Origin: a virus
DNA length: 64,000 nt
Strand: one strand, 5' to 3'
Virus record (IMG/VR): IMGVR_UViG_3300031227_000013
Shown here: piece after piece, positions 1 through 64,000 of the stretch
How the letters are laid out: the number at the start of each line of letters is the position of its first letter
How positions within the stretch are numbered: position 1 is the first letter of the stretch
Translations under genes and position numbers: made by a program
Notes under the pieces: generated by a model
Databases searched by the model: none
Told to the model about the DNA's origin: nothing
What the model saw: only the letters and a program-made list of their open reading frames with translations

Positions 1-361
1 TATATTTATCTAGAAGATCTGTTCTTTCTTTATCGTATTCTCCGGACATATATCTACCTTTAAAAGGGCTTTCATTGGATAATCCCTTGACGTAATTCAT
101 CTTACGGGTATTCTCCAGAGCGCCTCCGGCCTTATATCCTCCGTAGGCTGACCCGCCTGTGAGAACTATTTGAGCAAGTGCTGCCAGAAGGGGATGCTTT
201 ATTTTCCCAGCCATTTTAAGTCCGGCTACAGATCCTCCGACACCTCCGGCAATGGCTCCGACATCTGAATAATTCTTACCTTTTCTTGTAAACTCCTGCT
301 GCTCCGGATCGATCTCCGACAGCTTATTCATGTACGCTTGATAATATGCTAGTTTGTTCAT
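1..361 (-). CDS. Partial ORF (runs off the window start), Gly/Ala-rich, begins MNKLAYYQAYMNKLS; shares its N-terminal tag with the ORFs at 1140 and 1662
   Basis: Manual translation from ATG 361 is open to base 1: MNKLAYYQAYMNKLSEIDPEQQEFTRKGKNYSDVGAIAGGVGGSVAG...; not in the ORF track because it has no stop in the window. Confidence 0.8.
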   Translation of the reverse strand, partial: MNKLAYYQAYMNKLSEIDPEQQEFTRKGKNYSDVGAIAGGVGGSVAGLKMAGKIKHPLLAALAQIVLTGGSAYGGYKAGGALENTRKMNYVKGLSNESPFKGRYMSGEYDKERTDLLDKY

Positions 362-1077
362 TATGTCACCTTTCGTGCTATTTTATGTCTCTTCACGAAG
401 AATGCAGACTCGCCTCTGGATTTAAGGAGCTTACCCATATCTTCGAAACTAATATAACATTCACTATCCATACCCCAGCCCTTACCCCAGCTGTTGTGCA
501 GTGTGAATCGTTCCTTCTTAATATTAACTGCGTTACAGAGTATACAATGTCCGCCTAATCTGTCTCCGGTGACTTTGATGTATCCTTCGCTGTTGGGGCT
601 GTACATTCCCTTATACCACGGTACTCCCAATACAGCAGGTCCGTTGTATCCTACTCCGAGCATCAGGTCTTCCAGCCCGAATCCCCATCTATAGCTTTCC
701 ATCCATCCCAGCTTGTGTGCTATCTTGACACCTGCCAGAACACTGGAGCCTTCGTAGACAGGAGAGGCTCCGGGATAACTTCCTCCGGGCCATCTGTCTA
801 TCTTCTGCGCTTCCCAGTATATCTGTTCCTTAGCATACTTATGAGTAAGCCCCTGTACTTCCGCGGGACGGGCTGCTAATTCATGCGCTATTCCATGACC
901 CACACAACTCCCCTCATTTTTCTGATCCAGCCATGCCCTGCATCTCCATGTATAGGAGCGGGGTTTCTTCGCTGTCAGGATATCTGTTATAGGGAACTGT
1001 TTACTTCTTTCATCAAACTTCTCTATACGGTCCAGTCTTATATCTTCGGTAGTACCTTCTTTAAGTTTTATCGACAT
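361..1077 (-). CDS. Papain-like (C1 family) cysteine peptidase
   Basis: DQKNEGSCVGHG (Gln/Cys), GGHCILC (His) and HNSWG (Asn) motifs. Confidence 0.85.
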   Translation of the reverse strand: MSIKLKEGTTEDIRLDRIEKFDERSKQFPITDILTAKKPRSYTWRCRAWLDQKNEGSCVGHGIAHELAARPAEVQGLTHKYAKEQIYWEAQKIDRWPGGSYPGASPVYEGSSVLAGVKIAHKLGWMESYRWGFGLEDLMLGVGYNGPAVLGVPWYKGMYSPNSEGYIKVTGDRLGGHCILCNAVNIKKERFTLHNSWGKGWGMDSECYISFEDMGKLLKSRGESAFFVKRHKIARKVT

Positions 1078-1094
1078 TATATTTTCCTATAGTT

Positions 1095-1118
1095 AAAAGA
1101 AGGGGTGTAACCCCTTCT
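1095..1118 (-). terminator. Intrinsic terminator
   Basis: AGAAGGGG-TGTAA-CCCCTTCT hairpin followed by a T run on the minus strand. Confidence 0.7.
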
Positions 1119-1139
1119 ATAAATCTTACTACTTTACTA

Positions 1140-1649
1140 TTACTCTTCTTCTGTTTCGACTTCCTGCTCTGGTATTGGAGTATCGTTGAGAGCATCCGGA
1201 TACATCTTTAATAGTTTTTGAAGGGCTGAATAGACTATCTCTTCCCCTTCGTGCGGATCGACTCCCAGAGACTTATAAAACTCGTGCGCATTGTCGTCGT
1301 CCAGATTCTCCTGTGTGGCCATAAAGTCCAATATCATTTTGATATCATCAGGCCCCGGGTCTCCCAGCGTACTCTCCTCTTTAGCATCGTCTTCCATGTC
1401 TTCGAGTCTATTGTAGTAATCAGGTATCTCGTCTAGATGATCCTGTGAGATCTCTTCTGCTACATCGGGTGTATCTGTATGTTCCAGCTCTACAGCCCGA
1501 CCCTTCTGAGTCTGCTCTTCTATCTTCTCCGGATCTACCTGCTTCTCCTGTGCTATATCCTGTGTATCCTTACCGTCGGCTTTACCGCCTTCTATAAGTT
1601 CTTTCGCCTTCTTATTCATATATCCTTCGTAGTATGCTATCTTATTCAT
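1140..1649 (-). CDS. Acidic hypothetical protein with MNKIAYYEGYMNKKA N-terminal tag (possible virion internal protein)
   Basis: 169-aa ORF; contains VELEHT...EISQDHLDEIPDYYNRL segment; shared 5' end with the 1662 ORF. Confidence 0.7.
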   Translation of the reverse strand: MNKIAYYEGYMNKKAKELIEGGKADGKDTQDIAQEKQVDPEKIEEQTQKGRAVELEHTDTPDVAEEISQDHLDEIPDYYNRLEDMEDDAKEESTLGDPGPDDIKMILDFMATQENLDDDNAHEFYKSLGVDPHEGEEIVYSALQKLLKMYPDALNDTPIPEQEVETEEE

Positions 1650-1661
1650 TATTTATCCTTT

Positions 1662-2003
1662 TTATTTTAGTAAAGAACCTGCTTCAGCAAGTTTGGCTTT
1701 CTCGGCTTTTCTTGATATTGAAGACATAATATCAGTAGTATCGATAAGCATCTTTCCTACTTCTGTATTCAGCCCCTTCTTCTTCATATCTATGAGTTGT
1801 TTTGCGGCTGCTGAAATATCCTTATGCCCTCTGGGAAGATTAAATGTCTGTTTGGCAGAATCTAAAAATATAGGTATAGCTCCTTTAAAATGTTTATCCT
1901 TACCTTTAACCTTTTGAAGTAATCTTCCCATAGTTTTTAGATACATATCTGTTCTGGAGGCTTCCTTATTCATATATCCTTCGTAGTATGCTATCTTATT
2001 CAT
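1662..2003 (-). CDS. Basic hypothetical protein with MNKIAYYEGYMNKEA N-terminal tag
   Basis: 113-aa ORF; first 13 codons identical in DNA to the 1140 ORF. Confidence 0.7.
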   Translation of the reverse strand: MNKIAYYEGYMNKEASRTDMYLKTMGRLLQKVKGKDKHFKGAIPIFLDSAKQTFNLPRGHKDISAAAKQLIDMKKKGLNTEVGKMLIDTTDIMSSISRKAEKAKLAEAGSLLK

Positions 2004-2020
2004 TTATTTATCCTGTAGTT

Positions 2021-2044
2021 AAAAAAGAGGATAGTTCCTCTTTT
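2021..2044 (-). terminator. Intrinsic terminator closing the family A array (possibly bidirectional)
   Basis: AAAAGAGG-ATAGTT-CCTCTTTT inverted repeat with A/T runs on both sides. Confidence 0.7.
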
Positions 2045-2264
2045 AATATATTACGTAAAACCAGCCCGACTCTTCATCAAATATCAGGGCTACACATCCT
2101 GTATAAGACGATGCTTCTCCACGATTCTTTTTGTCATTAATATATGTAACTTCCATAGGTCTATTTATACAAGCTTCAGGATTATTAGATACATAATCTC
2201 CTACACTTATCTGTCCTTTATGTCTAACATGCTGCCCCATCTCATTATATAATGTACAATGCAT
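2043..2264 (-). CDS. Family A small protein, copy 1
   Basis: LYNEMGQHVRHKGQISVGD...GWFY. Confidence 0.85.
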   Translation of the reverse strand: MHCTLYNEMGQHVRHKGQISVGDYVSNNPEACINRPMEVTYINDKKNRGEASSYTGCVALIFDEESGWFYVIY

Positions 2265-2276
2265 AATAGCTCCTGT

Positions 2277-2501
2277 TTAACATATTACAAAAAACCAGCC
2301 CCGCTCTTTAACGAATGTCAGAGGTATACTGGGTCCTCCCATAGTTGACACCGCTTGTCCAATTCCCTTCTTGTTATTAACATATGCAACTCGCATAGCT
2401 GTTACGAAAAGACCGGGATTATCAGATATTGTATCTCCTACACATATCTGGCCCCTGTGTCTAATAAGTTGTCTCGTCTCATTATATATATTAAATAGCA
2501 T
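2277..2501 (-). CDS. Family A small protein, copy 2
   Basis: IYNETRQLIRHRGQICVGD...RGWFF; start reset to ATG 2501 after an AGGAG RBS. Confidence 0.85.
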   Translation of the reverse strand: MLFNIYNETRQLIRHRGQICVGDTISDNPGLFVTAMRVAYVNNKKGIGQAVSTMGGPSIPLTFVKERGWFFVIC

Positions 2502-2540
2502 AATAGCTCCTGTTATAAACACTATATATATAATATATAG

Positions 2541-2744
2541 TTACTTCTTAGTTTTCCATATCTTATTGACTTCTTTCTCTACAGCATGCTCTTCCAGCCC
2601 CACCTTACTCCAGCCCTTCTTGACTGTCCCTACTTTACTCCATCCCATAATAAAGGAATAGCCTATTGCCACAGACAGTAAGAAGATAGCGAGAGATAGG
2701 ATTATCCACGCTTTAGGGGGAACACTTTTAAAATCTATTTCCAT
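2541..2744 (-). CDS. Small single-pass membrane protein
   Basis: Hydrophobic stretch AWIILSLAIFLLSVAIGYSFIM; short GWSKVG repeat. Confidence 0.6.
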   Translation of the reverse strand: MEIDFKSVPPKAWIILSLAIFLLSVAIGYSFIMGWSKVGTVKKGWSKVGLEEHAVEKEVNKIWKTKK

Positions 2745-2827
2745 TGTATATTTCCTTTTTATATTATATAAATATACCCTTTGTAGTAACTTCTTTCAAA
2801 GATATTATGTTATCCGGGCTGTAAATA

Positions 2828-3043
2828 TTACTCCTGTCCTATATATCTCCAGCCCACTCTTTCTATAAACCTTATAAGATGTACACTGTGATCAGTGTCA
2901 TTCATATATTCAACTCCTCCTCTGTCTCCTGTTATCCGGACAACTTTGAGAGGAACACCGTAACACGTTACTTCATCTCCTACAACTAACTGACCTCTAT
3001 ATCTAATACATTGATTCATTTCATTAAACAGTTGACATGTCAT
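2828..3043 (-). CDS. Family A small protein, copy 3
   Basis: LFNEMNQCIRYRGQLVVGD...VGWRY; ATGA overlap start. Confidence 0.85.
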   Translation of the reverse strand: MTCQLFNEMNQCIRYRGQLVVGDEVTCYGVPLKVVRITGDRGGVEYMNDTDHSVHLIRFIERVGWRYIGQE

Positions 3044-3252
3044 GTCTTCCAGCACCAGCCCTTTCCTTCTATAAAATACATATGAAAGTTATATCCATTA
3101 CGGATATTTTTAATGTTACCTTTATCTTCTTTTAATCGGATAACTTTATAATCACATGTATTGTCTTCCTTAAAACGTATTATATCCCCCAGACAGATCT
3201 GTCCCTTATGTCTAACGGGCTGGTTCATTCTATTATACAGTACATATGTCAT
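3040..3252 (-). CDS. Family A small protein, copy 4
   Basis: LYNRMNQPVRHKGQICLGD...EGKGWCW. Confidence 0.85.
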   Translation of the reverse strand: MTYVLYNRMNQPVRHKGQICLGDIIRFKEDNTCDYKVIRLKEDKGNIKNIRNGYNFHMYFIEGKGWCWKT

Positions 3253-3461
3253 GTTCCATACCCCCAGCCCACTCCTTCTTTAAACTGTATACTATAAGCA
3301 TATTTGGAAAGTATATGTTTAATTTCACCTGTACATACCTTTAATGCGACTACTATGTAGTAATTGTCGGTGCCATCCTCAAAATGCACTAAATCCCCTT
3401 TACTGATCTGACCCTTGTGTTTAACGGGCTGTCCCAGTTCATTATGTATTAAGAACATCAT
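3249..3461 (-). CDS. Family A small protein, copy 5
   Basis: IHNELGQPVKHKGQISKGD...EGVGWGY. Confidence 0.85.
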   Translation of the reverse strand: MMFLIHNELGQPVKHKGQISKGDLVHFEDGTDNYYIVVALKVCTGEIKHILSKYAYSIQFKEGVGWGYGT

Positions 3462-3675
3462 ACTCTACTCCCCAGCCCCAGCCCGTTCCTTCTACAAACT
3501 GTATGAAGTAACAGTAGCTGGAATGCTTTAGTTTAATTTCAGCTATATTATCCTTTAATTGGATAACTCTAAACATACGGGTCCAATCGTCACTGAAATG
3601 CACTAAATCCCCTTTACTCAGTTGTCCTCTATGTTTAATGGGCTGCTTCATTGCATTATACAATACGTATGTCAT
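3442..3675 (-). CDS. Family A small protein, copy 6
   Basis: LYNAMKQPIKHRGQLSKGD...EGTGWGW. Confidence 0.85.
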   Translation of the reverse strand: MTYVLYNAMKQPIKHRGQLSKGDLVHFSDDWTRMFRVIQLKDNIAEIKLKHSSYCYFIQFVEGTGWGWGVEYDVLNT

Positions 3676-3901
3676 ATGACTCCCCCAAGAAGGACCACCA
3701 GCCCCAGCCCTTACCTTCTACAAAGTCTATATCCCATGTATCTTTATAGCGTTCAATTATGCCTATATCATCTTTTAGATTTATAACCTTATATATTATA
3801 TGTCCGCTGCTTATAAAATGTATCTTATCTCCTACACTAACCTGTCCCTTATATTTTATACGCTGTCCCATTTCATTGTACATCAAACTAAGTTTTCTCA
3901 T
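3656..3901 (-). CDS. Family A small protein, copy 7
   Basis: MYNEMGQRIKYKGQVSVGD...EGKGWGW. Confidence 0.85.
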   Translation of the reverse strand: MRKLSLMYNEMGQRIKYKGQVSVGDKIHFISSGHIIYKVINLKDDIGIIERYKDTWDIDFVEGKGWGWWSFLGESYDIRIV

Positions 3902-4119
3902 GTCGTTACCTCCACCCAGCCCGTTCCTTTTATATATCTAATACAGTAGTATACATTTTTATTCCGTGTGTTCTTAATCATACCTATGTTTTTCTTCAGT
4001 TCGATAACTTTATAATCACAGGCGTTGCTACTGGAAGTATAAGATACTATATCTCCTACACTGAGTTGCCCCTTGTAATTAATAGTCTGTCTCATCTCAT
4101 TGTATAGGCTGTATATCAT
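3898..4119 (-). CDS. Family A small protein, copy 8
   Basis: LYNEMRQTINYKGQLSVGD...KGTGW. Confidence 0.85.
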   Translation of the reverse strand: MIYSLYNEMRQTINYKGQLSVGDIVSYTSSSNACDYKVIELKKNIGMIKNTRNKNVYYCIRYIKGTGWVEVTT

Positions 4120-4331
4120 ATTACATACCCCCAGCCCGTTCCTTCTACAAACTTTACATCAAATAAATCCCCGTGCATTATATGTTTAATTGTACCTGTA
4201 TTTCCTTTTAATTTAATAACTTTATAATCACCGAAACTGCTGTTATTAGTGAACCAGACTACATCTCCTACACAGAGCTGTCCTCTATACTTTATAATCT
4301 GTCCTAGTTTATTATGCATTTTAGATATCAT
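4116..4331 (-). CDS. Family A small protein, copy 9
   Basis: MHNKLGQIIKYRGQLCVGD...EGTGWGY. Confidence 0.85.
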   Translation of the reverse strand: MISKMHNKLGQIIKYRGQLCVGDVVWFTNNSSFGDYKVIKLKGNTGTIKHIMHGDLFDVKFVEGTGWGYVI

Positions 4332-4543
4332 CTCGTCACATACCCCCAGCCCACTTTTGTAAAGGATACAGGGAATTCATCCCCGAGCTCTGTATATTTA
4401 ACTATACCTGTATTTTCCTCTAATTTAATAACTTTATATCCCCCAAAGTCGTGGGTTTTAGCGAAATATATTATATCTCCCAGACAGAGTTGTCCCTTAT
4501 ACTTTATAGGTTGTCCCATTTCATTATACATTTTAGTTATCAT
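4328..4543 (-). CDS. Family A small protein, copy 10
   Basis: MYNEMGQPIKYKGQLCLGD...KVGWGY. Confidence 0.85.
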   Translation of the reverse strand: MITKMYNEMGQPIKYKGQLCLGDIIYFAKTHDFGGYKVIKLEENTGIVKYTELGDEFPVSFTKVGWGYVTR

Positions 4544-4779
4544 GCCCTCGATCCTCCTTCTGATTCCCAGCCCCAGCCCACTCCTTCTGTAAACTCTACA
4601 TGGTCGTAGTATCTATACTTATCCCACGCATGTTGAATTGTACAGAAGCTTCCCTTCAGGTCCATAACTATATAATTACTGGCTATGCCCCCATCAGTGA
4701 AGTGTACTATGTCTCCGTTACATAGTTGCCCTTTGTGTATAAGGGGCTGTTTTAATGCATTGTATAGTTTGTATATCAT
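4540..4779 (-). CDS. Family A small protein, copy 11
   Basis: LYNALKQPLIHKGQLCNGD...EGVGWGW. Confidence 0.85.
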   Translation of the reverse strand: MIYKLYNALKQPLIHKGQLCNGDIVHFTDGGIASNYIVMDLKGSFCTIQHAWDKYRYYDHVEFTEGVGWGWESEGGSRA

Positions 4780-4970
4780 GTCAATAACCAGCCCCTTTCT
4801 TCTGTAAACACTATAGGCATTATACCATATGTATATTTAATCCTACCTTCATTTCCCTTTAACTCAATAACAGGGTGCATACCTCCTTCAAGGCTAACTC
4901 TAACCTTATCTCCTTTACATATCTGTCCCTTGTATCTAATGGGCTGTTTTAACGCATTATATATTTTCAT
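4776..4970 (-). CDS. Family A small protein, copy 12
   Basis: IYNALKQPIRYKGQICKGD...ERGWLL. Confidence 0.85.
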   Translation of the reverse strand: MKIYNALKQPIRYKGQICKGDKVRVSLEGGMHPVIELKGNEGRIKYTYGIMPIVFTEERGWLLT

Positions 4971-5164
4971 AAGAACATCCAGCCCCTTTCTTCTGTATAC
5001 CCCAGATTATATATATTGCTATGTAATCTGCTTTGTACTCTAGCTCTATTTCCTTTTATTCTAATAACTTTATAATTAAGACCGCTATCTGTTCCGGCGC
5101 GTATATAATCTCCTAAATCCAGCTGTCCTTTATACATTATACGTTGTCTCATATGATTATACAT
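4967..5164 (-). CDS. Family A small protein, copy 13
   Basis: MYNHMRQRIMYKGQLDLGD...ERGWMF. Confidence 0.85.
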   Translation of the reverse strand: MYNHMRQRIMYKGQLDLGDYIRAGTDSGLNYKVIRIKGNRARVQSRLHSNIYNLGYTEERGWMFL

Positions 5165-5379
5165 TATGCTTCTCCTCCCCAGCCCTGTCCTTCTACATAT
5201 TTTATATCACACGTATTGTGATCCATTATATGTTTAATTGTACCTGTATTATTATTTATGTTAGTTACCTCGTAATCAGGATAGTTCCAGTTTGCAGTAC
5301 CACTTACCTTATCTCCTACACTGACCTGTCCCTTATGTATTATCTGCTGTCTATTTCTATTGTATAGTCTAAAGCTCAT
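5164..5379 (-). CDS. Family A small protein, copy 14
   Basis: LYNRNRQQIIHKGQVSVGD...EGQGW. Confidence 0.85.
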   Translation of the reverse strand: MSFRLYNRNRQQIIHKGQVSVGDKVSGTANWNYPDYEVTNINNNTGTIKHIMDHNTCDIKYVEGQGWGGEA

Positions 5380-5575
5380 ACTGTCACCCAGCCCCTTCTT
5401 TCTATATATATTATAGGGTATATACTAAGCCTGTTAAGAAATTTAAGTCTACCTGTGTTCCCTTTAACTCAATAACTTTATGGGGGCAGCTACAGACGTA
5501 TACTGTATCTCCTACATCTAACTGCCCTTTGTGTTTAACGATCTGTCCTATCTCATTGTATATTCTATACATCAT
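5376..5575 (-). pseudogene. Family A copy 15, frameshifted (1-nt deletion)
   Basis: MMYRIYNEIGQIVKHKGQLDVGD...ELK in one frame and (G)NTGRLKF...IERRGWVTV* in another; span is 200 nt; break at TTAAAGGGAAC near 5460. Confidence 0.75.
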
Positions 5576-5576
5576 A

Positions 5577-5780
5577 TCACCAGACCCAGCCCCTTCCTTT
5601 TATAAACCTTATTCGGCGTACAACAGTACTGTTTAGGGATTTAGCTCTACCTACATATTTCCATATTCTATATACCTCGTAACGATCTTCGCCCCCACGG
5701 TTAAAATGTATCATATCTCCTTCACACAGCTGTCCCTTGTGTATAATGGGCTGTTCCAGTTCATTAAGTATATTACTTAT
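5577..5780 (-). CDS. Family A copy 16, intact frame but no ATG (ATA at the start position)
   Basis: ATA AGT AAT ATA CTT AAT GAA CTG GAA CAG... = (I/M)SNILNELEQPIIHKGQLCEGD...FIKGRGWVW*; 204 nt; missed by the ORF track. Confidence 0.7.
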   Translation of the reverse strand: MSNILNELEQPIIHKGQLCEGDMIHFNRGGEDRYEVYRIWKYVGRAKSLNSTVVRRIRFIKGRGWVW

Positions 5781-5979
5781 AGTAACACCAGCCCTTTCCT
5801 TCTATAAACATTATAGGGTGTTTACTCCCTATATTCAATACAAGAATCCTCCCTGCGTCTTCTCTAATATTCAGTACTTTTAAACTTATACCAGCCGGGC
5901 TGGTATATACTTTATCTCCTACACAGAGCTGTCCCCTATATATAATAGGTTGTTGCATTTCGTTATATAATGTAGTCAT
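5773..5979 (-). CDS. Family A small protein, copy 17
   Basis: LYNEMQQPIIYRGQLCVGD...EGKGWCY. Confidence 0.85.
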   Translation of the reverse strand: MTTLYNEMQQPIIYRGQLCVGDKVYTSPAGISLKVLNIREDAGRILVLNIGSKHPIMFIEGKGWCYYK

Positions 5980-6242
5980 CGTATACCCCAGACCTTTCTT
6001 TCTTTTTTAAGGATAAAATAAGGATAGTAATACGGGACTTGAGCCCCGTGATCCAGCATAAATCCCTGGTCATCTCTGTCTATACATATTTTATAGACTT
6101 TACTTACATGTTGCTTCATACCACCTACAAACATATTGTTCCAGCCCTTCTCGAAGCTCTCGCAGTCTCCTGTAACCAATACAGAGTCTCCTACCTTCAG
6201 TCCGGACGCTTTGTGTCCTTTCAGATATTCTTCTTTACTCAT
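5976..6242 (-). CDS. Hypothetical protein inserted in the array (KOW/SH3-like LKVGDSVLV motif)
   Basis: 88-aa ORF coupled by ATGA overlaps; lacks the family A N-terminal motif. Confidence 0.6.
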   Translation of the reverse strand: MSKEEYLKGHKASGLKVGDSVLVTGDCESFEKGWNNMFVGGMKQHVSKVYKICIDRDDQGFMLDHGAQVPYYYPYFILKKERKVWGIR

Positions 6243-6487
6243 ATTGTATACTCCCTTCTATATTCCCATATCCAGCCCCTTCCTCTTATAAAGAATATAG
6301 GTATTGTGTAGGCTGTGTTATTATACTGCAGATTTGCCTTAATCCCTTTTATACTCTTTATTTTAGCCGGGAGTATATCAGCCCTCCCCACAGACCATCT
6401 TTTTCTATATACAGAGTCACCATTATTCAGCTGCCCTTTATATAGTATGGGCTGTCCATTTATATTATGTAAAACTCCCTGTTCCAT
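6239..6487 (-). CDS. Family A small protein, copy 18
   Basis: LHNINGQPILYKGQLNNGD...RGRGWIW. Confidence 0.85.
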   Translation of the reverse strand: MEQGVLHNINGQPILYKGQLNNGDSVYRKRWSVGRADILPAKIKSIKGIKANLQYNNTAYTIPIFFIRGRGWIWEYRREYTI

Positions 6488-6518
6488 TAGTAGTCTCCTT
6501 TACTGTTGTATAGTAGTA

Positions 6519-6716
6519 TCAATAGGATGTTTGTATATACCAGCCCAACCCTTTTTTATATATTATAGGGTTTTTATCGGGACCTACATCCAGTATGATT
6601 AATGTACCTGTATCTCCCTTTAATGAGATAACTGTAAAGGTTATATTCCCCCACAGGGTAACACTCACTTCATCCCCTACACTTAACTGCCCTTTGTGTT
6701 TAACGGGCTGTCCCAT
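6519..6716 (-). CDS. Family A small protein, copy 19 (frame stays open upstream to another ATA-AGT)
   Basis: MGQPVKHKGQLSVGD...KGLGWY; upstream in-frame ATA AGT GAA TAC ATA TTA CAT AAC AAG. Confidence 0.8.
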   Translation of the reverse strand: MGQPVKHKGQLSVGDEVSVTLWGNITFTVISLKGDTGTLIILDVGPDKNPIIYKKGLGWYIQTSY

Positions 6717-6739
6717 CTTGTTATGTAATATGTATTCAC

Positions 6740-6964
6740 TTATAATTCGTGTATTAATAGCCAGCCCATCCCTTTTTCATGCTTTATAGTATATACCACG
6801 AAACTTAATTTATGTTCGACTATACCTCTATCTCCTTGCAGCCCAACGACTTCGAAAAAGAAATCCCTTCCAGGAGTTAAACTTACCATATCTCCCAGAC
6901 TAAGCTGTCCCTTATATACAATAGGCTGTTCCATCCCATTGTATAACATATGTCGTGTCCTCAT
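6740..6964 (-). CDS. Family A small protein, copy 20
   Basis: LYNGMEQPIVYKGQLSLGD...KGMGWL. Confidence 0.85.
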   Translation of the reverse strand: MRTRHMLYNGMEQPIVYKGQLSLGDMVSLTPGRDFFFEVVGLQGDRGIVEHKLSFVVYTIKHEKGMGWLLIHEL

Positions 6965-7176
6965 ACAGACACCCAGACCCAGCCCGTTCCTTCTTTAAAC
7001 TTTATTGTATGTACATCCCTATCCCAGGCATGTGTAATCTTACCTGTGTCTTCCTCTAGTTCTATTACTAAGTAATGGAAAGATCTAGTGGGATGAAGTA
7101 ATACTGTATCCGCTCTACTGAGCTGCCCCTTATATTTAATGGGCTGCTCTAACTTATTATATAATACCCTACTCAT
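6961..7176 (-). CDS. Family A small protein, copy 21
   Basis: LYNKLEQPIKYKGQLSRAD...EGTGWVW. Confidence 0.85.
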   Translation of the reverse strand: MSRVLYNKLEQPIKYKGQLSRADTVLLHPTRSFHYLVIELEEDTGKITHAWDRDVHTIKFKEGTGWVWVSV

Positions 7177-7177
7177 A

Positions 7178-7384
7178 CTAATATACCCAGCCCTTCCCTT
7201 TTATATATTTTATATTATATGTATTTGACGGGTTATGGTTGAATATAAGTTTACCTGTATCCCCTTCTACTTCTAACACTTCAAGATCAGTGCTATGGCA
7301 TCTTACTTCATCTCCTTTACAGAGCTGTCCCCTATACTTTATAACCTGCCCTAACTTATTAAACAACATATATTCTCTTCTCAT
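7178..7384 (-). CDS. Family A small protein, copy 22
   Basis: LFNKLGQVIKYRGQLCKGD...KGKGWVY; ATGA overlap start. Confidence 0.85.
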   Translation of the reverse strand: MRREYMLFNKLGQVIKYRGQLCKGDEVRCHSTDLEVLEVEGDTGKLIFNHNPSNTYNIKYIKGKGWVY

Positions 7385-7593
7385 ATCGACCTCCAAAACC
7401 AACCATGCCCTTTTCTATACCTTATAGTATAGTTTAAAGGGCGATAAAGATTTTTAATTTTAGCTGTATCTCCTTCCAGCTCAACGACTTTGTAAGAAAC
7501 AGTACTGGTAGATCTAAGGTATATCTTATCCCCTTTATTTAACTGCCCCCTGTGTTTAATGGGCTGTCCTATTAGATTAAATAACGGATGCAT
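7381..7593 (-). CDS. Family A small protein, copy 23
   Basis: LFNLIGQPIKHRGQLNKGD...KGHGWFW. Confidence 0.85.
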   Translation of the reverse strand: MHPLFNLIGQPIKHRGQLNKGDKIYLRSTSTVSYKVVELEGDTAKIKNLYRPLNYTIRYRKGHGWFWRSI

Positions 7594-7793
7594 CACCAGC
7601 GCCAACCATTTCCTTTTGTATACATCACAACATATATACTACCTGTACGAACTTTTTTAATCCTAGCGATGTTCCCTGCTATTTTAAGCACTGTGTAGAT
7701 GTTCCTACCATTCGGGTAGGCCCTTACTTTGTCCCTTACATTAAGCTGTCCCTTATGTTTAATCTGCTGTCCCATTTCATTGTATAATCTCAT
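7593..7793 (-). CDS. Family A small protein, copy 24
   Basis: LYNEMGQQIKHKGQLNVRD...KGNGWRW. Confidence 0.85.
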   Translation of the reverse strand: MRLYNEMGQQIKHKGQLNVRDKVRAYPNGRNIYTVLKIAGNIARIKKVRTGSIYVVMYTKGNGWRW

Positions 7794-7794
7794 A

Positions 7795-8016
7795 CTACCA
7801 GCACCAGCCCTTCCCGTCTACGTATAGTGTAAAATACTTACTACCTGTTTTGGGCTTTATCATTACACCTCGTTTGTTTCTTAGTTTTTTAATAACAGCT
7901 CTATTATTTACATCGTAGACGTGTAGACGTATTTGATCCCCTATGTTTAGCTGTCCTTTATGTCTAAGGGGCTGTCCATTTATATTATGTAATATAGTAC
8001 CTCCAAAAGCAGCCAT
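7795..8016 (-). CDS. Family A small protein, copy 25
   Basis: LHNINGQPLRHKGQLNIGD...DGKGWCW. Confidence 0.85.
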   Translation of the reverse strand: MAAFGGTILHNINGQPLRHKGQLNIGDQIRLHVYDVNNRAVIKKLRNKRGVMIKPKTGSKYFTLYVDGKGWCW

Positions 8017-8035
8017 ATTTATTCTCCTTTCCTGA

Positions 8036-8058
8036 ATTTTCTACCATGGTAGACTTTT
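8036..8058. repeat. 23-bp motif ATTTTCTACCATGGTAGACTTTT with palindromic core, copy 1 of 4
   Basis: Exact copies at 11835-11857 and 42704-42726; inverted 21-bp copy at 37353-37373. Confidence 0.85.
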
Positions 8059-8284
8059 CATATGTTAGTACTTACTATCCAGCCTTCGTCTTCAAAGTGT
8101 ATCTCGTGCTCACGCTTTGTGATAGAAGTCTGAACTATACCTATGCTACCCTCCAGATGAATTACCTTCATTACATACCATCTCTCCATAAAAACACTTT
8201 GTATATATATATATCATCACCAGCTAACAGCTGTCCTTTATGTGTGATAGGTTGTTTCATCGTATTATGTGCCATATATCGCAT
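8058..8284 (-). pseudogene. Family A copy 26, frameshifted in an (AT)n tract
   Basis: MRYMAHNTMKQPITHKGQLLAGDDIYI then shifted frame ...ERWYVMKVIHLEGSIG...EDEGWIV*; 227 nt = 225+2; TA tract at 8202-8214. Confidence 0.75.
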
Positions 8285-8486
8285 GTATTAACCAGCCCCT
8301 TCCTTCTTTAAACTGTATCGGGTACATGTAAGGCTTTTTAATGTTATGTTCAGCTGTGCCTGTACTTCCCCTTACTTTAACAACTGTGTAATAGAAAACT
8401 GACTTGGGAACAGTCCTTACTATATCTCCTTTACTGAGTTGTCCCTTATACTTTATGCGCTGTCCCATTTCATTAAATAATCTCAT
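8265..8486 (-). CDS. Family A small protein, copy 27
   Basis: LFNEMGQRIKYKGQLSKGD...EGRGWL. Confidence 0.85.
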   Translation of the reverse strand: MRLFNEMGQRIKYKGQLSKGDIVRTVPKSVFYYTVVKVRGSTGTAEHNIKKPYMYPIQFKEGRGWLIHAIYGT

Positions 8487-8487
8487 A

Positions 8488-8688
8488 CTACCACACCCAG
8501 CCCCTTCCTTTTTTAAACGCTATAGGAAATACACCCATAGAATATTTAACAGAACCTATATCTCCGTTTAGTTCGATAACTTTGAGACAAGCCCTACCAT
8601 AGCTGGTATCACTTATCATATCCCCTTTATTTAATTGACCTTTATGTATAATGGGCTGTCCTAATTTATTATATATAAAATGTCTCAT
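8488..8688 (-). CDS. Family A small protein, copy 28
   Basis: IYNKLGQPIIHKGQLNKGD...KGRGWVW. Confidence 0.85.
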   Translation of the reverse strand: MRHFIYNKLGQPIIHKGQLNKGDMISDTSYGRACLKVIELNGDIGSVKYSMGVFPIAFKKGRGWVW

Positions 8689-8689
8689 A

Positions 8690-8890
8690 CTACCACACCC
8701 AGCCCCTTCCTTTTATAAACTGTATCGGGTACCTGCTATACTCTCGGCAGCTCTCCACCCTACCTTCGGTTCCTTTTAATTTGACAACTATGTAGTAGTT
8801 AGTTCTCAGAGGACCGGTCTTTACTGTATCTCCCAGACAGAGCTGTCCCTTATGTATTATGTGCTGTCCCATTTCATTAAATAATCTCAT
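8690..8890 (-). CDS. Family A small protein, copy 29
   Basis: LFNEMGQHIIHKGQLCLGD...KGRGWVW. Confidence 0.85.
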   Translation of the reverse strand: MRLFNEMGQHIIHKGQLCLGDTVKTGPLRTNYYIVVKLKGTEGRVESCREYSRYPIQFIKGRGWVW

Positions 8891-9096
8891 GCTAACAAGA
8901 ACCAACCCTTCCCTTTTTTAAACTCTATAATATATGTAAGCCTACCATTATGATGTGAGTATCCAACTCTGCCCATATCTCCCTTTAGTTCGATAACTTT
9001 AAAATAAGTAACACTGCATATTACAGTATCTCCTTTACTAACCTGTCCCTTATGTTTTATATGCTGTCCCATTTCATTCTTCAGAATAAATCTCAT
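8887..9096 (-). CDS. Family A small protein, copy 30
   Basis: LKNEMGQHIKHKGQVSKGD...KGKGWF. Confidence 0.85.
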   Translation of the reverse strand: MRFILKNEMGQHIKHKGQVSKGDTVICSVTYFKVIELKGDMGRVGYSHHNGRLTYIIEFKKGKGWFLLA

Positions 9097-9097
9097 A

Positions 9098-9307
9098 TTA
9101 TCTCACCCAAAACATCCAGCCCTTTTCTTTTGTAAACGATATATGATATGTACAGCCTAGATTACTCATAACCACACCTACAGCTTTACCTAGTTTAATT
9201 ACCTTATAGGGGCGGTCGGAGTAAAGGATAGATACCTTATCATTTATACAGAGCTGTCCCTTGTGTATAAGGGGCTGTCCTAGCTTATTATATAGTTTAT
9301 GTGTCAT
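9098..9307 (-). CDS. Family A small protein, copy 31
   Basis: LYNKLGQPLIHKGQLCIND...EKGWMFW. Confidence 0.85.
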   Translation of the reverse strand: MTHKLYNKLGQPLIHKGQLCINDKVSILYSDRPYKVIKLGKAVGVVMSNLGCTYHISFTKEKGWMFWVR

Positions 9308-9531
9308 ATATTTAAAATACGCTCCGCGTACCAACCGTTTATTTTCGTAAAAAGAATTTCAAATTTCATAATCCTCGGCCCCGCTAAACTTATAATGCCT
9401 TTCTTACCTTTAAGTTCTATTACTTTAAAATCAGGATTGGGCCATCCGGAAGAACAGCTTACCATATCCCCTTTACTAAGCTGTCCCATATGTCTAACGG
9501 GCTGCTGCATTGTATTATATAATATCTGCAT
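9304..9531 (-). CDS. Family A small protein, copy 32
   Basis: LYNTMQQPVRHMGQLSKGD...INGWY. Confidence 0.85.
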   Translation of the reverse strand: MQILYNTMQQPVRHMGQLSKGDMVSCSSGWPNPDFKVIELKGKKGIISLAGPRIMKFEILFTKINGWYAERILNI

Positions 9532-9544
9532 TCATCCCTCCTAG

Positions 9545-9736
9545 TTAAGTCGTTGTACTTTCAATTTCAGCCTTATATTCTCTTTCTTCATCCAGAGTGT
9601 TTGACTCCCTGTATTGAGACATTACCCACTCCTCAATATCCGCTTCTGATATCTCAACTCTATCCTCCTTCATAAAGCCATAGCCATTCTCATTCTTAAC
9701 TTTACGACTACTATATATCGATACTATGTGTATCAT
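9545..9736 (-). CDS. Hypothetical protein
   Basis: 63-aa co-oriented ORF with ATGA overlap. Confidence 0.5.
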   Translation of the reverse strand: MIHIVSIYSSRKVKNENGYGFMKEDRVEISEADIEEWVMSQYRESNTLDEEREYKAEIESTTT

Positions 9737-9921
9737 TCGTCCTCCAAAGTTGCCAGTTCACCCAGAGCCAGCAGAGTGCTGACTAACTTCCAGTGGACTT
9801 CTTTACAATGACGTTCAAAGCATACATCCCTGAAAACACAGATGTTCTCAAGGAACAAGTAGCAGGCTAAGACTCTTCTCCTGCATACAGGTAGCTCAAA
9901 TATTAATTTATACAGCTTCAT
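9733..9921 (-). CDS. Hypothetical protein
   Basis: 62-aa co-oriented ORF with RBS. Confidence 0.45.
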   Translation of the reverse strand: MKLYKLIFELPVCRRRVLACYLFLENICVFRDVCFERHCKEVHWKLVSTLLALGELATLEDE

Positions 9922-9952
9922 TTTCCCTCCTTAAACCTTTCTTTTGTTGATT

Positions 9953-10324
9953 TCATTCTTCTGGGTAAAAGTCGTCACAGTTAATTTCTTCGGATAGCTT
10001 ATCTGTACTATCAACGCCATCCCAGTGACCCATAGCACACCAAAGCTCCGGGAAAGGCTGATCGAAACTGGGTGATATATATTTTAACCACGCACATTTA
10101 TCACAGCTTTTCTTTTCTTCTTCCTTATACGAATCCATTCTGAGGTTAAACAACTCCTCATCCAACTTACCAATATGTTTAGTCTTTTTTAAGAGTTCGT
10201 TTTCATACTTACATATTGTGCTCCATAGTCTTTCATACTGCATTAAATAACATACAAAATACCCTGTGAATAAACATGCCGCACAGCTCGCTATATAGAA
10301 AAATGTTACTCCGTCCATTGCCAT
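9953..10324 (-). CDS. Membrane-anchored protein with coiled coil and C-terminal Cys motif
   Basis: N-terminal hydrophobic helix; CDKC...C...C at the C-terminus. Confidence 0.6.
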   Translation of the reverse strand: MAMDGVTFFYIASCAACLFTGYFVCYLMQYERLWSTICKYENELLKKTKHIGKLDEELFNLRMDSYKEEEKKSCDKCAWLKYISPSFDQPFPELWCAMGHWDGVDSTDKLSEEINCDDFYPEE

Positions 10325-10348
10325 ACTCCTTTGTTAGTTTCTATTTCA

Positions 10349-10558
10349 TTAGTTCCACACCCAGCCCTTCCCGTCTATAAACTTTATATAAGTTATATCA
10401 TCATCATCTAGGCCTCGAATCTCACCTTCGTCTCCATCTAAGTCAAACACCTCAAAATCAGGGTCTGACCATCCGGAAGAACAACTTACTTCATCTCCTA
10501 TACTCAGCTGCCCCTTATACATTATAGGTTGCTGCATTTTATTATATATGTTATTCAT
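10349..10558 (-). CDS. Family A small protein, copy 33
   Basis: IYNKMQQPIMYKGQLSIGD...DGKGWVW. Confidence 0.85.
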   Translation of the reverse strand: MNNIYNKMQQPIMYKGQLSIGDEVSCSSGWSDPDFEVFDLDGDEGEIRGLDDDDITYIKFIDGKGWVWN

Positions 10559-10776
10559 TATACGGAGGCTGGATTAAGTAGCCAGCCCTTCCCTTTTATA
10601 AACTTTATAAGATATACATAATTCTGAGTTCTTGCTTTTCCTGTATTTTCTTCAATATATGTTATATTCAGGACATTTCTTGATCTCAATGTTACACGAT
10701 CTCCTATACTAAGTTGTCCTTTATGCTTTATCTTCTGATCCATCTTATTATATAAATTATATGTATATGCTGCCAT
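10558..10776 (-). CDS. Family A small protein, copy 34
   Basis: LYNKMDQKIKHKGQLSIGD...KGKGWLLNPASV. Confidence 0.85.
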   Translation of the reverse strand: MAAYTYNLYNKMDQKIKHKGQLSIGDRVTLRSRNVLNITYIEENTGKARTQNYVYLIKFIKGKGWLLNPASV

Positions 10777-11028
10777 TTAATTAGCCTCCTCCTCTACTAA
10801 AATATCCTCCAAATAATCTTTGACTCCCCAGCACCAGCCCTTTCCTTCTATAAACCATATAGGGATCTTACTTGTTCCGGTAGTCATAACTCCGGTATTT
10901 CCGTTGAGGTTAGTAATAGTTCTTTCTATCCGTACCAGCCCTTCAGCATATCGATATACAATATCTCTTAAAACCAACTGCCCCCTATACATTATAGGTT
11001 GCTGCATTTTATTATATATGTTATTCAT
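10777..11028 (-). CDS. Family A small protein, copy 35
   Basis: IYNKMQQPIMYRGQLVLRD...EGKGWCW. Confidence 0.85.
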   Translation of the reverse strand: MNNIYNKMQQPIMYRGQLVLRDIVYRYAEGLVRIERTITNLNGNTGVMTTGTSKIPIWFIEGKGWCWGVKDYLEDILVEEEAN

Positions 11029-11243
11029 TATATGGAACTGGGGTTAAGTAACCAGCCCGTTCCTTCTATAAACTTTATAGAGTATGAATGCCAATCGGAG
11101 CTTACTGTCCCGTTATTCCCTTCAATACGTAGTACATTCAGCTCAGTTTCTTTTACCATTATATTATCTCCTACACTAAGCTGTCCTCTATGCTTTATAT
11201 CCTGCTTCATTTTATTAAATAAGGTGTATGTGTACCCTGCCAT
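11028..11243 (-). CDS. Family A small protein, copy 36
   Basis: LFNKMKQDIKHRGQLSVGD...EGTGWLLNPSSI. Confidence 0.85.
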   Translation of the reverse strand: MAGYTYTLFNKMKQDIKHRGQLSVGDNIMVKETELNVLRIEGNNGTVSSDWHSYSIKFIEGTGWLLNPSSI

Positions 11244-11307
11244 TTAATTAGTCTCCTTCTGTGCTTGTAGTTATAATAAAGAGAGGGCTGCTAACCCTCT
11301 CTCTCCA

Positions 11308-11802
11308 TCATTCATTACATATTATTATTATTCCTATAGCCCCGCAGAAAAGCATTACTAAAGTGCCCCATCCGAATATCGCGAACAGCGCATTAAACGG
11401 ATATACACTTATTCCTTCGGGAACTAATACGCTTTTCTCCCCCTTGGAATACATTATACTCCCCCTTAATTTTAGCAACACGCTGCTTTTTGTCAGCATA
11501 TTCGCATCTTTAGGCATCTTCTTAAGCTCCTCTTTGGCCGCTAATATATTCGTGTACCAGAACTGAATATCCTCAGAAGGGTCCTCAAATGTTATAGAGG
11601 TATACCCGTTGGTAAGTTCATTGTCTTTAAGATATTTAAGGGCTATCTCCAGCTCCTGTACAGCTAAAGGTACTGTGGTAGCGTCTGAGGCTCTTTTTAG
11701 ATGTCCTTCACAAGCTATCTTAAAATTAGCGGATTTTGTCGTTCTTATAACAACCCATAATAGAAACGGAGCTATTAACATCAGACACAATACTACTTTC
11801 AT
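11308..11802 (-). CDS. Two-TM membrane protein
   Basis: Hydrophobic helices at both termini of a 164-aa ORF. Confidence 0.65.
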   Translation of the reverse strand: MKVVLCLMLIAPFLLWVVIRTTKSANFKIACEGHLKRASDATTVPLAVQELEIALKYLKDNELTNGYTSITFEDPSEDIQFWYTNILAAKEELKKMPKDANMLTKSSVLLKLRGSIMYSKGEKSVLVPEGISVYPFNALFAIFGWGTLVMLFCGAIGIIIICNE

Positions 11803-11834
11803 ACTTACTCTCCTAGTTTGTTTGGGTTTACTCC

Positions 11835-11857
11835 ATTTTCTACCATGGTAGACTTTT
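11835..11857. repeat. 23-bp palindromic-core motif, copy 2 of 4
   Basis: ATTTTCTACCATGGTAGACTTTT, intergenic. Confidence 0.85.
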
Positions 11858-11867
11858 TACTTCTAGA

Positions 11868-12143
11868 CTATGCAACTTCTTTAACAAGACATTCCAGTAC
11901 TCCGGGAGCACAACTGCATCCCCCTGTATGACACTCTGTTACTATGTACTCTTCACCATCTTCAGATTTTTCAATATCATAATGAAGGAGTTCATCATCA
12001 AGAGTATCTTCTTCAATACCGTTCCAACAGGATATCATTTCTTCGGGGCATTCTAGAAATTTCCAGTCAATATTTTGATCCGCAACATCTCCACGATCTA
12101 CGGCACGTAATATTTTGTTTACGAATTCTTTGTTTTTCTGCAT
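11868..12143 (-). CDS. Acidic hypothetical protein
   Basis: 91-aa ORF, C-terminal CHTGGCSC. Confidence 0.55.
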   Translation of the reverse strand: MQKNKEFVNKILRAVDRGDVADQNIDWKFLECPEEMISCWNGIEEDTLDDELLHYDIEKSEDGEEYIVTECHTGGCSCAPGVLECLVKEVA

Positions 12144-12159
12144 GATATGTTCCTTTAGT

Positions 12160-13398
12160 TTAGTTTGTTTTTAGAAAACCTAATGTCGTCATGTTCGCAT
12201 GACGCATTCCTTCGTAATTCTGATCCATTATAGTACAGCTGTTATCCGGAGCTAATACTTTGTTCAGCTTAGTTCCGTGTCTCGCTTTATTATTCAGAGT
12301 TATAAATACTAATCCGTCTTTCTCCGTATTATCAACCAACTTATTTATAGCGTCCCATCTCCTTTGTATTAAAGGTCCGTTATAGTCTAAGTGGCTGACT
12401 CTGAACTTGTTATGTATTTCTCCATCAAGAATAAGCTTATCGACATCTCCCTTTAAAAGAGGCATATCCATTCCCATATTCTTCTTAATTAAATGTTGTA
12501 GTATACGATACTGCATCTGATACAACTCAACACCTAAGCTATTTTCTATATCTATATTAAAGGCTTTCGATATACGTAGCAGTTCTCTGCCGTTTCCCGG
12601 AAGCGATAGGAAGTTGAAATCATTTCCCACATATTTACCGATAATATCAAACATCATCTCTGTCACATTCTCTTTACCGGGAGTAGAATACCTGTCATTA
12701 TCCTCGAGGAGAGTATTATATTTCTTGTTACTCCCACGGGAAGCTTTAAGGTCTATATAACATTTCCATGGACAGCCTTGTCCATTAACTACATGATTAT
12801 ATACGTCTTTAGTGAAAACAGTTTTACATTCATTACATATAATATCTGACAAAAAAACCCTATAGTTACCATACTTGTTCTTTGACGTTATACGTTTACA
12901 AATGGAATAATCATAATTAGTACCATTTATTTTTAAACCTTTCCTAATAATACTAAGTATTTTTGGCTTTCCCTCATTATCATAGCATACATGTGGACAA
13001 CCCTGCCCTTGTAAATGATTATCGGGTTTTTGTTTAAAAATATTTTCACATTCATTACATATTATTAAAATCTTTTTATGAATGCCTTTATATTTAGCTT
13101 TAGAATAACTATAATTATTACCATGTACTTTGAAACACCTGTTACGAAATTCTTCTTCAGTAAACCTAGTGCTCTTTGCCCAGCATCTTTTAGGACATCC
13201 ACCTGCAGAATTCATCAAATGGTTTTTAGGAGATAGTAGGAATTCTGTATGGCATTTATTACATATTATAAGTATTTTGGTAATCCTGTTTATATAAACC
13301 ATTCTTGAATAATTAAACTTATTGCCGTGTTTTTTTATAAAATCAGCTGTTGCCTGTTCTTGTGTTTTAGGCTTTGGACCTTTTCTCTTTTTAACCAT
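12160..13398 (-). CDS. Protein with three homing-endonuclease-type zinc-ribbon repeats (DUF723-like) fused to a putative SAM-methyltransferase-like C-terminal domain
   Basis: Repeats HGNKFNYS...ICNKC...GCP, HGNNYSYS...ICNEC...GCP and NGTNYDYS...ICNEC...GCP; C-terminal FLSLPGNG, GVE, HLDYNG. Confidence 0.55.
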   Translation of the reverse strand: MVKKRKGPKPKTQEQATADFIKKHGNKFNYSRMVYINRITKILIICNKCHTEFLLSPKNHLMNSAGGCPKRCWAKSTRFTEEEFRNRCFKVHGNNYSYSKAKYKGIHKKILIICNECENIFKQKPDNHLQGQGCPHVCYDNEGKPKILSIIRKGLKINGTNYDYSICKRITSKNKYGNYRVFLSDIICNECKTVFTKDVYNHVVNGQGCPWKCYIDLKASRGSNKKYNTLLEDNDRYSTPGKENVTEMMFDIIGKYVGNDFNFLSLPGNGRELLRISKAFNIDIENSLGVELYQMQYRILQHLIKKNMGMDMPLLKGDVDKLILDGEIHNKFRVSHLDYNGPLIQRRWDAINKLVDNTEKDGLVFITLNNKARHGTKLNKVLAPDNSCTIMDQNYEGMRHANMTTLGFLKTN

Positions 13399-13414
13399 AA
13401 TTTTCCTTCATAAT

Positions 13415-13443
13415 AAAAGGGAGTGTACTTGTTGTACACTCCC
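13415..13443 (-). terminator. Intrinsic terminator
   Basis: GGGAGTGTAC-TTGTT-GTACACTCCC followed by TTTT on the minus strand. Confidence 0.75.
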
Positions 13444-13455
13444 AGCCCTTTTAAA

Positions 13456-14286
13456 CTATATATCCAATCCCCGCTCTTTCAGGGGCTCCAGCCCCAGTAA
13501 AGGCCTCAGATCGGAAGCCCATCTTATTTTTTTGTCCTTCCCGTACTTAGCATACAATTCTTTAATCCTGTCTTCATCCTTTTCAGTCAGCAATTCATTC
13601 ATCCTGTCCATATATGTAGCATCATTGTCCGTGTTGCGTTTTATACGGACTTCGGGATGACGTATTACCCCTATCCATATGTCTCTTGATGTTATGTTAC
13701 GGACATCTCTGACAACTGCTTCGATATTATTGTCGAGCATTGGAATCGTAGACACACTTGTATGAAATCCAGCTCCTGTCATATAGGTAAGACACGCTAT
13801 CCGTTCTTCATATTCAGGTGCTCCGGGTTCCCAGAAGTCCAGAATACTCTGGTCCTTAGAACCTATTGTAACTCTGATCTCGATATTTTTTTGATAGTCC
13901 CTCAGCCTATCAATTACTTTACGGGTACACCCAAGATTAGGCTTAGTCACCAGAAGAATCTTAGCTACAGCCTTACGCTCCATTATCTTCTTAATCACCT
14001 CAATACTGTAATCAATAGTGTTCTCTGTTATATCGTGAGTGTTAGGGAACATTATTGTTGCTGGCTTACCTATAAGTTTTATTTTTCCCGGGGCCAGTTC
14101 TGATAATATACTGGACATTTTACGGGGTGTCGGTATATACTTATTTTTACTATTTATCTGTTTTAACTGTAATTTACGACAACTTGCATAACAATATCTG
14201 CAACCATATTCGCATCCATTGAATGCTCCCATGTTAATATGACTCCACATATTAGCTCCAGCAGGTGTTCGTTTTACTTTTTCCAA
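13456..14286 (-). CDS. Radical SAM protein (spore photoproduct lyase-like)
   Basis: GCEYGCRYCYA (CxxxCxxC); LLVTKP and STIP motifs. Confidence 0.75.
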   Translation of the reverse strand: MEKVKRTPAGANMWSHINMGAFNGCEYGCRYCYASCRKLQLKQINSKNKYIPTPRKMSSILSELAPGKIKLIGKPATIMFPNTHDITENTIDYSIEVIKKIMERKAVAKILLVTKPNLGCTRKVIDRLRDYQKNIEIRVTIGSKDQSILDFWEPGAPEYEERIACLTYMTGAGFHTSVSTIPMLDNNIEAVVRDVRNITSRDIWIGVIRHPEVRIKRNTDNDATYMDRMNELLTEKDEDRIKELYAKYGKDKKIRWASDLRPLLGLEPLKERGLDI

Positions 14287-14330
14287 AATGTAATACTCCT
14301 GTTAAATTTAGTTTCTATGATGAATCTGCT

Positions 14331-14573
14331 CTATCCAGAACTCTGACTGTCCCATTCCCAACCTCTATCTTTATTAAAGTATATTTTATATTTTGTAGGA
14401 TTTGTGATTCTACCGGTGTAACATATTACACCGATCCTGCCCTTAAGCTCTATTACCTTAAAATCCGGAGTTCCTCCGGGGCAACAGCTCACCTCATCCC
14501 CCATAGTCAGCTGTCCTTTATATTTAATGTATTGTCCCTTATAATTATGTAAAGAATTTAAACTCTTACTCAT
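14331..14573 (-). CDS. Family A small protein, copy 37
   Basis: LHNYKGQYIKYKGQLTMGD...DRGWEW. Confidence 0.85.
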   Translation of the reverse strand: MSKSLNSLHNYKGQYIKYKGQLTMGDEVSCCPGGTPDFKVIELKGRIGVICYTGRITNPTKYKIYFNKDRGWEWDSQSSG

Positions 14574-14584
14574 ATCTCCTCCCT

Positions 14585-14830
14585 TTATTCATACGAATAA
14601 CCTTCGTGATCCGTCCAGCGCCAGCCCTCTTCTTTTGTAAATGTAATATCATTCACATCGGTAGCGTCTACTTTGTTTTCCACTGTTCCCTTATTCTTAT
14701 TAATAGATCTTATAATCCCATGAAACATCGTAGACGGAGGAGGTGAATAATATATCTCATCCCCCACACTTATCTGACCCCTGTGTCTAAGGGGCTGTCC
14801 CAGCATATTGTATAACCGTTTTTTAGACAT
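14585..14830 (-). CDS. Family A small protein, copy 38
   Basis: LYNMLGQPLRHRGQISVGD...EEGWRW. Confidence 0.85.
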   Translation of the reverse strand: MSKKRLYNMLGQPLRHRGQISVGDEIYYSPPPSTMFHGIIRSINKNKGTVENKVDATDVNDITFTKEEGWRWTDHEGYSYE

Positions 14831-14844
14831 AATACCCCTTTCTA

Positions 14845-15234
14845 TTAAATAACTCTGAATACATTATTTAGTATCCACCATATCTTCTTACCTGTATAAG
14901 CCATCCAGCCCGTTCCCTCAATATACTTTAGACTATACGTATTAGCATTTCGTATTGCTATTCCTTTACTACCTTTTATACTGAATACGAACACCGTATA
15001 GTCATAGGGGGAGTAACCATATCTTACCTCATCCCCTTTAACCAGTTGCCCTTTATACTTTATAACTTGTCCTTTTTCATTAAATATATTACACATTCTC
15101 GCGTTAAAGACGTTAGTTATAGAATCCCGAACAAACTCCTCAACCACTAAAGCCAAAACACTTACACTGAATATAAGTGCAGGTAATATATAAAGACCTG
15201 TTCTAAGTAATAGAATTCGTTCTTCCAGACACAT
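14845..15234 (-). CDS. Family A copy 39, with N-terminal transmembrane extension
   Basis: LYILPALIFSVSVLALVV precedes IFNEKGQVIKYKGQLVKGD...EGTGW. Confidence 0.75.
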   Translation of the reverse strand: MCLEERILLLRTGLYILPALIFSVSVLALVVEEFVRDSITNVFNARMCNIFNEKGQVIKYKGQLVKGDEVRYGYSPYDYTVFVFSIKGSKGIAIRNANTYSLKYIEGTGWMAYTGKKIWWILNNVFRVI

Positions 15235-15269
15235 TGGGATTCCCCCCTTTCTCTTAATTTAATATATGA

Positions 15270-15467
15270 CTATTGAAATTCGAAACGCCGGGGACATTTA
15301 CCCGATCTGTTCATCCTTCTGCTTATACATCTTCCACAGAATATTCTCTTACGCACCAGACGTTTAAAGGCTTCTTCCGTCAAGCTGTTACTCACCCGTA
15401 TATTTCTATAACATTTATCGCAGTGTATTTGTACCCCTGAAAATTTTCTTGCTAACATCTTAAACAC
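15270..15467 (-). CDS. Small basic CxxC...CxxC zinc-finger-like protein
   Basis: HCDKC and FCGRC motifs. Confidence 0.55.
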   Translation of the reverse strand: MFKMLARKFSGVQIHCDKCYRNIRVSNSLTEEAFKRLVRKRIFCGRCISRRMNRSGKCPRRFEFQ

Positions 15468-16061
15468 TCACCTTTCTGTATCCTGTATATAGTATTCTCT
15501 TGTACCCCTCAGCTGTTCTGCATTATAAAACTCTCCCGACTGTCTATTGTAGAATGTATTGAGTATCTCAGGAGTAAAGCGGTATGTCTCCGGAGTAGTG
15601 TGGTATGTGGCAGGGATATTCATAGCAGCCATCATCTGATCTTGAGCGTGCTGTAAATACCACGCCAGACCATCTTTATACACCCAGCCCTTCCCGTCTA
15701 TAAACTCCAGATCACGCTTAATTCCTAGGAAGTTTTCCACTATCGTACAGTTATCTTTACATTCAATAACTATATACCTATCAATATCTTCTGAATTAAA
15801 ATATATAGTATCTCCTTTATTTAACTGTCCCTTATGTATAATTGGCTGCTTCATTTCATTATATACTTTCGTATATGTATAGTTCACAACGCTTACACAA
15901 TTAGTCTCCTCCGGCGTACTATTAGAAACACACTCTATGTGTCCCTGCTGATTTCCCAGAATTATAAAATTAATAATGCACCTCCATAATACTACTACTG
16001 AAGAAATCAAGATCAGAGCAGTTATTATAACTATTAATATATCTATTATCATTATATACAT
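15468..16061 (-). CDS. Family A copy 40, with N-terminal transmembrane helix and C-terminal extension
   Basis: Strongly hydrophobic N-terminus; internal VYNEMKQPIIHKGQLNKGD...DGKGWVY. Confidence 0.8.
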   Translation of the reverse strand: MYIMIIDILIVIITALILISSVVVLWRCIINFIILGNQQGHIECVSNSTPEETNCVSVVNYTYTKVYNEMKQPIIHKGQLNKGDTIYFNSEDIDRYIVIECKDNCTIVENFLGIKRDLEFIDGKGWVYKDGLAWYLQHAQDQMMAAMNIPATYHTTPETYRFTPEILNTFYNRQSGEFYNAEQLRGTREYYIQDTER

Positions 16062-16073
16062 TATAACTCCTTA

Positions 16074-16352
16074 TTAAAATCTAAATGTGACTGTGTCTAT
16101 GTTCATTGTTGTTCCATTAAGAGTCAGGCTCGGTGCACTCCAGTAACGGGAACCTGTATTCCTCCAGCCTTTCCCTTCTATAAATGTTATATCACGTTTA
16201 AACCCTACGAAGCTTTTTATTACTCCAGAGCCATCTTTACATTCGGTAACCTTATAAGGGGCACCTCCTGCCTCTATGTATACTATATCTCCTTTACATA
16301 TCTGCCCCTTGTGTTTAATGGGCTGCTTCATTTCATTATATATTATACTCAT
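16074..16352 (-). CDS. Family A small protein, copy 41
   Basis: IYNEMKQPIKHKGQICKGD...EGKGW. Confidence 0.85.
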   Translation of the reverse strand: MSIIYNEMKQPIKHKGQICKGDIVYIEAGGAPYKVTECKDGSGVIKSFVGFKRDITFIEGKGWRNTGSRYWSAPSLTLNGTTMNIDTVTFRF

Positions 16353-16355
16353 TAG

Positions 16356-16574
16356 CTATCTCCGTTTAGTCCACGTCCAGCCATAATCTTTTACGAACTT
16401 TATATCATACACTATACCTTTAGGACTTATGACTTCACCTATGTCCCCCTTAAGGAGACGTATTCTTCTTTTACATGACATATGTCTACCTTTGTAAACT
16501 ACATCTCCTTTACATAGTTGCCCTTTATGCACTATCCTCTGCTTATTTTCATTATACAGATCTCCAGTACTCAT
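16356..16574 (-). CDS. Family A small protein, copy 42
   Basis: LYNENKQRIVHKGQLCKGD...DYGWTW. Confidence 0.85.
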   Translation of the reverse strand: MSTGDLYNENKQRIVHKGQLCKGDVVYKGRHMSCKRRIRLLKGDIGEVISPKGIVYDIKFVKDYGWTWTKRR

Positions 16575-16849
16575 TAGTCCTCCTCCGAAGAAGACGACTC
16601 AGAAGAGGAAGAGGACATATCATAGTAAAAACTATAAGTAAGTTCCCAAACCCATCCGGACGTATCGAAAAAGTTCAAGACATATTCGGAACCTCCTCTA
16701 TCTCTACCGTTTCCATAAGCGCCGTTCAATCCATATACAACTATACTATTCCGTCGACGTATATCTGTGTCCAGGTATGCCATATCATCCACACTTAGCT
16801 GTCCTTTATACCTTATTTTCTTACCCAGTCTATTATATAAATTATTCAT
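16574..16849 (-). CDS. Family A small protein, copy 43 (Ser/Glu-rich tail)
   Basis: LYNRLGKKIRYKGQLSVDD...SGWVW; ends MSSSSSESSSSEED. Confidence 0.8.
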   Translation of the reverse strand: MNNLYNRLGKKIRYKGQLSVDDMAYLDTDIRRRNSIVVYGLNGAYGNGRDRGGSEYVLNFFDTSGWVWELTYSFYYDMSSSSSESSSSEED

Positions 16850-16885
16850 ACTTTCCTTTGTTTATAACAGTTAAAATTATATGTA

Positions 16886-17233
16886 TCATCTTCTCCCCCA
16901 TGTAGCCTGAACTTGCGGAGGAGGTGTATATCTGCGAGTTCCTGCTGACGCTTCATCGTCAGCAAGCCAGTAGGAACCATATGTGGCATCATATGTGCCA
17001 AACTCTCTTATTTCTTCATAAGGTGATAGAGTGGACCACTCCCAGCCATTATTTTTATCAAAGCTGAGATTATATATTTTTGTGTCCCTTTTAGCCCGCC
17101 CTAGCTTACCTATAACTTTTGTAACCATCAGAGGGAAACTGCTTGCCTCTTTATATACCGCATCTCCCACAGTCAGCTGCCCCCTATACTTTATAGGCTG
17201 CCTTAATCTATTATATAATTTTCCAGTATCCAT
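16886..17233 (-). CDS. Family A small protein, copy 44 (C-terminal extension)
   Basis: LYNRLRQPIKYRGQLTVGD...NGWEW. Confidence 0.85.
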   Translation of the reverse strand: MDTGKLYNRLRQPIKYRGQLTVGDAVYKEASSFPLMVTKVIGKLGRAKRDTKIYNLSFDKNNGWEWSTLSPYEEIREFGTYDATYGSYWLADDEASAGTRRYTPPPQVQATWGRR

Positions 17234-17246
17234 ATATTATCCTTTA

Positions 17247-17477
17247 TTAGTGACACGCTATTACCCAGCCCGTTCCTTCTATAAACCGTATATCATGTTC
17301 ACCGTAGTCCTCATCGATATCCCTTACAGTACCTTGATTCTCCTGCATCTTCTGTACGTCGAACTCACAGGGATCTCCTGTACCGCAACCAGTACATAAT
17401 ACCTCGTCCTTCTCATTCAATTGCCCTTTATACTTTATGGGCTGATGCATTCTGTTACTTAAAAGATAATTAGACAT
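17247..17477 (-). CDS. Family A small protein, copy 45
   Basis: LSNRMHQPIKYKGQLNEKD...EGTGWV. Confidence 0.85.
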   Translation of the reverse strand: MSNYLLSNRMHQPIKYKGQLNEKDEVLCTGCGTGDPCEFDVQKMQENQGTVRDIDEDYGEHDIRFIEGTGWVIACH

Positions 17478-17679
17478 TGTTGTAAGGACACCCCCCTTTA
17501 AATACCCAGCCCTCTCCTTTTCTAAATATTATAGGGTAGTGGAACATATTACCTGTATCTCCCTTTATTGTTACCTTATTAAAATGACACGCATGCTCTT
17601 CACACCTACAATTTACTTTATCCCCTGTGTTCAACTGCCCCTTGTGTTTAAGTAGTTGATTCAGATTATTTCTTAGCAT
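17470..17679 (-). CDS. Family A small protein, copy 46 (first in transcription order)
   Basis: LRNNLNQLLKHKGQLNTGD...GEGWVF. Confidence 0.8.
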   Translation of the reverse strand: MLRNNLNQLLKHKGQLNTGDKVNCRCEEHACHFNKVTIKGDTGNMFHYPIIFRKGEGWVFKGGCPYNNV

Positions 17680-17748
17680 ATAAAGCTCCTATGTTTATAG
17701 TTTACTGTAAACTATAAACTAAAAATATTTATAGTTATTGTCTACAGT

Positions 17749-17787
17749 TATTATGCCAATAAAAAGAGTTTTATTAAGTAGCTAAAA
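17749..17787 (-). promoter_or_regulatory. Bipartite promoter-like motif upstream of the family A array
   Basis: Minus strand TAGCTA-CTTAA-N15-TGGCA-TAATA. Confidence 0.7.
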
Positions 17788-18016
17788 GAAGAGACATTTA
17801 CCCTCTCTCTCCTTCCCCACTCGCACTAAGCCCCGTGAGGGACCCTGCTTTTCTCCTTGGCCAAAAGGAGACGGGCTGAGTTTAACTTCACACCTCGTAG
17901 GTGCGGATCCCCGGTACAACAGTGTCTTTCGACATGGAAAGAGTTTTTTACCCATACCCACTAAGTATAGAACCTCGGGATGATCAGTCCGTTGGGTAGA
18001 GATGCTATTCTCTACT
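17788..18016 (-). ncRNA. Candidate ~225-nt structured RNA
   Basis: Lies between a promoter motif (18026-18050) and a terminator-like end; hairpins GTAGAGA/TCTCTAC, TGTC-GAAA-GACA, CACCT/AGGTG and TCTCCTT/AAGGAGA; long-range GGGATCC/GGGTCCC pairing. Confidence 0.45.
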
Positions 18017-18018
18017 AA

Positions 18019-18053
18019 TATATACTGCCAAAAAAACAGCATTAATTAAGTAG
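18019..18053 (-). promoter_or_regulatory. Bipartite promoter-like motif
   Basis: CTTAA-N15-TGGCA-GTATA. Confidence 0.7.
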
Positions 18054-18440
18054 TTTTTTTAGAGATAGTCCTTCCTTCCTCATGTGTTTTGCCTGCCAGG
18101 GATATTCTTTACCTCTGGGGACTACCCCTTTTTGACGCCATTCACATTTAAACTTTATGCATGCATAAGGGCGTCTTTTTTTATACTCAGTACAAATCCC
18201 CCTGACTTTATCGTACTTCAGGCATGTAAAATGGAACGACATCTTATCGCAATTATCTATCGAACGACATCCGACTTTTCTAAAATTTTTCTCCATAAAG
18301 TCAAGATCCTTGTGAATAGCATCCTCCCTAGCATGTTCTGCTTCCCAGTCAGGTTCTTGAGAGGCTGTGCTTATTAGGCTAATACAAAATCTATAACAAC
18401 ACCAGCCCCTACACTCTTTACATACATCTTTTTTATTCAT
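18042..18440 (-). CDS. YkgJ-like cysteine-cluster protein
   Basis: CKECRGWCC...C...C.EY...RPYAC..F.C; start reset to ATG 18440. Confidence 0.65.
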   Translation of the reverse strand: MNKKDVCKECRGWCCYRFCISLISTASQEPDWEAEHAREDAIHKDLDFMEKNFRKVGCRSIDNCDKMSFHFTCLKYDKVRGICTEYKKRRPYACIKFKCEWRQKGVVPRGKEYPWQAKHMRKEGLSLKKLLN

Positions 18441-18621
18441 CGGGCACCTTCTTAATAATACTGGGAATGGCATAACCTACCACTACCATAGCCAGTACGA
18501 TGTTAAACCAACTTCCCTCATAGTTGAAGTTGATTACATCATACTTCATGCAGATGATATTTCCAGCCACTAGAAACCCAGCTAGAAATATCATCAAACT
18601 TGCAATTATTTTATACCACAT
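18433..18621 (-). CDS. Small two-TM membrane protein
   Basis: Two hydrophobic segments in 62 aa. Confidence 0.55.
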   Translation of the reverse strand: MWYKIIASLMIFLAGFLVAGNIICMKYDVINFNYEGSWFNIVLAMVVVGYAIPSIIKKVPDE

Positions 18622-18781
18622 CCGCTACCTGTAGCTTAGCCAGTTGTTTCTTACTCTCTCCAGGTCTTATCTGGAGGACAGAGATTTTCTCTGCCATGGA
18701 TAGCGCTTTCCACTCTGCTAACCGAGCTTCCGCCTCTGTCTTACGGACAGCTTTTGCTGCTGTTCCTTTTCTTGCACTCAT
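18611..18781 (-). CDS. Small basic protein (56 aa, below the ORF-track cutoff)
   Basis: MSARKGTAAKAVRKTEAEARLAEWKALSMAEKISVLQIRPGESKKQLAKL...; AAGGAG RBS, directly downstream of a promoter motif. Confidence 0.6.
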   Translation of the reverse strand: MSARKGTAAKAVRKTEAEARLAEWKALSMAEKISVLQIRPGESKKQLAKLQVADVV

Positions 18782-18818
18782 TCCCTATCTCCTTATGTTA
18801 GGGGTTATTTGTTTCTAG

Positions 18819-18859
18819 TATATAATGCCAACAAAAGGAGTTTTATTAAGTAGCTAAAA
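18819..18859 (-). promoter_or_regulatory. Bipartite promoter-like motif
   Basis: TAGCTA-CTTAA-N15-TGGCA-TTATA. Confidence 0.7.
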
Positions 18860-19006
18860 GAAAGCCCAATACCGGGCTTTCTAATCAGCTAAGCCTGTAG
18901 AGCTCAGCTGTTGCGCCCCTATTTTTTATATTCGGTGAAAAAATAGGGAATAACACCATCTCTATACAGAGGGCCTTCTTCCATGACATAAAGGGATCCT
19001 CATCAG
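18856..19006 (-). ncRNA. Candidate ~150-nt small RNA ending in an intrinsic terminator
   Basis: Starts after a promoter motif; stems CCCTATTTTTT/AAAAAATAGGG and CAGCTGAGC/GCTTAGCTG; terminator AGAAAGCCC-GGTATT-GGGCTTTCT-TTT. Confidence 0.5.
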
Positions 19007-19048
19007 TATATAATGCCAATAAAATGGATTTAATTAAGTAGCTAAAAA
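19007..19048 (-). promoter_or_regulatory. Bipartite promoter-like motif
   Basis: TAGCTA-CTTAA-N15-TGGCA-TTATA. Confidence 0.7.
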
Positions 19049-19070
19049 AGAGTGTCGTACGACACTCTTT
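19043..19070 (-). terminator. Intrinsic terminator after NAMPT
   Basis: AAAGAGTGTC-GTAC-GACACTCTTT plus T run. Confidence 0.8.
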
Positions 19071-19076
19071 AATATA

Positions 19077-20444
19077 TTATAACTTGGCATTCTCTCTGAC
19101 TTCATCGAAAGACATATCCCGCTTCAACTCCCCGTTCTCAAATACTACTTCGAGAAGATCTTCTCCTGAAGTCTGTTGTGAAACGGTGCGGAAAGTCTTG
19201 CCTTCCTTGATAAGCTTAAGTTTCCCGCGCTTACTGACTTTACTTTTGTCAACGGGATCCTTCCAGATATCATGCCAAATACCTTTACGGCGTTGTGCCG
19301 AAGACTTGAAAGCGAACCGCTGTGTATCACGATTAACCTTCTGTAACAGCCCTCCTCCCATACCGAAAACGATACAGTCGGAACTCCACCCATATGACTT
19401 TAGAGTATCCAGGATATGATTGATTCCTTCTTTATCAATCCCATCCCCCCAGAGAACTCCAATATTCGGATGTAGTGCTTTGTAGCCCTTACTGTTCTTA
19501 TAGCTACCAAACTTCTCTGCTAGAAGCTCAACAACTTTAAGGCTAGTACGTACAGGCTCCCCGGAATCCGGGCGAAAAACTACTTTACATTTACCTGTCA
19601 TTATCTTATTACCATATGCCTTGTGTGTATTCTCTATGAACTTTATGTAGTCGTATGAATCAATAACCACACTGAGTATACCTTCAGGATACTTATCAAG
19701 CAAACTTCCCATCATTTCCATCTCTCCGGCTTCCCCGAGAGCGGTCATTATACTGTGCTCAGTAGCTGGAACAGAATAAGCACATACAGGAGCGTTGTAA
19801 TACTCCATAGCAAACTCCAGAGCTTGTATAGTATCTGTGCCCTGGAAGTTTACAAGATGTCCTGCTCCTCCGGATCCTGCACTCTCCACACTGGATACTC
19901 CTCTGAACCCGAAATCATGCAGCATGAAATCAAGACGCTCCATGTTCTCTGAGGTGTTATTCAGATAGTTCTTCATCATCTTCTTACATTCCCGACTCAA
20001 CGTAGCTACTGTAGACGCGTACCACAAGTGCGTCAGCACAGTCTCAATGTATCCAGTTAACCACGGTGATTCGGTGTCAGTGTTCTGAACAGACATCATA
20101 ATATTATCTATGCTTATGGGTGTCCCCTCAGGAACGGCTTTTATGCGTACAGGTAACATGCCTTGATGCTTATCCAGCATGTTCTCCCATCCCTCTCTGT
20201 TGAAAGCTCCGGGACCTAGATGTGTATCTATTACAGCTTGTGCCTGCTGTATCTTACCAGCAGTCAGAACACTCCCTGTGAAGTATTCTTTAAGCAGATA
20301 CTGCAGCCCGAAGAATACAGTATTATTGAATGTCGCACCCTTTCTTGCTTCCATGTAACTGTATACATACTCGGTGCCTTCAGGCAGCATGGAAAAATGC
20401 CCCATTTTATATGAATCTGAAAGTAAACATATGTTATTTTTCAT
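19077..20444 (-). CDS. nadV: Nicotinamide phosphoribosyltransferase (NAMPT)
   Basis: SDSYK, LHDFGFRG, PATEHS, VIDSYD, RPDSG, WGDGI and FGMGGGLLQ motifs; start reset to MKNNICLL at 20444. Confidence 0.95.
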   Translation of the reverse strand: MKNNICLLSDSYKMGHFSMLPEGTEYVYSYMEARKGATFNNTVFFGLQYLLKEYFTGSVLTAGKIQQAQAVIDTHLGPGAFNREGWENMLDKHQGMLPVRIKAVPEGTPISIDNIMMSVQNTDTESPWLTGYIETVLTHLWYASTVATLSRECKKMMKNYLNNTSENMERLDFMLHDFGFRGVSSVESAGSGGAGHLVNFQGTDTIQALEFAMEYYNAPVCAYSVPATEHSIMTALGEAGEMEMMGSLLDKYPEGILSVVIDSYDYIKFIENTHKAYGNKIMTGKCKVVFRPDSGEPVRTSLKVVELLAEKFGSYKNSKGYKALHPNIGVLWGDGIDKEGINHILDTLKSYGWSSDCIVFGMGGGLLQKVNRDTQRFAFKSSAQRRKGIWHDIWKDPVDKSKVSKRGKLKLIKEGKTFRTVSQQTSGEDLLEVVFENGELKRDMSFDEVRENAKL

Positions 20445-20446
20445 TT

Positions 20447-21424
20447 TTATTTTCCCTCTGAAAATTGATTGTTGCCTAATGAAGATGTTTTTAGTCTTCC
20501 TATAACCCATCCGTTATGAGTATATTTAGGTAATTCCAATAGTGAAATCCTTTTAGAACTATCTTTTTCATTATTCATCCATACAGTATTTTTCATCTTT
20601 TTAGATATTTTATCTTTCTGAGACTGTGAAAAAATCTTTCTACCTTTAGTGCCTCCTTTTGCCCAACCCTCTTTTAAATATTCAGATAATTGACTAGAGT
20701 TTATTCTTGTTTGTCTATTATTTTTAGTAATGACTATACATCCTTTTACAGTACCTAAATTTTTTGTATTTATTCTCCCTCTCACCCATCCATCTTCTAA
20801 ATAATTAGTAAGTCGCACACCTTTAGCCATTTTATCAATCCCGTCCTTATTTATCCAAACGGTATTTTTACCCCCCTCTGATATTTTCTGTTTCACCTCA
20901 AGTCCATGAATATGTCCTTTATTTCCAAGCCCTATTTTATCTCTGGTAATTTGGCTATGGGTTTTCCTATGTAAAATAATTCTACCTTTAACCCAGCCCT
21001 TCTCGACATATTTATCCATTTCTTCTTGAACAATACGCCTACAAGTATCCCCTCTCTTTACCCATATCTTTTTTTTGTTTGTCTCAGAAATTTTTAATTT
21101 CCACTCATCATTCTCCTTAAGCATTTTTATATACCTGTCTCGAGCGTATTTATATATATGTGAGTTTGGTCTATCCCCTAAAGACATGCAAAAGCTATTA
21201 AAAGCATATATCAGTTTAAAATTTCCCCTATGTATTTTAACTAATATCCAATGGGCTAGAAAATGTTCTCTTGCTGTGAGTAGAACCAGATTATTTATAT
21301 CATTGGTTCCATTCATACATTTAGGTATAATATGATGACGCTCATAATAGATATCATCATCTATACTTCTGTTAGACTGCTGTGCTTTAGAAATTAAATT
21401 GTTGTATAGTCCTACGTTGTTCAC
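20447..21424 (-). mobile_element. Free-standing HNH homing endonuclease with NUMOD-type repeats
   Basis: YYERHHIIPKCMNG...NLVLLTAREHFLAH; repeated WVN/GWVRGR modules; sits between the two NAD genes; GGAGG RBS with GTG start. Confidence 0.85.
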
Positions 21425-21435
21425 TTAGTACCTCC

Positions 21436-21468
21436 GTGTGTTAGCTTATATCATATAAGCTAACACAC
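21436..21468. promoter_or_regulatory. Perfect 15-bp hairpin abutting the HNH ribosome-binding site
   Basis: GTGTGTTAGCTTATA-TCA-TATAAGCTAACACAC; no T tail after the stem in either direction. Confidence 0.6.
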
Positions 21469-21485
21469 AAAAGATACAATTACAA

Positions 21486-22394
21486 CTATACTATAGAATC
21501 TCCCTCCATTATTAATAATCCCATCCCCAATAGTTTTTCCATTAGCGGACGGTGTACCTCATTGATTTCCTCTACTTTGATATGTGTCATATCAAACCAC
21601 TTCAGCCCGCATATATCATCCATCGGTTTAGGAGAGCCGAATACATACTTGGCTTTAAAGAATGTCGTTACGATATTGTCCTGTTCACCCTTATATCTCC
21701 AATCATCGATAGGCAAGCTGCAGATATATTCCATATCTCCAACTTCCAATCCTGTCTCCTCCAACACCTCTCTGCGGGCATCTACGTCAAAAGACGTCTT
21801 ACCGTCCGCGAAACCCCCTACGAAGCGCCACGTGTCCTCTCCGGGCTTCTGTGCAAGAAGTACCTCATTATCCCTGATTATAGCGATATCCACTGTAGGA
21901 ATACATCTGGGGTATTGATGGTATGCTCTCCATATGACACCCATTCTGAATTCCTGAGAAGAAACTACCTTAGAACTTACCTTCTCCCGCTCCTGAGAAC
22001 CGGAGATATATATCTCAGGCTCCAGCTCTACTACAGGGAAATAACCTGAATAATGCTTAATGAAAGCATCTCTGCCTCCATACAGGGTTACGTTTTCCGC
22101 GGGACTCTTGAGTTTGTTGATCTCTCTGTCCAGGGTTGTAGACCATACTTCGTCGTTACGCATGTCCTGTATATACCCTACAATGATCTCCGGAAATGTC
22201 TGGAGTATCATCTGCTTACGGGCTTCGTAATCTAGAGGGTTGTTCTTTGTCCCGACACATACAGACAGCCCTAGAAATATAATAACCTTATTGTGCTCGT
22301 TCCGGACACTTTGAATTAACTGCTTGTGTCCCTCGTGCAGTTCGGCTACCTGAAACCTACCGACTATTACTCCTACGTTTACTTTTGTTTTCAT
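21486..22394 (-). CDS. nadM: Bifunctional NMN adenylyltransferase / Nudix (ADP-ribose) hydrolase
   Basis: GRFQVAELHEGH (HxGH), NPL, ISGS; Nudix box GGFADG...ARREVLEETG. Confidence 0.92.
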   Translation of the reverse strand: MKTKVNVGVIVGRFQVAELHEGHKQLIQSVRNEHNKVIIFLGLSVCVGTKNNPLDYEARKQMILQTFPEIIVGYIQDMRNDEVWSTTLDREINKLKSPAENVTLYGGRDAFIKHYSGYFPVVELEPEIYISGSQEREKVSSKVVSSQEFRMGVIWRAYHQYPRCIPTVDIAIIRDNEVLLAQKPGEDTWRFVGGFADGKTSFDVDARREVLEETGLEVGDMEYICSLPIDDWRYKGEQDNIVTTFFKAKYVFGSPKPMDDICGLKWFDMTHIKVEEINEVHRPLMEKLLGMGLLIMEGDSIV

Positions 22395-22407
22395 TAATTC
22401 TCCATTG

Positions 22408-22629
22408 TTAAGTCCAGCTAAACGCTTTACCAATCATATCGTTGAGTTGATTTTCAAAATAAGTACCCACATACCTTTCATCACCGCCGTAATTCGGGAC
22501 TTCAAATAGTAAATACATATCGTTACACCTATAACAAACCGCACCTCCATCTTGAAAAGTGTTAAAGTAGCAATGCTCCCCATTCTTTAAGTTCTCTATT
22601 TTTTCAGAGGCTTGTTTTTGTGTTTTCAT
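22408..22629 (-). CDS. Hypothetical protein
   Basis: 73-aa co-oriented ORF. Confidence 0.55.
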   Translation of the reverse strand: MKTQKQASEKIENLKNGEHCYFNTFQDGGAVCYRCNDMYLLFEVPNYGGDERYVGTYFENQLNDMIGKAFSWT

Positions 22630-22811
22630 TTCTTTTCACCGTGTAACGTTTCTCTAATCTCTGTGGCTTTATTGTAGTCCTCTTCAGAATCTTCTCCACA
22701 TAATCTATCACGAATCACTTCAATAGCCATCATCATCTGTACCTTATTGATATATGACTGAGTGCCGAGTTCCTTCTTAAATGAATCAAGTAAATCAGAT
22801 ATTGTTTTCAT
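22626..22811 (-). CDS. Hypothetical protein
   Basis: 61-aa ORF with ATGA overlap. Confidence 0.5.
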   Translation of the reverse strand: MKTISDLLDSFKKELGTQSYINKVQMMMAIEVIRDRLCGEDSEEDYNKATEIRETLHGEKK

Positions 22812-23328
22812 TTCCCTCTCTTATATATACATTACATTCTCTGAGCATTTCCAGAGCAATAGTACAATCCTCTTTCCAACGCTCCGGTATTTCATTTTCA
22901 ACCGTAATAACTTCAACGATTCCAGCCTGAATAATAGCTCTGGCACAATCACAGCACGGTGGTAGACTATTGATGTAAATCTTACACCCTTTTAGTGTCA
23001 TCTCTGCATTATAAATAGCATTACGCTCAGCATGCTCAGTCCACTTATACTTCAATGGACGCTCATACCTCTTCGACATTATATCTGCCAAATGTTGCTT
23101 TACTGCAACTGTATCGACAGAACCATTCTTTTTTTTATGTAGCTTACAGAGCTGTATGTAGGCATCGTTGTCAACCTTATCAATAGCTCCGCGAGGAAAA
23201 CCATTGAAGCCGACACTTCGGACCTTGTTGTCCTGACTGACAATAACAGCCCCAACTTTGGTACTTAAGTCTTTCGACTTCTGTGCGATACAATCACACA
23301 TATTAATAAAAAGATGATCCCACTTCAT
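22795..23328 (-). CDS. dCMP deaminase
   Basis: TKVGAVIV, GFNGFPRG, HAERNA and PCCDC zinc motifs; start reset to MKWDHL at 23328. Confidence 0.9.
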   Translation of the reverse strand: MKWDHLFINMCDCIAQKSKDLSTKVGAVIVSQDNKVRSVGFNGFPRGAIDKVDNDAYIQLCKLHKKKNGSVDTVAVKQHLADIMSKRYERPLKYKWTEHAERNAIYNAEMTLKGCKIYINSLPPCCDCARAIIQAGIVEVITVENEIPERWKEDCTIALEMLRECNVYIREGNENNI

Positions 23329-23568
23329 ACTGTAATTCCTTTCTGTTAAATAAAATATGTTTATAATAGTAATGGTTATTGTTAGCTTTGGTTGGAAGCT
23401 TTTTTCACCCATAGCGTCTTGGTCAGTGATCTGATTATTTTTCTCATGATATCAGGAAACATATCAATCCTCTGTACTATAATCTCTTTTGACCATCTTC
23501 CAACTGCAAGTACCCAGAACAGTACCATCGGTAACATCTTTCGCCTCCTGCCTATTACAAACAAAAAA

Positions 23569-23677
23569 TGGCGAGTAGTGGCGGGATTTATTACCCGCGA
23601 TTCAGTGCCTCTGTTGTCAACCATCAGCAGACACCTTCCCTCCTTCTCAAGAGGAGCCTTTCTTGCATACACTACTC
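23569..23677 (-). tRNA. Non-canonical tRNA-Ser(UGA)-like gene, 109 nt, encoded CCA
   Basis: 8-bp acceptor GAGTAGTG/CACTACTC + G + CCA; anticodon arm CTCCT-CTTGAGA-AGGAG; ~40-nt variable region; T arm GCGGG-TAATAAAT-CCCGC; very short D region. Confidence 0.65.
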
Positions 23678-23683
23678 ATAAAA

Positions 23684-23771
23684 TGGACGGTGCAGGACTT
23701 GTCCGTTAGAACCTGGACTCACCTGCATTCTCCGGTTTAGAGGACCGGTGCTATTATCAGCCAGACCGTCC
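23684..23771 (-). tRNA. tRNA-Arg(UCU)-like gene with an 18-nt insertion in the T loop
   Basis: Acceptor GGACGGT/ACCGTCC + A; anticodon arm CCGGT-CCTCTAA-ACCGG; T stem GCAGG/CCTGC encloses 25 nt including a GTCC/GGAC hairpin. Confidence 0.6.
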
Positions 23772-23781
23772 AAAAACTATA

Positions 23782-24342
23782 CTACTTCCTCGATTTTATT
23801 TTAACCTTGAATTTCGATGGGGTATTATCCGGCCTACACCAGCCCCCTGAACCATCAGGGACTACAGGGAATGGGAAGGTGGTTACTTTATGTTCCGTAT
23901 ATATCGGAGTAACACTCCCGTCACTCTGTACAAAGAGTACCCAGGTTCCATCTGTATTCTTAGAGGAGAATAAGCCATTCGGCTCCGCCTGTTCTATCAC
24001 AGCATCGGCAAGGTGTCTTCCACTATATTTTTGAAGCGGATTTGTCAGGCTTGTATCAACCGGTATCCCATATCCAATCGATACGCCATGAAACTTAGTC
24101 ATGCCTGTGATCGATTCGATGATGGTGTAGGTTGTATACGCCTTGGTTGTCACTACCTCGTAAATCTGGGTATAGACATCCCGTGGAATACTGTGGTCGA
24201 AGAACGGCAACGGGTGCACCTTTCCATACTGCCCCTGCTGCTTGTTAACCAGCTCCTGATCTTTAGCATCACTGCTTTTGTCGTCACACCCAGTTAGAAA
24301 GATAACCTGGATGATGAGTATTAACGCTATAAAACGTTTCAT
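23782..24342 (-). CDS. Lipoprotein
   Basis: Signal peptide with lipobox FLTG-C. Confidence 0.75.
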   Translation of the reverse strand: MKRFIALILIIQVIFLTGCDDKSSDAKDQELVNKQQGQYGKVHPLPFFDHSIPRDVYTQIYEVVTTKAYTTYTIIESITGMTKFHGVSIGYGIPVDTSLTNPLQKYSGRHLADAVIEQAEPNGLFSSKNTDGTWVLFVQSDGSVTPIYTEHKVTTFPFPVVPDGSGGWCRPDNTPSKFKVKIKSRK

Positions 24343-24354
24343 AACTTTACTCCC

Positions 24355-24711
24355 TTATTCGTGATAGTTAATTATTTTTTGAACTTCTGACGGAATGTCT
24401 TTTCCATGCATCTTTTCTCGTTCGATCTTTAGTTTTTCGATGATACATACTTGTTGTGATTTTAGTGCTTCTATTAGTTTTTCAGAATCAGTTTTGGCTA
24501 TCTCAATTTCAAGTCTGTTATATTCAGACGCCAACTGCATCATCTGGGCTGTCTTACCCTCCTTGTAAGGCAACGATTCTTTAACTGCTTCGCGTTCCAG
24601 AGAATACACATACCTCTTGAGATACAGTGCTCCGAAGAACGTACCGACCATAACCGCAATAATTAATATAGCGGCTACACATAGACCAACTACTCGTAGA
24701 AAATTTGCCAC
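24355..24711 (-). CDS. Membrane-anchored coiled-coil protein
   Basis: N-terminal TM helix then helical domain. Confidence 0.7.
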   Translation of the reverse strand: MANFLRVVGLCVAAILIIAVMVGTFFGALYLKRYVYSLEREAVKESLPYKEGKTAQMMQLASEYNRLEIEIAKTDSEKLIEALKSQQVCIIEKLKIEREKMHGKDIPSEVQKIINYHE

Positions 24712-24772
24712 TCTGTACTCCTTTGTTATTTTCCTTTTCTTATAAATGGTTACTGCTCTACCTGTCCAAAAT

Positions 24773-25009
24773 CTATTTCTCAGGTATTTCCCAGTTTACT
24801 ACCTTTGCTCTTGGCTTGGGGGTAATTATTTCGCCCTTAATAATAAGAAGTTTATCTTCCCAGTTCTCAGTGTCGCCGTCTCTTCCTTTTACATCTTTCA
24901 CAAACTCCGGTTCACCATACCGACCTTCATCTAGATTTTTCACTAACTCTTGTTCGGTTACTTCCTTAACAAATGTATCTCCTTCTGAAGTACTAACTAC
25001 ATATATCAT
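24773..25009 (-). CDS. Hypothetical protein
   Basis: 78-aa ORF with RBS. Confidence 0.55.
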   Translation of the reverse strand: MIYVVSTSEGDTFVKEVTEQELVKNLDEGRYGEPEFVKDVKGRDGDTENWEDKLLIIKGEIITPKPRAKVVNWEIPEK

Positions 25010-25111
25010 ATATCATATATCCTTTCTGGTTAATGGTTAAGATGGATGGGCAGCACTTACTTATATCTTTTCCGTTAGTTTAACGTTTTTAGAGACCACC
25101 CATCCAAAAAG

Positions 25112-26233
25112 TTATGAACTGTTAAACTCCTCTATGTTTTTTGAGTCATTACTCCTACTTATGAGTACGTTATCTATTCCCAATGTACTGGAAATAAATG
25201 TAATGAAGTCTGACTCATTATTACATCGTAGGAAACAACCTTTATAATAAAGACAATACTCCGACAGATGGTCGAGACATGTTACTACCAATGTCCGGGA
25301 ACCTGCGTTACGAATAACATCATCTTTATTAATAGCATACTCGAGCATAGACACATCGAGTATAGCTCTTCGAAACTCCCCCTGATACTTACCTGTTTGG
25401 TTTGTTTCCAGGGGGTCTGTCAATATATTATGTTTGATATCTTCCTTAGACATAAATCCGTTACCGTGCCTGGTCTGATAGGCTCTGGTTACCAGATATA
25501 TATGAAAGTCGGATGAACCTTGTATAGCGACAGCATTCTTACTTCCCGTGTTTGAACGTGTGACATTCGGGAAAAACCCAAAGTTCTGATCCAGTAGTAA
25601 TCCCTGTGACCCCTCGTAAATAGTAGAAGAATACTCAGGCATCTCGTGGACCAGTTTTATATCATCACATCTTGCTATCTTCTCACAGCTTTCATAGAAT
25701 GCAGTGAGAGAATATGTATCTCTTTTCTTAGTCATGTAATAATGTGCGATGAGACGAATTCTTTTTTTTAGAATCTCCGGATAGAACAAATCCATGAAAG
25801 TTAAGGAATAATGATCCTCTTCTCTCTGGAAAGTCTGCCCTACTCCAACACCACACGAACCATGCTTATTGACCTCTTCTGTTTCTCTGTTACTTCCTAT
25901 ATCATTAGGAGTAGTCACAGGACACTTGGCATCTATATAAATTACAGGCTTCAAACCTTTACTCTTAAGTAATTCATATTCTACCATCAAACCTACAGGC
26001 TCCACTGTACAATACTTAGACCAGTATGTAGGTAATCCCCTGAAAGTACCCGAACCGAAATTAGAGAATACATGTCTAAAATCCCCGGATACAACAGTAT
26101 GCCCAGCTTGGTGACCCCCTGAAAACCTAATGTTGAGGGCTTTAGTGGAAAACCAGGAATGAGCTAAGTAGTCTGTCACCAGACCCTTAGCTTCATCCCC
26201 TGCTCCCAGCCCCACGACGAGGCTACTGATCAC
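25112..26233 (-). CDS. Adenylosuccinate synthetase (PurA)-like protein
   Basis: GLGAGDEAKG, RFSGGHQAGHT, GSCGVG, EGSQGLLLD, TRHGNG and TCLD motifs. Confidence 0.85.
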   Translation of the reverse strand: MISSLVVGLGAGDEAKGLVTDYLAHSWFSTKALNIRFSGGHQAGHTVVSGDFRHVFSNFGSGTFRGLPTYWSKYCTVEPVGLMVEYELLKSKGLKPVIYIDAKCPVTTPNDIGSNRETEEVNKHGSCGVGVGQTFQREEDHYSLTFMDLFYPEILKKRIRLIAHYYMTKKRDTYSLTAFYESCEKIARCDDIKLVHEMPEYSSTIYEGSQGLLLDQNFGFFPNVTRSNTGSKNAVAIQGSSDFHIYLVTRAYQTRHGNGFMSKEDIKHNILTDPLETNQTGKYQGEFRRAILDVSMLEYAINKDDVIRNAGSRTLVVTCLDHLSEYCLYYKGCFLRCNNESDFITFISSTLGIDNVLISRSNDSKNIEEFNSS

Positions 26234-27090
26234 AGGATAATTTCAGGTTCTGCAGTAGGTGCTGCTACAGGCGCTGAAAGAACTTCTTCAGCAACAGCCC
26301 CTTTACTGACAATACCACTTATAATAGAAGAGACATCATCCTTATTCTCCACTATTATTAGATTATCCTGCATCAGCTGTTTCCAGCGGTCTATAACAAT
26401 TTGTCTCGCACCGGAGGTTGTTTCCTTGATATGCAGATGATACACGTTATATGTTTTACGTGCTTCATCCAACAATTCAAGACTTGTGAAGCTTTCACAC
26501 TGCTTCAGCCCCATTATGGTCTTGATACTTCGGCTAGGGATATTGTCTAAGACATGTTCATCCCCGATTGTAAATAGAAACCCCTTCTTCTGGCGTTTCT
26601 CGAAACAGTCAAGAGCAGTATGCTTCGCAGCGAAATACCAAGCGAGCATATAACTCTCCCCATCGTTACCACCACCTCCGCCTTCGAGGTAGATAGTTGT
26701 CAGCCATTTGTCGAGCAGTTCATCACTCGATTCAAATTGACCGACTTGCAGAGGCGCTTGGTCGCACTCGTGATCTCCAATACCCAGAAAGAGTAGTTGA
26801 GGATCCTCGATACCGGACTTTATGATACTATCCATGATATCAGGTAAGCCTTGCTTTACCAGAGCGTGCGGGATAGATCCCATAGACCCTGTTACATCCA
26901 GAGCCAGTATAATGGGTACGCTGTTTGGATGTTCTTGTGAATCCCGAGACTCTCTCAGTTTTATTCCGCCTGGGTCCATTGCATTGTTAATAGACCTGCT
27001 CTGAAATAACTCCTGGGAAGACTTTGTTGTGTATCCCAGAGAAGCTGAGCGAGTCATCCTATTTCTTGTAGAATAACCTCCGCCACCCAT
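26230..27090 (-). CDS. vWA domain protein
   Basis: MIDAS DVTGSMG; GIGD, EGGGGG, FTIGDE. Confidence 0.85.
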   Translation of the reverse strand: MGGGGYSTRNRMTRSASLGYTTKSSQELFQSRSINNAMDPGGIKLRESRDSQEHPNSVPIILALDVTGSMGSIPHALVKQGLPDIMDSIIKSGIEDPQLLFLGIGDHECDQAPLQVGQFESSDELLDKWLTTIYLEGGGGGNDGESYMLAWYFAAKHTALDCFEKRQKKGFLFTIGDEHVLDNIPSRSIKTIMGLKQCESFTSLELLDEARKTYNVYHLHIKETTSGARQIVIDRWKQLMQDNLIIVENKDDVSSIISGIVSKGAVAEEVLSAPVAAPTAEPEIIL

Positions 27091-27461
27091 TACTGACTCC
27101 CTCCAAACAGACTATTATATCTATCCTGAGCAATTCCGAGTTTGATCTCATCATTTCTGATTTTTACGCCTAACTCTATATCTTTAGCGCAAAACTCTGA
27201 AGAATCAAAGTCACTGGCAAGCACAAGACTCTGAGCTGTTGTAGGAGACAGATCCATCATGTTCTCCCGCTCCCTTTTCATTTTTCGTATGTTTATTTCG
27301 AGATCTTCAATAGTTCTCTTGTAGATTGTCTGAGTATCTTCGCTAATACTCTCAGCCCGATCTGCCCTTATTTGTTTATTATTCCTTTTTAAGGACTGTA
27401 TGAAAGCTCCCTCTGTCAGTGCTGCTCCTGTATCAGGTACTACGATTATTTCTTCTGGCAT
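27090..27461 (-). CDS. Helical hypothetical protein coupled to the vWA gene
   Basis: 123-aa ORF, 1-nt start/stop overlap. Confidence 0.7.
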   Translation of the reverse strand: MPEEIIVVPDTGAALTEGAFIQSLKRNNKQIRADRAESISEDTQTIYKRTIEDLEINIRKMKRERENMMDLSPTTAQSLVLASDFDSSEFCAKDIELGVKIRNDEIKLGIAQDRYNSLFGGSQ

Positions 27462-27494
27462 GTTACTTTCTCCTTGTTTGTTAAGGTTAATGTT

Positions 27495-27830
27495 TTATCT
27501 AGAATCCATTAAATATCGAAAACGATCTCTTTTAGAAGCAGTTTCAGGATCGTTTTCCGATATCATCCGGTGCCCCTGTGACAATCTTATTCCCCAACTC
27601 CCCATTTTTCCCGGAGGATCTGCGGAAGGTATTCCACCGTGTTTCCAGCAATATGAAACAGGGGTTTCCATATCATATGTCTTCTGGAAGGATTTGTTTT
27701 TCTTTAAGCACTCCATACAGAGTCTGCCCGTATATTTGTACTTAAGATAATTTGGGATGTGTTTATTACATTCCCCACAATACACCTCCCCTGGAATTTC
27801 CAGCTCAGTTACAGGCGAAATATTCTTCAT
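27495..27830 (-). CDS. Small Cys-rich hypothetical protein
   Basis: CGEC...CMEC...CWKH. Confidence 0.5.
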   Translation of the reverse strand: MKNISPVTELEIPGEVYCGECNKHIPNYLKYKYTGRLCMECLKKNKSFQKTYDMETPVSYCWKHGGIPSADPPGKMGSWGIRLSQGHRMISENDPETASKRDRFRYLMDSR

Positions 27831-27981
27831 CTAACCGCCCGTTGAGTACTAATCTCTCTATTTTGCTTTCACAACAGACCTCAGGTATTATCTGTAAAGG
27901 ACCTCTTTCGTCCTCTCTGCGTAACTTTGCTTCTTCCGGACTCACCATCAATTGTGTCGCCCATTCCATAATCTTCTCCTC

Positions 27982-28278
27982 TTAATTAATTTGATTTTTA
28001 ACTTCTGTGATAAATATTAATGAAAACTCTCTGTTAGTCAGGTGGAACCAACTGAATATATCATCCTTCAGAAACATAACAGCAACACAGCCCTTCTTGG
28101 GTCTACATGCTAATCGTTCTGAAGGATGATATCCGATAGCATACTTTCTTAAAGTATGCTTTTTGTTTATTAAGTTACTTTCCCTGCAGACACATCCGAA
28201 CATAGCCCGGACATCGCACCGTCTCCAACGAAGCCAGTGAAAACTATCAGCAGGTATCAAGCTTAGCGATTCTGTCAT
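27982..28278 (-). CDS. Hypothetical protein
   Basis: 98-aa co-oriented ORF. Confidence 0.5.
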   Translation of the reverse strand: MTESLSLIPADSFHWLRWRRCDVRAMFGCVCRESNLINKKHTLRKYAIGYHPSERLACRPKKGCVAVMFLKDDIFSWFHLTNREFSLIFITEVKNQIN

Positions 28279-28744
28279 ACATCACTTCCAAATCTTGATT
28301 TAGATTACCGCTGTATATCAACCTGCAGTATCTGAAATTTAAACCAATATCGTTACCCCTCTTAAAGAGGTCATCCACAATAGAAGGCTTTTTTGTCAGG
28401 ATAATTATTTCATCCCCTGAGAAACACCTGCCTATTATATTTGTCTCGATAAAGGGACTGAACAAATCCCTGAATTTTTCATTGACGTTAAGATATCCCC
28501 AAGTTGTATTAAGGATAGATACATCGAAGAAATCCATTAAAATGAGTTGATAGCCAAAGAAGTCTCCCCCTTCGGCTAGTTTATATTCAAACCCGTTCCG
28601 GGTAAGGATTCCGAAGGCTTTGTCCTGACATAGATTATCTATAAGATCCTTACAAACTTCGCACTCCACTATTAAGTTCCTCCACTTTATTTGAGTAGAA
28701 AATACACACATCGAGGCAGCTTTCCCGACATATACGATTCTCAA
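28247..28744 (-). CDS. Hypothetical protein (true start probably downstream)
   Basis: 165-aa ORF overlapping the end of the radical SAM gene. Confidence 0.45.
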   Translation of the reverse strand: MRIVYVGKAASMCVFSTQIKWRNLIVECEVCKDLIDNLCQDKAFGILTRNGFEYKLAEGGDFFGYQLILMDFFDVSILNTTWGYLNVNEKFRDLFSPFIETNIIGRCFSGDEIIILTKKPSIVDDLFKRGNDIGLNFRYCRLIYSGNLNQDLEVMYDRIAKLDTC

Positions 28745-29648
28745 TTGTTCTGTTTGCTTTAACCCATTCCAGACGCTCCCTGCGTATCTGGGTCATTGTC
28801 TTACCCTGAACAGTGCCTATGGGTTCAGCCCCTTCCCGCATAGCAATAATGCATGGGAAGTGATAGTTACCGGCAATCGCCATATCGTCCAGAGCTAACC
28901 AGCATCTGTCACAATCAGTATCCTTTATTCCCCTGACATTGTTATTATTACAATAATTTTCTACCCTATACTTGAGGATAGGGTAGTCTGTAATATTAAC
29001 TCCAGTGTCTAATAGAAGATTTTTTATATCTTCTTTAGAATTCCACTGTGCTGAGGATACTATTCTTATATCCTTAACTCCCAGAGAAGCCGCGAACTTG
29101 ATAATATCAAGAAGCTCTCCTAGATTATCCTCTGTCATTACCACCCCTACTGTTACATAGGTATGCTCCGACAGGAATTTGATATTCTCCTTTACGATAT
29201 CCCACGAGCCTTGTACACCTCCGGACATCATATCCCCCGTAGAAGCACAGCATGCATCCAGGGATATAGAGAAATCATTGACTCCGGCATTCAGCAGCTC
29301 TTCATATAGGGCTGTTTCTGCAGAACCGTTCGTTGAGATTGCTATCCTCCCCACTCCTCTAGCCCGAGTGTGTCTTACAAGCTTAGGAAGATACTCAACC
29401 ATAGTAGGTTCTCCACCGGAGAAACGAATATTCTTAAGTCGGTGAGAAGACCATAAGTCAACAACATGCTTGGCTTCCTCATCAGTCAATTCTCCCTTGG
29501 TGTATCCATTTGATCCCCTACAGTACGGACAGGAGAAATTACATTTGTCCGTTAACAAAAGCTCACATCTCCAGAGCGGGCTGTCTAAAGAAACATTTGC
29601 AGCCCTTCTATCCTCCAGAGTATAAAACCCAATCTCCTCCAGTTTCAT
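28650..29648 (-). CDS. Radical SAM protein (MoaA/NifB-like N-terminus)
   Basis: CNFSCPYC, FSGGEPT, ISTNG, ISLD; C-terminal Cys cluster. Confidence 0.9.
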   Translation of the reverse strand: MKLEEIGFYTLEDRRAANVSLDSPLWRCELLLTDKCNFSCPYCRGSNGYTKGELTDEEAKHVVDLWSSHRLKNIRFSGGEPTMVEYLPKLVRHTRARGVGRIAISTNGSAETALYEELLNAGVNDFSISLDACCASTGDMMSGGVQGSWDIVKENIKFLSEHTYVTVGVVMTEDNLGELLDIIKFAASLGVKDIRIVSSAQWNSKEDIKNLLLDTGVNITDYPILKYRVENYCNNNNVRGIKDTDCDRCWLALDDMAIAGNYHFPCIIAMREGAEPIGTVQGKTMTQIRRERLEWVKANRTIENRICRESCLDVCIFYSNKVEELNSGVRSL

Positions 29649-30115
29649 ACTTCTCCTTTTTGATTTAAATAATATTCAAATATTAATAATTTATCTCTTA
29701 ATCGATTTGCTTTTAGTTGCATAACTTTTGGTGTTCTATTTGAACGACAGTTTGTCAATATACAAGTATCACAAATATCACTATTAACATTGGAGCAATT
29801 ATTATTAATAAACTGCTCCATGAACTTATCTAGACAGGTACGGCAAGTATATTCCTCTGTCTGTATCCATGACCCCTTGTTATTTATCCAATCAAATGGC
29901 TTATCGCTTGCTTCCCAGCTGTATGCTATGTCCCCTGTTTGACCACACTTATTACAGGTCATATAATACGTGTGGTCAGATTCATCTAATATTCTCCATT
30001 CAATTTTTGGTGGTTTCATTACCCCTATTTTCATACCCCCCCCCTCCTTTTTAAAGATTAAAGTAAAATAAATACCGCTGGATTCCCAGACGCATTTGGA
30101 CTGCACGACCTTCAT
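29645..30115 (-). CDS. Cys-rich hypothetical protein (start uncertain)
   Basis: CNKC, CRTC, CDTC motifs. Confidence 0.45.
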   Translation of the reverse strand: MKVVQSKCVWESSGIYFTLIFKKEGGGMKIGVMKPPKIEWRILDESDHTYYMTCNKCGQTGDIAYSWEASDKPFDWINNKGSWIQTEEYTCRTCLDKFMEQFINNNCSNVNSDICDTCILTNCRSNRTPKVMQLKANRLRDKLLIFEYYLNQKGEV

Positions 30116-30280
30116 ATTCAGTGGGTTCCTATAGCGCCATAACTGAATAGATCCGGTATTTAAAGATTGAACGGCTTTACCCAGAGACCGAAAACTCCGT
30201 GACGCTACTTAGTCGACCTTTCGCGACATCCCGATTTAAGCATCGTTGAGAGGCTTAGGAGGTTAAAACCCTACGTTAGT

Positions 30281-30317
30281 TATTATGCCAATAAACAGCC
30301 TTTAATTAAGCTAAAAA
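30281..30317 (-). promoter_or_regulatory. Bipartite promoter-like motif directly after a terminator
   Basis: TAG-CTTAA-N15-TGGCA-TAATA; terminator GAGAGAC/GTCTCTC at 30318-30337. Confidence 0.7.
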
Positions 30318-30444
30318 GAGAGACGAGAGGTCTCTCTTTCCGGACCCCCGTTCGAAGGCCCTAAACACTAACAATTCAACTTTTCCGCTGTTCTCACATA
30401 CGGCTAGTATTCCCAGCGGAAAGGAACCTAACCTAGAAAACAAC

Positions 30445-30654
30445 CTAGGCTGTTTTCTGAATCTTCTTCATATCGGGAACACTTCTGGTCCCGACATTTA
30501 CGATAGCCCAGTAGTTCGGAAATCTCCGAACAAGCTTACGGACTTTACGTAATTTATTCTTCACTCGTTGGTTGCGGGAATTATATCCCATGTGAGAAGC
30601 CTTGCGCTTCTCTCTCCCTATCTTACGTGAGGAACCACCACTACTACCTGGCAT
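30445..30654 (-). CDS. Small, highly basic protein
   Basis: 69 aa, Lys/Arg-rich; AAGGAG RBS. Confidence 0.6.
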   Translation of the reverse strand: MPGSSGGSSRKIGREKRKASHMGYNSRNQRVKNKLRKVRKLVRRFPNYWAIVNVGTRSVPDMKKIQKTA

Positions 30655-30838
30655 AAGTCTCCTTGGTTAAGGGGTTTCTGTAATTTCAGGCTCATCAACA
30701 GCCCGTCTATGCTCCAGCTCCTTATCTATAAGATAAAGACGCTCTTTACTTTTTTCGATAACATCTGCGGAATACTTAACTCTCAATCCCATAAGTTCCG
30801 CTACCGGCATTGCTTTTAAACTATTCATACTTGTTTCA

Positions 30839-32017
30839 CTACCCCTCCTGACTAGTACTAAGTTCTTTGTCTTTAAACTTAAGAATCTTTAACAGATTCT
30901 TAGCGAATATCTTCAGACCTTTCAGAGCTGTATAATTATCTACATAATCTCTGAACGATGAAGCCCTTCCGTCATACATCTCAAACATCAGAGCAGGACA
31001 TGTCATGCTTTTAACTATCATAGCGTATTCTTTACGCCCCAGCTTATTATTAAGATCTTCCTGTATGTACAACGTGTCATTATTTATCCTTAACAAGTAC
31101 TCGTCGTACACTTTCTTAAGAGGATTAAACAAGGGCATGAACTCAGGAAAATAAGAAAGAAATTCCTGTTCCTCCCCTAGAATAATCAACTGCAGGATAC
31201 ATCTCATACTGGCTCCCCCATGGTCTTTCATATGGGCTATTGCCACATGTGCTGGATTCTTGACTTTAAGCCGGGCGAAATTACCCTGCTCTCTCTTGTT
31301 GTAATTGACGACTACAAAACCTTCCTCTGTAGCTTCCATATCTTTATGCATCTGCAGTAACTCTTCAATGTTATCGAAGTTGTATAACTTGGGAAGCTTG
31401 ACAGTCGGTATATTAAGTCTACCATATTCTGACTGTATTTCCCTGTATTCAGACTCCTCGAAAGAAGATGCATCCCGCATGCCTAATAGATATAGTGTGT
31501 CTTCTTCGTACACCCGAACTACTTTGTTGTCCAGAGAAACCAGTTCGAATATATAGATGTATTCTTTGTTAAATCTATCGTAATACTTTGTATCCCTCAG
31601 AGTTCTTTCAAACAGGCTCTTAAAGGTTATATCATTAAACATCACCTGTCCTCTGCCTTCAATGCTGGAACGAGTCGACATATACCATCTGTCATGTCTA
31701 TGGAATAACGATATTATAGACCCATCTATCTTCTCCTGAGCTACAGCCCCGTTAAAATTAAAGCTGTCTGTTATCTCCAGCATCTCACCCTTATTAAAGA
31801 ATCTCCGGAATGCCATAGACACCAGATCCCATGTATCCTGTTCCAGTATCAGAGACCGGCACTCCTGTACTATAGTATTTGATTTAACGGAATTTATTTG
31901 AGAATAATTTAATATTATCATATCTTCATAGAGACCGAACTTAATCCCCAACTCCTCTTTTAACTCCTCCGGCGTTTTACCGCTACGAAGGTACTTCTGT
32001 ACTTCCAGTTCTTTCAT
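30839..32017 (-). CDS. rnlA: RNA ligase 1 (T4 RnlA-like)
   Basis: CRSLIL, AFRRFFN, motif I EKIDGS, FELVS, EGFVV, LKVKN. Confidence 0.88.
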   Translation of the reverse strand: MKELEVQKYLRSGKTPEELKEELGIKFGLYEDMIILNYSQINSVKSNTIVQECRSLILEQDTWDLVSMAFRRFFNKGEMLEITDSFNFNGAVAQEKIDGSIISLFHRHDRWYMSTRSSIEGRGQVMFNDITFKSLFERTLRDTKYYDRFNKEYIYIFELVSLDNKVVRVYEEDTLYLLGMRDASSFEESEYREIQSEYGRLNIPTVKLPKLYNFDNIEELLQMHKDMEATEEGFVVVNYNKREQGNFARLKVKNPAHVAIAHMKDHGGASMRCILQLIILGEEQEFLSYFPEFMPLFNPLKKVYDEYLLRINNDTLYIQEDLNNKLGRKEYAMIVKSMTCPALMFEMYDGRASSFRDYVDNYTALKGLKIFAKNLLKILKFKDKELSTSQEG

Positions 32018-33174
32018 ACCTTATCCTCCTTAACTGCCACTGTATGTATTTTACATATATACGTCTGTTAAAATTAGATAATAGACACTCATTACATTCG
32101 ACCCCGGTACCACAATATTTAATGGTACACCCTATATCACGAGCCCTGTAAATTATATCTCCTACATCTGTATCTTCAAAAACCTCTAGTAGAAAATTAT
32201 GTATATCACGGAGGGATCCATCTGTAATTTTACACCCTTGGAACTCGTTCATAGTATATCCTCCTTTTCTGCCAGAGCATCCACTTTGTTAACTTACGTC
32301 TATTTCGTACATTAAATAAACAGTCTGCGCATGGAATGCAGTTGGGACAGTTCCTTATTGTACAGACCGTATGAACTAAGGACATTACCCCTTGGATACG
32401 ACCCTCTGATAAACTAAGGATAGCCTGCTTATAAGCTGGTTCAGATATCGCACATCCCTGAAACTCATTCATACCTTATCCTCCTTAATTGCCACTGTAT
32501 GTATTTTTTTAGAACAGATTTATTGGGTGTAAAAAATAGACATTTCGAACAGGCACAGCCCGGACAATTTGATGATGTACAGCCCTTATTTGTTATGTTA
32601 ACAAAAAAGTAATCATACTGTGAAATGTTATTTATACTTCTTAATAAATAGGAGCGTACATCCTTATAAGCTCCTTTAGATATTTTTAATCCCTGAAACT
32701 CATTCATTCTTTATCCTCCTCATCTGCCATTGAATCCACTTCTTAAATATATGTATATGATATGTATCGAGTAAACAACCTTTACAATTACTAGCGATAC
32801 ACGAATTCTGGATACATCCTACCCCCCTAAAATATTCAAGAGCTTCTTCTGATATATTACTAATATCTCTATGATTAATTGCTTCCAATATTCTCTTAAA
32901 ACTACATTCACTTATTATTAGTCCCTGAAACTCACTCATTCTTTATCCTCCTTATCTGCCACGCTATCCATTTTTTTAAAGCGGAATCATTACTTACAAA
33001 AAATAGACATTCAGAACAGGGACAACCTGGGCAATTTGGTAGTGTACAGCCCATCCTTGATAATGTAGCTGAAATGAATGTGTCCTTTGAAGCGTGATTC
33101 ATATGTTCTGATAAATAGGAGCTTACATCTTCATAAGCTCCTTTAGATATTATTAGTCCCTGAAACTCACTCAT
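31983..33174 (-). repeat. Tandem array of five Cys-rich paralogs (family B)
   Basis: ORFs 31983-32252, 32230-32472, 32465-32707, 32700-32939 and 32932-33174 all read M(N/S)EFQG...GC...C..C..CL(F/L)...K(W/Y)xxWQxRRIx(Y/N)E. Confidence 0.9.
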
Positions 33175-34207
33175 TATGTTTCAGCAGATATTTGTTATTG
33201 ATAACTTTAAAAGAAATAATATGTCCGTCTACCGGAAGCAATGCTTTGAATACAACTCCTTCGGGAGACGTCCCATTGTATCCTTTAACAGATGTCACCC
33301 ATGCATGCAGTTCATCAAACGCTTCGAAACGATCAAATACATACTCATCATCTATTATAGGTACATGCTGTATCTCTTCACCAGGCATCTGATTAAGTTT
33401 ATCCATTATCTCCAGACGCTCCTGCTTACATAGATAAGCATACTTGTCTATGTCAAAGATATCATATACAAACATATTATGTCCCTTAAGTTTACATCGG
33501 TTACTCTGTATTCCTTCTCCGCAGAGTTCCGCCTGTACCATAAGGTTCCTGTTAAGCTTACACATCCGTTCTTCCATATCCAGTCTACGTGCTACTTCCC
33601 AGAATGTGTTACCTTCTGTTTCTTTAAGCTCACGAGTACGGGAACATACTCCGAACTCACCATCCCTGCAATATAGAGAAAGACTCGACCCGTCCATCTT
33701 TAGTGTGCGCTCCCAGCCCACTCCTTTCATAGTATCAAAATACTCCAAAAAATTCTGAATACGAGGTTGCTCAGAGTTATGTAACCAGCTCGGAAAACTT
33801 CCTTTTACTTCTCCGGATAACTGTGCTGATAAAGGTGGCTCATATAACTTAACCCCTAGAAGTTCCGTCGCATCAAATCCCACACCATATCCACGCAATT
33901 CCTCAAAATCCTCCAGAGGAAGTAATAACCCCTGTGAGATTTGTTTACGGAGAGCTATGGTTCTTAGTCTGAACCCACCTACCCCATTCATTTCTCTGTA
34001 ACAGCCCTTCCTTAAAAATTCATATCGGGGCTCTTCAGGCAAAAAAGAATCAATTTCCATAAACACTCCATATTCAGAAGCTTTAAGATCTCCCTTCTTA
34101 ATAACACACTGCCATGCTTTACCCTTAAGCGTAGCCATTTCAATAAAATCAGCCCCCGCGATAGGCTTTACTTCTTCGACCTGTACAATACTAGCTAGTG
34201 TCCTCAT
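33167..34207 (-). CDS. RNA ligase, Rnl2-related (DRB0094 family)
   Basis: MRTLASI N-terminus, EIDSFLP, motif I LKMDGSS, QAELCG, EGVVFK, FKVINNKYL. Confidence 0.88.
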   Translation of the reverse strand: MRTLASIVQVEEVKPIAGADFIEMATLKGKAWQCVIKKGDLKASEYGVFMEIDSFLPEEPRYEFLRKGCYREMNGVGGFRLRTIALRKQISQGLLLPLEDFEELRGYGVGFDATELLGVKLYEPPLSAQLSGEVKGSFPSWLHNSEQPRIQNFLEYFDTMKGVGWERTLKMDGSSLSLYCRDGEFGVCSRTRELKETEGNTFWEVARRLDMEERMCKLNRNLMVQAELCGEGIQSNRCKLKGHNMFVYDIFDIDKYAYLCKQERLEIMDKLNQMPGEEIQHVPIIDDEYVFDRFEAFDELHAWVTSVKGYNGTSPEGVVFKALLPVDGHIISFKVINNKYLLKHNE

Positions 34208-34229
34208 AATATTCCTTTATAGTTAAATT

Positions 34230-34255
34230 AAAAAAAGAGGAGTAAACTCCTCTTT
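34230..34255 (-). terminator. Intrinsic terminator
   Basis: AAAGAGGAG-TAAA-CTCCTCTTT with T run. Confidence 0.75.
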
Positions 34256-34510
34256 AATGTTGTATAAGCCTCTAATTAGATTAAGAGGCTGATTTTACTG
34301 TTAGGCCTGTTCTGCAGGTTTAGAAAACCAAGATTTTACAATCCCGACACCACTGAATACACAGAAAACAACCCCTACGAGGGCGTAGACGCTCAAAATT
34401 ACCACTTCGAGTATAGCTTTTGTCTTCATCATAGTACTTCCCCTGTTCGTATATTTCACATATTCCTTTTCCGGATGAAAAAGAACACACGAGATATACT
34501 TTATCTCTAA

Positions 34511-34542
34511 TATATAGTGACAAAAAAAGGGCAAAAATTAAG
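34511..34542 (-). promoter_or_regulatory. Variant of the bipartite promoter motif, directly after a terminator
   Basis: CTTAA-N15-TGTCA-CTATA with the same spacing; terminator CTCTCTCC/GGGAGAGAG-TTTT at ~34544-34579. Confidence 0.55.
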
Positions 34543-34629
34543 CAAAAAAAACTCTCTCCCTGGAGGACAAGGAGAGAGAAACAACAAAGGAAAGTAACAA
34601 TTAAGTTACCTCGTTCTTATCATAATGTG

Positions 34630-35733
34630 TTACTGTGCATTAGCAAACCTCTGACTATATGGAAGTCTGTTCGGGTCTGTAAACTGTATTTGATCTTTAG
34701 GTATCAGATTCTGTACACCTGTAGGCCACGAAGCGTTACCCCATCCTCCCTGTGTTTGATCTACATTAGACATACGTGGGCCTATCCCTGTCATGGAACC
34801 TTGGGGCTGGAAAGGAGGCTTAGGAGGTATGAAAATATTATTTGTGGATGCCTGAGGGAACATCGGATTAGGTCTATTCATCATTCCACCCATACCGAAG
34901 CTGGAAGCTGTAGGTGTCTGCCAGTCACCGTGCCCCTGTAGTGCCCCATATAGCTGAGAAGAGGACATCGCAGGAGAAGCTTTATCTAAAGCCTCACTCC
35001 TATTATGCATATACCCTGCATAAGCTCTGTCTTCAGGTCTCGGGTACATTCTATTTGCCCGTGTAGGATTAGACTGATTCATAGCATAATTACGGACATG
35101 TCCTTTAGCTATTAGTTGTCTCTGCTTTGCCCAGGCATCCTGCATCTGTTTATATTTATCCTGCTCCTGTGTTTGTTTAAGTTGGGTCTTATCGAGCTGC
35201 GCCTGTCCCATCCCTGTGCCTATACCTGCGTCATTAGTAGGACGCATTTTTGCGATATCTTCTTTTATTTTAGATTCATTACTACTATATTCAGGAGCAG
35301 TGGGAGACTCCTGTTTATCTCTTAAGCCAGAATGAGATTGATCCATAGAACCCAGACCGGGAGTGTCTTTCTGCCAAGGATTAACCAGCCCGTATGCGGC
35401 TTTGGATGGGTCCTTAGGTGGTTTTTTACGTTTATTTACAGTTACAGGATTAGGGCTTGTATCTTTAACAGGATCTGTACGAGGGCTATATCTTTCAGGT
35501 TTATCACCTACAAAAGACTGAACATTGTGTTTAGATGAAGGGGTGCCTCCTGTAGAAGTAGTACGTCTACCTTCCGTCTGTATACCCGGACGACTGTATC
35601 TACTTCCTCTAAGGTGTCTGGATATATTACTTCTAGAGGGCTTAACTCTTTTTGTTGTTCTTGCTCCGCTGTTAAAACTACTTAAAGATTTACCCAAAGC
35701 TGTCTTTTCTAAATATTTTAATAAATAACTCAT
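34630..35733 (-). CDS. Low-complexity, probably disordered protein with N-terminal LEKTA motif
   Basis: 367 aa, Pro/Gly/Gln/Ser-rich; starts MSYLLKYLEKTA. Confidence 0.7.
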   Translation of the reverse strand: MSYLLKYLEKTALGKSLSSFNSGARTTKRVKPSRSNISRHLRGSRYSRPGIQTEGRRTTSTGGTPSSKHNVQSFVGDKPERYSPRTDPVKDTSPNPVTVNKRKKPPKDPSKAAYGLVNPWQKDTPGLGSMDQSHSGLRDKQESPTAPEYSSNESKIKEDIAKMRPTNDAGIGTGMGQAQLDKTQLKQTQEQDKYKQMQDAWAKQRQLIAKGHVRNYAMNQSNPTRANRMYPRPEDRAYAGYMHNRSEALDKASPAMSSSQLYGALQGHGDWQTPTASSFGMGGMMNRPNPMFPQASTNNIFIPPKPPFQPQGSMTGIGPRMSNVDQTQGGWGNASWPTGVQNLIPKDQIQFTDPNRLPYSQRFANAQ

Positions 35734-35741
35734 TTTATCTC

Positions 35742-36767
35742 CTATATAACTCTACTAGCTTTTCTAGCGGACCAAAGTGCTTGTTTATATTTATTCTGAC
35801 TATTAAAATCAATATCCTGTACTCTATCGGAATATCTTTTCCCTAATGTTTTACCTGCTACTCCAAATTCAAGGGCTATTATAGGGGCTACATATTTCAA
35901 TTTATCCATTTCAGTAACTGTTTTTCCATATTTGCTTTTTATACCCTTCTGTACAATTTTATTAACTTTAGCTAAAGATTTACCCGGAGCCACCCAGGCT
36001 GCTCCCATAGCCGGGGCCATATTTACAGTATTAAAAAGATCAGCCGCTTTTCTACCAGTCTCACCTACTGTGGCATCCAGACCTCCCTTAACATTTTTGT
36101 AAATCGGAGCTACCTTACCTATTGTGTTTTTATATAGGGGCCTACTTTGCCTAGCTAACTGTGCTGTATGGGCCTTGTTACTGCTTTCTATTGTCTTTAA
36201 TAAAGATTTAGCTACTCTATTACTTTTACCGGTAGTAAACTTAATAGCTTCCCCTGCTGCTATAACAGCTTCGTTACCCTTCTGAAGACCTGCTAAATCC
36301 GTCATGTATTTAGCATAGTCATCCATCTTACCAGACTTCTTAGCAATAACTGCCATCTCCTTAAGCTTGGGTATTCTAGCTGCCAGGATACCTTTTCTCA
36401 ACTTAGTTGCCCTTCTAAGAATAGGCACTGCCTGTGCGACTTTACCTGCCTTTAGTAATCTGGAAGCATGTGCTGCTAATTTAGTAGCTTTACCCAGAGA
36501 CTTAAGTGCCCAGCCCGACCCAGTGGCTGTACCTACTAGATCTATAGCCGTCCAGCCCACATCTCTCCAAGCTTGTTTACTATTACCCTGAGAGAAATTA
36601 CGAATAGCTGACTTACCACTTTTATATGCGTCGTACGCACTCCAGAGCATCATTGCGGTAAATGCGGCAGCTGTCGCTGAAGCTATTATAGCTTCTTTAT
36701 CTATAGAGGCTTCTTTATCTATACCTTCGGAAAGAGTAGTATATAAATATGTTTTTTGAGTAGGCAT
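35742..36767 (-). CDS. Basic, Ala-rich protein with IDKEA x2 motif and a hydrophobic helix
   Basis: 341 aa; EGIDKEASIDKEAII followed by a TM-like segment. Confidence 0.7.
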   Translation of the reverse strand: MPTQKTYLYTTLSEGIDKEASIDKEAIIASATAAAFTAMMLWSAYDAYKSGKSAIRNFSQGNSKQAWRDVGWTAIDLVGTATGSGWALKSLGKATKLAAHASRLLKAGKVAQAVPILRRATKLRKGILAARIPKLKEMAVIAKKSGKMDDYAKYMTDLAGLQKGNEAVIAAGEAIKFTTGKSNRVAKSLLKTIESSNKAHTAQLARQSRPLYKNTIGKVAPIYKNVKGGLDATVGETGRKAADLFNTVNMAPAMGAAWVAPGKSLAKVNKIVQKGIKSKYGKTVTEMDKLKYVAPIIALEFGVAGKTLGKRYSDRVQDIDFNSQNKYKQALWSARKASRVI

Positions 36768-36778
36768 TCTGAATATAT

Positions 36779-37339
36779 CTAGGCCACTTGTTTATCAGCT
36801 AAAAGTTTCAAAATTTTATCCTTATTATCTTTATGTGTCAGAGGATTATCTCTCAAAGCTCCATATAAAGAACCAGCTGTTCCTCCTGCCACTCCACCAG
36901 CTACTGCGCCAACACCACCATGTAAAGCCCCACTTAATAAAGCAGCAATGAGCTTAGTTTTTAAATCTTGGTTAGTTAAAGCTTCGTAGTCCCAGCCCTG
37001 TTTAGCGCCATGCCCGAAGCCTAATCCGCCCCCTGCTAATGCGCCTATACCTGCTCCTTTAGCTCCTTCTGTAACTCCTCCTCTTAAAGACCTATATAAA
37101 AGTCCAGGATCTACTAATCTACTCGCACCATAAGCTGCACTTCCAGCAGTATTACCAGCAGCTTTTCCAGCTGACCCAATAACTCCTGCCGCTGTAGAAC
37201 CTACAGAACCTATGTCTGAAGCAATTTGCCTATAAGCATCTCCACGCTCTGATATTTCCTCATCAAAACTTCTAGCTCGTTTTTCCATACGCCATAAAAT
37301 TGCTTCTTTTAATGCTTTAGTACTCATTTTTAACTCCAT
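36779..37339 (-). CDS. Glycine-zipper protein with MEKRA motif
   Basis: Repeated GxxxG/AxxxG helices. Confidence 0.7.
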   Translation of the reverse strand: MELKMSTKALKEAILWRMEKRARSFDEEISERGDAYRQIASDIGSVGSTAAGVIGSAGKAAGNTAGSAAYGASRLVDPGLLYRSLRGGVTEGAKGAGIGALAGGGLGFGHGAKQGWDYEALTNQDLKTKLIAALLSGALHGGVGAVAGGVAGGTAGSLYGALRDNPLTHKDNKDKILKLLADKQVA

Positions 37340-37352
37340 TGTTTATTATTTA

Positions 37353-37373
37353 AAAAGTCTACCATGGTAGAAA
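37353..37373. repeat. Palindromic-core motif, copy 3 of 4 (inverted)
   Basis: AAAAGTCTACCATGGTAGAAA, upstream of the 36779 ORF. Confidence 0.8.
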
Positions 37374-37447
37374 GTGTGGTAGAAAAATTCTATATACTTT
37401 AATATAGCTAAAAAAACAGCTAAATACAATAAAGGAAAGAGCTGTTT

Positions 37448-37663
37448 TTATTTAATAGATTTAGATTCTTTTCTTTTTCTCCAATCCATCCATATATTAT
37501 ACATTTTAAAATTATGGGAAGAGTAAAGACACTCACAACATTCCATTGAATTGCATTTAAGTGATTCATATACATTGCGTATTTCATTACATCTATTTAT
37601 ATATCCCCTACGAATATAATCATCTCTTAGAAAGGGGATATATAAATCCTGGAATGTATCCAT
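37448..37663 (-). CDS. Distant family B member
   Basis: MDTFQDL...C...CNSMECCECLY...MYNIWMDW. Confidence 0.6.
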   Translation of the reverse strand: MDTFQDLYIPFLRDDYIRRGYINRCNEIRNVYESLKCNSMECCECLYSSHNFKMYNIWMDWRKRKESKSIK

Positions 37664-37896
37664 TATCTTTCATCCTTCATAATTTCCTTATATATATCAT
37701 ACCAGACTTTATCTCCCTGAGGAGACGTATCCCACATAAAATAATTCTGAAGAAAACTAGATAAGAAAACCATCTTAGTTTTTAAAAGACCAGTCTCATA
37801 ATTTTCCAACCAGTTACCTTCTTTATAATATCTGTGTTCCCTTAACCATTTTACTAATTCTTTTTTACCATACTTAATTACCTTAACCTTCTTCAT
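37663..37896 (-). CDS. Hypothetical protein
   Basis: 77-aa ORF; F.WD.SPQG..VW motif. Confidence 0.55.
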   Translation of the reverse strand: MKKVKVIKYGKKELVKWLREHRYYKEGNWLENYETGLLKTKMVFLSSFLQNYFMWDTSPQGDKVWYDIYKEIMKDER

Positions 37897-38107
37897 TATT
37901 CATCCTTTCCTGCCAGCCCTTCCATTTTTTATACATTTTTGTATTATGTTTTGAATATAAACAATTATCACAATTAACAATAACCACAGATACAGAGCAG
38001 AGAGTGCTGTTAGGTTCTCCAGTACAATATCCGGTACCCCCGAATAATTCTTTATCCCAGACAGGTATAACCAGCCCCTGAAACTTTTCCTCTTTTAATT
38101 TATTCAT
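37883..38107 (-). CDS. Distant family B member
   Basis: KFQGLVI...C...C...CDNCLY...MYKKWKGWQER. Confidence 0.6.
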   Translation of the reverse strand: MNKLKEEKFQGLVIPVWDKELFGGTGYCTGEPNSTLCSVSVVIVNCDNCLYSKHNTKMYKKWKGWQERMNNEEG

Positions 38108-38189
38108 TTAACTCCTTAAAATAAAATTATATTAGCTTGCTTTTCTTACGTACGGATATATATTATACAAACAACAAAAGGAGAACACT

Positions 38190-38717
38190 ATGGACACACC
38201 CATAGGACTGGTACCTCTGGTACTGACAATGAAGAACGGAACAAAGTTAACCGTTAACGAGAGCGAGGAATTACGAATCAATGATTCCGAACCCACCCCC
38301 GAAGAAATTATAGAATTTCTTAAGGACTTCGCCAAGGACAGTGCCTCTTCCGAGCCTGTACAGCCTTCAGAAGAACAGACAAAAGCTATTCAGGATCTGA
38401 TATGCTCAGAGAAAGAGATGGCTGATAAATATGATGTGCCTTCGTATGCATATGCGGAAGACCCTTTTATCATAGTACATCCTAAAGGCTACGCTTCCTT
38501 TACTATCCGCGCATCCAGAATACAGGAGCTTAACGGGTCTTACAGTGATGTACCTGCTAGAATATGGGTACAGGATCTGCATAAGAAGAAAGAAAGTGCC
38601 ATACTAGTTATTGAAGATGACGAACACGCCCGTATAGTTAAATTACTTACAGGTTTTATATCTGTCGTAGACGTTAAACCTCTTGACTTTATTCCTAAAG
38701 AAATAGTAACTGCCTAG
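38190..38717 (+). CDS. Hypothetical protein; the only convincing plus-strand gene
   Basis: 175 aa, AAGGAG RBS, occupies a gap between minus-strand genes, followed by a terminator. Confidence 0.75.
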   Translation: MDTPIGLVPLVLTMKNGTKLTVNESEELRINDSEPTPEEIIEFLKDFAKDSASSEPVQPSEEQTKAIQDLICSEKEMADKYDVPSYAYAEDPFIIVHPKGYASFTIRASRIQELNGSYSDVPARIWVQDLHKKKESAILVIEDDEHARIVKLLTGFISVVDVKPLDFIPKEIVTA

Positions 38718-38723
38718 TAGTTT

Positions 38724-38753
38724 AAAAGAGGGGGCATGTCCCCCTCTTTTTTT
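38724..38753. terminator. Bidirectional intrinsic terminator between convergent genes
   Basis: AAAAGAGGGGG-CATGT-CCCCCTCTTTT. Confidence 0.8.
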
Positions 38754-38906
38754 ATTTCTCTAATAACTCTTTCGGAATCTCCGCCGTCAAGTCCCCCTCT
38801 TCAACACTTTTCTCAGCCCTTCTCAACGCATTCATCAGCATCCGCTGATCACGCATCTCAGACTCAATAATACGATCTATTATTTCCCGCTCACTCATAT
38901 TTCTCC

Positions 38907-39326
38907 TTATGTAACAGCTATATCGTTATCGTTAAAATGTCTGTCCTGCTTAAGATAGTCCTCCATAACATAGTTAGGACAATCATCCACCACATCCGTT
39001 ATGTCAAGTTTATTATTATTGAACTCCTGATTGTATATCAAAACAGCTTTCATAAGTATAAAACAATCAGAGGGATTTATAATAAATCCATATTTATGCT
39101 CAAGTTCACTCTCACTCTTAGCTACGTATATTGTCATACAATTGTAATCATCATACGATATATATTCATCCGGATCATGTTCCCATACAAAATTAACAGT
39201 CCGTGTCCCTATATCTATACGTCTACGCGGGAAATCTCTAAACCTGTTCTGTCTGGAAGTATATATTGTACAGTTATTCTTACTCCACTTCTCAAAAGAT
39301 ATATGATAGTAGTTTTTAAGCTTCAC
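38907..39326 (-). CDS. Family C hypothetical protein
   Basis: Shares YxSxxK start and YNxxFNNNKLxxTDV end with ORFs 40466 and 40831. Confidence 0.6.
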   Translation of the reverse strand: MKLKNYYHISFEKWSKNNCTIYTSRQNRFRDFPRRRIDIGTRTVNFVWEHDPDEYISYDDYNCMTIYVAKSESELEHKYGFIINPSDCFILMKAVLIYNQEFNNNKLDITDVVDDCPNYVMEDYLKQDRHFNDNDIAVT

Positions 39327-39347
39327 TCAGTTTTTCTCCTCATAATT

Positions 39348-39378
39348 AAAGGAAGGGGGAATTTATCCCCCCTTCCTT
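39348..39378 (-). terminator. Intrinsic terminator
   Basis: AAAGGAAGGGGGA-ATTTA-TCCCCCTTCCTTT. Confidence 0.7.
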
Positions 39379-39687
39379 TTACAACTCCTGCATAATAGTA
39401 ACCAGAGCCTCTTCTTCTTCCTTTAAAATAAGTGCCTGATGTTTGATATTCATAACATCTTTTATCTGAGAAGCAAGATTCCCTCTAAGTTCAAGGGTGG
39501 AATGTCCTTTACAGTGTATACTTAAATGACTATTCCAATTTCCTCCGATAATCTTAATAGTAACTTTTCCACAGGAAGCTCTGTTCCCACCATATCCCCA
39601 CTGTTTATATTCCATGGAGTCCAATATCTGCTTTGTTAATATTTTCTTTTGTTCATCTGTCATAATTCCATTCGCTCCTTTAACCAT
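39379..39687 (-). CDS. Hypothetical protein
   Basis: 102-aa ORF; likely start MTDEQKK. Confidence 0.55.
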   Translation of the reverse strand: MVKGANGIMTDEQKKILTKQILDSMEYKQWGYGGNRASCGKVTIKIIGGNWNSHLSIHCKGHSTLELRGNLASQIKDVMNIKHQALILKEEEEALVTIMQEL

Positions 39688-40432
39688 TTAGGTATTTTGA
39701 TTATTTTATTTTCTTCGTCGAGAACACAGGGAGACTTAGGGAACCATTTCTTCCCGCAGAATCCAGTCTCGATATACCACGCTTTAGTCGTGGCTGATAC
39801 TATCTGTTGATAAGCTACCTTTACCGGAGTACGATAATTATCCGCGTCTTTATCCGATAACTGCTCTATCTTCTTAGTAACACACTCCTCAGCGAGTTCT
39901 TCCCAGGACACTGGTCTGTACCCGTGAACATCTGTTCCGACGTTCAGAGCCATCCCGGGGTGTCTAAACGGGCTGTTGTGTGTATGTCCATGGAAATGCC
40001 AGCCACCTCTGTTACTACCGCGCCAGCTATACATGGGGTAATGACACAATGCTACTCCCTGTCCTTTTACATTGATGTCCTTTATACCGGCATATACCTC
40101 TGTAAATGAGCTATACACATCCTGAGACATCTTATCATGGTTACCCAGAATAAGAATCTTCTTACCATTCACAGCCTGTATAAAACGGGAATGATTCTTC
40201 CAGGCAAAATCGCCCAGAATATATACCATATCTTTCCTACCTACAACATCATTCCAATTATCTACCAATGCTGCGTCCATCTCGTTTGTACGCCTTTCTT
40301 TAATCTCATCACTTGCCCACCAGCCCTTCCCGTCTACATCGCCTTCCTGCAGCCATGGTCTATGACAGTGGATAAGTATACTTGGATGTGAGAAATGCGT
40401 TACGTGTCCGACGTAAAATAGATATCGGACAT
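39660..40432 (-). CDS. Calcineurin-like metallophosphoesterase, first motif interrupted by a 5-nt insert (bypass, pseudogene or error)
   Basis: MSDIYFTSDT + TAACG + HFSH...; downstream LGDF, ILGNHD, LCHYP and HGHTH motifs intact; 773-5 = 768 nt in frame. Confidence 0.8.
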
Positions 40433-40465
40433 ATGGCATCACCCCCTTTTCTTATGTTTGTCTGG

Positions 40466-40834
40466 TTACCGCCTTAATGAAAAATCATTGTCCCAGACAT
40501 CAGTCATTTTTAATTTATTATTAGAATAATAATTATTAAACTCGAATACAACTTTCTTTATATATTTAAAATCTTTCTCTTTTATTATCATAAGTTTATC
40601 ACCCCTTGTTAATTGCTCGTCTGCTAACATAGGAATAACTAATTTATATTCATTAGGGGCCTTTCTAATATGTAATTTACTCTCTACCGATCCCATTATG
40701 ATTATAGTCTTCCCACATATCTCCCATATAAAAGGATTGGGATGCAACGGTGAATTAAGTGGATATGTCCGTTCGTCCAGACGCACTATAACTCCGTCAG
40801 GTATCTTTTTATAAGACATGTATATGTAATTCAT
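40466..40834 (-). CDS. Family C hypothetical protein
   Basis: MNYIYMSY...FNNYYSNNKLKMTDVWDND. Confidence 0.65.
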   Translation of the reverse strand: MNYIYMSYKKIPDGVIVRLDERTYPLNSPLHPNPFIWEICGKTIIIMGSVESKLHIRKAPNEYKLVIPMLADEQLTRGDKLMIIKEKDFKYIKKVVFEFNNYYSNNKLKMTDVWDNDFSLRR

Positions 40835-41241
40835 GTTGTCTCCTCGGGCTGTACTGTAAAATTGTAGTGTTTAAATACATTCTCTAGCTTATTATCGTTA
40901 TTCCAGACATCCTCATTTAGTACCTTATTATTAGAATGTTTATTATTATATGCTGTCACCACATTCTTAACAAATGGAAAACATACTTTAGATACCAAAA
41001 CTGAATTACCAAAACCCCTATCTAAACGCCGAGGTACCTGTATAAGATACCTATTACTAACCATACTGTACTTTACACGAAAATGTCTATCAGCCTCATA
41101 CAGTTTTATATTCCAATCGCCGCATGCATAATAGAAATGAGTATTAGTTGTGGAATTAGGAAACATTCTGGGGGATTTCTCATCCACACGGATCATCACT
41201 CCTCCGGAAACATTATAATAAGACATGTATAAGTAATTCAT
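40831..41241 (-). CDS. Family C hypothetical protein
   Basis: MNYLYMSY...YNNKHSNNKVLNEDVWNND. Confidence 0.65.
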   Translation of the reverse strand: MNYLYMSYYNVSGGVMIRVDEKSPRMFPNSTTNTHFYYACGDWNIKLYEADRHFRVKYSMVSNRYLIQVPRRLDRGFGNSVLVSKVCFPFVKNVVTAYNNKHSNNKVLNEDVWNNDNKLENVFKHYNFTVQPEETT

Positions 41242-41384
41242 AAATATCTCAATAATCTAACTACCACCCAGGCCACCTTTGTCAGCTCTTTAATAGCAAA
41301 CGTAATTTCTTTCCATAATTCAGATTTTGTCAGCTCTTTAAAGGTGAACGTAATTTCTTCCCATATTACTTTTAATTTTTTCAT
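41238..41384 (-). CDS. 48-aa peptide with an internal 16-aa repeat
   Basis: MKKLKVIWEEITFTFKELTKSELWKEITFAIKELTKVAWVVVRLLRYL; AAGG RBS, ATGA overlap. Confidence 0.5.
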   Translation of the reverse strand: MKKLKVIWEEITFTFKELTKSELWKEITFAIKELTKVAWVVVRLLRYL

Positions 41385-41420
41385 TCAACCTTCCTTTTAA
41401 TAGTTATATCTATAAAATAC

Positions 41421-41453
41421 AAAACCCCCGGAGTTAATAGCTTCCGGGGGTTT
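41421..41453 (-). terminator. Intrinsic terminator
   Basis: AAACCCCCGGA...TCCGGGGGTTT with T run. Confidence 0.75.
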
Positions 41454-41465
41454 AAACAAATACTA

Positions 41466-42410
41466 TCAGCCTGTATTTACAGTGGCCTGCCCTGCATGCG
41501 GAATACGATATTCATTATTCAGCACGTACATCATACAATCATTCAGGTCACCCAACCTACCTTCCCGTTTTACCGCTTCAATACAGCAGTTACAGTCGTG
41601 ATCGACTTTAAGCTGGTGCGGATTTAATCCGGTAACAACATTGAACCTGTCATACATAGCGTTCCATATAAGCGATCCGTCCATTTCTTTGATACCTAAG
41701 GCACGGGCATATGCCGCACTATGCTTCACTATCATAGAATGTATTTCAGACTTAGTCCTGTGCATCTTCACTCTTGCTTTCAGAGGAGGACTCATACTGA
41801 AAAGTACCCGTTGTTCTTCCAGCCCTGTATTTATAGCCATCAGGTCTTCATTCTCCTTAAGAACAGCTTTTACAAACCCCAGTATCAAACCCTGTAGTTC
41901 CTCAATATGCTCTACAGCAGTTTTATTAGCTTTAACAGTTTCAGAAGGTACTGAAGGTTCCGGAGCTACTACATTGTCCTGGAAGTCCAGTTGGGGCTGG
42001 ATCATTTCTTTACTTTCCTCTTTAGCGGCGTCGGCAATATCCGTATCCACCAGCATACCTAATTTACTACTGTAATGAGTGAACCGTTTCAGTAATACTC
42101 TATCAGCCTCATCCAACCATACTGATCGCAGTCTGTCCTTACGATTATTCATAACTCTTGTCCATATCATTTCAATAATATCCAAAGGCAGGATACCTGT
42201 TCTTACACATTCTTTTCCACCTTCATATCTAACAAAGACAGACACAGATACAACATCCCGCCTAAGTCTTCTCTTCATAACACTGGGAGCAAAATAAGGC
42301 GATCCCACATCTCTGTTTAACTCTTCTGATATTATGTATTTAACTTTTTTGTACGTGAATGTATACACGGACATTCCAAAAATTTTACATTTCCTGACTT
42401 TGTACTTCAT
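41466..42410 (-). CDS. Putative antirepressor-like DNA-binding protein (ORF6C-like C-terminus)
   Basis: Central coiled coil; C-terminal IWNAMYDRFNVVTG...IEAVKREGRL pattern. Confidence 0.45.
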   Translation of the reverse strand: MKYKVRKCKIFGMSVYTFTYKKVKYIISEELNRDVGSPYFAPSVMKRRLRRDVVSVSVFVRYEGGKECVRTGILPLDIIEMIWTRVMNNRKDRLRSVWLDEADRVLLKRFTHYSSKLGMLVDTDIADAAKEESKEMIQPQLDFQDNVVAPEPSVPSETVKANKTAVEHIEELQGLILGFVKAVLKENEDLMAINTGLEEQRVLFSMSPPLKARVKMHRTKSEIHSMIVKHSAAYARALGIKEMDGSLIWNAMYDRFNVVTGLNPHQLKVDHDCNCCIEAVKREGRLGDLNDCMMYVLNNEYRIPHAGQATVNTG

Positions 42411-42437
42411 ACTCGATTTCCTTTGTAAGTTGTTTTT

Positions 42438-42665
42438 TTATTCCCCCGAAGAGGATGAAAGACCGGCCTTCTGTATAGTGCCCATGGACAACCCGGTTAA
42501 TTTCTCCATGAAACATTCCTCGCAGTAAAGTTCCCCCTTCTTTGTCTTTACCGCATTTTCATATTCAGACAGCTTATTGGTTACAGCTATTCTTGAATAC
42601 CCCTCCCTGCCGCATTGCTTACAGCAGGGACCTGATATAACTATCTCTGTTTTTGTATCAGCCAT
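42438..42665 (-). CDS. Small zinc-finger-like protein
   Basis: CKQC...CEEC. Confidence 0.55.
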   Translation of the reverse strand: MADTKTEIVISGPCCKQCGREGYSRIAVTNKLSEYENAVKTKKGELYCEECFMEKLTGLSMGTIQKAGLSSSSGE

Positions 42666-42688
42666 GTTACGCTATGCGCTCCACATAT

Positions 42689-42976
42689 TTAATTATCTAC
42701 TACATTTTCTACCATGGTAGACTTTTCAGTTTCCAGTATCTGGATAGATCTTTGTACTCTATCCCGGGACATTCTCAGTGAAATAACTGATTTAATAAGA
42801 TGCTCCATATCAATACTGTCTACTGAACTGTATTTTTCGAGCAGAGGATCTATAAAATGCTCTGTCTCCAATACTATGTCCGGTCCGGGATCTGTAATAT
42901 CCCCCAGATTACCGAACAGTCTTTTTTGATTCTTCATATTCTTTACCAGCAGGACGTCCTGAACCACGCATACCAT
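42689..42976 (-). CDS. Hypothetical protein (contains copy 4 of the 23-bp palindromic motif at 42704-42726)
   Basis: 95-aa ORF; the motif encodes EKSTMVEN. Confidence 0.5.
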   Translation of the reverse strand: MVCVVQDVLLVKNMKNQKRLFGNLGDITDPGPDIVLETEHFIDPLLEKYSSVDSIDMEHLIKSVISLRMSRDRVQRSIQILETEKSTMVENVVDN

Positions 42977-43048
42977 CCCGACTTCCTTTAGGTTTAGTAG
43001 AACTTCCTACTGTTCGTTCGTCTCTTTTTACATCTTTACAACTCATTA

Positions 43049-43261
43049 TTATTCTCCAAAGTATTCCATTAGATCTCCAACTGTCTGCATATCCGCAAGA
43101 TCATGAAAACCATATTCATTACCAGACATTCTGGCTACATCTTTAAATATTGCTAACCAATCTTCATCCGATATTTTCAGAGCATCCAGATTTCTATCCA
43201 GAGTTATATTCTCCGGATCTATAGGGGATGCATCTACCAACGCTTGATGAACGCCATTCAT
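43049..43261 (-). CDS. Acyl-carrier-protein-like small acidic protein
   Basis: ITLDRNLDALKISDEDW...MQTVGDLMEY matches the ACP helix pattern. Confidence 0.5.
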   Translation of the reverse strand: MNGVHQALVDASPIDPENITLDRNLDALKISDEDWLAIFKDVARMSGNEYGFHDLADMQTVGDLMEYFGE

Positions 43262-43485
43262 TTTAAATCCCTTTAATGTAAATAACTTCTGTTACCAGCT
43301 AAAACAAGCGTTTTCCCTTTTCGGGAAAAGCTCAGTAAAAGAAGTTGTTTTTATTGATTTGACTGTAATACTATTATAATACCCATTTTTCTTAACATAT
43401 TTTCGTCCTGTATTCATAAGCGTACTCCTAGTTAAGTTATTGTTAAATGGTGGAGACTCTAATTAGTCCCCATTATAAAAATAAT

Positions 43486-43935
43486 TTACTTCTTTCTTAT
43501 CACACTTTCAAATATTGGAAAGGTAGTAACTTCTTTTAGCAGTGTTTCGTCGTACAGCATAACAAGACTATTCAATGCTTCGTGAACAACCTTCTCCCAC
43601 TTACTATTATCCACTTTACCTTCTTTTACACACTCTTCACAGAACGTATAAAACTTGTTTATTAAATGTATTTCCACAGCTTCGTGGACTGCTTCATATC
43701 TTATTCGTGTATCTGATATTTCTCTAGGCCATTCCGGAGACAGATAGATTAAAATTTTCTGACTGTCCTCGTAGATAATACTTCCCGCCAGATGTGTACT
43801 ATCCAGATCCGGCGGTTTTTCAAAAGCGAATGTTATAGGAGCATTTCTTATCCCCAATAAACTCAGAACCTTTTCGCACTCCTCTACAAATAGTCTGAAA
43901 TCATCCTCTTTTAGATAATACTTTTTATACTTCAA
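43486..43935 (-). CDS. Putative zincin-like protein
   Basis: YEAVHEAVEIHL (HExxE-type) after a beta-rich segment. Confidence 0.45.
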   Translation of the reverse strand: MKYKKYYLKEDDFRLFVEECEKVLSLLGIRNAPITFAFEKPPDLDSTHLAGSIIYEDSQKILIYLSPEWPREISDTRIRYEAVHEAVEIHLINKFYTFCEECVKEGKVDNSKWEKVVHEALNSLVMLYDETLLKEVTTFPIFESVIRKK

Positions 43936-44008
43936 GTTCTTCCTTTCTTTTAGTTTGTTCCTCTATAGAGTATTAAAAAAACCCCGTGTCGCTCCGGGGT
44001 TTACATTG

Positions 44009-44350
44009 TTAGTCTACACTAGGCCAATGAAGGCCTAACGTATTTTTTGCGCGCTCTTTAGAAGCAGCGCGCTTCTGAATTTTCTCAAAAGAGGCTACTC
44101 TACAAACAGAGCAGCAGGGTTGTCTAAACCCTGCGAGAGACATTTTTACTGCCTCACGATGAGAAGGTGCTTCTGCATGCCCACAGGCATACAGATATGT
44201 CCCGTCGTCTTGTACAACGACAGCTTCTGCCTCGGAGAAACGGTCTCTCCAGGCCAGGTACTTCTGACTGGGGAATGTCTTCCCCATCAATTCTTCTGCT
44301 GCAGATACTAGATCCGCTTTTTCCTCTTGTGTCATATAATTTCCTTTCAC
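44009..44350 (-). CDS. Hypothetical protein with CGH...CSVC motif
   Basis: 113-aa ORF followed by a terminator at 43975-44001. Confidence 0.55.
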   Translation of the reverse strand: MKGNYMTQEEKADLVSAAEELMGKTFPSQKYLAWRDRFSEAEAVVVQDDGTYLYACGHAEAPSHREAVKMSLAGFRQPCCSVCRVASFEKIQKRAASKERAKNTLGLHWPSVD

Positions 44351-44486
44351 TTTTTACGGAAATCCAGAGCGACCAGGATTCCCATTATTATAATTATAAT
44401 GCCTACCACGCCGGACGCGATAAACATTATTAACTTTAGGAGATTCACCATGTTATACAAAGTCCCCTCGAATTAATATCCATTAA

Positions 44487-44519
44487 TATATAATGCCAAA
44501 AAAACAGCACTAATTAAGC
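44487..44519 (-). promoter_or_regulatory. Bipartite promoter-like motif
   Basis: CTTAA-N15-TGGCA-TTATA; a further partial copy at 44675-44707; each precedes a short hydrophobic ORF. Confidence 0.7.
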
Positions 44520-44702
44520 ACCTAAAAAAGAAACCCTAAGGCTTCCTTTTAACTCTGCCGAGCCAACAAACGGCCTCAGCAAAGATTTTAATGCATACTA
44601 TCGGTATCACTACCGACGAAGATGCCGCTATTATAATCAGGAAATCCAACATATTAACCTCCTTTGCGGGTTAATATATTATGCCAAAAAAATGGATTTT
44701 TT

Positions 44703-45050
44703 TTAAAACGTAAGCAAGTCCACTATGTGGTGTTCCGTAAGATATTCGTCCAGCATAAAATCAGGACAGTTATCTATTTTTTCCGCAGCCATCTTAATAA
44801 GGGCTTCCAGCCGACGGTATCGAGATGGCTTATTAACTGTACTGCTAACCATATTTAATACCTTATCAGTTGAATAATAAGATATACTGAATTCATCACT
44901 TCTTAAATGCAGAGCTGCGTACAACCCGAAGGATTTATCAGAAATAAAAAACCCGTCAACTCCATCTAAACTATATCTTTTAAGAACCTGTTGATGAAAC
45001 TGTCTGTCCTTCAGTATGTTCTCATAATCATCATTTGAAATAAAAACCAT
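44703..45050 (-). CDS. Hypothetical protein, weakly related to family C
   Basis: DNCPDFMLDEYL resembles DDCPNYVMEDYL in ORF 38907. Confidence 0.55.
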   Translation of the reverse strand: MVFISNDDYENILKDRQFHQQVLKRYSLDGVDGFFISDKSFGLYAALHLRSDEFSISYYSTDKVLNMVSSTVNKPSRYRRLEALIKMAAEKIDNCPDFMLDEYLTEHHIVDLLTF

Positions 45051-45187
45051 ATTTATCCTCTCGATTCATGACGTGTGTATGGACTTTTCCTGTTCTTCTT
45101 ACGTATAACAGGGAGTGTTCCATATCGACTCTTTTTTCTGAATATCTTATTTAATAATTTTTTCATTCCATCTCTCCTTTAAATGTA

Positions 45188-45229
45188 AAAAGGGTCCGGA
45201 AGAACCACCATCGAAATTCTTCCGGACCC
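45188..45229 (-). terminator. Strong intrinsic terminator (13-bp stem)
   Basis: GGGTCCGGAAGAA-N12-TTCTTCCGGACCC-TTTT. Confidence 0.8.
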
Positions 45230-45290
45230 GCCTGAAAGGAAGGAGTCAGCTCAAGCTCCAGCAGCATACTCCCCTAGATTAATTCTTATT

Positions 45291-45659
45291 TTATGCGCCT
45301 GCTAAACAATCTCTTACAGCACTTAGCGCTTGTATCGCATCATTCATTTTTTCCACTAACGAAGGATCAGTCCTCTGCCCCTCATCAAATACTTCCACAG
45401 GAGGTGTAACTACCGCTTCCGAAATACCCCCGCTTTTAGGGATTGTGTATCCGGCTACTGCATAAATATCTTCGTACACAGTTGTAGCCTTGGATAATAT
45501 TATTCCTTCTCTCTTAATTAATTCTTCGATCTTTTTCCGAGGTACTAATACCCCGTCTACTGTTTCTATTTTGAAAGGGACAATATCTTTTTCTTTTTTA
45601 AGTCCCATCTTTTTTAATTCTTCGTAAATACTATTCGAAACAAAAAATGCTTCGTCCAT
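45291..45659 (-). CDS. Hypothetical protein
   Basis: 122-aa ORF with AGGAG RBS. Confidence 0.6.
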   Translation of the reverse strand: MDEAFFVSNSIYEELKKMGLKKEKDIVPFKIETVDGVLVPRKKIEELIKREGIILSKATTVYEDIYAVAGYTIPKSGGISEAVVTPPVEVFDEGQRTDPSLVEKMNDAIQALSAVRDCLAGA

Positions 45660-45679
45660 AAACCCTCCTGGGTTTTAAG

Positions 45680-45994
45680 TTAAACTTCACCCTCTTTTGC
45701 TAAGTAAGCTGCAGTACTGGAATCAGAATCCATAGCATGTCCGGGTGTTTCATCCTCTATTGTTTCCTCGTCGGATGATGCTTCTAATTCTTCTGTTATA
45801 ATTCTTCTTATACACTCGTACATATCTGCCAGCCATATGTTGGATTCGAGGGAACTGTCTATATTTACCAATGCTTCAGGAGCCACTTCAGGATCCATAT
45901 TATCAACATCAATCCCCAGTTCTCTCAGCCTCTCCACCATTGTATCTTCCAGACATTCAAGTATACAATTAAGATTAAACAATTCTCCTGTCAT
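45680..45994 (-). CDS. Acidic hypothetical protein
   Basis: 104-aa ORF. Confidence 0.6.
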   Translation of the reverse strand: MTGELFNLNCILECLEDTMVERLRELGIDVDNMDPEVAPEALVNIDSSLESNIWLADMYECIRRIITEELEASSDEETIEDETPGHAMDSDSSTAAYLAKEGEV

Positions 45995-45999
45995 AATAG

Positions 46000-46035
46000 A
46001 AAAAATGGATCCCTCTAAAGGGAGGAGAGGGATCC
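46000..46035 (-). terminator. Intrinsic terminator closing the ubiquitin-like operon
   Basis: GGATCCCTCT-N9-AGAGGGATCC followed by ATTTTTT on the minus strand, 7 nt after the Ubl stop. Confidence 0.8.
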
Positions 46036-46042
46036 AGTTATA

Positions 46043-46456
46043 CTAGTTGTTTCCCTTGATCTGTTTGACCAAGAAAATATTTGCACCGTCAACAACTGCT
46101 GTGTCTTCGGATACGGTACTACCATTCATCTTAATCTCAAAGCCTTCGGCGTCGAGATCTGCAAGTTCCAGTACGGCCTCAATGGTCGTGCCAGATTCAA
46201 CAGCTAATTCCGAGAGTGTTCCAGGAACTTTACCAACTGTTACTACGCATTGATTTCCTTTGATCTGCTTGACCAGGAAAATATTTGCGCCGTCAGGAGC
46301 ATCGTCTGTCAAAGATGCGGTACTGCCGTTGACTTTAATTTCGAAACCCTCTGCATCGAGGTTTCCTGCTGCCAGGGCATCTGCAACTGTAGCGCCATTT
46401 TCGACGGCTACTTCTGAAAGTGTTCCTGGTACTTTTCCTACTGTGATTTGTTTCAT
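46043..46456 (-). CDS. Tandem two-copy ubiquitin-like (beta-grasp) protein, each unit ending LVKQIKG-N
   Basis: Two ~68-aa repeats (TVGKVPGTLSE.AVE.G.T...L....L.AEGFEIK.NG...DGANIFLVKQIKGN); ThiS/MoaD/Ub-type GaTv..aL and vNG patterns. Confidence 0.85.
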   Translation of the reverse strand: MKQITVGKVPGTLSEVAVENGATVADALAAGNLDAEGFEIKVNGSTASLTDDAPDGANIFLVKQIKGNQCVVTVGKVPGTLSELAVESGTTIEAVLELADLDAEGFEIKMNGSTVSEDTAVVDGANIFLVKQIKGNN

Positions 46457-46470
46457 TACTTATTCCTTTG

Positions 46471-47160
46471 TTATAACTTAAAGGTTTGTGTTATAGACAT
46501 ATATGGCCGCATGCCGTATATGATTTCGTTCTCGATTGGGTCTCCATTATTATGCTTCAGCATCTGCCAAACAGCTATTGTGGATATATTAACTGCTGTA
46601 GCAATTACTGAAACAGAAGAGCCACAGAGAGATTCTTCCGCCGTATCATCATCATATAGAGTAGCCTCCCACTTCTCTGCCTGATTAAGCATTGTCGGAA
46701 CGAAAGAATAAATTCTTCCGTTATCATCCCCCATTCTTGTTTCTACTATTAAATTAACACCGAACTTCATCTTTAGAAATTCAGTGAAAATTTCCTTACG
46801 TGAAGACATTGTATCTGTCAGGAGAAATACAATATTCCCCGGGACATATCCGCAACCCGTCTCCACTTTTTCATTGACAGCTTCTATTTCAATTTCCGTC
46901 AATTGTTTTATGAGCTCTTTAAGAGCGTCAACTTTGTACTTCCCTACATCAGACAGTCGGAACATTTGATTAGGAATATTGTGTTCTTCCACCTTATCAT
47001 AATCGAACACACGTATCTTTTTCACTCCCATCTTAGCGAGTAAATAAGCTACGTGTGAACCTGTTGCTCCAGCCCCTATTATGTCAACCTTCTTTGTAAA
47101 CAAATTAGGTTTAAAAACAGATAGCTGTCTATTATAGGAGATACTGGCAGGTATACCCAT
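46471..47160 (-). CDS. E1-like / ThiF-family adenylating enzyme
   Basis: IIGAGATGS, DYDKVEEHNIPNQ, GKYKVDA and LLTD motifs; no CxxC zinc pairs; single Cys in EESLCG. Confidence 0.92.
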   Translation of the reverse strand: MGIPASISYNRQLSVFKPNLFTKKVDIIGAGATGSHVAYLLAKMGVKKIRVFDYDKVEEHNIPNQMFRLSDVGKYKVDALKELIKQLTEIEIEAVNEKVETGCGYVPGNIVFLLTDTMSSRKEIFTEFLKMKFGVNLIVETRMGDDNGRIYSFVPTMLNQAEKWEATLYDDDTAEESLCGSSVSVIATAVNISTIAVWQMLKHNNGDPIENEIIYGMRPYMSITQTFKL

Positions 47161-48306
47161 CAGTCAATTTCCTGAAAGGAATACTTACCGACCTTCTTAT
47201 TTTTAGGAGGACGACCTGGTTTTCTCTTTTTACCTACTTTTTTTAAAGGAGTAGCTCCTTCAACTCCATCGTCCACATTATCCAATGGGTATGTCTTATG
47301 AACATTGTTTCCTCCTACAGGTCTTCCCTGATAGCCATTATTTCCATAGCCATTAGGTGAACCACCATATCCATGCTCGGAACCATGTCCTTGAAAACCA
47401 ATCCCACTCTGGTTCATACCCTGGTGATACCCAGCGGCGTTTTTTAGGCCACCATACACCATCTTGGTAACCTTTTCCTCGATCTGTCCTTTCCAGTATT
47501 CTACCTTAGGATCATCATCTTCATTTACCTGAATACTCCATGGGGCATCCTTGAGAGCAAGCCCTATATCATACTGAAAAATAGCGAACCCATATTCGCC
47601 TTTATTGTTTCCGATACATCTTATAAAGAATCTGTTTAGAGCTCCTTCGGAACCCTTAAGATTATCAGAAAATACTTCCATCTGTGTGTTATCCTGGCCG
47701 GACGGACCAACTCCGCCGCTTATGTGTGACATTCTGTTACTTAATAACCTACTAATGTAGGCGGGTATCCAGTTTCCTGATACCTCTCTATGTCTCCATA
47801 GAGATCAGACTATCGCTCGGCCCTCAGCATTACCTGTAGGGTTCTTCTCGCTTAGTCGTTGACCGTCCTTTAAATATCTTAAAGGTTCGGCAGGATTACC
47901 CTCGGCTTTACCGTTAGGGCTTCCCCCTCAATCAGAGAAGATTTTTCTAGTGACTGTTACCAGTCACGGGGCACTCACCTACTGCTTACGCAGCGTCACA
48001 TATTTTATGCCCCCAAAGGCGAATATTATTAGCTTCATCGGTTGTCATATCTCCGGAAGTTATAAGTTCCCCCATTAATTCAGCCAGTCCATCAGGAGTT
48101 ATTTCGGTTGTTCCACCGTTAACATCCTGTTGGGGAAGAGGTAATATATTATAAACTAAAAATACATTATCCTCTTCTTTACGTACAAGACCTAACCATC
48201 CTATTTCATCATCGCAGTTATTAATTATAATGTCCATGTCTTTTTTGACCTCAGGTAGTAATACTACCGAGGGCATTCCTTCATTTAACCATTCGACTGT
48301 AGGCAT
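47160..48306 (-). CDS. JAB/JAMM metallopeptidase, 289 aa after splicing: join(48306..48007, 47729..47160)
   Basis: Exon 1 ends DEIGWLG...LWGH; exon 2 starts SHISGGVGPSGQD; joined they give E...HSHx7SxxD exactly. Confidence 0.9.
47730..48006 (-). ncRNA. Group I self-splicing intron (277 nt, no ORF) inside the JAB gene
   Basis: 5' exon ends in U, intron ends in G; P1 U.G pair possible; P3 TCTTCTC/GAGAAGA; P7 GACTA/TAGTC; P9 TCTCTATG-GAGA-CATAGAGA; GNRA-capped peripheral stems; removal restores frame and catalytic motif. Confidence 0.9.
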
Positions 48307-49796
48307 TACATTATGTCCTTATCTTTATCGTCACGGTCTTTCCAAGCAACAACCGTTCCGTCCTCTTTGACCAAAGGCCATCTGTTTACATACTTACCAG
48401 CGGCATCGTCAACATTAACGTTTTCGAGGTAGAGTATACACAGAGCTGCTATGGCACTGTAGTTATGAGCTGCTCTGATCTGAGGGAGCGATTCCACCAG
48501 ATCTCCCAGACAGGGTTTACCATCAGGAAATACATGCGGAGCATGCATCCCTCTGGAGTTATATCCCGTAATCTGCTGAGTAGTATTTAACATTAGTATT
48601 TCTTTATTAACATCTGTAGGAACTTCAATACGAAAAGCTCCGACCTCGTGGTTAAGTTTCGTACGTGGGTCAATAACATATACTGTATCTGTTATTATAT
48701 GTACCCCGTCCTTAACAATCCGTACTCCTCTGACATGCTTCTGGGAATACAGGTCACGAATCATTTTGTTAGCTCTTTCATCAAAATTATTCGATGTACC
48801 TGCTTCAACCATCTGCATCTTTGCAGTACGATCTCTTAATTTAAGCGTCAAATGTCCCTGATGCTTTTCAATCTCTTTTGAAAGTTTATCAATTGTGTCC
48901 TGCAGCCCTTTATACTCGACTGAAAGAACATCCTCAACAAACTTTATCAGCCTTTCCCGATCTTTCTTCTCACGGGTCTTGGCGATATCAGCGACTTCTG
49001 ACTTGAGTTGCTCCGTTCCCAGTTGCTCTTTGAATAGCTCCAAAGATTTTCTGAAAATGGTGATTGCTGAAATGGAAGGCTTCTGAACCGCATCCCATAG
49101 AAAATAGAGATGATTCGGTTTAACATATTCCATTATTGCAACACCTGTCTTAGGATCATTAATTCCCACCCCACTGTCTGTAAGAGGGAACATAGGATCT
49201 TCACAGCCTACTTTCTTTCCGAATAGACTTGATGGAGGAATTAACTTACCATCAGCTCCGCCTATCAGACTATCTGCTTTAGGAGAAGACCATACTCTAA
49301 TATTCAGGTCATGCTCACAGTCCTCAGGAAGTTCAATATCCCCGTTAGGAACTGTAACAGATACATTCGTATATACATCCTGTAACACTTCTTCAACAAC
49401 TTTTATGAAGTCTTCACGACCACGTCCATCCCACTTATCGGGAGATGATTGTACTGTGATACTTCCAGATCCCGCACTTACTACCTCGGCCTCATTAGGG
49501 GCTGGAGGTGCAACGGGCGGTATATCTTCCAGAGGATCAGGAACTACTTCTTCAGCCGTTACTTCTACTTGTGGAGTATCATTATTGGTTCTTTCCCGGA
49601 AAGTTGTTCTTAGAAAAGAAATACCTTCAAACATTGTTCGTTCATCATTAAACTCTATATTCTGTCCCATTACCGGATGTACTTCTACCCGAGGTATCAG
49701 AAATCCGTCCACATCATTGATGTTGAATGTAGGTGAGCTACCAGCCCAGCCCAATTCAGTTAGTTTGTCTAGTTGTTCTCGTGTTACGAAATACAT
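48306..49796 (-). CDS. E2-like (UBC fold) protein with large N-terminal region and coiled coil
   Basis: C-terminal HAPHVFPDGKPCLG matches the E2 HPx(V/I)xxxGxxCL signature; TAATG-coupled to JAB. Confidence 0.8.
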   Translation of the reverse strand: MYFVTREQLDKLTELGWAGSSPTFNINDVDGFLIPRVEVHPVMGQNIEFNDERTMFEGISFLRTTFRERTNNDTPQVEVTAEEVVPDPLEDIPPVAPPAPNEAEVVSAGSGSITVQSSPDKWDGRGREDFIKVVEEVLQDVYTNVSVTVPNGDIELPEDCEHDLNIRVWSSPKADSLIGGADGKLIPPSSLFGKKVGCEDPMFPLTDSGVGINDPKTGVAIMEYVKPNHLYFLWDAVQKPSISAITIFRKSLELFKEQLGTEQLKSEVADIAKTREKKDRERLIKFVEDVLSVEYKGLQDTIDKLSKEIEKHQGHLTLKLRDRTAKMQMVEAGTSNNFDERANKMIRDLYSQKHVRGVRIVKDGVHIITDTVYVIDPRTKLNHEVGAFRIEVPTDVNKEILMLNTTQQITGYNSRGMHAPHVFPDGKPCLGDLVESLPQIRAAHNYSAIAALCILYLENVNVDDAAGKYVNRWPLVKEDGTVVAWKDRDDKDKDIM

Positions 49797-49958
49797 TTAT
49801 CCCTTTCTATGTTAAAATTAATTTCGTTTTATATAGATAAAGCAGATAAGGGTGGCAGGCCGTCTGGGCAAAACCCTGTTTCATGACCACCATTTTGTAT
49901 AAAAATACTCGGCCTCATATCCGCTAAAAACAATGATAGTTATATCATCTTAGTAATC

Positions 49959-49988
49959 TATTATGCCACAAAAACGCGATAAATTAAG
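49959..49988 (-). promoter_or_regulatory. Bipartite promoter-like motif upstream of the ubiquitin-like operon
   Basis: CTTAA-N15-TGGCA-TAATA, ~165 nt before the E2 start. Confidence 0.7.
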
Positions 49989-50439
49989 TTCGAAGATACT
50001 GCTCGTCACAAGTTATCGCAACAGCTAGGGCTGAATATATATCCGACTTAAATCCTTTAAGTTTACCTTTAGGTCGTTTTCCCGGAATTAGGTCAGGTTC
50101 GAATCGATCGAGTAGCTCCTGACGTATTCCACAGTCTTTAGCGGCTCCTGTGCCGCAGATATACTTTTTCTCGTCGACACGCTTTATTCTGTAGTGTGTT
50201 CCTTTAAAAGCCTGCATACATTTTCCTATAAAGAAACAGGTTTCAAAAGTCTCTTTTCCGACTCGGGCTCCATACGAACATATGGTCTCTATCGCCATTA
50301 CATCAGCCTGTCCACCTTCTACAATACCCAGCATTCTCTCATTACTTATTTTACCGAATGCATAAATTTCCTCTGTCTCATTATTATACGTAACATACCC
50401 AGATTCCGTAGTTCCGGGGTCTACTCCTAATATTATCAT
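49984..50439 (-). CDS. ruvC: RuvC-like Holliday junction resolvase
   Basis: ILGVDPG, AIET and SDIYSALAVA catalytic pattern. Confidence 0.8.
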   Translation of the reverse strand: MIILGVDPGTTESGYVTYNNETEEIYAFGKISNERMLGIVEGGQADVMAIETICSYGARVGKETFETCFFIGKCMQAFKGTHYRIKRVDEKKYICGTGAAKDCGIRQELLDRFEPDLIPGKRPKGKLKGFKSDIYSALAVAITCDEQYLRT

Positions 50440-51107
50440 GTCATTACCTTTCTTCCGGGAATATACACCTCTTCATCACTTGTTCTTCCCAGTATGTTTT
50501 TTAGTATTTCATCCATCATTACCGTATTCTGTTCCGCCACTGTATACGGACCCATCTTACAATCATACTCTTCCCCCAGCCGGTCTTCGTAATTAGTATT
50601 CAGAGGACACCGATATCCGGAAGACGCTTTCTTACTTACAAGCTTGCATATGTCCTTAAGAGGCCCTTTAAAACTAGCTAGAGTTTCTCCAAAAGATCTA
50701 CGTACAGATTCGTAGTCAGATATAGCCAGGCAGGGCTTGTAGTTCATGTACTCTTTCAGCCCGACCCAACTATTACCGGCTATCAGCTTTCTGTTCCACC
50801 AGTCATTATTGTATACTATGTAGGATATGTTATTCTCCTGCATAAGCCCGACCAGTTTATTTTCTACTACTTCGGGCAGGACAGCCTCTGCATAATAACT
50901 GTTGATAGATATTCCGGTATACTGCATGTTGCCCCTTACATTACCTCCCAGAACATATTCGTTATACAGAACTCCTTTAAGCATATAAGCTACCTGAACA
51001 ATAGCGGCGTCTGCTTTTACTGAATCAGACGCCATGTTCAATACTATATAATTATCAGGATCCTGTACCCCTGCCTTCTCTTTAAGAAACTCCCTGATAA
51101 TACCCAT
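50436..51107 (-). CDS. Possibly degenerate DnaQ-like 3'-5' exonuclease fold
   Basis: Pattern IVQVAY...YTGIS...VYN resembles DEDDh exonucleases but the first acidic residues are missing. Confidence 0.35.
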   Translation of the reverse strand: MGIIREFLKEKAGVQDPDNYIVLNMASDSVKADAAIVQVAYMLKGVLYNEYVLGGNVRGNMQYTGISINSYYAEAVLPEVVENKLVGLMQENNISYIVYNNDWWNRKLIAGNSWVGLKEYMNYKPCLAISDYESVRRSFGETLASFKGPLKDICKLVSKKASSGYRCPLNTNYEDRLGEEYDCKMGPYTVAEQNTVMMDEILKNILGRTSDEEVYIPGRKVMT

Positions 51108-51630
51108 AGCTCTCCTTACGCATAATAAACCGTTCCTTCACTTCGTGTTCGACACCCCAGTCCTTACGCTTCATCAAACTTATAAGCTCCTTCTGCAGAC
51201 CTGCTATTTCCTCAGCTCCGGGATAATTGCTATCCTTCGCGGGATACAGCTCCACCATCAGTAGACAATCGTCACGGGCTACCCGGTCTATTTCCCCCAT
51301 GGTATATGCTATCTCCCATGTGTCGAGAAACATCAGGACGTAATTAGCAAGTATTATGTTCACTGTCGACATACCTGTCGGGAATGCTTCCTTACCCAGA
51401 ACAAGTTTTTCCCCTACATCCCCTGCCATATCGTATCCGGAGATATTATGAAACCCCTGTTCCATCAGGTAGTTCGAGTTGCGTCCATTACCGCATCCAA
51501 TATCCATCACGACCTCTTCCGCCCAGGTTTCTCCTCTCTTTAGGAGATCGATCTTCTTCACCAGATAGGGGGTAGGATCTTCCCTGGAACATCTTACGCA
51601 CCATCTGTCATTCATATATTTTCGACTCAT
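51082..51630 (-). CDS. Class I SAM-dependent methyltransferase
   Basis: MDIGCGNGRN, GYD, ILANYVLMF; start reset to MSRKY at 51630. Confidence 0.85.
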   Translation of the reverse strand: MSRKYMNDRWCVRCSREDPTPYLVKKIDLLKRGETWAEEVVMDIGCGNGRNSNYLMEQGFHNISGYDMAGDVGEKLVLGKEAFPTGMSTVNIILANYVLMFLDTWEIAYTMGEIDRVARDDCLLMVELYPAKDSNYPGAEEIAGLQKELISLMKRKDWGVEHEVKERFIMRKESYGYYQGVS

Positions 51631-51631
51631 A

Positions 51632-52249
51632 TTATCCTCTATTATTATAAAACTCAGCTTCCATACAATCGTATATATACTTACCGAGTTCAGGCAGTAC
51701 ACAATTCCTCAGTACCTGCCTCTTATTCTTAATTTTATATTCCGATAGGTCGAAACCATACTTATCCTGTAGGTCAGGTATCTGTGCTTTCCTTATATTA
51801 TCCTTAGCAAAAGACTTATCCCCAATAGAAAAGTTACACCAGAACAGGTGTCTCTGCAGAACCTTATCCGGTTCGATCAGGGGAGTATAATAAGGTTTCA
51901 CATTCTCCACAACCCACGGACAATTAGCATTATACTTCAGAAATAGTATCTCCTCGTATAACTGCATATCTGGATATTTAGGTTCCGTACCTCTATACCG
52001 TACACATATATTCTGCCGGAAAGACGAATGACTCTGACACGGGGGACTGCTCCATATGAAATCATATTCTTTATAATGCAGTCTCAAATACTCATGTGCG
52101 TCCCCTATAACTATTGTGTCCTCAGGAAACTGTGTATGATAAAAACCAGCTATGTCTTCATTCATCTCTACAGCTGTCACCTCAACACCTTCGCCCCACA
52201 ACTTCCTATTTCCTCCAATTCCAGAATAATTATTCAATATTTTTATCAT
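51632..52249 (-). CDS. Short C5 DNA cytosine methyltransferase
   Basis: Motif I YSGIGG, motif IV SPPCQ, motif VI ENV. Confidence 0.85.
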   Translation of the reverse strand: MIKILNNYSGIGGNRKLWGEGVEVTAVEMNEDIAGFYHTQFPEDTIVIGDAHEYLRLHYKEYDFIWSSPPCQSHSSFRQNICVRYRGTEPKYPDMQLYEEILFLKYNANCPWVVENVKPYYTPLIEPDKVLQRHLFWCNFSIGDKSFAKDNIRKAQIPDLQDKYGFDLSEYKIKNKRQVLRNCVLPELGKYIYDCMEAEFYNNRG

Positions 52250-52263
52250 TATATATCTCTTAT

Positions 52264-52863
52264 TTAAGTTATCAATTTTCCATACTGGTTAGCCAACGCA
52301 TCCGCTACACCTTGAAAAGTCTTGCTTCTCAGCTTAGCCCTTTCCGGTGACGGAGGTAGGTAATGCAGTCTCTGCTGTTTATTTTTAGGCAGTTTCTCCA
52401 TCTCCTCTTTGACTATATTAGTAGGGACCAGTTTAGGTAGACCTTTCAACCATAGACAGGTAGCCTTACTTTCCGGATGTCCGAACTGCCATGGCTGGAT
52501 AATCTGATCCGGCTTACGGTAGTGTGTAGACATTATTCCAATAGGATTTTCAATAACTGTTAAGGGACAGTTGACATTAGTAAATTTCATAAAGAAATCT
52601 ATACCTTGTTGCTGTCGTCCATCCGCTCTCTTTTGTTTAAACCATGCCGCACCGCTGCATGCTAGATGAGTGCAGGGAGGAAAAGCGAGAATCACATCCC
52701 ACTCCTCTTTAAGTAAAGGTGTCACATCCTGTTGAAAATGCCAATCAGGATTTCCTCCTTCACTACACTCTATTATATCGCATGAATATGCTTCATGCCC
52801 CAGCTTGCGAAACGCTTGTGTAACAACTTGGCTTTCCTCACATGCTACCAATATCTTACCCAT
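52264..52863 (-). CDS. Short C5 DNA cytosine methyltransferase (phage type)
   Basis: LVACEES, FPPCTHL, IENP; C-terminal RSKTFQGVADALANQ. Confidence 0.85.
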   Translation of the reverse strand: MGKILVACEESQVVTQAFRKLGHEAYSCDIIECSEGGNPDWHFQQDVTPLLKEEWDVILAFPPCTHLACSGAAWFKQKRADGRQQQGIDFFMKFTNVNCPLTVIENPIGIMSTHYRKPDQIIQPWQFGHPESKATCLWLKGLPKLVPTNIVKEEMEKLPKNKQQRLHYLPPSPERAKLRSKTFQGVADALANQYGKLIT

Positions 52864-52879
52864 TTCATATATCTCTTAT

Positions 52880-53365
52880 TTAATAATTTACATTCATCAC
52901 ATTATCTGTAACAATTATCGTACCGGTATCTTCCCATTCTTCACCGCGCCATTCAACTTCTCCGTTAAGCACATACCCCCAGCGTTTTATAAACTTATCA
53001 ATTATGTACTGCATCCACTCTGTATAATCATAGAACTTTTCTGCATAGTTCCATTCTATACCATCTTCTTCCTCAGTAGGCACCCAGCTACACCACAGCC
53101 CCGGTTGTGTTCCTCCCGGGTTATTATTCTCCAGAACAGATTCAAGCTGCTCACCAGCTAATCCACCTGTTCCTATAAAAAACTCACCATCCACACCCAG
53201 CCCCAAATTAACAGCTGTCCGGAGAGGGTCCTTCAACTTTCTAAGTTGCTTGACATCTCTTTTCATATGCCGTATATCAGAGAAGGCATGTAAATAAGCG
53301 TTATGCTCTGGTCTTAATTTCTTATCCAGATTAAACATTCCTCTGAAATCTGTTGTATAACCCAT
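52880..53365 (-). CDS. Conserved-looking phage hypothetical protein
   Basis: MGYTTDFRG...QPGLWCSW...EKFYDY.EW...LNGEVEWRGE. Confidence 0.7.
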   Translation of the reverse strand: MGYTTDFRGMFNLDKKLRPEHNAYLHAFSDIRHMKRDVKQLRKLKDPLRTAVNLGLGVDGEFFIGTGGLAGEQLESVLENNNPGGTQPGLWCSWVPTEEEDGIEWNYAEKFYDYTEWMQYIIDKFIKRWGYVLNGEVEWRGEEWEDTGTIIVTDNVMNVNY

Positions 53366-53565
53366 CTTAATTTTCCTTTATAGTTATGCTACCACACATC
53401 GGAATATCTCTTCCGAGCTCGGTATCATATATTTTTACATTGTCTAAAACTTTATCTATTTCTTCTTCAACAGCCCGCATCACCTCCCACTCCGATACGG
53501 CTGTTCCATCTGTACTGTCTATATCTATTTCAGCTGTAAGTATCATAAATGCCCCGCTATCCCTG

Positions 53566-54222
53566 TTAATGTTTCATATATATCACATGCTTGAAATCAC
53601 TATCCCAGCATCTTCGGCATGCTCCGCAGTCAGTATGATTCATTGTAGCAGGACATATTATTGTCTTAGGATATATCGATATATCCGATGCCACAGAAGA
53701 GGAAGACGCACCCTTTCTGGTAACAAACTCCATCACATTATCCAGAGGAGCATCATTCACCATCGCAGTACTCAGCCTGATATTCAGATTGTCAGGTATT
53801 TCCTTATCCGCAAATGTAAAGTACACTGTATTGTGCTCCAGTGTAGGAAGCCAAAAATGTATATCCTTACAGTTATTACATACCTCCAGAATCCTTTCCA
53901 GATGTGCCTTGTCCTGCAGGTCCCCGCTATCATGAAATCTGAAATAGGGTACTTTAGCACAGTAGTGCGTTATAAGGAACGACATAGCATCCACCCATTC
54001 AGGATACCTGATTGCCGCTAATCGACGCGAGAGGGCGTTCTGAACGTTCTTAAAACGATATCTGCCTTTACACGCATAACAACTATAACATACGGATTCT
54101 TTTACTTTCCGTAGATATTTTCCAGTAGGGCAATGTGATGTGGGTAGATTATAACTATAACCCGGCATCTTGGAAGGATTCCCCAGCCCCCCTGTAATCT
54201 CTTTCGCCTGTCTTATATTCAT
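53566..54222 (-). CDS. GP88-like protein (radical-SAM-related)
   Basis: SKMPG.SYNLP, CYSCYA, FRFHDSGD, WLPT. Confidence 0.75.
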   Translation of the reverse strand: MNIRQAKEITGGLGNPSKMPGYSYNLPTSHCPTGKYLRKVKESVCYSCYACKGRYRFKNVQNALSRRLAAIRYPEWVDAMSFLITHYCAKVPYFRFHDSGDLQDKAHLERILEVCNNCKDIHFWLPTLEHNTVYFTFADKEIPDNLNIRLSTAMVNDAPLDNVMEFVTRKGASSSSVASDISIYPKTIICPATMNHTDCGACRRCWDSDFKHVIYMKH

Positions 54223-54251
54223 TATTTGTTACCTTATATGTTTATTATATA

Positions 54252-55031
54252 CTATCGATTTAAAGATCCGGATATGTGGAATATAAAATTATCATCCTCA
54301 TAATCCAGTTTTTCCGCACTTCCTTTATATTCGTATACCTCGAACAGACTGTCCAGATCCATATACGGGATTCCTTTACCTGTGACCCAATTGAAGTTCA
54401 CAAGCCACCTATCATCTTCGAGCTTGGTAAAACAATCTTCAAAACAGTTCTCAAAGTTTCTCTGGAGTGAATCCTCCGGTTTAAAATTGGAACTGGATTT
54501 AAGTATGTTTATCAGATCTCCTGAAGGTCTTGGAAAATATACTTCTTTCTCGTATGCTGAAAGGTAAAAAGACGGAGGTACTACCCTATCTGTCGCTATC
54601 TTATTCTCTGACTCCACCATCAGTCTCAATACACGAAGGATGTTTATATCTCCGGATCTTACGTCACTCAGCTGATAAGGAAGACTGCCATACTCCACGT
54701 TCTTTATAAGCCCCGCGGGATAAGCATCCTCACCGACATATAGATCAGCAGGCATAACAACTCTCTTTCTACTGTTCTGTTTGTTAACAGCCCGCAGAAG
54801 GTCAGTACTGAATATAATCTTCTTAGTCTTATCTATACGCTGGGTAGTTCCGGCTATCTTACGGGCCATCACTGTTCCTTTATATAAGAACGTCACATAT
54901 ACGAAGACCATGTTCAGTCTGTAGAAGCTATCGTTAAGAGGAGCTACCCCTTTCCATGTTATAAGACATGAGTCGGGGTTGTTCTCAAAATATTCCGCTA
55001 CACTTCCTATAATATCCTCAGTCTTCATCAA
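54252..55031 (-). CDS. Hypothetical protein
   Basis: 259-aa co-oriented ORF. Confidence 0.65.
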   Translation of the reverse strand: MMKTEDIIGSVAEYFENNPDSCLITWKGVAPLNDSFYRLNMVFVYVTFLYKGTVMARKIAGTTQRIDKTKKIIFSTDLLRAVNKQNSRKRVVMPADLYVGEDAYPAGLIKNVEYGSLPYQLSDVRSGDINILRVLRLMVESENKIATDRVVPPSFYLSAYEKEVYFPRPSGDLINILKSSSNFKPEDSLQRNFENCFEDCFTKLEDDRWLVNFNWVTGKGIPYMDLDSLFEVYEYKGSAEKLDYEDDNFIFHISGSLNR

Positions 55032-55305
55032 TAGTCTCCTTCAGCTCAGTCTTCATATAATCAGTTATTATCATATACTCACCCATTTTTTTCTTCAGGC
55101 AATGTTGGCATATATCAGCTTCCACTCTATGACCGTCTCCGAATACAGAATTACAACCACATATAAAATTTATATGCAGAAAGTCCTGTAGCTCCATACT
55201 GTCCTCAATATCGTTATGCATATATGCTTTTTGACATATATCGCATATGACACCTCTCGGTACATTCTTCTGCACCTGTGTAAATACACAATCGCTAATT
55301 ATCAT
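55018..55305 (-). CDS. Small zinc-binding hypothetical protein
   Basis: CDIC...FGDG...DICQHC; start reset to MIISD. Confidence 0.6.
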   Translation of the reverse strand: MIISDCVFTQVQKNVPRGVICDICQKAYMHNDIEDSMELQDFLHINFICGCNSVFGDGHRVEADICQHCLKKKMGEYMIITDYMKTELKETIDED

Positions 55306-55855
55306 CTTTATCCACCTTTCCGTAATTAAATAATGCACCTTCTTTAAATACCGGAGGTAATATATTATATGTGTTAAGATGATCCAGGTACGCATCCCTT
55401 AATTCTTTAGGCATAGTTCTTAGTACCAGAGATAGCTGAACAGCTTCCTCCATCTTAGCAGGGTTTATTTCCGGAGCATCCGTCGTCAGACGCATACTGT
55501 GCCAATAGAAATCCATCATACATATAAAGAATTTATATAGAAATTCCGAAGCATCCATCGGGTGCATTCTATTAAACAGAAATTCCAGTTGAGGAAGTCC
55601 GTCATCTGCCCATGTCTTATCCGACAACACTGCTGATTTCATAAAATACGCCAAATCTCTAGACATCTGTCGGGCTGCGTCGTGATCTTTATTTTCTCCC
55701 TCATTCATATCCTTGAATATTTTAAACGCAGAACTCAAAACTCCCCGCATGCCTTGTGTTATATCTGCAGCAGGAGCATAGAAGGCTATATTACCTTTGT
55801 CCTTAGGACGTACACGCATGTACGACGTCTCCGACTTCTTTTTCTTTTTCGCCAT
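55295..55855 (-). CDS. Hypothetical protein
   Basis: 186-aa ORF with basic N-terminus. Confidence 0.65.
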   Translation of the reverse strand: MAKKKKKSETSYMRVRPKDKGNIAFYAPAADITQGMRGVLSSAFKIFKDMNEGENKDHDAARQMSRDLAYFMKSAVLSDKTWADDGLPQLEFLFNRMHPMDASEFLYKFFICMMDFYWHSMRLTTDAPEINPAKMEEAVQLSLVLRTMPKELRDAYLDHLNTYNILPPVFKEGALFNYGKVDKDDN

Positions 55856-56786
55856 TATTTACTACCTTTCTTTTTTCAAACAAATCCTTAGCTTCTAACC
55901 AGCGATCTGTTTCAATACATTGATTACATGTTTCATTGCCCGGCTTCATAACCCCAGGATGCCCTTCCGCACAGTTCCCTAGAATATAGGTTACCTTGTG
56001 TAAAGCTCCGGGGCACTCATCCAGCCCATTTAAACAATCTACACATTCTATATTACAATCCCCATGTCTTATATGATATAAAGTATTGTTATGCTTCTTC
56101 TGAGAATTAGATACACTGAAGGCTACCATTTTAGCAGCCCCCTTATTCTTCACAAGATTACATGTGAACCGTGTGTTGTACGCTTCACCTGCATCAAACT
56201 GAGCATATTTAGGATACCCTATCTCACGAAGCATATACTTTATAAACTTGTTAGACATCTTCTGTATTACAGACATTCCGGCAGGTATACCTGCCGTTAC
56301 AAAAACTGTAAGTTCCTTACCTCTATACATCCCATAGAATTCTGTACTTCCTAATACCTCCACAGGTACCCACACCGGTATATTTGTATCCATCCATACT
56401 GGAATAACCTTATCGCTCCTGATATATTCCATATTTCCTGATATACGAACAGCCATCTGAAATAAAGATTTCGGATTAACTTCCCGCATCAGAAAAGATC
56501 TATACAGAGAATTATATATCGTTGTGAATTTATTAAGAGGGTAATTAAGAGTGTGGCACATGCACTTAGATATTTTCTCACATGTGCCTGGAGTAACTAT
56601 ACGATCAAACTTATCCCTATTCATAAGTAAGTCTGAATATACACTTAAGCGTATTTTAGACAGCTTAGAAAGAGAAAAAGAGGGGGCTTCCACCAATAAG
56701 GGTATAGTACCTTTTTCCGGGTGAAAGCGGGGGGAACTTACTTCGTCAAATATATGTAGATTCTTTTCATCAGAATTCAAACGCAT
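55803..56786 (-). CDS. Hypothetical protein with C-terminal Cys/His cluster
   Basis: 327 aa; C..C..C...C..H...C..GH...C..C. Confidence 0.65.
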   Translation of the reverse strand: MRLNSDEKNLHIFDEVSSPRFHPEKGTIPLLVEAPSFSLSKLSKIRLSVYSDLLMNRDKFDRIVTPGTCEKISKCMCHTLNYPLNKFTTIYNSLYRSFLMREVNPKSLFQMAVRISGNMEYIRSDKVIPVWMDTNIPVWVPVEVLGSTEFYGMYRGKELTVFVTAGIPAGMSVIQKMSNKFIKYMLREIGYPKYAQFDAGEAYNTRFTCNLVKNKGAAKMVAFSVSNSQKKHNNTLYHIRHGDCNIECVDCLNGLDECPGALHKVTYILGNCAEGHPGVMKPGNETCNQCIETDRWLEAKDLFEKRKVVNNGEKEKEVGDVVHACTS

Positions 56787-57204
56787 CGTCTTTAATTTTT
56801 ACAGTCAACCTTTTTATAATTTTCTTTTCAAATTTTTCTACATATTTCTCGTCTTCCTTCTTATCAGGAACACTGTTATAATCATAATCTTTCTTATGAC
56901 CATCTATCTCATTGTATATCTCACTATCATCAAAATCAGAACATGTTTCATCATCTAGAAATTTATAAACATCATCTCCGAACGAAACAGGATCCTTATA
57001 TCCGGAAGTCCCATACAACTCCACAGAAGTCATATGTCTTTCCATATCGTTATTAACAGCTATTGTATCCATATTCACAGACCCTTTACGTTTAGCTTTA
57101 TGTTTTTTACGACACAGTCTACAAACCCGCTCTGCGGGAGAACTGCTTGAAAACAGTTCTCCGCAATCTTTGTATAAACACCTTCTCAGAGCGGTTCGCG
57201 ACAT
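56770..57204 (-). CDS. Zinc-ribbon protein with acidic tail
   Basis: CLYKDC...CRLC. Confidence 0.6.
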   Translation of the reverse strand: MSRTALRRCLYKDCGELFSSSSPAERVCRLCRKKHKAKRKGSVNMDTIAVNNDMERHMTSVELYGTSGYKDPVSFGDDVYKFLDDETCSDFDDSEIYNEIDGHKKDYDYNSVPDKKEDEKYVEKFEKKIIKRLTVKIKDDAFEF

Positions 57205-57216
57205 CTTCGTATTCCT

Positions 57217-57972
57217 TTAAGCTATTCCGGTAGCCTGTTTATGCAGAGCCCTTAGAGACGGAAGAACTTCCTCCGATACTTCCCTAAGACTAAACACAAT
57301 ATCCAGAGCTTTCGAATATTTCTCCTCGTTGCCAGCTATTTCATTTAAATCAGTCATGTCCTTAGCCGCCAGAGGTATTGTGTTTTTAATAATTTCAAGG
57401 GTCGCGGTTATCTTTTTACAATTATTAGTATAACTGCGTCTCGCTTCCGAATGTTCTTCAGTTCCTTCTGTAGGGGCTGTATTTCCACCACCATCTTCCG
57501 GAGGATTCAGTCTATTCATATACTCACTGAGTTCCTGTTCCAGTTCTGAAGGTCTGATACTTTCCTCGGCGATCTTATTTTCGAAATCAATACGATCCTC
57601 TTTATCTTTAACCGAGATAAGTTTATTGATAATACCCCAACCGATATGTTTCTTATCCATAGCAGAATCAAGTTCCTTACGACTGTATTCCTTAGCAAAC
57701 TGTGCATACCGGTATAAACGTTTAACATTCATATCCGGAAGTTCCAGCTGTTCAGCAAAATTTTCAATCGTCTTTTCCCCGTATACTGCAGCTTCTTTAA
57801 TGAGATTAGTTTCATATCCCATTTCCCAACATACTCTGAGAGTCGATTTAGAAATACCTTCAATATTAGTTTTGAAGTACTCCACCATTTCATCCCAGCC
57901 TTTAAATGAGCCTTTAGATTTATCATCGCCCGGCTCTACTACTGCAGCTTCTTGTTTCTTTTCTTCTGACAT
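57217..57972 (-). CDS. DUF1016 (YhcG) N-terminal-like DNA-binding protein
   Basis: CWEMG...YGEKTIENFAEQL...LYRYAQFAKEY...IGWG...L.SV.D...R. Confidence 0.6.
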   Translation of the reverse strand: MSEEKKQEAAVVEPGDDKSKGSFKGWDEMVEYFKTNIEGISKSTLRVCWEMGYETNLIKEAAVYGEKTIENFAEQLELPDMNVKRLYRYAQFAKEYSRKELDSAMDKKHIGWGIINKLISVKDKEDRIDFENKIAEESIRPSELEQELSEYMNRLNPPEDGGGNTAPTEGTEEHSEARRSYTNNCKKITATLEIIKNTIPLAAKDMTDLNEIAGNEEKYSKALDIVFSLREVSEEVLPSLRALHKQATGIA

Positions 57973-57982
57973 ATTACTTTCC

Positions 57983-58477
57983 TTAATTTAATTCGTTCTC
58001 TTTTACAAATACACCCAAATTCAAAATATACAAATCTTTTCCTGAATTTCCTGGATAAATAATTCTAGGTTTCTTCAGAATCTCCTCACAGCCCCTTGTG
58101 AAGTTATGAAAAATATGATCCCCACAAAACTTAAGAGGAAAGATAATACCTACTTCCTCATTAGTTTTTAACAGAGACATCATTTCCTTCCACAAGGGTG
58201 TAATAGATATTCCCTTATATAGATTATAAATATACAGATTCGGATACTTATTAATAAATAATTTATTAATAAAAGGATCCCCGGATCTATGCTTTACTTC
58301 TTCCAGCTTGTCTTCAACCCTGTCGTCCTTCCAGATATCAATCAGTGAAACATCTTTAAGTATACTTCCGAAATACTTAGCAAGTATCTTTTTCCGATAT
58401 GCACTGACCGATACACTCTTTTTGGATTCCATAGCTGAAGCAAACCCCTGCATGAAATTATCAGGTTTGAGTCCCAT
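57983..58477 (-). CDS. Hypothetical protein
   Basis: Co-oriented ORF; start reset to MGLKPD. Confidence 0.55.
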   Translation of the reverse strand: MGLKPDNFMQGFASAMESKKSVSVSAYRKKILAKYFGSILKDVSLIDIWKDDRVEDKLEEVKHRSGDPFINKLFINKYPNLYIYNLYKGISITPLWKEMMSLLKTNEEVGIIFPLKFCGDHIFHNFTRGCEEILKKPRIIYPGNSGKDLYILNLGVFVKENELN

Positions 58478-59576
58478 CGCCGAATACCTTCCATGTTCTG
58501 AAGCCTGCCGCCTTCTGCAGATCATGCATGTATTCTTTGTCTTCGAACAGAGTCTGTCCCAGTTCCGTATCAGATACCCGGACTTTCCCTAACCGCTGAG
58601 AAGAATACTTATTAGCATTACATGTGACATCACTGGCTTTCGCCACTCTACCTGATACTTGTTTATCTACCAATAGACGGGCTGTAGCCGCATGCCAGTC
58701 CCATACTGTATTCTGTATAGGATTTCCATCTTCGTCCTCTTCATCGAAATCCCACAGAACAGGAACACTTATTTTCCTGTTAGCCGGACCCATCCCACAC
58801 TTCTCAGCTTTCATACCTATAAGGTTACCTTCTCTGGATACCAGATCGATAGCCTTTATCTTATTCATATAGATATACTGAGCCGCATGGAAGTCCTGAG
58901 ATGAACCACCTGACTTAGTCTTAACCTTAGCTGGACCCGTTGAATCTATCTTGTCTTTAAGATGATTCGTGAACGCCAGTATAATGGGCTGATTAATCAG
59001 CTCACTGGATAACGCCTTGTAGTAGTTTGACCAAAGGAGGGCCGCCTCAGGAAAACTCCTTTCGGCAAATCCTGCTTTACGGATATCGTTCTGAATATCC
59101 TCCGTAGTACTACCTGCCAGACTATCCACACATATTACGAAAGGCAAATCCTTTTCAGGACAATTCTTTTTATAATATGCCAAGGCTCCTGATACTGCTA
59201 ATTGAGCTTCCTGGACTGTAGAAACAGTGTCTATGCGTATACGGTCTCTATTCTTAGACCCTATAATAGAATTCAGAAAATGAAGATTAAGTTTATTCTC
59301 CGTTTCTATTAAGTGGGCTACTCCTCCGGCTTCTATAGCCAGACGCATCGCAAAAAATCCGAATGCGCTTTTACTACTTGCCTGAGGTCCCGCAAGACCC
59401 ATTATTTTTCCTAACGACATTATATTCGAATGAAACAAATACTGCAGGGCGAAGGAGGGGAGTTCCAGGCCTACCTGGTTCTCCTCCTCCTGTGTCCCCA
59501 CAAGTACTCTGTCATCTCCGAATTTAGCGCGTCCCTCATCAAGGAATCCTTGAAAAAAAGCACTAACTTCGACCAT
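58461..59576 (-). CDS. recA: RecA/UvsX-like recombinase
   Basis: Walker A GPQASSKS, IETEN, Walker B ICVDSLAG, FTNHL, SGG...FHA. Confidence 0.85.
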   Translation of the reverse strand: MVEVSAFFQGFLDEGRAKFGDDRVLVGTQEEENQVGLELPSFALQYLFHSNIMSLGKIMGLAGPQASSKSAFGFFAMRLAIEAGGVAHLIETENKLNLHFLNSIIGSKNRDRIRIDTVSTVQEAQLAVSGALAYYKKNCPEKDLPFVICVDSLAGSTTEDIQNDIRKAGFAERSFPEAALLWSNYYKALSSELINQPIILAFTNHLKDKIDSTGPAKVKTKSGGSSQDFHAAQYIYMNKIKAIDLVSREGNLIGMKAEKCGMGPANRKISVPVLWDFDEEDEDGNPIQNTVWDWHAATARLLVDKQVSGRVAKASDVTCNANKYSSQRLGKVRVSDTELGQTLFEDKEYMHDLQKAAGFRTWKVFGDGTQT

Positions 59577-59586
59577 GATATACCTC

Positions 59587-60846
59587 CTAACCGTTAGCTC
59601 TCGCGAGAGCCGCTTCCTTCTCGGCTATCAGAGATTTCATTATAGGATTTTCATCAAGCGCTGTAGGCTTGACATCCTCGTTATTTGCGGTACCATCATT
59701 AACAACTACCGGAGCAGCGTCTATCTCTGACGGACTTATAATATTAAGTGCAGGTGTTTCAACCGGCACAGCCAGAGGTTCCTGAGGCGTCGCAATAGGC
59801 GTTACCGGAGGTGCCGGAGGCTTTACAACAGGCTTCGCATCAGCAACTGATGAAGAACCTATACTATCAGCAATAGGTCCGGTTGTTCCAGGCACATTAA
59901 CTGTAGCAGGTTTACCATCAAAAGCTCCTTTTACATGTTCCGGAATGAACTGTGCATATTCAGGATCAGACCTGAATGCATAATCCACAGAAGCACTGTC
60001 AAACGATTCACACAGTCTGGCAATCTGCCATGCCGCTGATTCAACTCTCAACAGGTTATCCCACGGTACGAATGTTTCTTTGACATATTTATCTGCCAGT
60101 TTAACAGGTTCCCCTGCTCTTACAGTATACCGCTTACGGCTCTCAGCATTCAGGAAAGAATCCACTAAAACAGTTCTTCCTGTCTCAGGAGTCGTAATAT
60201 CACCCATCTCTGAATTAAGTGCTGATAAGGGCTGTGACTTATCTAATATCTGGATAAGTTTATTTTCCATATCCATAGTAGCAGATCTCTGAAACGCCAT
60301 GATAATAGGAGCAATCTGAATAACAGCCCCTGTATTTTTATCTGTACACGCTTCCCCGTCCAGCTTAATAAGCACACCCTGCGCCATCATTACACACAGC
60401 GGTAAACTTGCCTGACCGCCCCACTTTAGCCATTCAGCCCACTCAGGCCTGGCTTTACTTCCTTCTTCCTTTACAAAAGTACCCAGCTTGTTGTAGAATA
60501 TTTTAGAAGGGCTGTCTTTGTCAGGGAAGTCAGTTGTATCTGTTACAAACTGAAATTTTCTGGATCCCAGAAAACTTACATACTCAACCGCGTGGAATGC
60601 ATCTGAAATACCTTCCATAGGATCACCGTCTACCGGAACTACCTGCGGAATAAATTCCCCGTCTGTATCGACAGCACAGAACAATTTTATTTCCGTTAGT
60701 TTACCAGCGGTACTACTTTTAGGAGAATAGACCCTGTGTGGGTGCTGTGAAAGCACCGTGAAATTACCAAAGGCTTCTCTTCCTCCTCCTGCATCTTTTC
60801 TTGCATAACTCATTATTTGTTTCCTTATTGTTGTGGGGGATCCCAC
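59587..60846 (-). CDS. Hypothetical protein, possibly single-stranded DNA-binding
   Basis: Lies between polymerase and recombinase; Pro/Ala-rich flexible C-terminus. Confidence 0.4.
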   Translation of the reverse strand: MGSPTTIRKQIMSYARKDAGGGREAFGNFTVLSQHPHRVYSPKSSTAGKLTEIKLFCAVDTDGEFIPQVVPVDGDPMEGISDAFHAVEYVSFLGSRKFQFVTDTTDFPDKDSPSKIFYNKLGTFVKEEGSKARPEWAEWLKWGGQASLPLCVMMAQGVLIKLDGEACTDKNTGAVIQIAPIIMAFQRSATMDMENKLIQILDKSQPLSALNSEMGDITTPETGRTVLVDSFLNAESRKRYTVRAGEPVKLADKYVKETFVPWDNLLRVESAAWQIARLCESFDSASVDYAFRSDPEYAQFIPEHVKGAFDGKPATVNVPGTTGPIADSIGSSSVADAKPVVKPPAPPVTPIATPQEPLAVPVETPALNIISPSEIDAAPVVVNDGTANNEDVKPTALDENPIMKSLIAEKEAALARANG

Positions 60847-62594
60847 TTAAGTAGAAATCCCTGTTCATTATGTATCGGTTCCGCCTCTTTGTACCAACGG
60901 TCCATCAAAACCGATTCTGTTCTTATCGCGACGTCCGGAATTACCTTAGTCATTCCTTTAATCATTAACTCTTCTACATGCCCTACCTCTTCAGACATTT
61001 GTTGTGGGTTGGTTATTTTTATTTCGTTGATTGTCTCATCATGGATAAATGCAACTGTTCGTATACGTTCTTTAAACATTAACCACAGTGCTTCTTTAGC
61101 TCCGTCACTGGCTAAACTCTGGAAAGAATTATTACAACTCTCTGTGTATGAACACATTCCACGAATTCTACCGGTTAGTGTTTTACTAATATATTTACCG
61201 GGATACTCGAGCTGTTGTTCAGGACAAAGATGTTCTTTCATTTCCGGAAACGCTTTCAACCACATATTCCTCATATGCTCCGCCTCCATATACGAGACAG
61301 TTAATCCAAATCCTTTAGCATACTGAACAAATGTTTTAGCAGATAGGCCTCCTGGAAATCCAAAATTCGGAATCTTAGATTTCTGACGTTCTGATTTTGT
61401 TATTTTATCCTCATCTTTAGAGAATATAAATGAACCTAGATATTTATGACAATCTATACCTTCATTTATTTTATCTGCCAATACACTCTTTCCCTGCTTA
61501 ATCAAAGTATCCTGTGCTAAAGCACATAATTCTACCTGAGAGTAATCACTAGCATTAAACCAATGCCCCTCTGTCGGAATAAAGATTCCTCTAAGTCCTT
61601 CAGCCTTTGGAAGGTTTTGGCAGTTAGGCTTTGAGCTGGATGTGCGACCAGTTACAACACAGCTATTAAACCGTGTATGTACCCTACCGTCCTTTCCAAT
61701 AACATCTTCGCCAAGATAAGTCTTAATCATCTTATTGAGATGTGCCTGCTTTGAATAGGCATCCAGAAAGGGATCCGTAATATCCAGCCCGTCCAGTACT
61801 TCCTGACCAGTCTTTATTTTATTAGTCTTAACAGTACGGGGCAATTTAATATTATACTTAAATTCCAAATCCTCCATATACTGCTGCATAACCAATTGAT
61901 TGCCCTTCTGTCCCGGAATGAAGCCATTATCCTCCATTATAAGAAGACAGTCATATAGTGCAGTCTGAAACTTTGTTTCCAAACGACTTCGTTCAGACTC
62001 ATCAACTCTCAGCCCCAATCGGCTTATATAGTCAAGAGCGATAGCACCTTTAACCTGTACATCCTCTGTAGCCTGATATTCAAGCTTCATAGCTATATCA
62101 TATGTATGTACCGGATCATCAGCCGCGTATTCAAGATGGGCTGTGCTGGGGTCTTCACTCCTGCTGAATGTAAGACGTATGTCCTCATTCTTATCTATCT
62201 CTCTATTCAGAACATGCTTACATACATATTTCAGAGATCGCTTTGTCAGATAGCCTTGTCGTTCAATCTGCATCAGAACAAATCTAAGCATCGTGTCGAC
62301 TATTCTTCCTTCATCCACAGCTTTTATCAGAAACTCGGGATATCCTAACACAGCCATATCAAATGCCGCGTTATGAAATATGAATCTTCCTTTAGGATTC
62401 CACGTATTCAGTTCATTCAGATATCCTGGGATATCAGGCCACTCTACCAGATGCACTATATTCCCATCGTATACCTGCATCAGAACTACATTGGGGATTG
62501 TATGATCGACGATAAGTTCTGTCTCGGTATCTATGGCTATGTCCGGAGCACAATGTACACTTTCTCCGGGGCACCACAATACATATTTAGCCAT
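60825..62594 (-). CDS. polA: Family A DNA polymerase with 3'-5' exonuclease
   Basis: Exo IAIDTET and HNAAFD; motif A DYSQVEL, motif B RQKSKIPNFG, motif C IHDE. Confidence 0.93.
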   Translation of the reverse strand: MAKYVLWCPGESVHCAPDIAIDTETELIVDHTIPNVVLMQVYDGNIVHLVEWPDIPGYLNELNTWNPKGRFIFHNAAFDMAVLGYPEFLIKAVDEGRIVDTMLRFVLMQIERQGYLTKRSLKYVCKHVLNREIDKNEDIRLTFSRSEDPSTAHLEYAADDPVHTYDIAMKLEYQATEDVQVKGAIALDYISRLGLRVDESERSRLETKFQTALYDCLLIMEDNGFIPGQKGNQLVMQQYMEDLEFKYNIKLPRTVKTNKIKTGQEVLDGLDITDPFLDAYSKQAHLNKMIKTYLGEDVIGKDGRVHTRFNSCVVTGRTSSSKPNCQNLPKAEGLRGIFIPTEGHWFNASDYSQVELCALAQDTLIKQGKSVLADKINEGIDCHKYLGSFIFSKDEDKITKSERQKSKIPNFGFPGGLSAKTFVQYAKGFGLTVSYMEAEHMRNMWLKAFPEMKEHLCPEQQLEYPGKYISKTLTGRIRGMCSYTESCNNSFQSLASDGAKEALWLMFKERIRTVAFIHDETINEIKITNPQQMSEEVGHVEELMIKGMTKVIPDVAIRTESVLMDRWYKEAEPIHNEQGFLLKWDPPQQ

Positions 62595-62899
62595 TATCTA
62601 CTCCTTTTTAAATTCTCCACACCATTCGGTACTCTCTGTTTCAAGCCATAGACCTATTAAATTACTCTGCGCTATGGGAGGGGGGTATCTTTTACACTTT
62701 CCCCATCTCAGTTGTATATTAGCATATTCTTTTTCAAACCAGAATATACATTCAGAACACTCTTCTCTATTCATCTTCAGCCCGCCCCTCCTTTTTATCT
62801 GAATCCATCTTTTCTTTAATTTTTCCAGTCGTGTAATCCATCAGAAGGTTAAACCCCTTCTTACATAGATCAGCTGCACTGTCTATCAACTGTTGTATA

Positions 62900-63142
62900 C
62901 TACTTACTGTCTTGTCCATTGTTTATTCCTTTTGTTATTTCACCACATCGTGTACATACATCATGCACATATATTTTATCTTGAGAGCGTTCTATTTCAT
63001 TAGGAGTCTCCCATACTATGTTCTTGATATCTTTTGAATCTAGATTATCAGGCCATATACTATGATATCTAGGTTCGAAATTATGACAATCTCCTCCTTG
63101 ATATATACATTCAGTCATTTCAACCACCTTTAACTTTCTCAA
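62900..63142 (-). CDS. Small hypothetical protein
   Basis: 80 aa; C-terminal CTRCG. Confidence 0.55.
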   Translation of the reverse strand: MRKLKVVEMTECIYQGGDCHNFEPRYHSIWPDNLDSKDIKNIVWETPNEIERSQDKIYVHDVCTRCGEITKGINNGQDSK

Positions 63143-64000
63143 TTATAAGTTCCCACAGTTCATCAACTGTGTAATCTGCGGGGTCTCCTTTAGATAATTG
63201 TACTAAATAGAAACCTTTATCGAATAGCCCTTCCCTGTACTTCTCGTAGAATTCCAACGCCTCTTCCGCCGCATCTGCATCCAGCAAAAGTACTCCGGCA
63301 TTACCTCCCAGAGAATGCTTAATAATCTGAGCCTGCCGGGTGGAAGGAGATTTACCCAGGCAGCTAATAGCCTTCGCTCCTATCCTGTGTACATCGGTTA
63401 TACCTTCAACTATGATTGTCCACAGTTCCCTGCGATTCATGTCTCTGTTGTATATAACCTGACTTTTAAGAGACCCTTCGGGAAAGTAATACTTGCGAAC
63501 TCCCTGCCTCTGCTGATCCTTTGTTGGCTCCCAACACAGACGAGCCTGCCAAAAGGCCATTTCCCCGTTATAATATACAGGGTAGATAATCTTAGGCCCG
63601 TTGTACGGATACTCTTCCAGAACCTCACAGCAATGTACGTCCCAGCTGTTATACAGAATATCCAGATCAAACTTTCTACCTGTAAGGTATTCTTTGACCT
63701 GCCCCGGAGCTTCCGGAGAGTTTACCGGAATACAATTATCCGGAAATTTAAACGCGGCTACTTTCTTCTTCTTATAATTTGCCGGTAGTATCTCTGCTTT
63801 ATAATCATCAAAATTTATTTCCTTTCCTATCTGTTGTTTAAGTTCATAGTTAGAACATCTTTCATTATGACAGTAGAACAGACTGTTGGTCTTTACTTTG
63901 AAATCACCCCTCTGAACCTTTTTAAATGCCCAGTGGCTGATAAACAGTCTGTGTTTCCTATCACCGCAGGACGGGCAGTTTACCTTATACTCTTCCCCGT
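63120..64000 (-). CDS. dnaG: DNA primase (DnaG-like), 5'-truncated by the window edge
   Basis: Manual translation extends the 63120-63560 ORF to the edge: zinc domain CPSCGD...CHNERC, then TOPRIM IVEGITD and LLDAD. Confidence 0.85.
   Translation of the reverse strand, partial: GEEYKVNCPSCGDRKHRLFISHWAFKKVQRGDFKVKTNSLFYCHNERCSNYELKQQIGKEINFDDYKAEILPANYKKKKVAAFKFPDNCIPVNSPEAPGQVKEYLTGRKFDLDILYNSWDVHCCEVLEEYPYNGPKIIYPVYYNGEMAFWQARLCWEPTKDQQRQGVRKYYFPEGSLKSQVIYNRDMNRRELWTIIVEGITDVHRIGAKAISCLGKSPSTRQAQIIKHSLGGNAGVLLLDADAAEEALEFYEKYREGLFDKGFYLVQLSKGDPADYTVDELWELIIEKVKGG

Follow-up and report, generated by a model that had tools for sequence, protein, structure and literature searches.

Evidence for a compact group I intron between the zinc-histidine codons of a predicted JAMM peptidase gene in an uncultured phage

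A gene divided at its active site

Group I introns of phages occupy conserved codons of essential genes, among them td, nrdB and nrdD of T4, and are also found in Twort. In the 64,000-nucleotide stretch of viral DNA analysed here (the window), the zinc-binding motif of a predicted JAMM/MPN+ peptidase is spread over two neighbouring open reading frames (ORFs), which part between the two histidines of the zinc site. The locus raises the question of what separates the two halves, how a complete enzyme could be made from them and why the break falls at this very codon.

The first frame (47986-48306, on the minus strand like everything described in the window; 106 aa) ends in ...NNIRLWGH-KICDAA followed by a stop, and the second (47160-47732) starts with M-SHISGGVGPSGQD (M-SHISGG...). 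Excising the 277 nt at 47730-48006, which interrupt the gene in phase 0 after the H100 codon (CAU) and before that of S101 (UCA), joins CAT|TCA and leaves a 289-aa frame reading WGHSHISGGVGPSGQD, in which the motif HSHx7SxxD is complete. A preliminary description of this DNA had proposed this arrangement, and the two fragments, the junction, the 289-aa frame and the motif are all present where it placed them. Its further observation that the insert follows a U, ends in G and has no internal ORF is likewise borne out by the sequence: the base before the insert is U, the last base is the omega-G (47730; ...GAAUG), and no ORF occurs within the 277 nt, where stops run throughout all three frames. 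In GC content the insert (46%) exceeds the exons (41%). Positions of all features are collected in Table 1.

Read without splicing, the frame of exon 1 continues for six codons into the insert, within the loop of the helix assigned below as P1, and then meets a stop, giving the 106-aa fragment. Gene callers run on public assemblies called the halves as separate genes of 106 and 173 aa (104 aa on one chimeric contig). The corrected gene model replaces these two 'hypothetical' ORFs with one predicted JAMM peptidase of 289 aa, the expression of which requires the spliced sequence; annotation pipelines miss such genes. We rejected an intein as the nature of the insert, which is out of frame (277 = 3 × 92 + 1), rich in stops and passes a ribozyme model.

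Table 1 Features of the split peptidase gene and its putative intron
Feature	Position	Strand	Description and evidence
Exon 1 of the predicted JAMM/MPN+ peptidase gene	48007..48306	-	residues 1-100, ends ...RLWGH; holds catalytic Glu E34 and first zinc His H100; ORF list, phmmer, mapping of invariant residues
Putative group I intron, 277 nt, no ORF	47730..48006	-	RF00028, fold z-score, stops, exon junction
Exon 2	47160..47729	-	residues 101-289 and stop; starts SHISGGVGPSGQD; second zinc His H102, S110, D113
P1 5' strand, final 7 nt of exon 1 (GGGGCAU)	48007..48013	-	complementary to GUGCCCC 47968-47974; splice-site U in a U·G wobble
Internal guide sequence: GUGA 47975-47978, then GUGCCCC 47968-47974	47968..47978	-	read from the sequence; directly 5' of P2
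GUAA-capped small hairpin in the P1 loop (L1)	47981..47994	-	minimum-free-energy (MFE) fold; the L003 intron carries its endonuclease ORF at the same place
P2, 7-bp stem with GUAA loop	47950..47967	-	MFE fold; covariation at all 7 pairs in the 52 related introns
P3 (47935-47941 with 47843-47849) around P4-P5 (47892-47929), P6/P6a (47862-47891) and P7 5' strand (47853-47857)	47843..47941	-	Rfam alignment, constrained fold, covariation in helices 2-7
P8 (47821-47841), J8/7, P7 3' strand UAGUC (47808-47812)	47808..47841	-	Rfam alignment, constrained fold, covariation
P9 (47785-47804, GAGA loop), P9.1 (47764-47784, GAAA loop), P9.2 (47748-47761)	47748..47804	-	folds; P9 covaries
Terminal G (omega-G)	47730	-	sequence; homologue alignment fixes the junction

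The host gene is a predicted, divergent JAMM/MPN+ peptidase

Searching with exon 1 by phmmer recovered 773 proteins at E ≤ 0.001, the nearest of which are intact, with lengths of 258-291 aa and alignments over residues 1-100. The spliced translation aligned with two of the intact homologues in a single ungapped segment spanning residues 100/101, with 59% identity over residues 1-190 for P0003 and 44% over residues 1-284 for P0005. In a MAFFT alignment the junction was free of gaps, and every intact homologue aligned had WGHSHxxMGxxPSGQD. The motif HxHx7SxxD occurred in 144 of the 151 retrieved sequences. Nine residues are invariant in 50 intact homologues (E35, Q62, W100, H102, S103, H104, S112, D115 and N142), and the spliced product retains all nine (E34, Q60, W98, H100, S101, H102, S110, D113 and N140). 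Beyond the zinc motif, exon 2 encodes a Gly/Asn-rich region and then a basic tail.

With the motif split and the family divergent, neither exon matched Pfam or PHROGs on its own, and the Prok-JAB model (PF14464) found nothing in the genome. Among ten intact homologues this model also stayed below its cut-off, with 17.2 bits for P0021 against a cut-off of 25 and no match for the other nine, and a profile built from 50 homologues reached E values of 0.45-0.5 at best against PDB sequences. Structure prediction was more informative. The AlphaFold model of P0003, the homologue 59% identical to the window protein, has a pLDDT of 80.5, and its top Foldseek match is Pyrococcus furiosus JAMM1 bound to SAMP2 (5lda; E 1e-7); AMSH, CSN5, Rpn11, BRCC36 and Citrobacter BubCD were also matched (E range 1e-7 to 1e-5). 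By the modelled fold of this homologue, the split gene is a divergent JAMM/MPN+ peptidase of a lineage outside the Pfam models. The zinc motif, the invariant columns and the homologue fold all agree with the original proposal that the insert splits a JAMM/MPN+ gene between its zinc histidines (H100|S101-H102).

Other searches gave little. A word-based protein search with exon 2 returned the window's own cluster only, a search of viral contigs for related loci returned none with either exon, and no cultured relative was matched among 50,697 phage records at the sensitivity of megablast with the cassette and tblastn with exon 1. One retrieved protein, P0146, was rejected as a further intron case, its sequence being a frameshifted call. 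P0008 appears to be frameshifted too, judged solely by its divergent C-terminal tail in the alignment.

In the cassette to which the peptidase gene belongs, a gene for a 496-aa E2-like protein comes before it, and genes for a ThiF-type E1 and for a 137-aa tandem ubiquitin-like precursor (ThiS/SAMP2-like Ubl) come after it, in that order. The number of Ubl units is two in the window and three and one in the two related contigs described below (L005 and L003, respectively), and each unit ends in K-G-N plus zero or one residue. Because the units end in this way, the peptidase of the cassette is probably needed for Ubl trimming; it would thus complete a ubiquitin-like cassette of the phage's own, the Ubl precursor of which seems to require trimming. 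Short extensions beyond the conserved Gly have also been noted for Bil Ubls (preprint 10.1101/2023.09.04.556158). The 496-aa neighbour had no named match in Atlas. Its AlphaFold model, made with four sequences, has a pLDDT of 62, and Foldseek gave no match at E ≤ 0.001, the weak top rows being mostly E2 enzymes; we refer to it as putatively E2-like by motif.

The predicted peptidase shares the E...HxHx7SxxD zinc site, the MPN fold (as seen on its homologue) and a neighbourhood of ThiF-type E1 and ThiS/SAMP2-like Ubl with known JAMM deconjugases of prokaryotic ubiquitin-like systems, namely P. furiosus JAMM1 with SAMP2 (5lda), BilC of Bil and Citrobacter BubCD (9ea4). In contrast to these enzymes, it is encoded by a phage, extends at its C terminus into a Gly/Asn-rich and basic region, reaches no Pfam cut-off and adjoins tandem Ubl units ending in KGN, and its activity is a predicted one.

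The insert has the core of a group I ribozyme

The preliminary description had named the insert a group I intron and suggested a covariance-model search as a check. The Rfam group I model RF00028 matched 47786-48040 with 58.9 bits (E 2.2e-12, model positions 1-253), above its gathering score of 50 bits. This was the sole Rfam match in the window and the sole group I match in the 185,256-bp virus record, which bears direct terminal repeats. Together with the ungapped alignment of homologues over the junction, the score supports a group I intron with exactly the boundaries proposed. The intron strand also folds far more stably than expected, with a z-score of -6.4 for its fold energy; none of 100 shuffled sequences folded as well.

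The individual helices could be located. The stems P3, P7, P8 and P9 and the GNRA-capped stems that had been listed from the sequence were all found: P3 (UCUUCUC/GAGAAGA) and P7 (GACUA/UAGUC) are unique matches, and GNRA loops cap the L1 hairpin (GUAA), P2 (GUAA), P9 (GAGA) and P9.1 (GAAA). By inspection, P1 is a helix of 7 bp between exon GGGGCAU and intron GUGCCCC with a U·G pair at the splice site, and P10 is a helix of 4 bp between GUGA, contiguous with the P1 guide strand, and UCAC, the first bases of exon 2 (47726-47729). P1 shows no covariation, its exon strand being conserved, and P1 and P10 are assigned by inspection and by their position beside P2. The Rfam alignment puts its own P1 inside exon 1 (48016-48036), a placement that we judged wrong; the real P1 would be GGGGCAU/GUGCCCC, directly 5' of P2. 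The unconstrained MFE structure (-108.2 kcal/mol) does not form P1, and a fold with P1 and P3 enforced and P7 reserved reaches -102.7 kcal/mol, at a cost of 5.5 kcal/mol.

Classic T4 and SPO1 introns belong to subgroup IA2 and have extra stems (P7.1/P7.2, P5abc). The window intron, compared with them by inspection only, has a compact core, with 1 nt between P3' and P8 and neither P7.1/P7.2 nor P5abc.

To find related introns, a covariance model (R1) was built with the core of the window intron as its sole sequence (47785-47967; 183 positions and 53 pairs, with P7 omitted as a pseudoknot). R1 yielded 52 matches at E ≤ 0.01 over 100 viral-contig loci (863 kb), two of which are the Rfam-verified introns of Vibrio phage qdvp001. 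In the alignment of these related introns, 89.9% of cells form standard pairs, as against 38-46% when the partners are slid by 1-3 columns, and 52 of the 53 modelled pairs change on both sides across the 52 relatives. Because this alignment was fitted to R1, pair counts are inflated toward the structure; even so, the slid controls fall far short of them.

The same codon is found empty, with an endonuclease-bearing intron and with an intron lacking one

Intron-less homologues had been suggested as a check on the proposal, and they were found: in addition to the 144 of 151 retrieved sequences that have the motif intact as single chains, a 185,270-bp JGI contig (L005) has an empty site, with the uninterrupted sequence TGGGGACAT|TCACAT. 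Its gene order is that of the window, namely a 474-aa protein, the peptidase, ThiF and Ubl.

A 71-kb Logan contig (L003), again with the gene order of the window, contains the occupied form. Its exon 1 ends in ...IWGH and is followed at the identical CAT|TCA by a 918-nt insert (4292-5209), after which the gene resumes with SHPHFSTSPSGQD. The insert contains an ORF for a 245-aa LAGLIDADG endonuclease (PF14528, 27.2 bits against a cut-off of 22.5; phrog_4645, 4e-39) that opens in the P1 loop and extends across P2-P6; in the window the P1 loop is only 32 nt. RF00028 gave no match on L003, L004 or L005 at its gathering score, nor on the L003 insert at E ≤ 10. With the window-derived model, the L003 core (4997-5165) scored 44.4 bits (E 3e-9). 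Between the window and L003 cores there are compensatory changes in P2, P3, P6, P8 and P9, and P7, a helix outside the model, changes from GACUA/UAGUC to GAACA/UGUUC by two compensatory pairs. The two introns also have in common the guide block UGAGUGC before P2 and the 3' end GUAACA..UG|UCACAC. They have homologous cores and differ in content, the L003 intron being 918 nt long with an endonuclease ORF and the window intron 277 nt and ORF-less.

In a more distant homologue (L006), the gene is cut at the same codon after ...AWFH, and an ORF for a homologous endonuclease begins before the contig ends. The insertion point is thus identical in all three cases (CAT|TCA after WGH or WFH). The features of a mobile intron are distributed accordingly: an intron-encoded endonuclease is absent from the window copy and present in L003 and L006, and empty alleles exist. 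All three stages of a homing cycle (empty, occupied by a LAGLIDADG-bearing intron and occupied by an intron without one) would then be represented at one active-site codon in uncultured phages.

The intron-bearing allele of the window is identical in five further contigs (L127, L128, L131, L132 and L129), from ENA assemblies ERZ27316158, ERZ27315835 and ERZ27316021 and Logan runs SRR7528925 and SRR7548545. In a sixth contig (L130) a single SNP was seen, at 47876 in the L6a loop. The intron is not an assembly artefact, since it is identical in at least five independent assemblies. A variant junction in P0002 (contig L004) was rejected; it stems from a chimeric MEGAHIT contig, in which the sequence doubles back at an inverted repeat of 12 nt.

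Splicing and homing as the probable account of the split gene

Our preferred reading, which we hold with a probability of roughly 0.86, is that 47730-48006 is a group I intron of compact form, without an ORF, inserted in a divergent JAMM/MPN+ gene, representing the endonuclease-free stage of homing at this site and tolerated because it splices. The splicing chemistry is that expected from membership of the group I family. The terminal 7 nt of exon 1 would pair with the guide sequence to form P1, with the U·G pair at the splice site, and an external guanosine held in P7 would attack after the splice-site U. The first 4 nt of exon 2 would dock on the adjoining guide bases (P10), and the freed 3'-OH of exon 1 would attack after the terminal G, so that CAU|UCA is ligated (...GGGGGCAU|UCACAC...). 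Ligation would restore the HSHx7SxxD zinc site in the 289-aa protein, and unspliced RNA would give the 106-aa fragment only. In same-site relatives, the LAGLIDADG homing endonuclease encoded in the P1 loop would recognize the invariant sequence TGGGGNCAT|TCACAY; the window copy would be the endonuclease-free stage of this homing, tolerated through splicing.

LAGLIDADG homing endonucleases have long targets in invariant coding sequence, such as active-site codons. The W-G-H-S-H codons are the best-conserved stretch of the peptidase gene, and because enzymes of this kind target invariant sequence, the placement of the intron is best explained by homing. As the relatives at the same site carry a LAGLIDADG gene, a selfish element offers the best reading of the intron, with its endonuclease gene either lost or never acquired.

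It is unlikely that the intron has instead decayed and no longer splices, leaving the peptidase gene a pseudogene and the cassette to run without a JAMM enzyme of its own. The missing endonuclease gene would suit a late stage of homing, when elements degenerate, and P1 is missing from the unconstrained fold. However, the core helices and the Rfam-consensus blocks around P4, P7 and J8/7 are intact, with a score above the curated cut-off, and both exons remain open and retain all invariant catalytic residues, a state unlikely to persist in a dead gene. In addition, a trimming peptidase is apparently needed for Ubl units that end in KGN(x), and the intron is identical in independent samples, the sole SNP falling in a loop. 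The view expressed in the preliminary description that the gene is conserved and expressed is plausible, the intact exons and the full set of catalytic residues speaking for it.

That description had also ventured that splicing would gate Ubl maturation. Here only the trivial dependence holds, in that there is no peptidase if there is no splicing, and nothing indicates that splicing is regulated. In its stronger form, the idea is that the intron has been co-opted as a regulatory gate: the efficiency of splicing, set for example by the supply of guanosine nucleotides or by translation into P1, would determine when, or in what amount, the peptidase appears compared with the E2-like protein, E1 and Ubl, and through this when the tandem precursor is cut. 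The zinc site is indeed missing without splicing, the Ubl precursors in the window, L005 and L003 all bear residues after the Gly, and the exon-1 frame enters the P1 loop by six codons, so that ribosomes could disturb P1. Against this, the close relative L005 has the same cassette and works without the intron, a selfish endonuclease-bearing version occupies the same site in other relatives, members of the same intron family lie in capsid and terminase genes, which points to opportunistic insertion, and no feature specific to regulation was found. We therefore regard a gate as very improbable, and equally so that the intron is kept as a switch through which guanosine-dependent splicing ties the release of conjugatable Ubl monomers from the tandem precursor to the nucleotide and translation state of the host or to the timing of infection; were it true, a ubiquitin-like pathway owned by the virus would be subject to a checkpoint at the RNA level.

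That the halves are instead separate polypeptides of a naturally split JAMM enzyme that reassembles, with the RNA structure incidental, is scarcely credible: gene callers do give two ORFs, the second of which may start at the AUG formed by the last three bases of the intron (47730-47732), but no Shine-Dalgarno-like sequence precedes this AUG and no promoter-like site lies within the intron, 144 of the 150 homologues listed are motif-bearing single chains, only two of those listed besides the window variant end at this His, in each case with the endonuclease-bearing insert coming next, and the RNA between the halves scores above the cut-off of a curated ribozyme model.

Host genes of phage group I introns

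With splicing and homing as the preferred reading, the window intron resembles those of T4, SPO1, Bastillevirinae and Twort in being a ribozyme of the self-splicing type, set in phase at an invariant catalytic motif of a protein-coding gene. Among these introns, too, both ORF-less and endonuclease-bearing forms are known, and a stop follows soon after the 5' splice site, as in the window. The hosts differ: theirs are genes of nucleotide metabolism or replication or structural genes, whereas the host in the window is a predicted JAMM/MPN+ peptidase of a ubiquitin-like cassette. In SPO1 and Bastillevirinae, group I introns interrupt DNA polymerase and other genes (PMC11878797).

The literature, as judged by titles and abstracts, held no description of a group I intron in a phage JAB gene, and recent papers on such introns, in phages or across databases, say nothing of ubiquitin or of peptidase hosts. 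The element itself would be of a familiar selfish kind, and the JAMM peptidase appears, within the titles and abstracts covered, to be a host gene without prior report and hence a new class of host gene for phage group I introns. The general understanding of group I introns and of JAMM enzymes is unchanged.

The introns recovered with R1 give the same picture of hosts. Pfam was nearly blank on their host genes and tblastn for terminase was blank; with PHROGs, seven of nine tested upstream exon fragments beside related introns matched the major head protein (phrog_1357). Vibrio phage qdvp001 has two introns in its terminase large-subunit gene, and none of the pattern-derived loci with related introns encodes a JAMM homologue. 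The suggestion that a JAB host gene is unusual thus holds, related introns lying mostly in major head protein genes or terminase and the literature search returning no JAB case. The related introns (for example L046, L072 and L060, and those of qdvp001) have the core of the window intron, with near-identical P3/J3-4 and P7 blocks (AAAUCUUCUCUGAUUGA, GCGAGAAGA and GCGAUAGUCUGA), and score 45-63 bits with the window-derived model. They differ in their hosts, which are major head protein or terminase genes, often with two or three introns per gene, whereas the window intron lies in a JAMM gene.

Related group I introns in other phages

A covariance model built from the window intron matched related group I introns in other phages, in a family that we located through the P3 motif AAATCTNCTCTNATNGA. 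In the IMG/VR contigs L059, L046, L078, L072, L084 and L073, these introns occur two to three per gene, clustered within 1–2 kb, and their host gene is mostly that of the major head protein (phrog_1357). The intron family related to the window copy is widespread in uncultured phages. In the terminase large subunit gene of Vibrio phage qdvp001, the two gaps between the annotated CDS are each occupied by a group I intron that the annotation lacks (RF00028 scores of 72.6 and 90.6 bits).

The phage genome that carries the intron in the JAMM peptidase gene also encodes a free-standing LAGLIDADG protein. This protein shares 35% identity (E = 2.7e-18) with the endonuclease encoded by the 918-nt intron that occupies the same site in the relative L003; the surroundings of the free-standing protein's gene yielded no group I core.

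Contig ends at the intron locus

Two other contigs with the intron (L130 and L131), from two different samples, have 47997 as their first window position, which falls within the P1 loop, the place of the endonuclease ORF in relatives. The shared start may reflect an assembly-graph branch created by a co-occurring variant, or it may be chance. An inverted repeat of 12 nt (ATATTCGCCTTT), with one arm in each exon of the peptidase gene, accounts for the chimeric fold-back contig L004. The odd 104-aa 'variant' P0002 was discarded as a product of that contig.

Genes neighbouring the peptidase

The protein encoded upstream of the peptidase had no matches in Pfam or PHROG and no named matches in the Atlas. 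Its C-terminal block contains a conserved H-A-P-H-V-x-x-x-G-x-x-C-x-G motif, with the Cys invariant in four relatives, and the weak Foldseek matches to its low-confidence model (pLDDT 62) were mostly E2 enzymes, none of them significant. We consider it a plausible E2-like candidate. The ubiquitin-like gene varies in its number of units among the window, L003 and L005 (a relative with an uninterrupted site), and every unit in all three ends in K(K/Q)(I/V)KGN followed by zero or one residue. Its product looks like a polyubiquitin-style precursor in which the Gly is always capped. Further genes lie upstream, including adjacent ORFs with weak matches to SAM-dependent methyltransferases and to C-5 cytosine DNA methylase, in its N-terminal part only.

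Positions of the features discussed
Feature	Location	Strand	Remark
Inverted repeat, 12 nt	window 47593-47604 and 48015-48026	+ and -	in exon 2 and exon 1, respectively
496-aa protein	window 48306-49796	-	upstream of peptidase gene
LAGLIDADG protein, 339 aa	L133:1186-2205 (G000:C1, about 182275-183294)		outside window; N-terminal HTH; PF14528, 29.6 bits
Ubiquitin-like gene	window 46043-46456	-	2 tandem units
Ubiquitin-like gene	L005:4691-5308		3 tandem units
Ubiquitin-like gene	L003:6448-6654		1 unit
Methyltransferase-like ORFs	window 51082-52249	-	adjacent
GP88-family protein	window 53566-54222		further upstream of methyltransferase-like ORFs
DUF1016_N protein	window 57217-57972		further upstream of methyltransferase-like ORFs
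Terminase large subunit gene, qdvp001 (L002)	KT932418.1 62857-64929		annotated as three separate CDS
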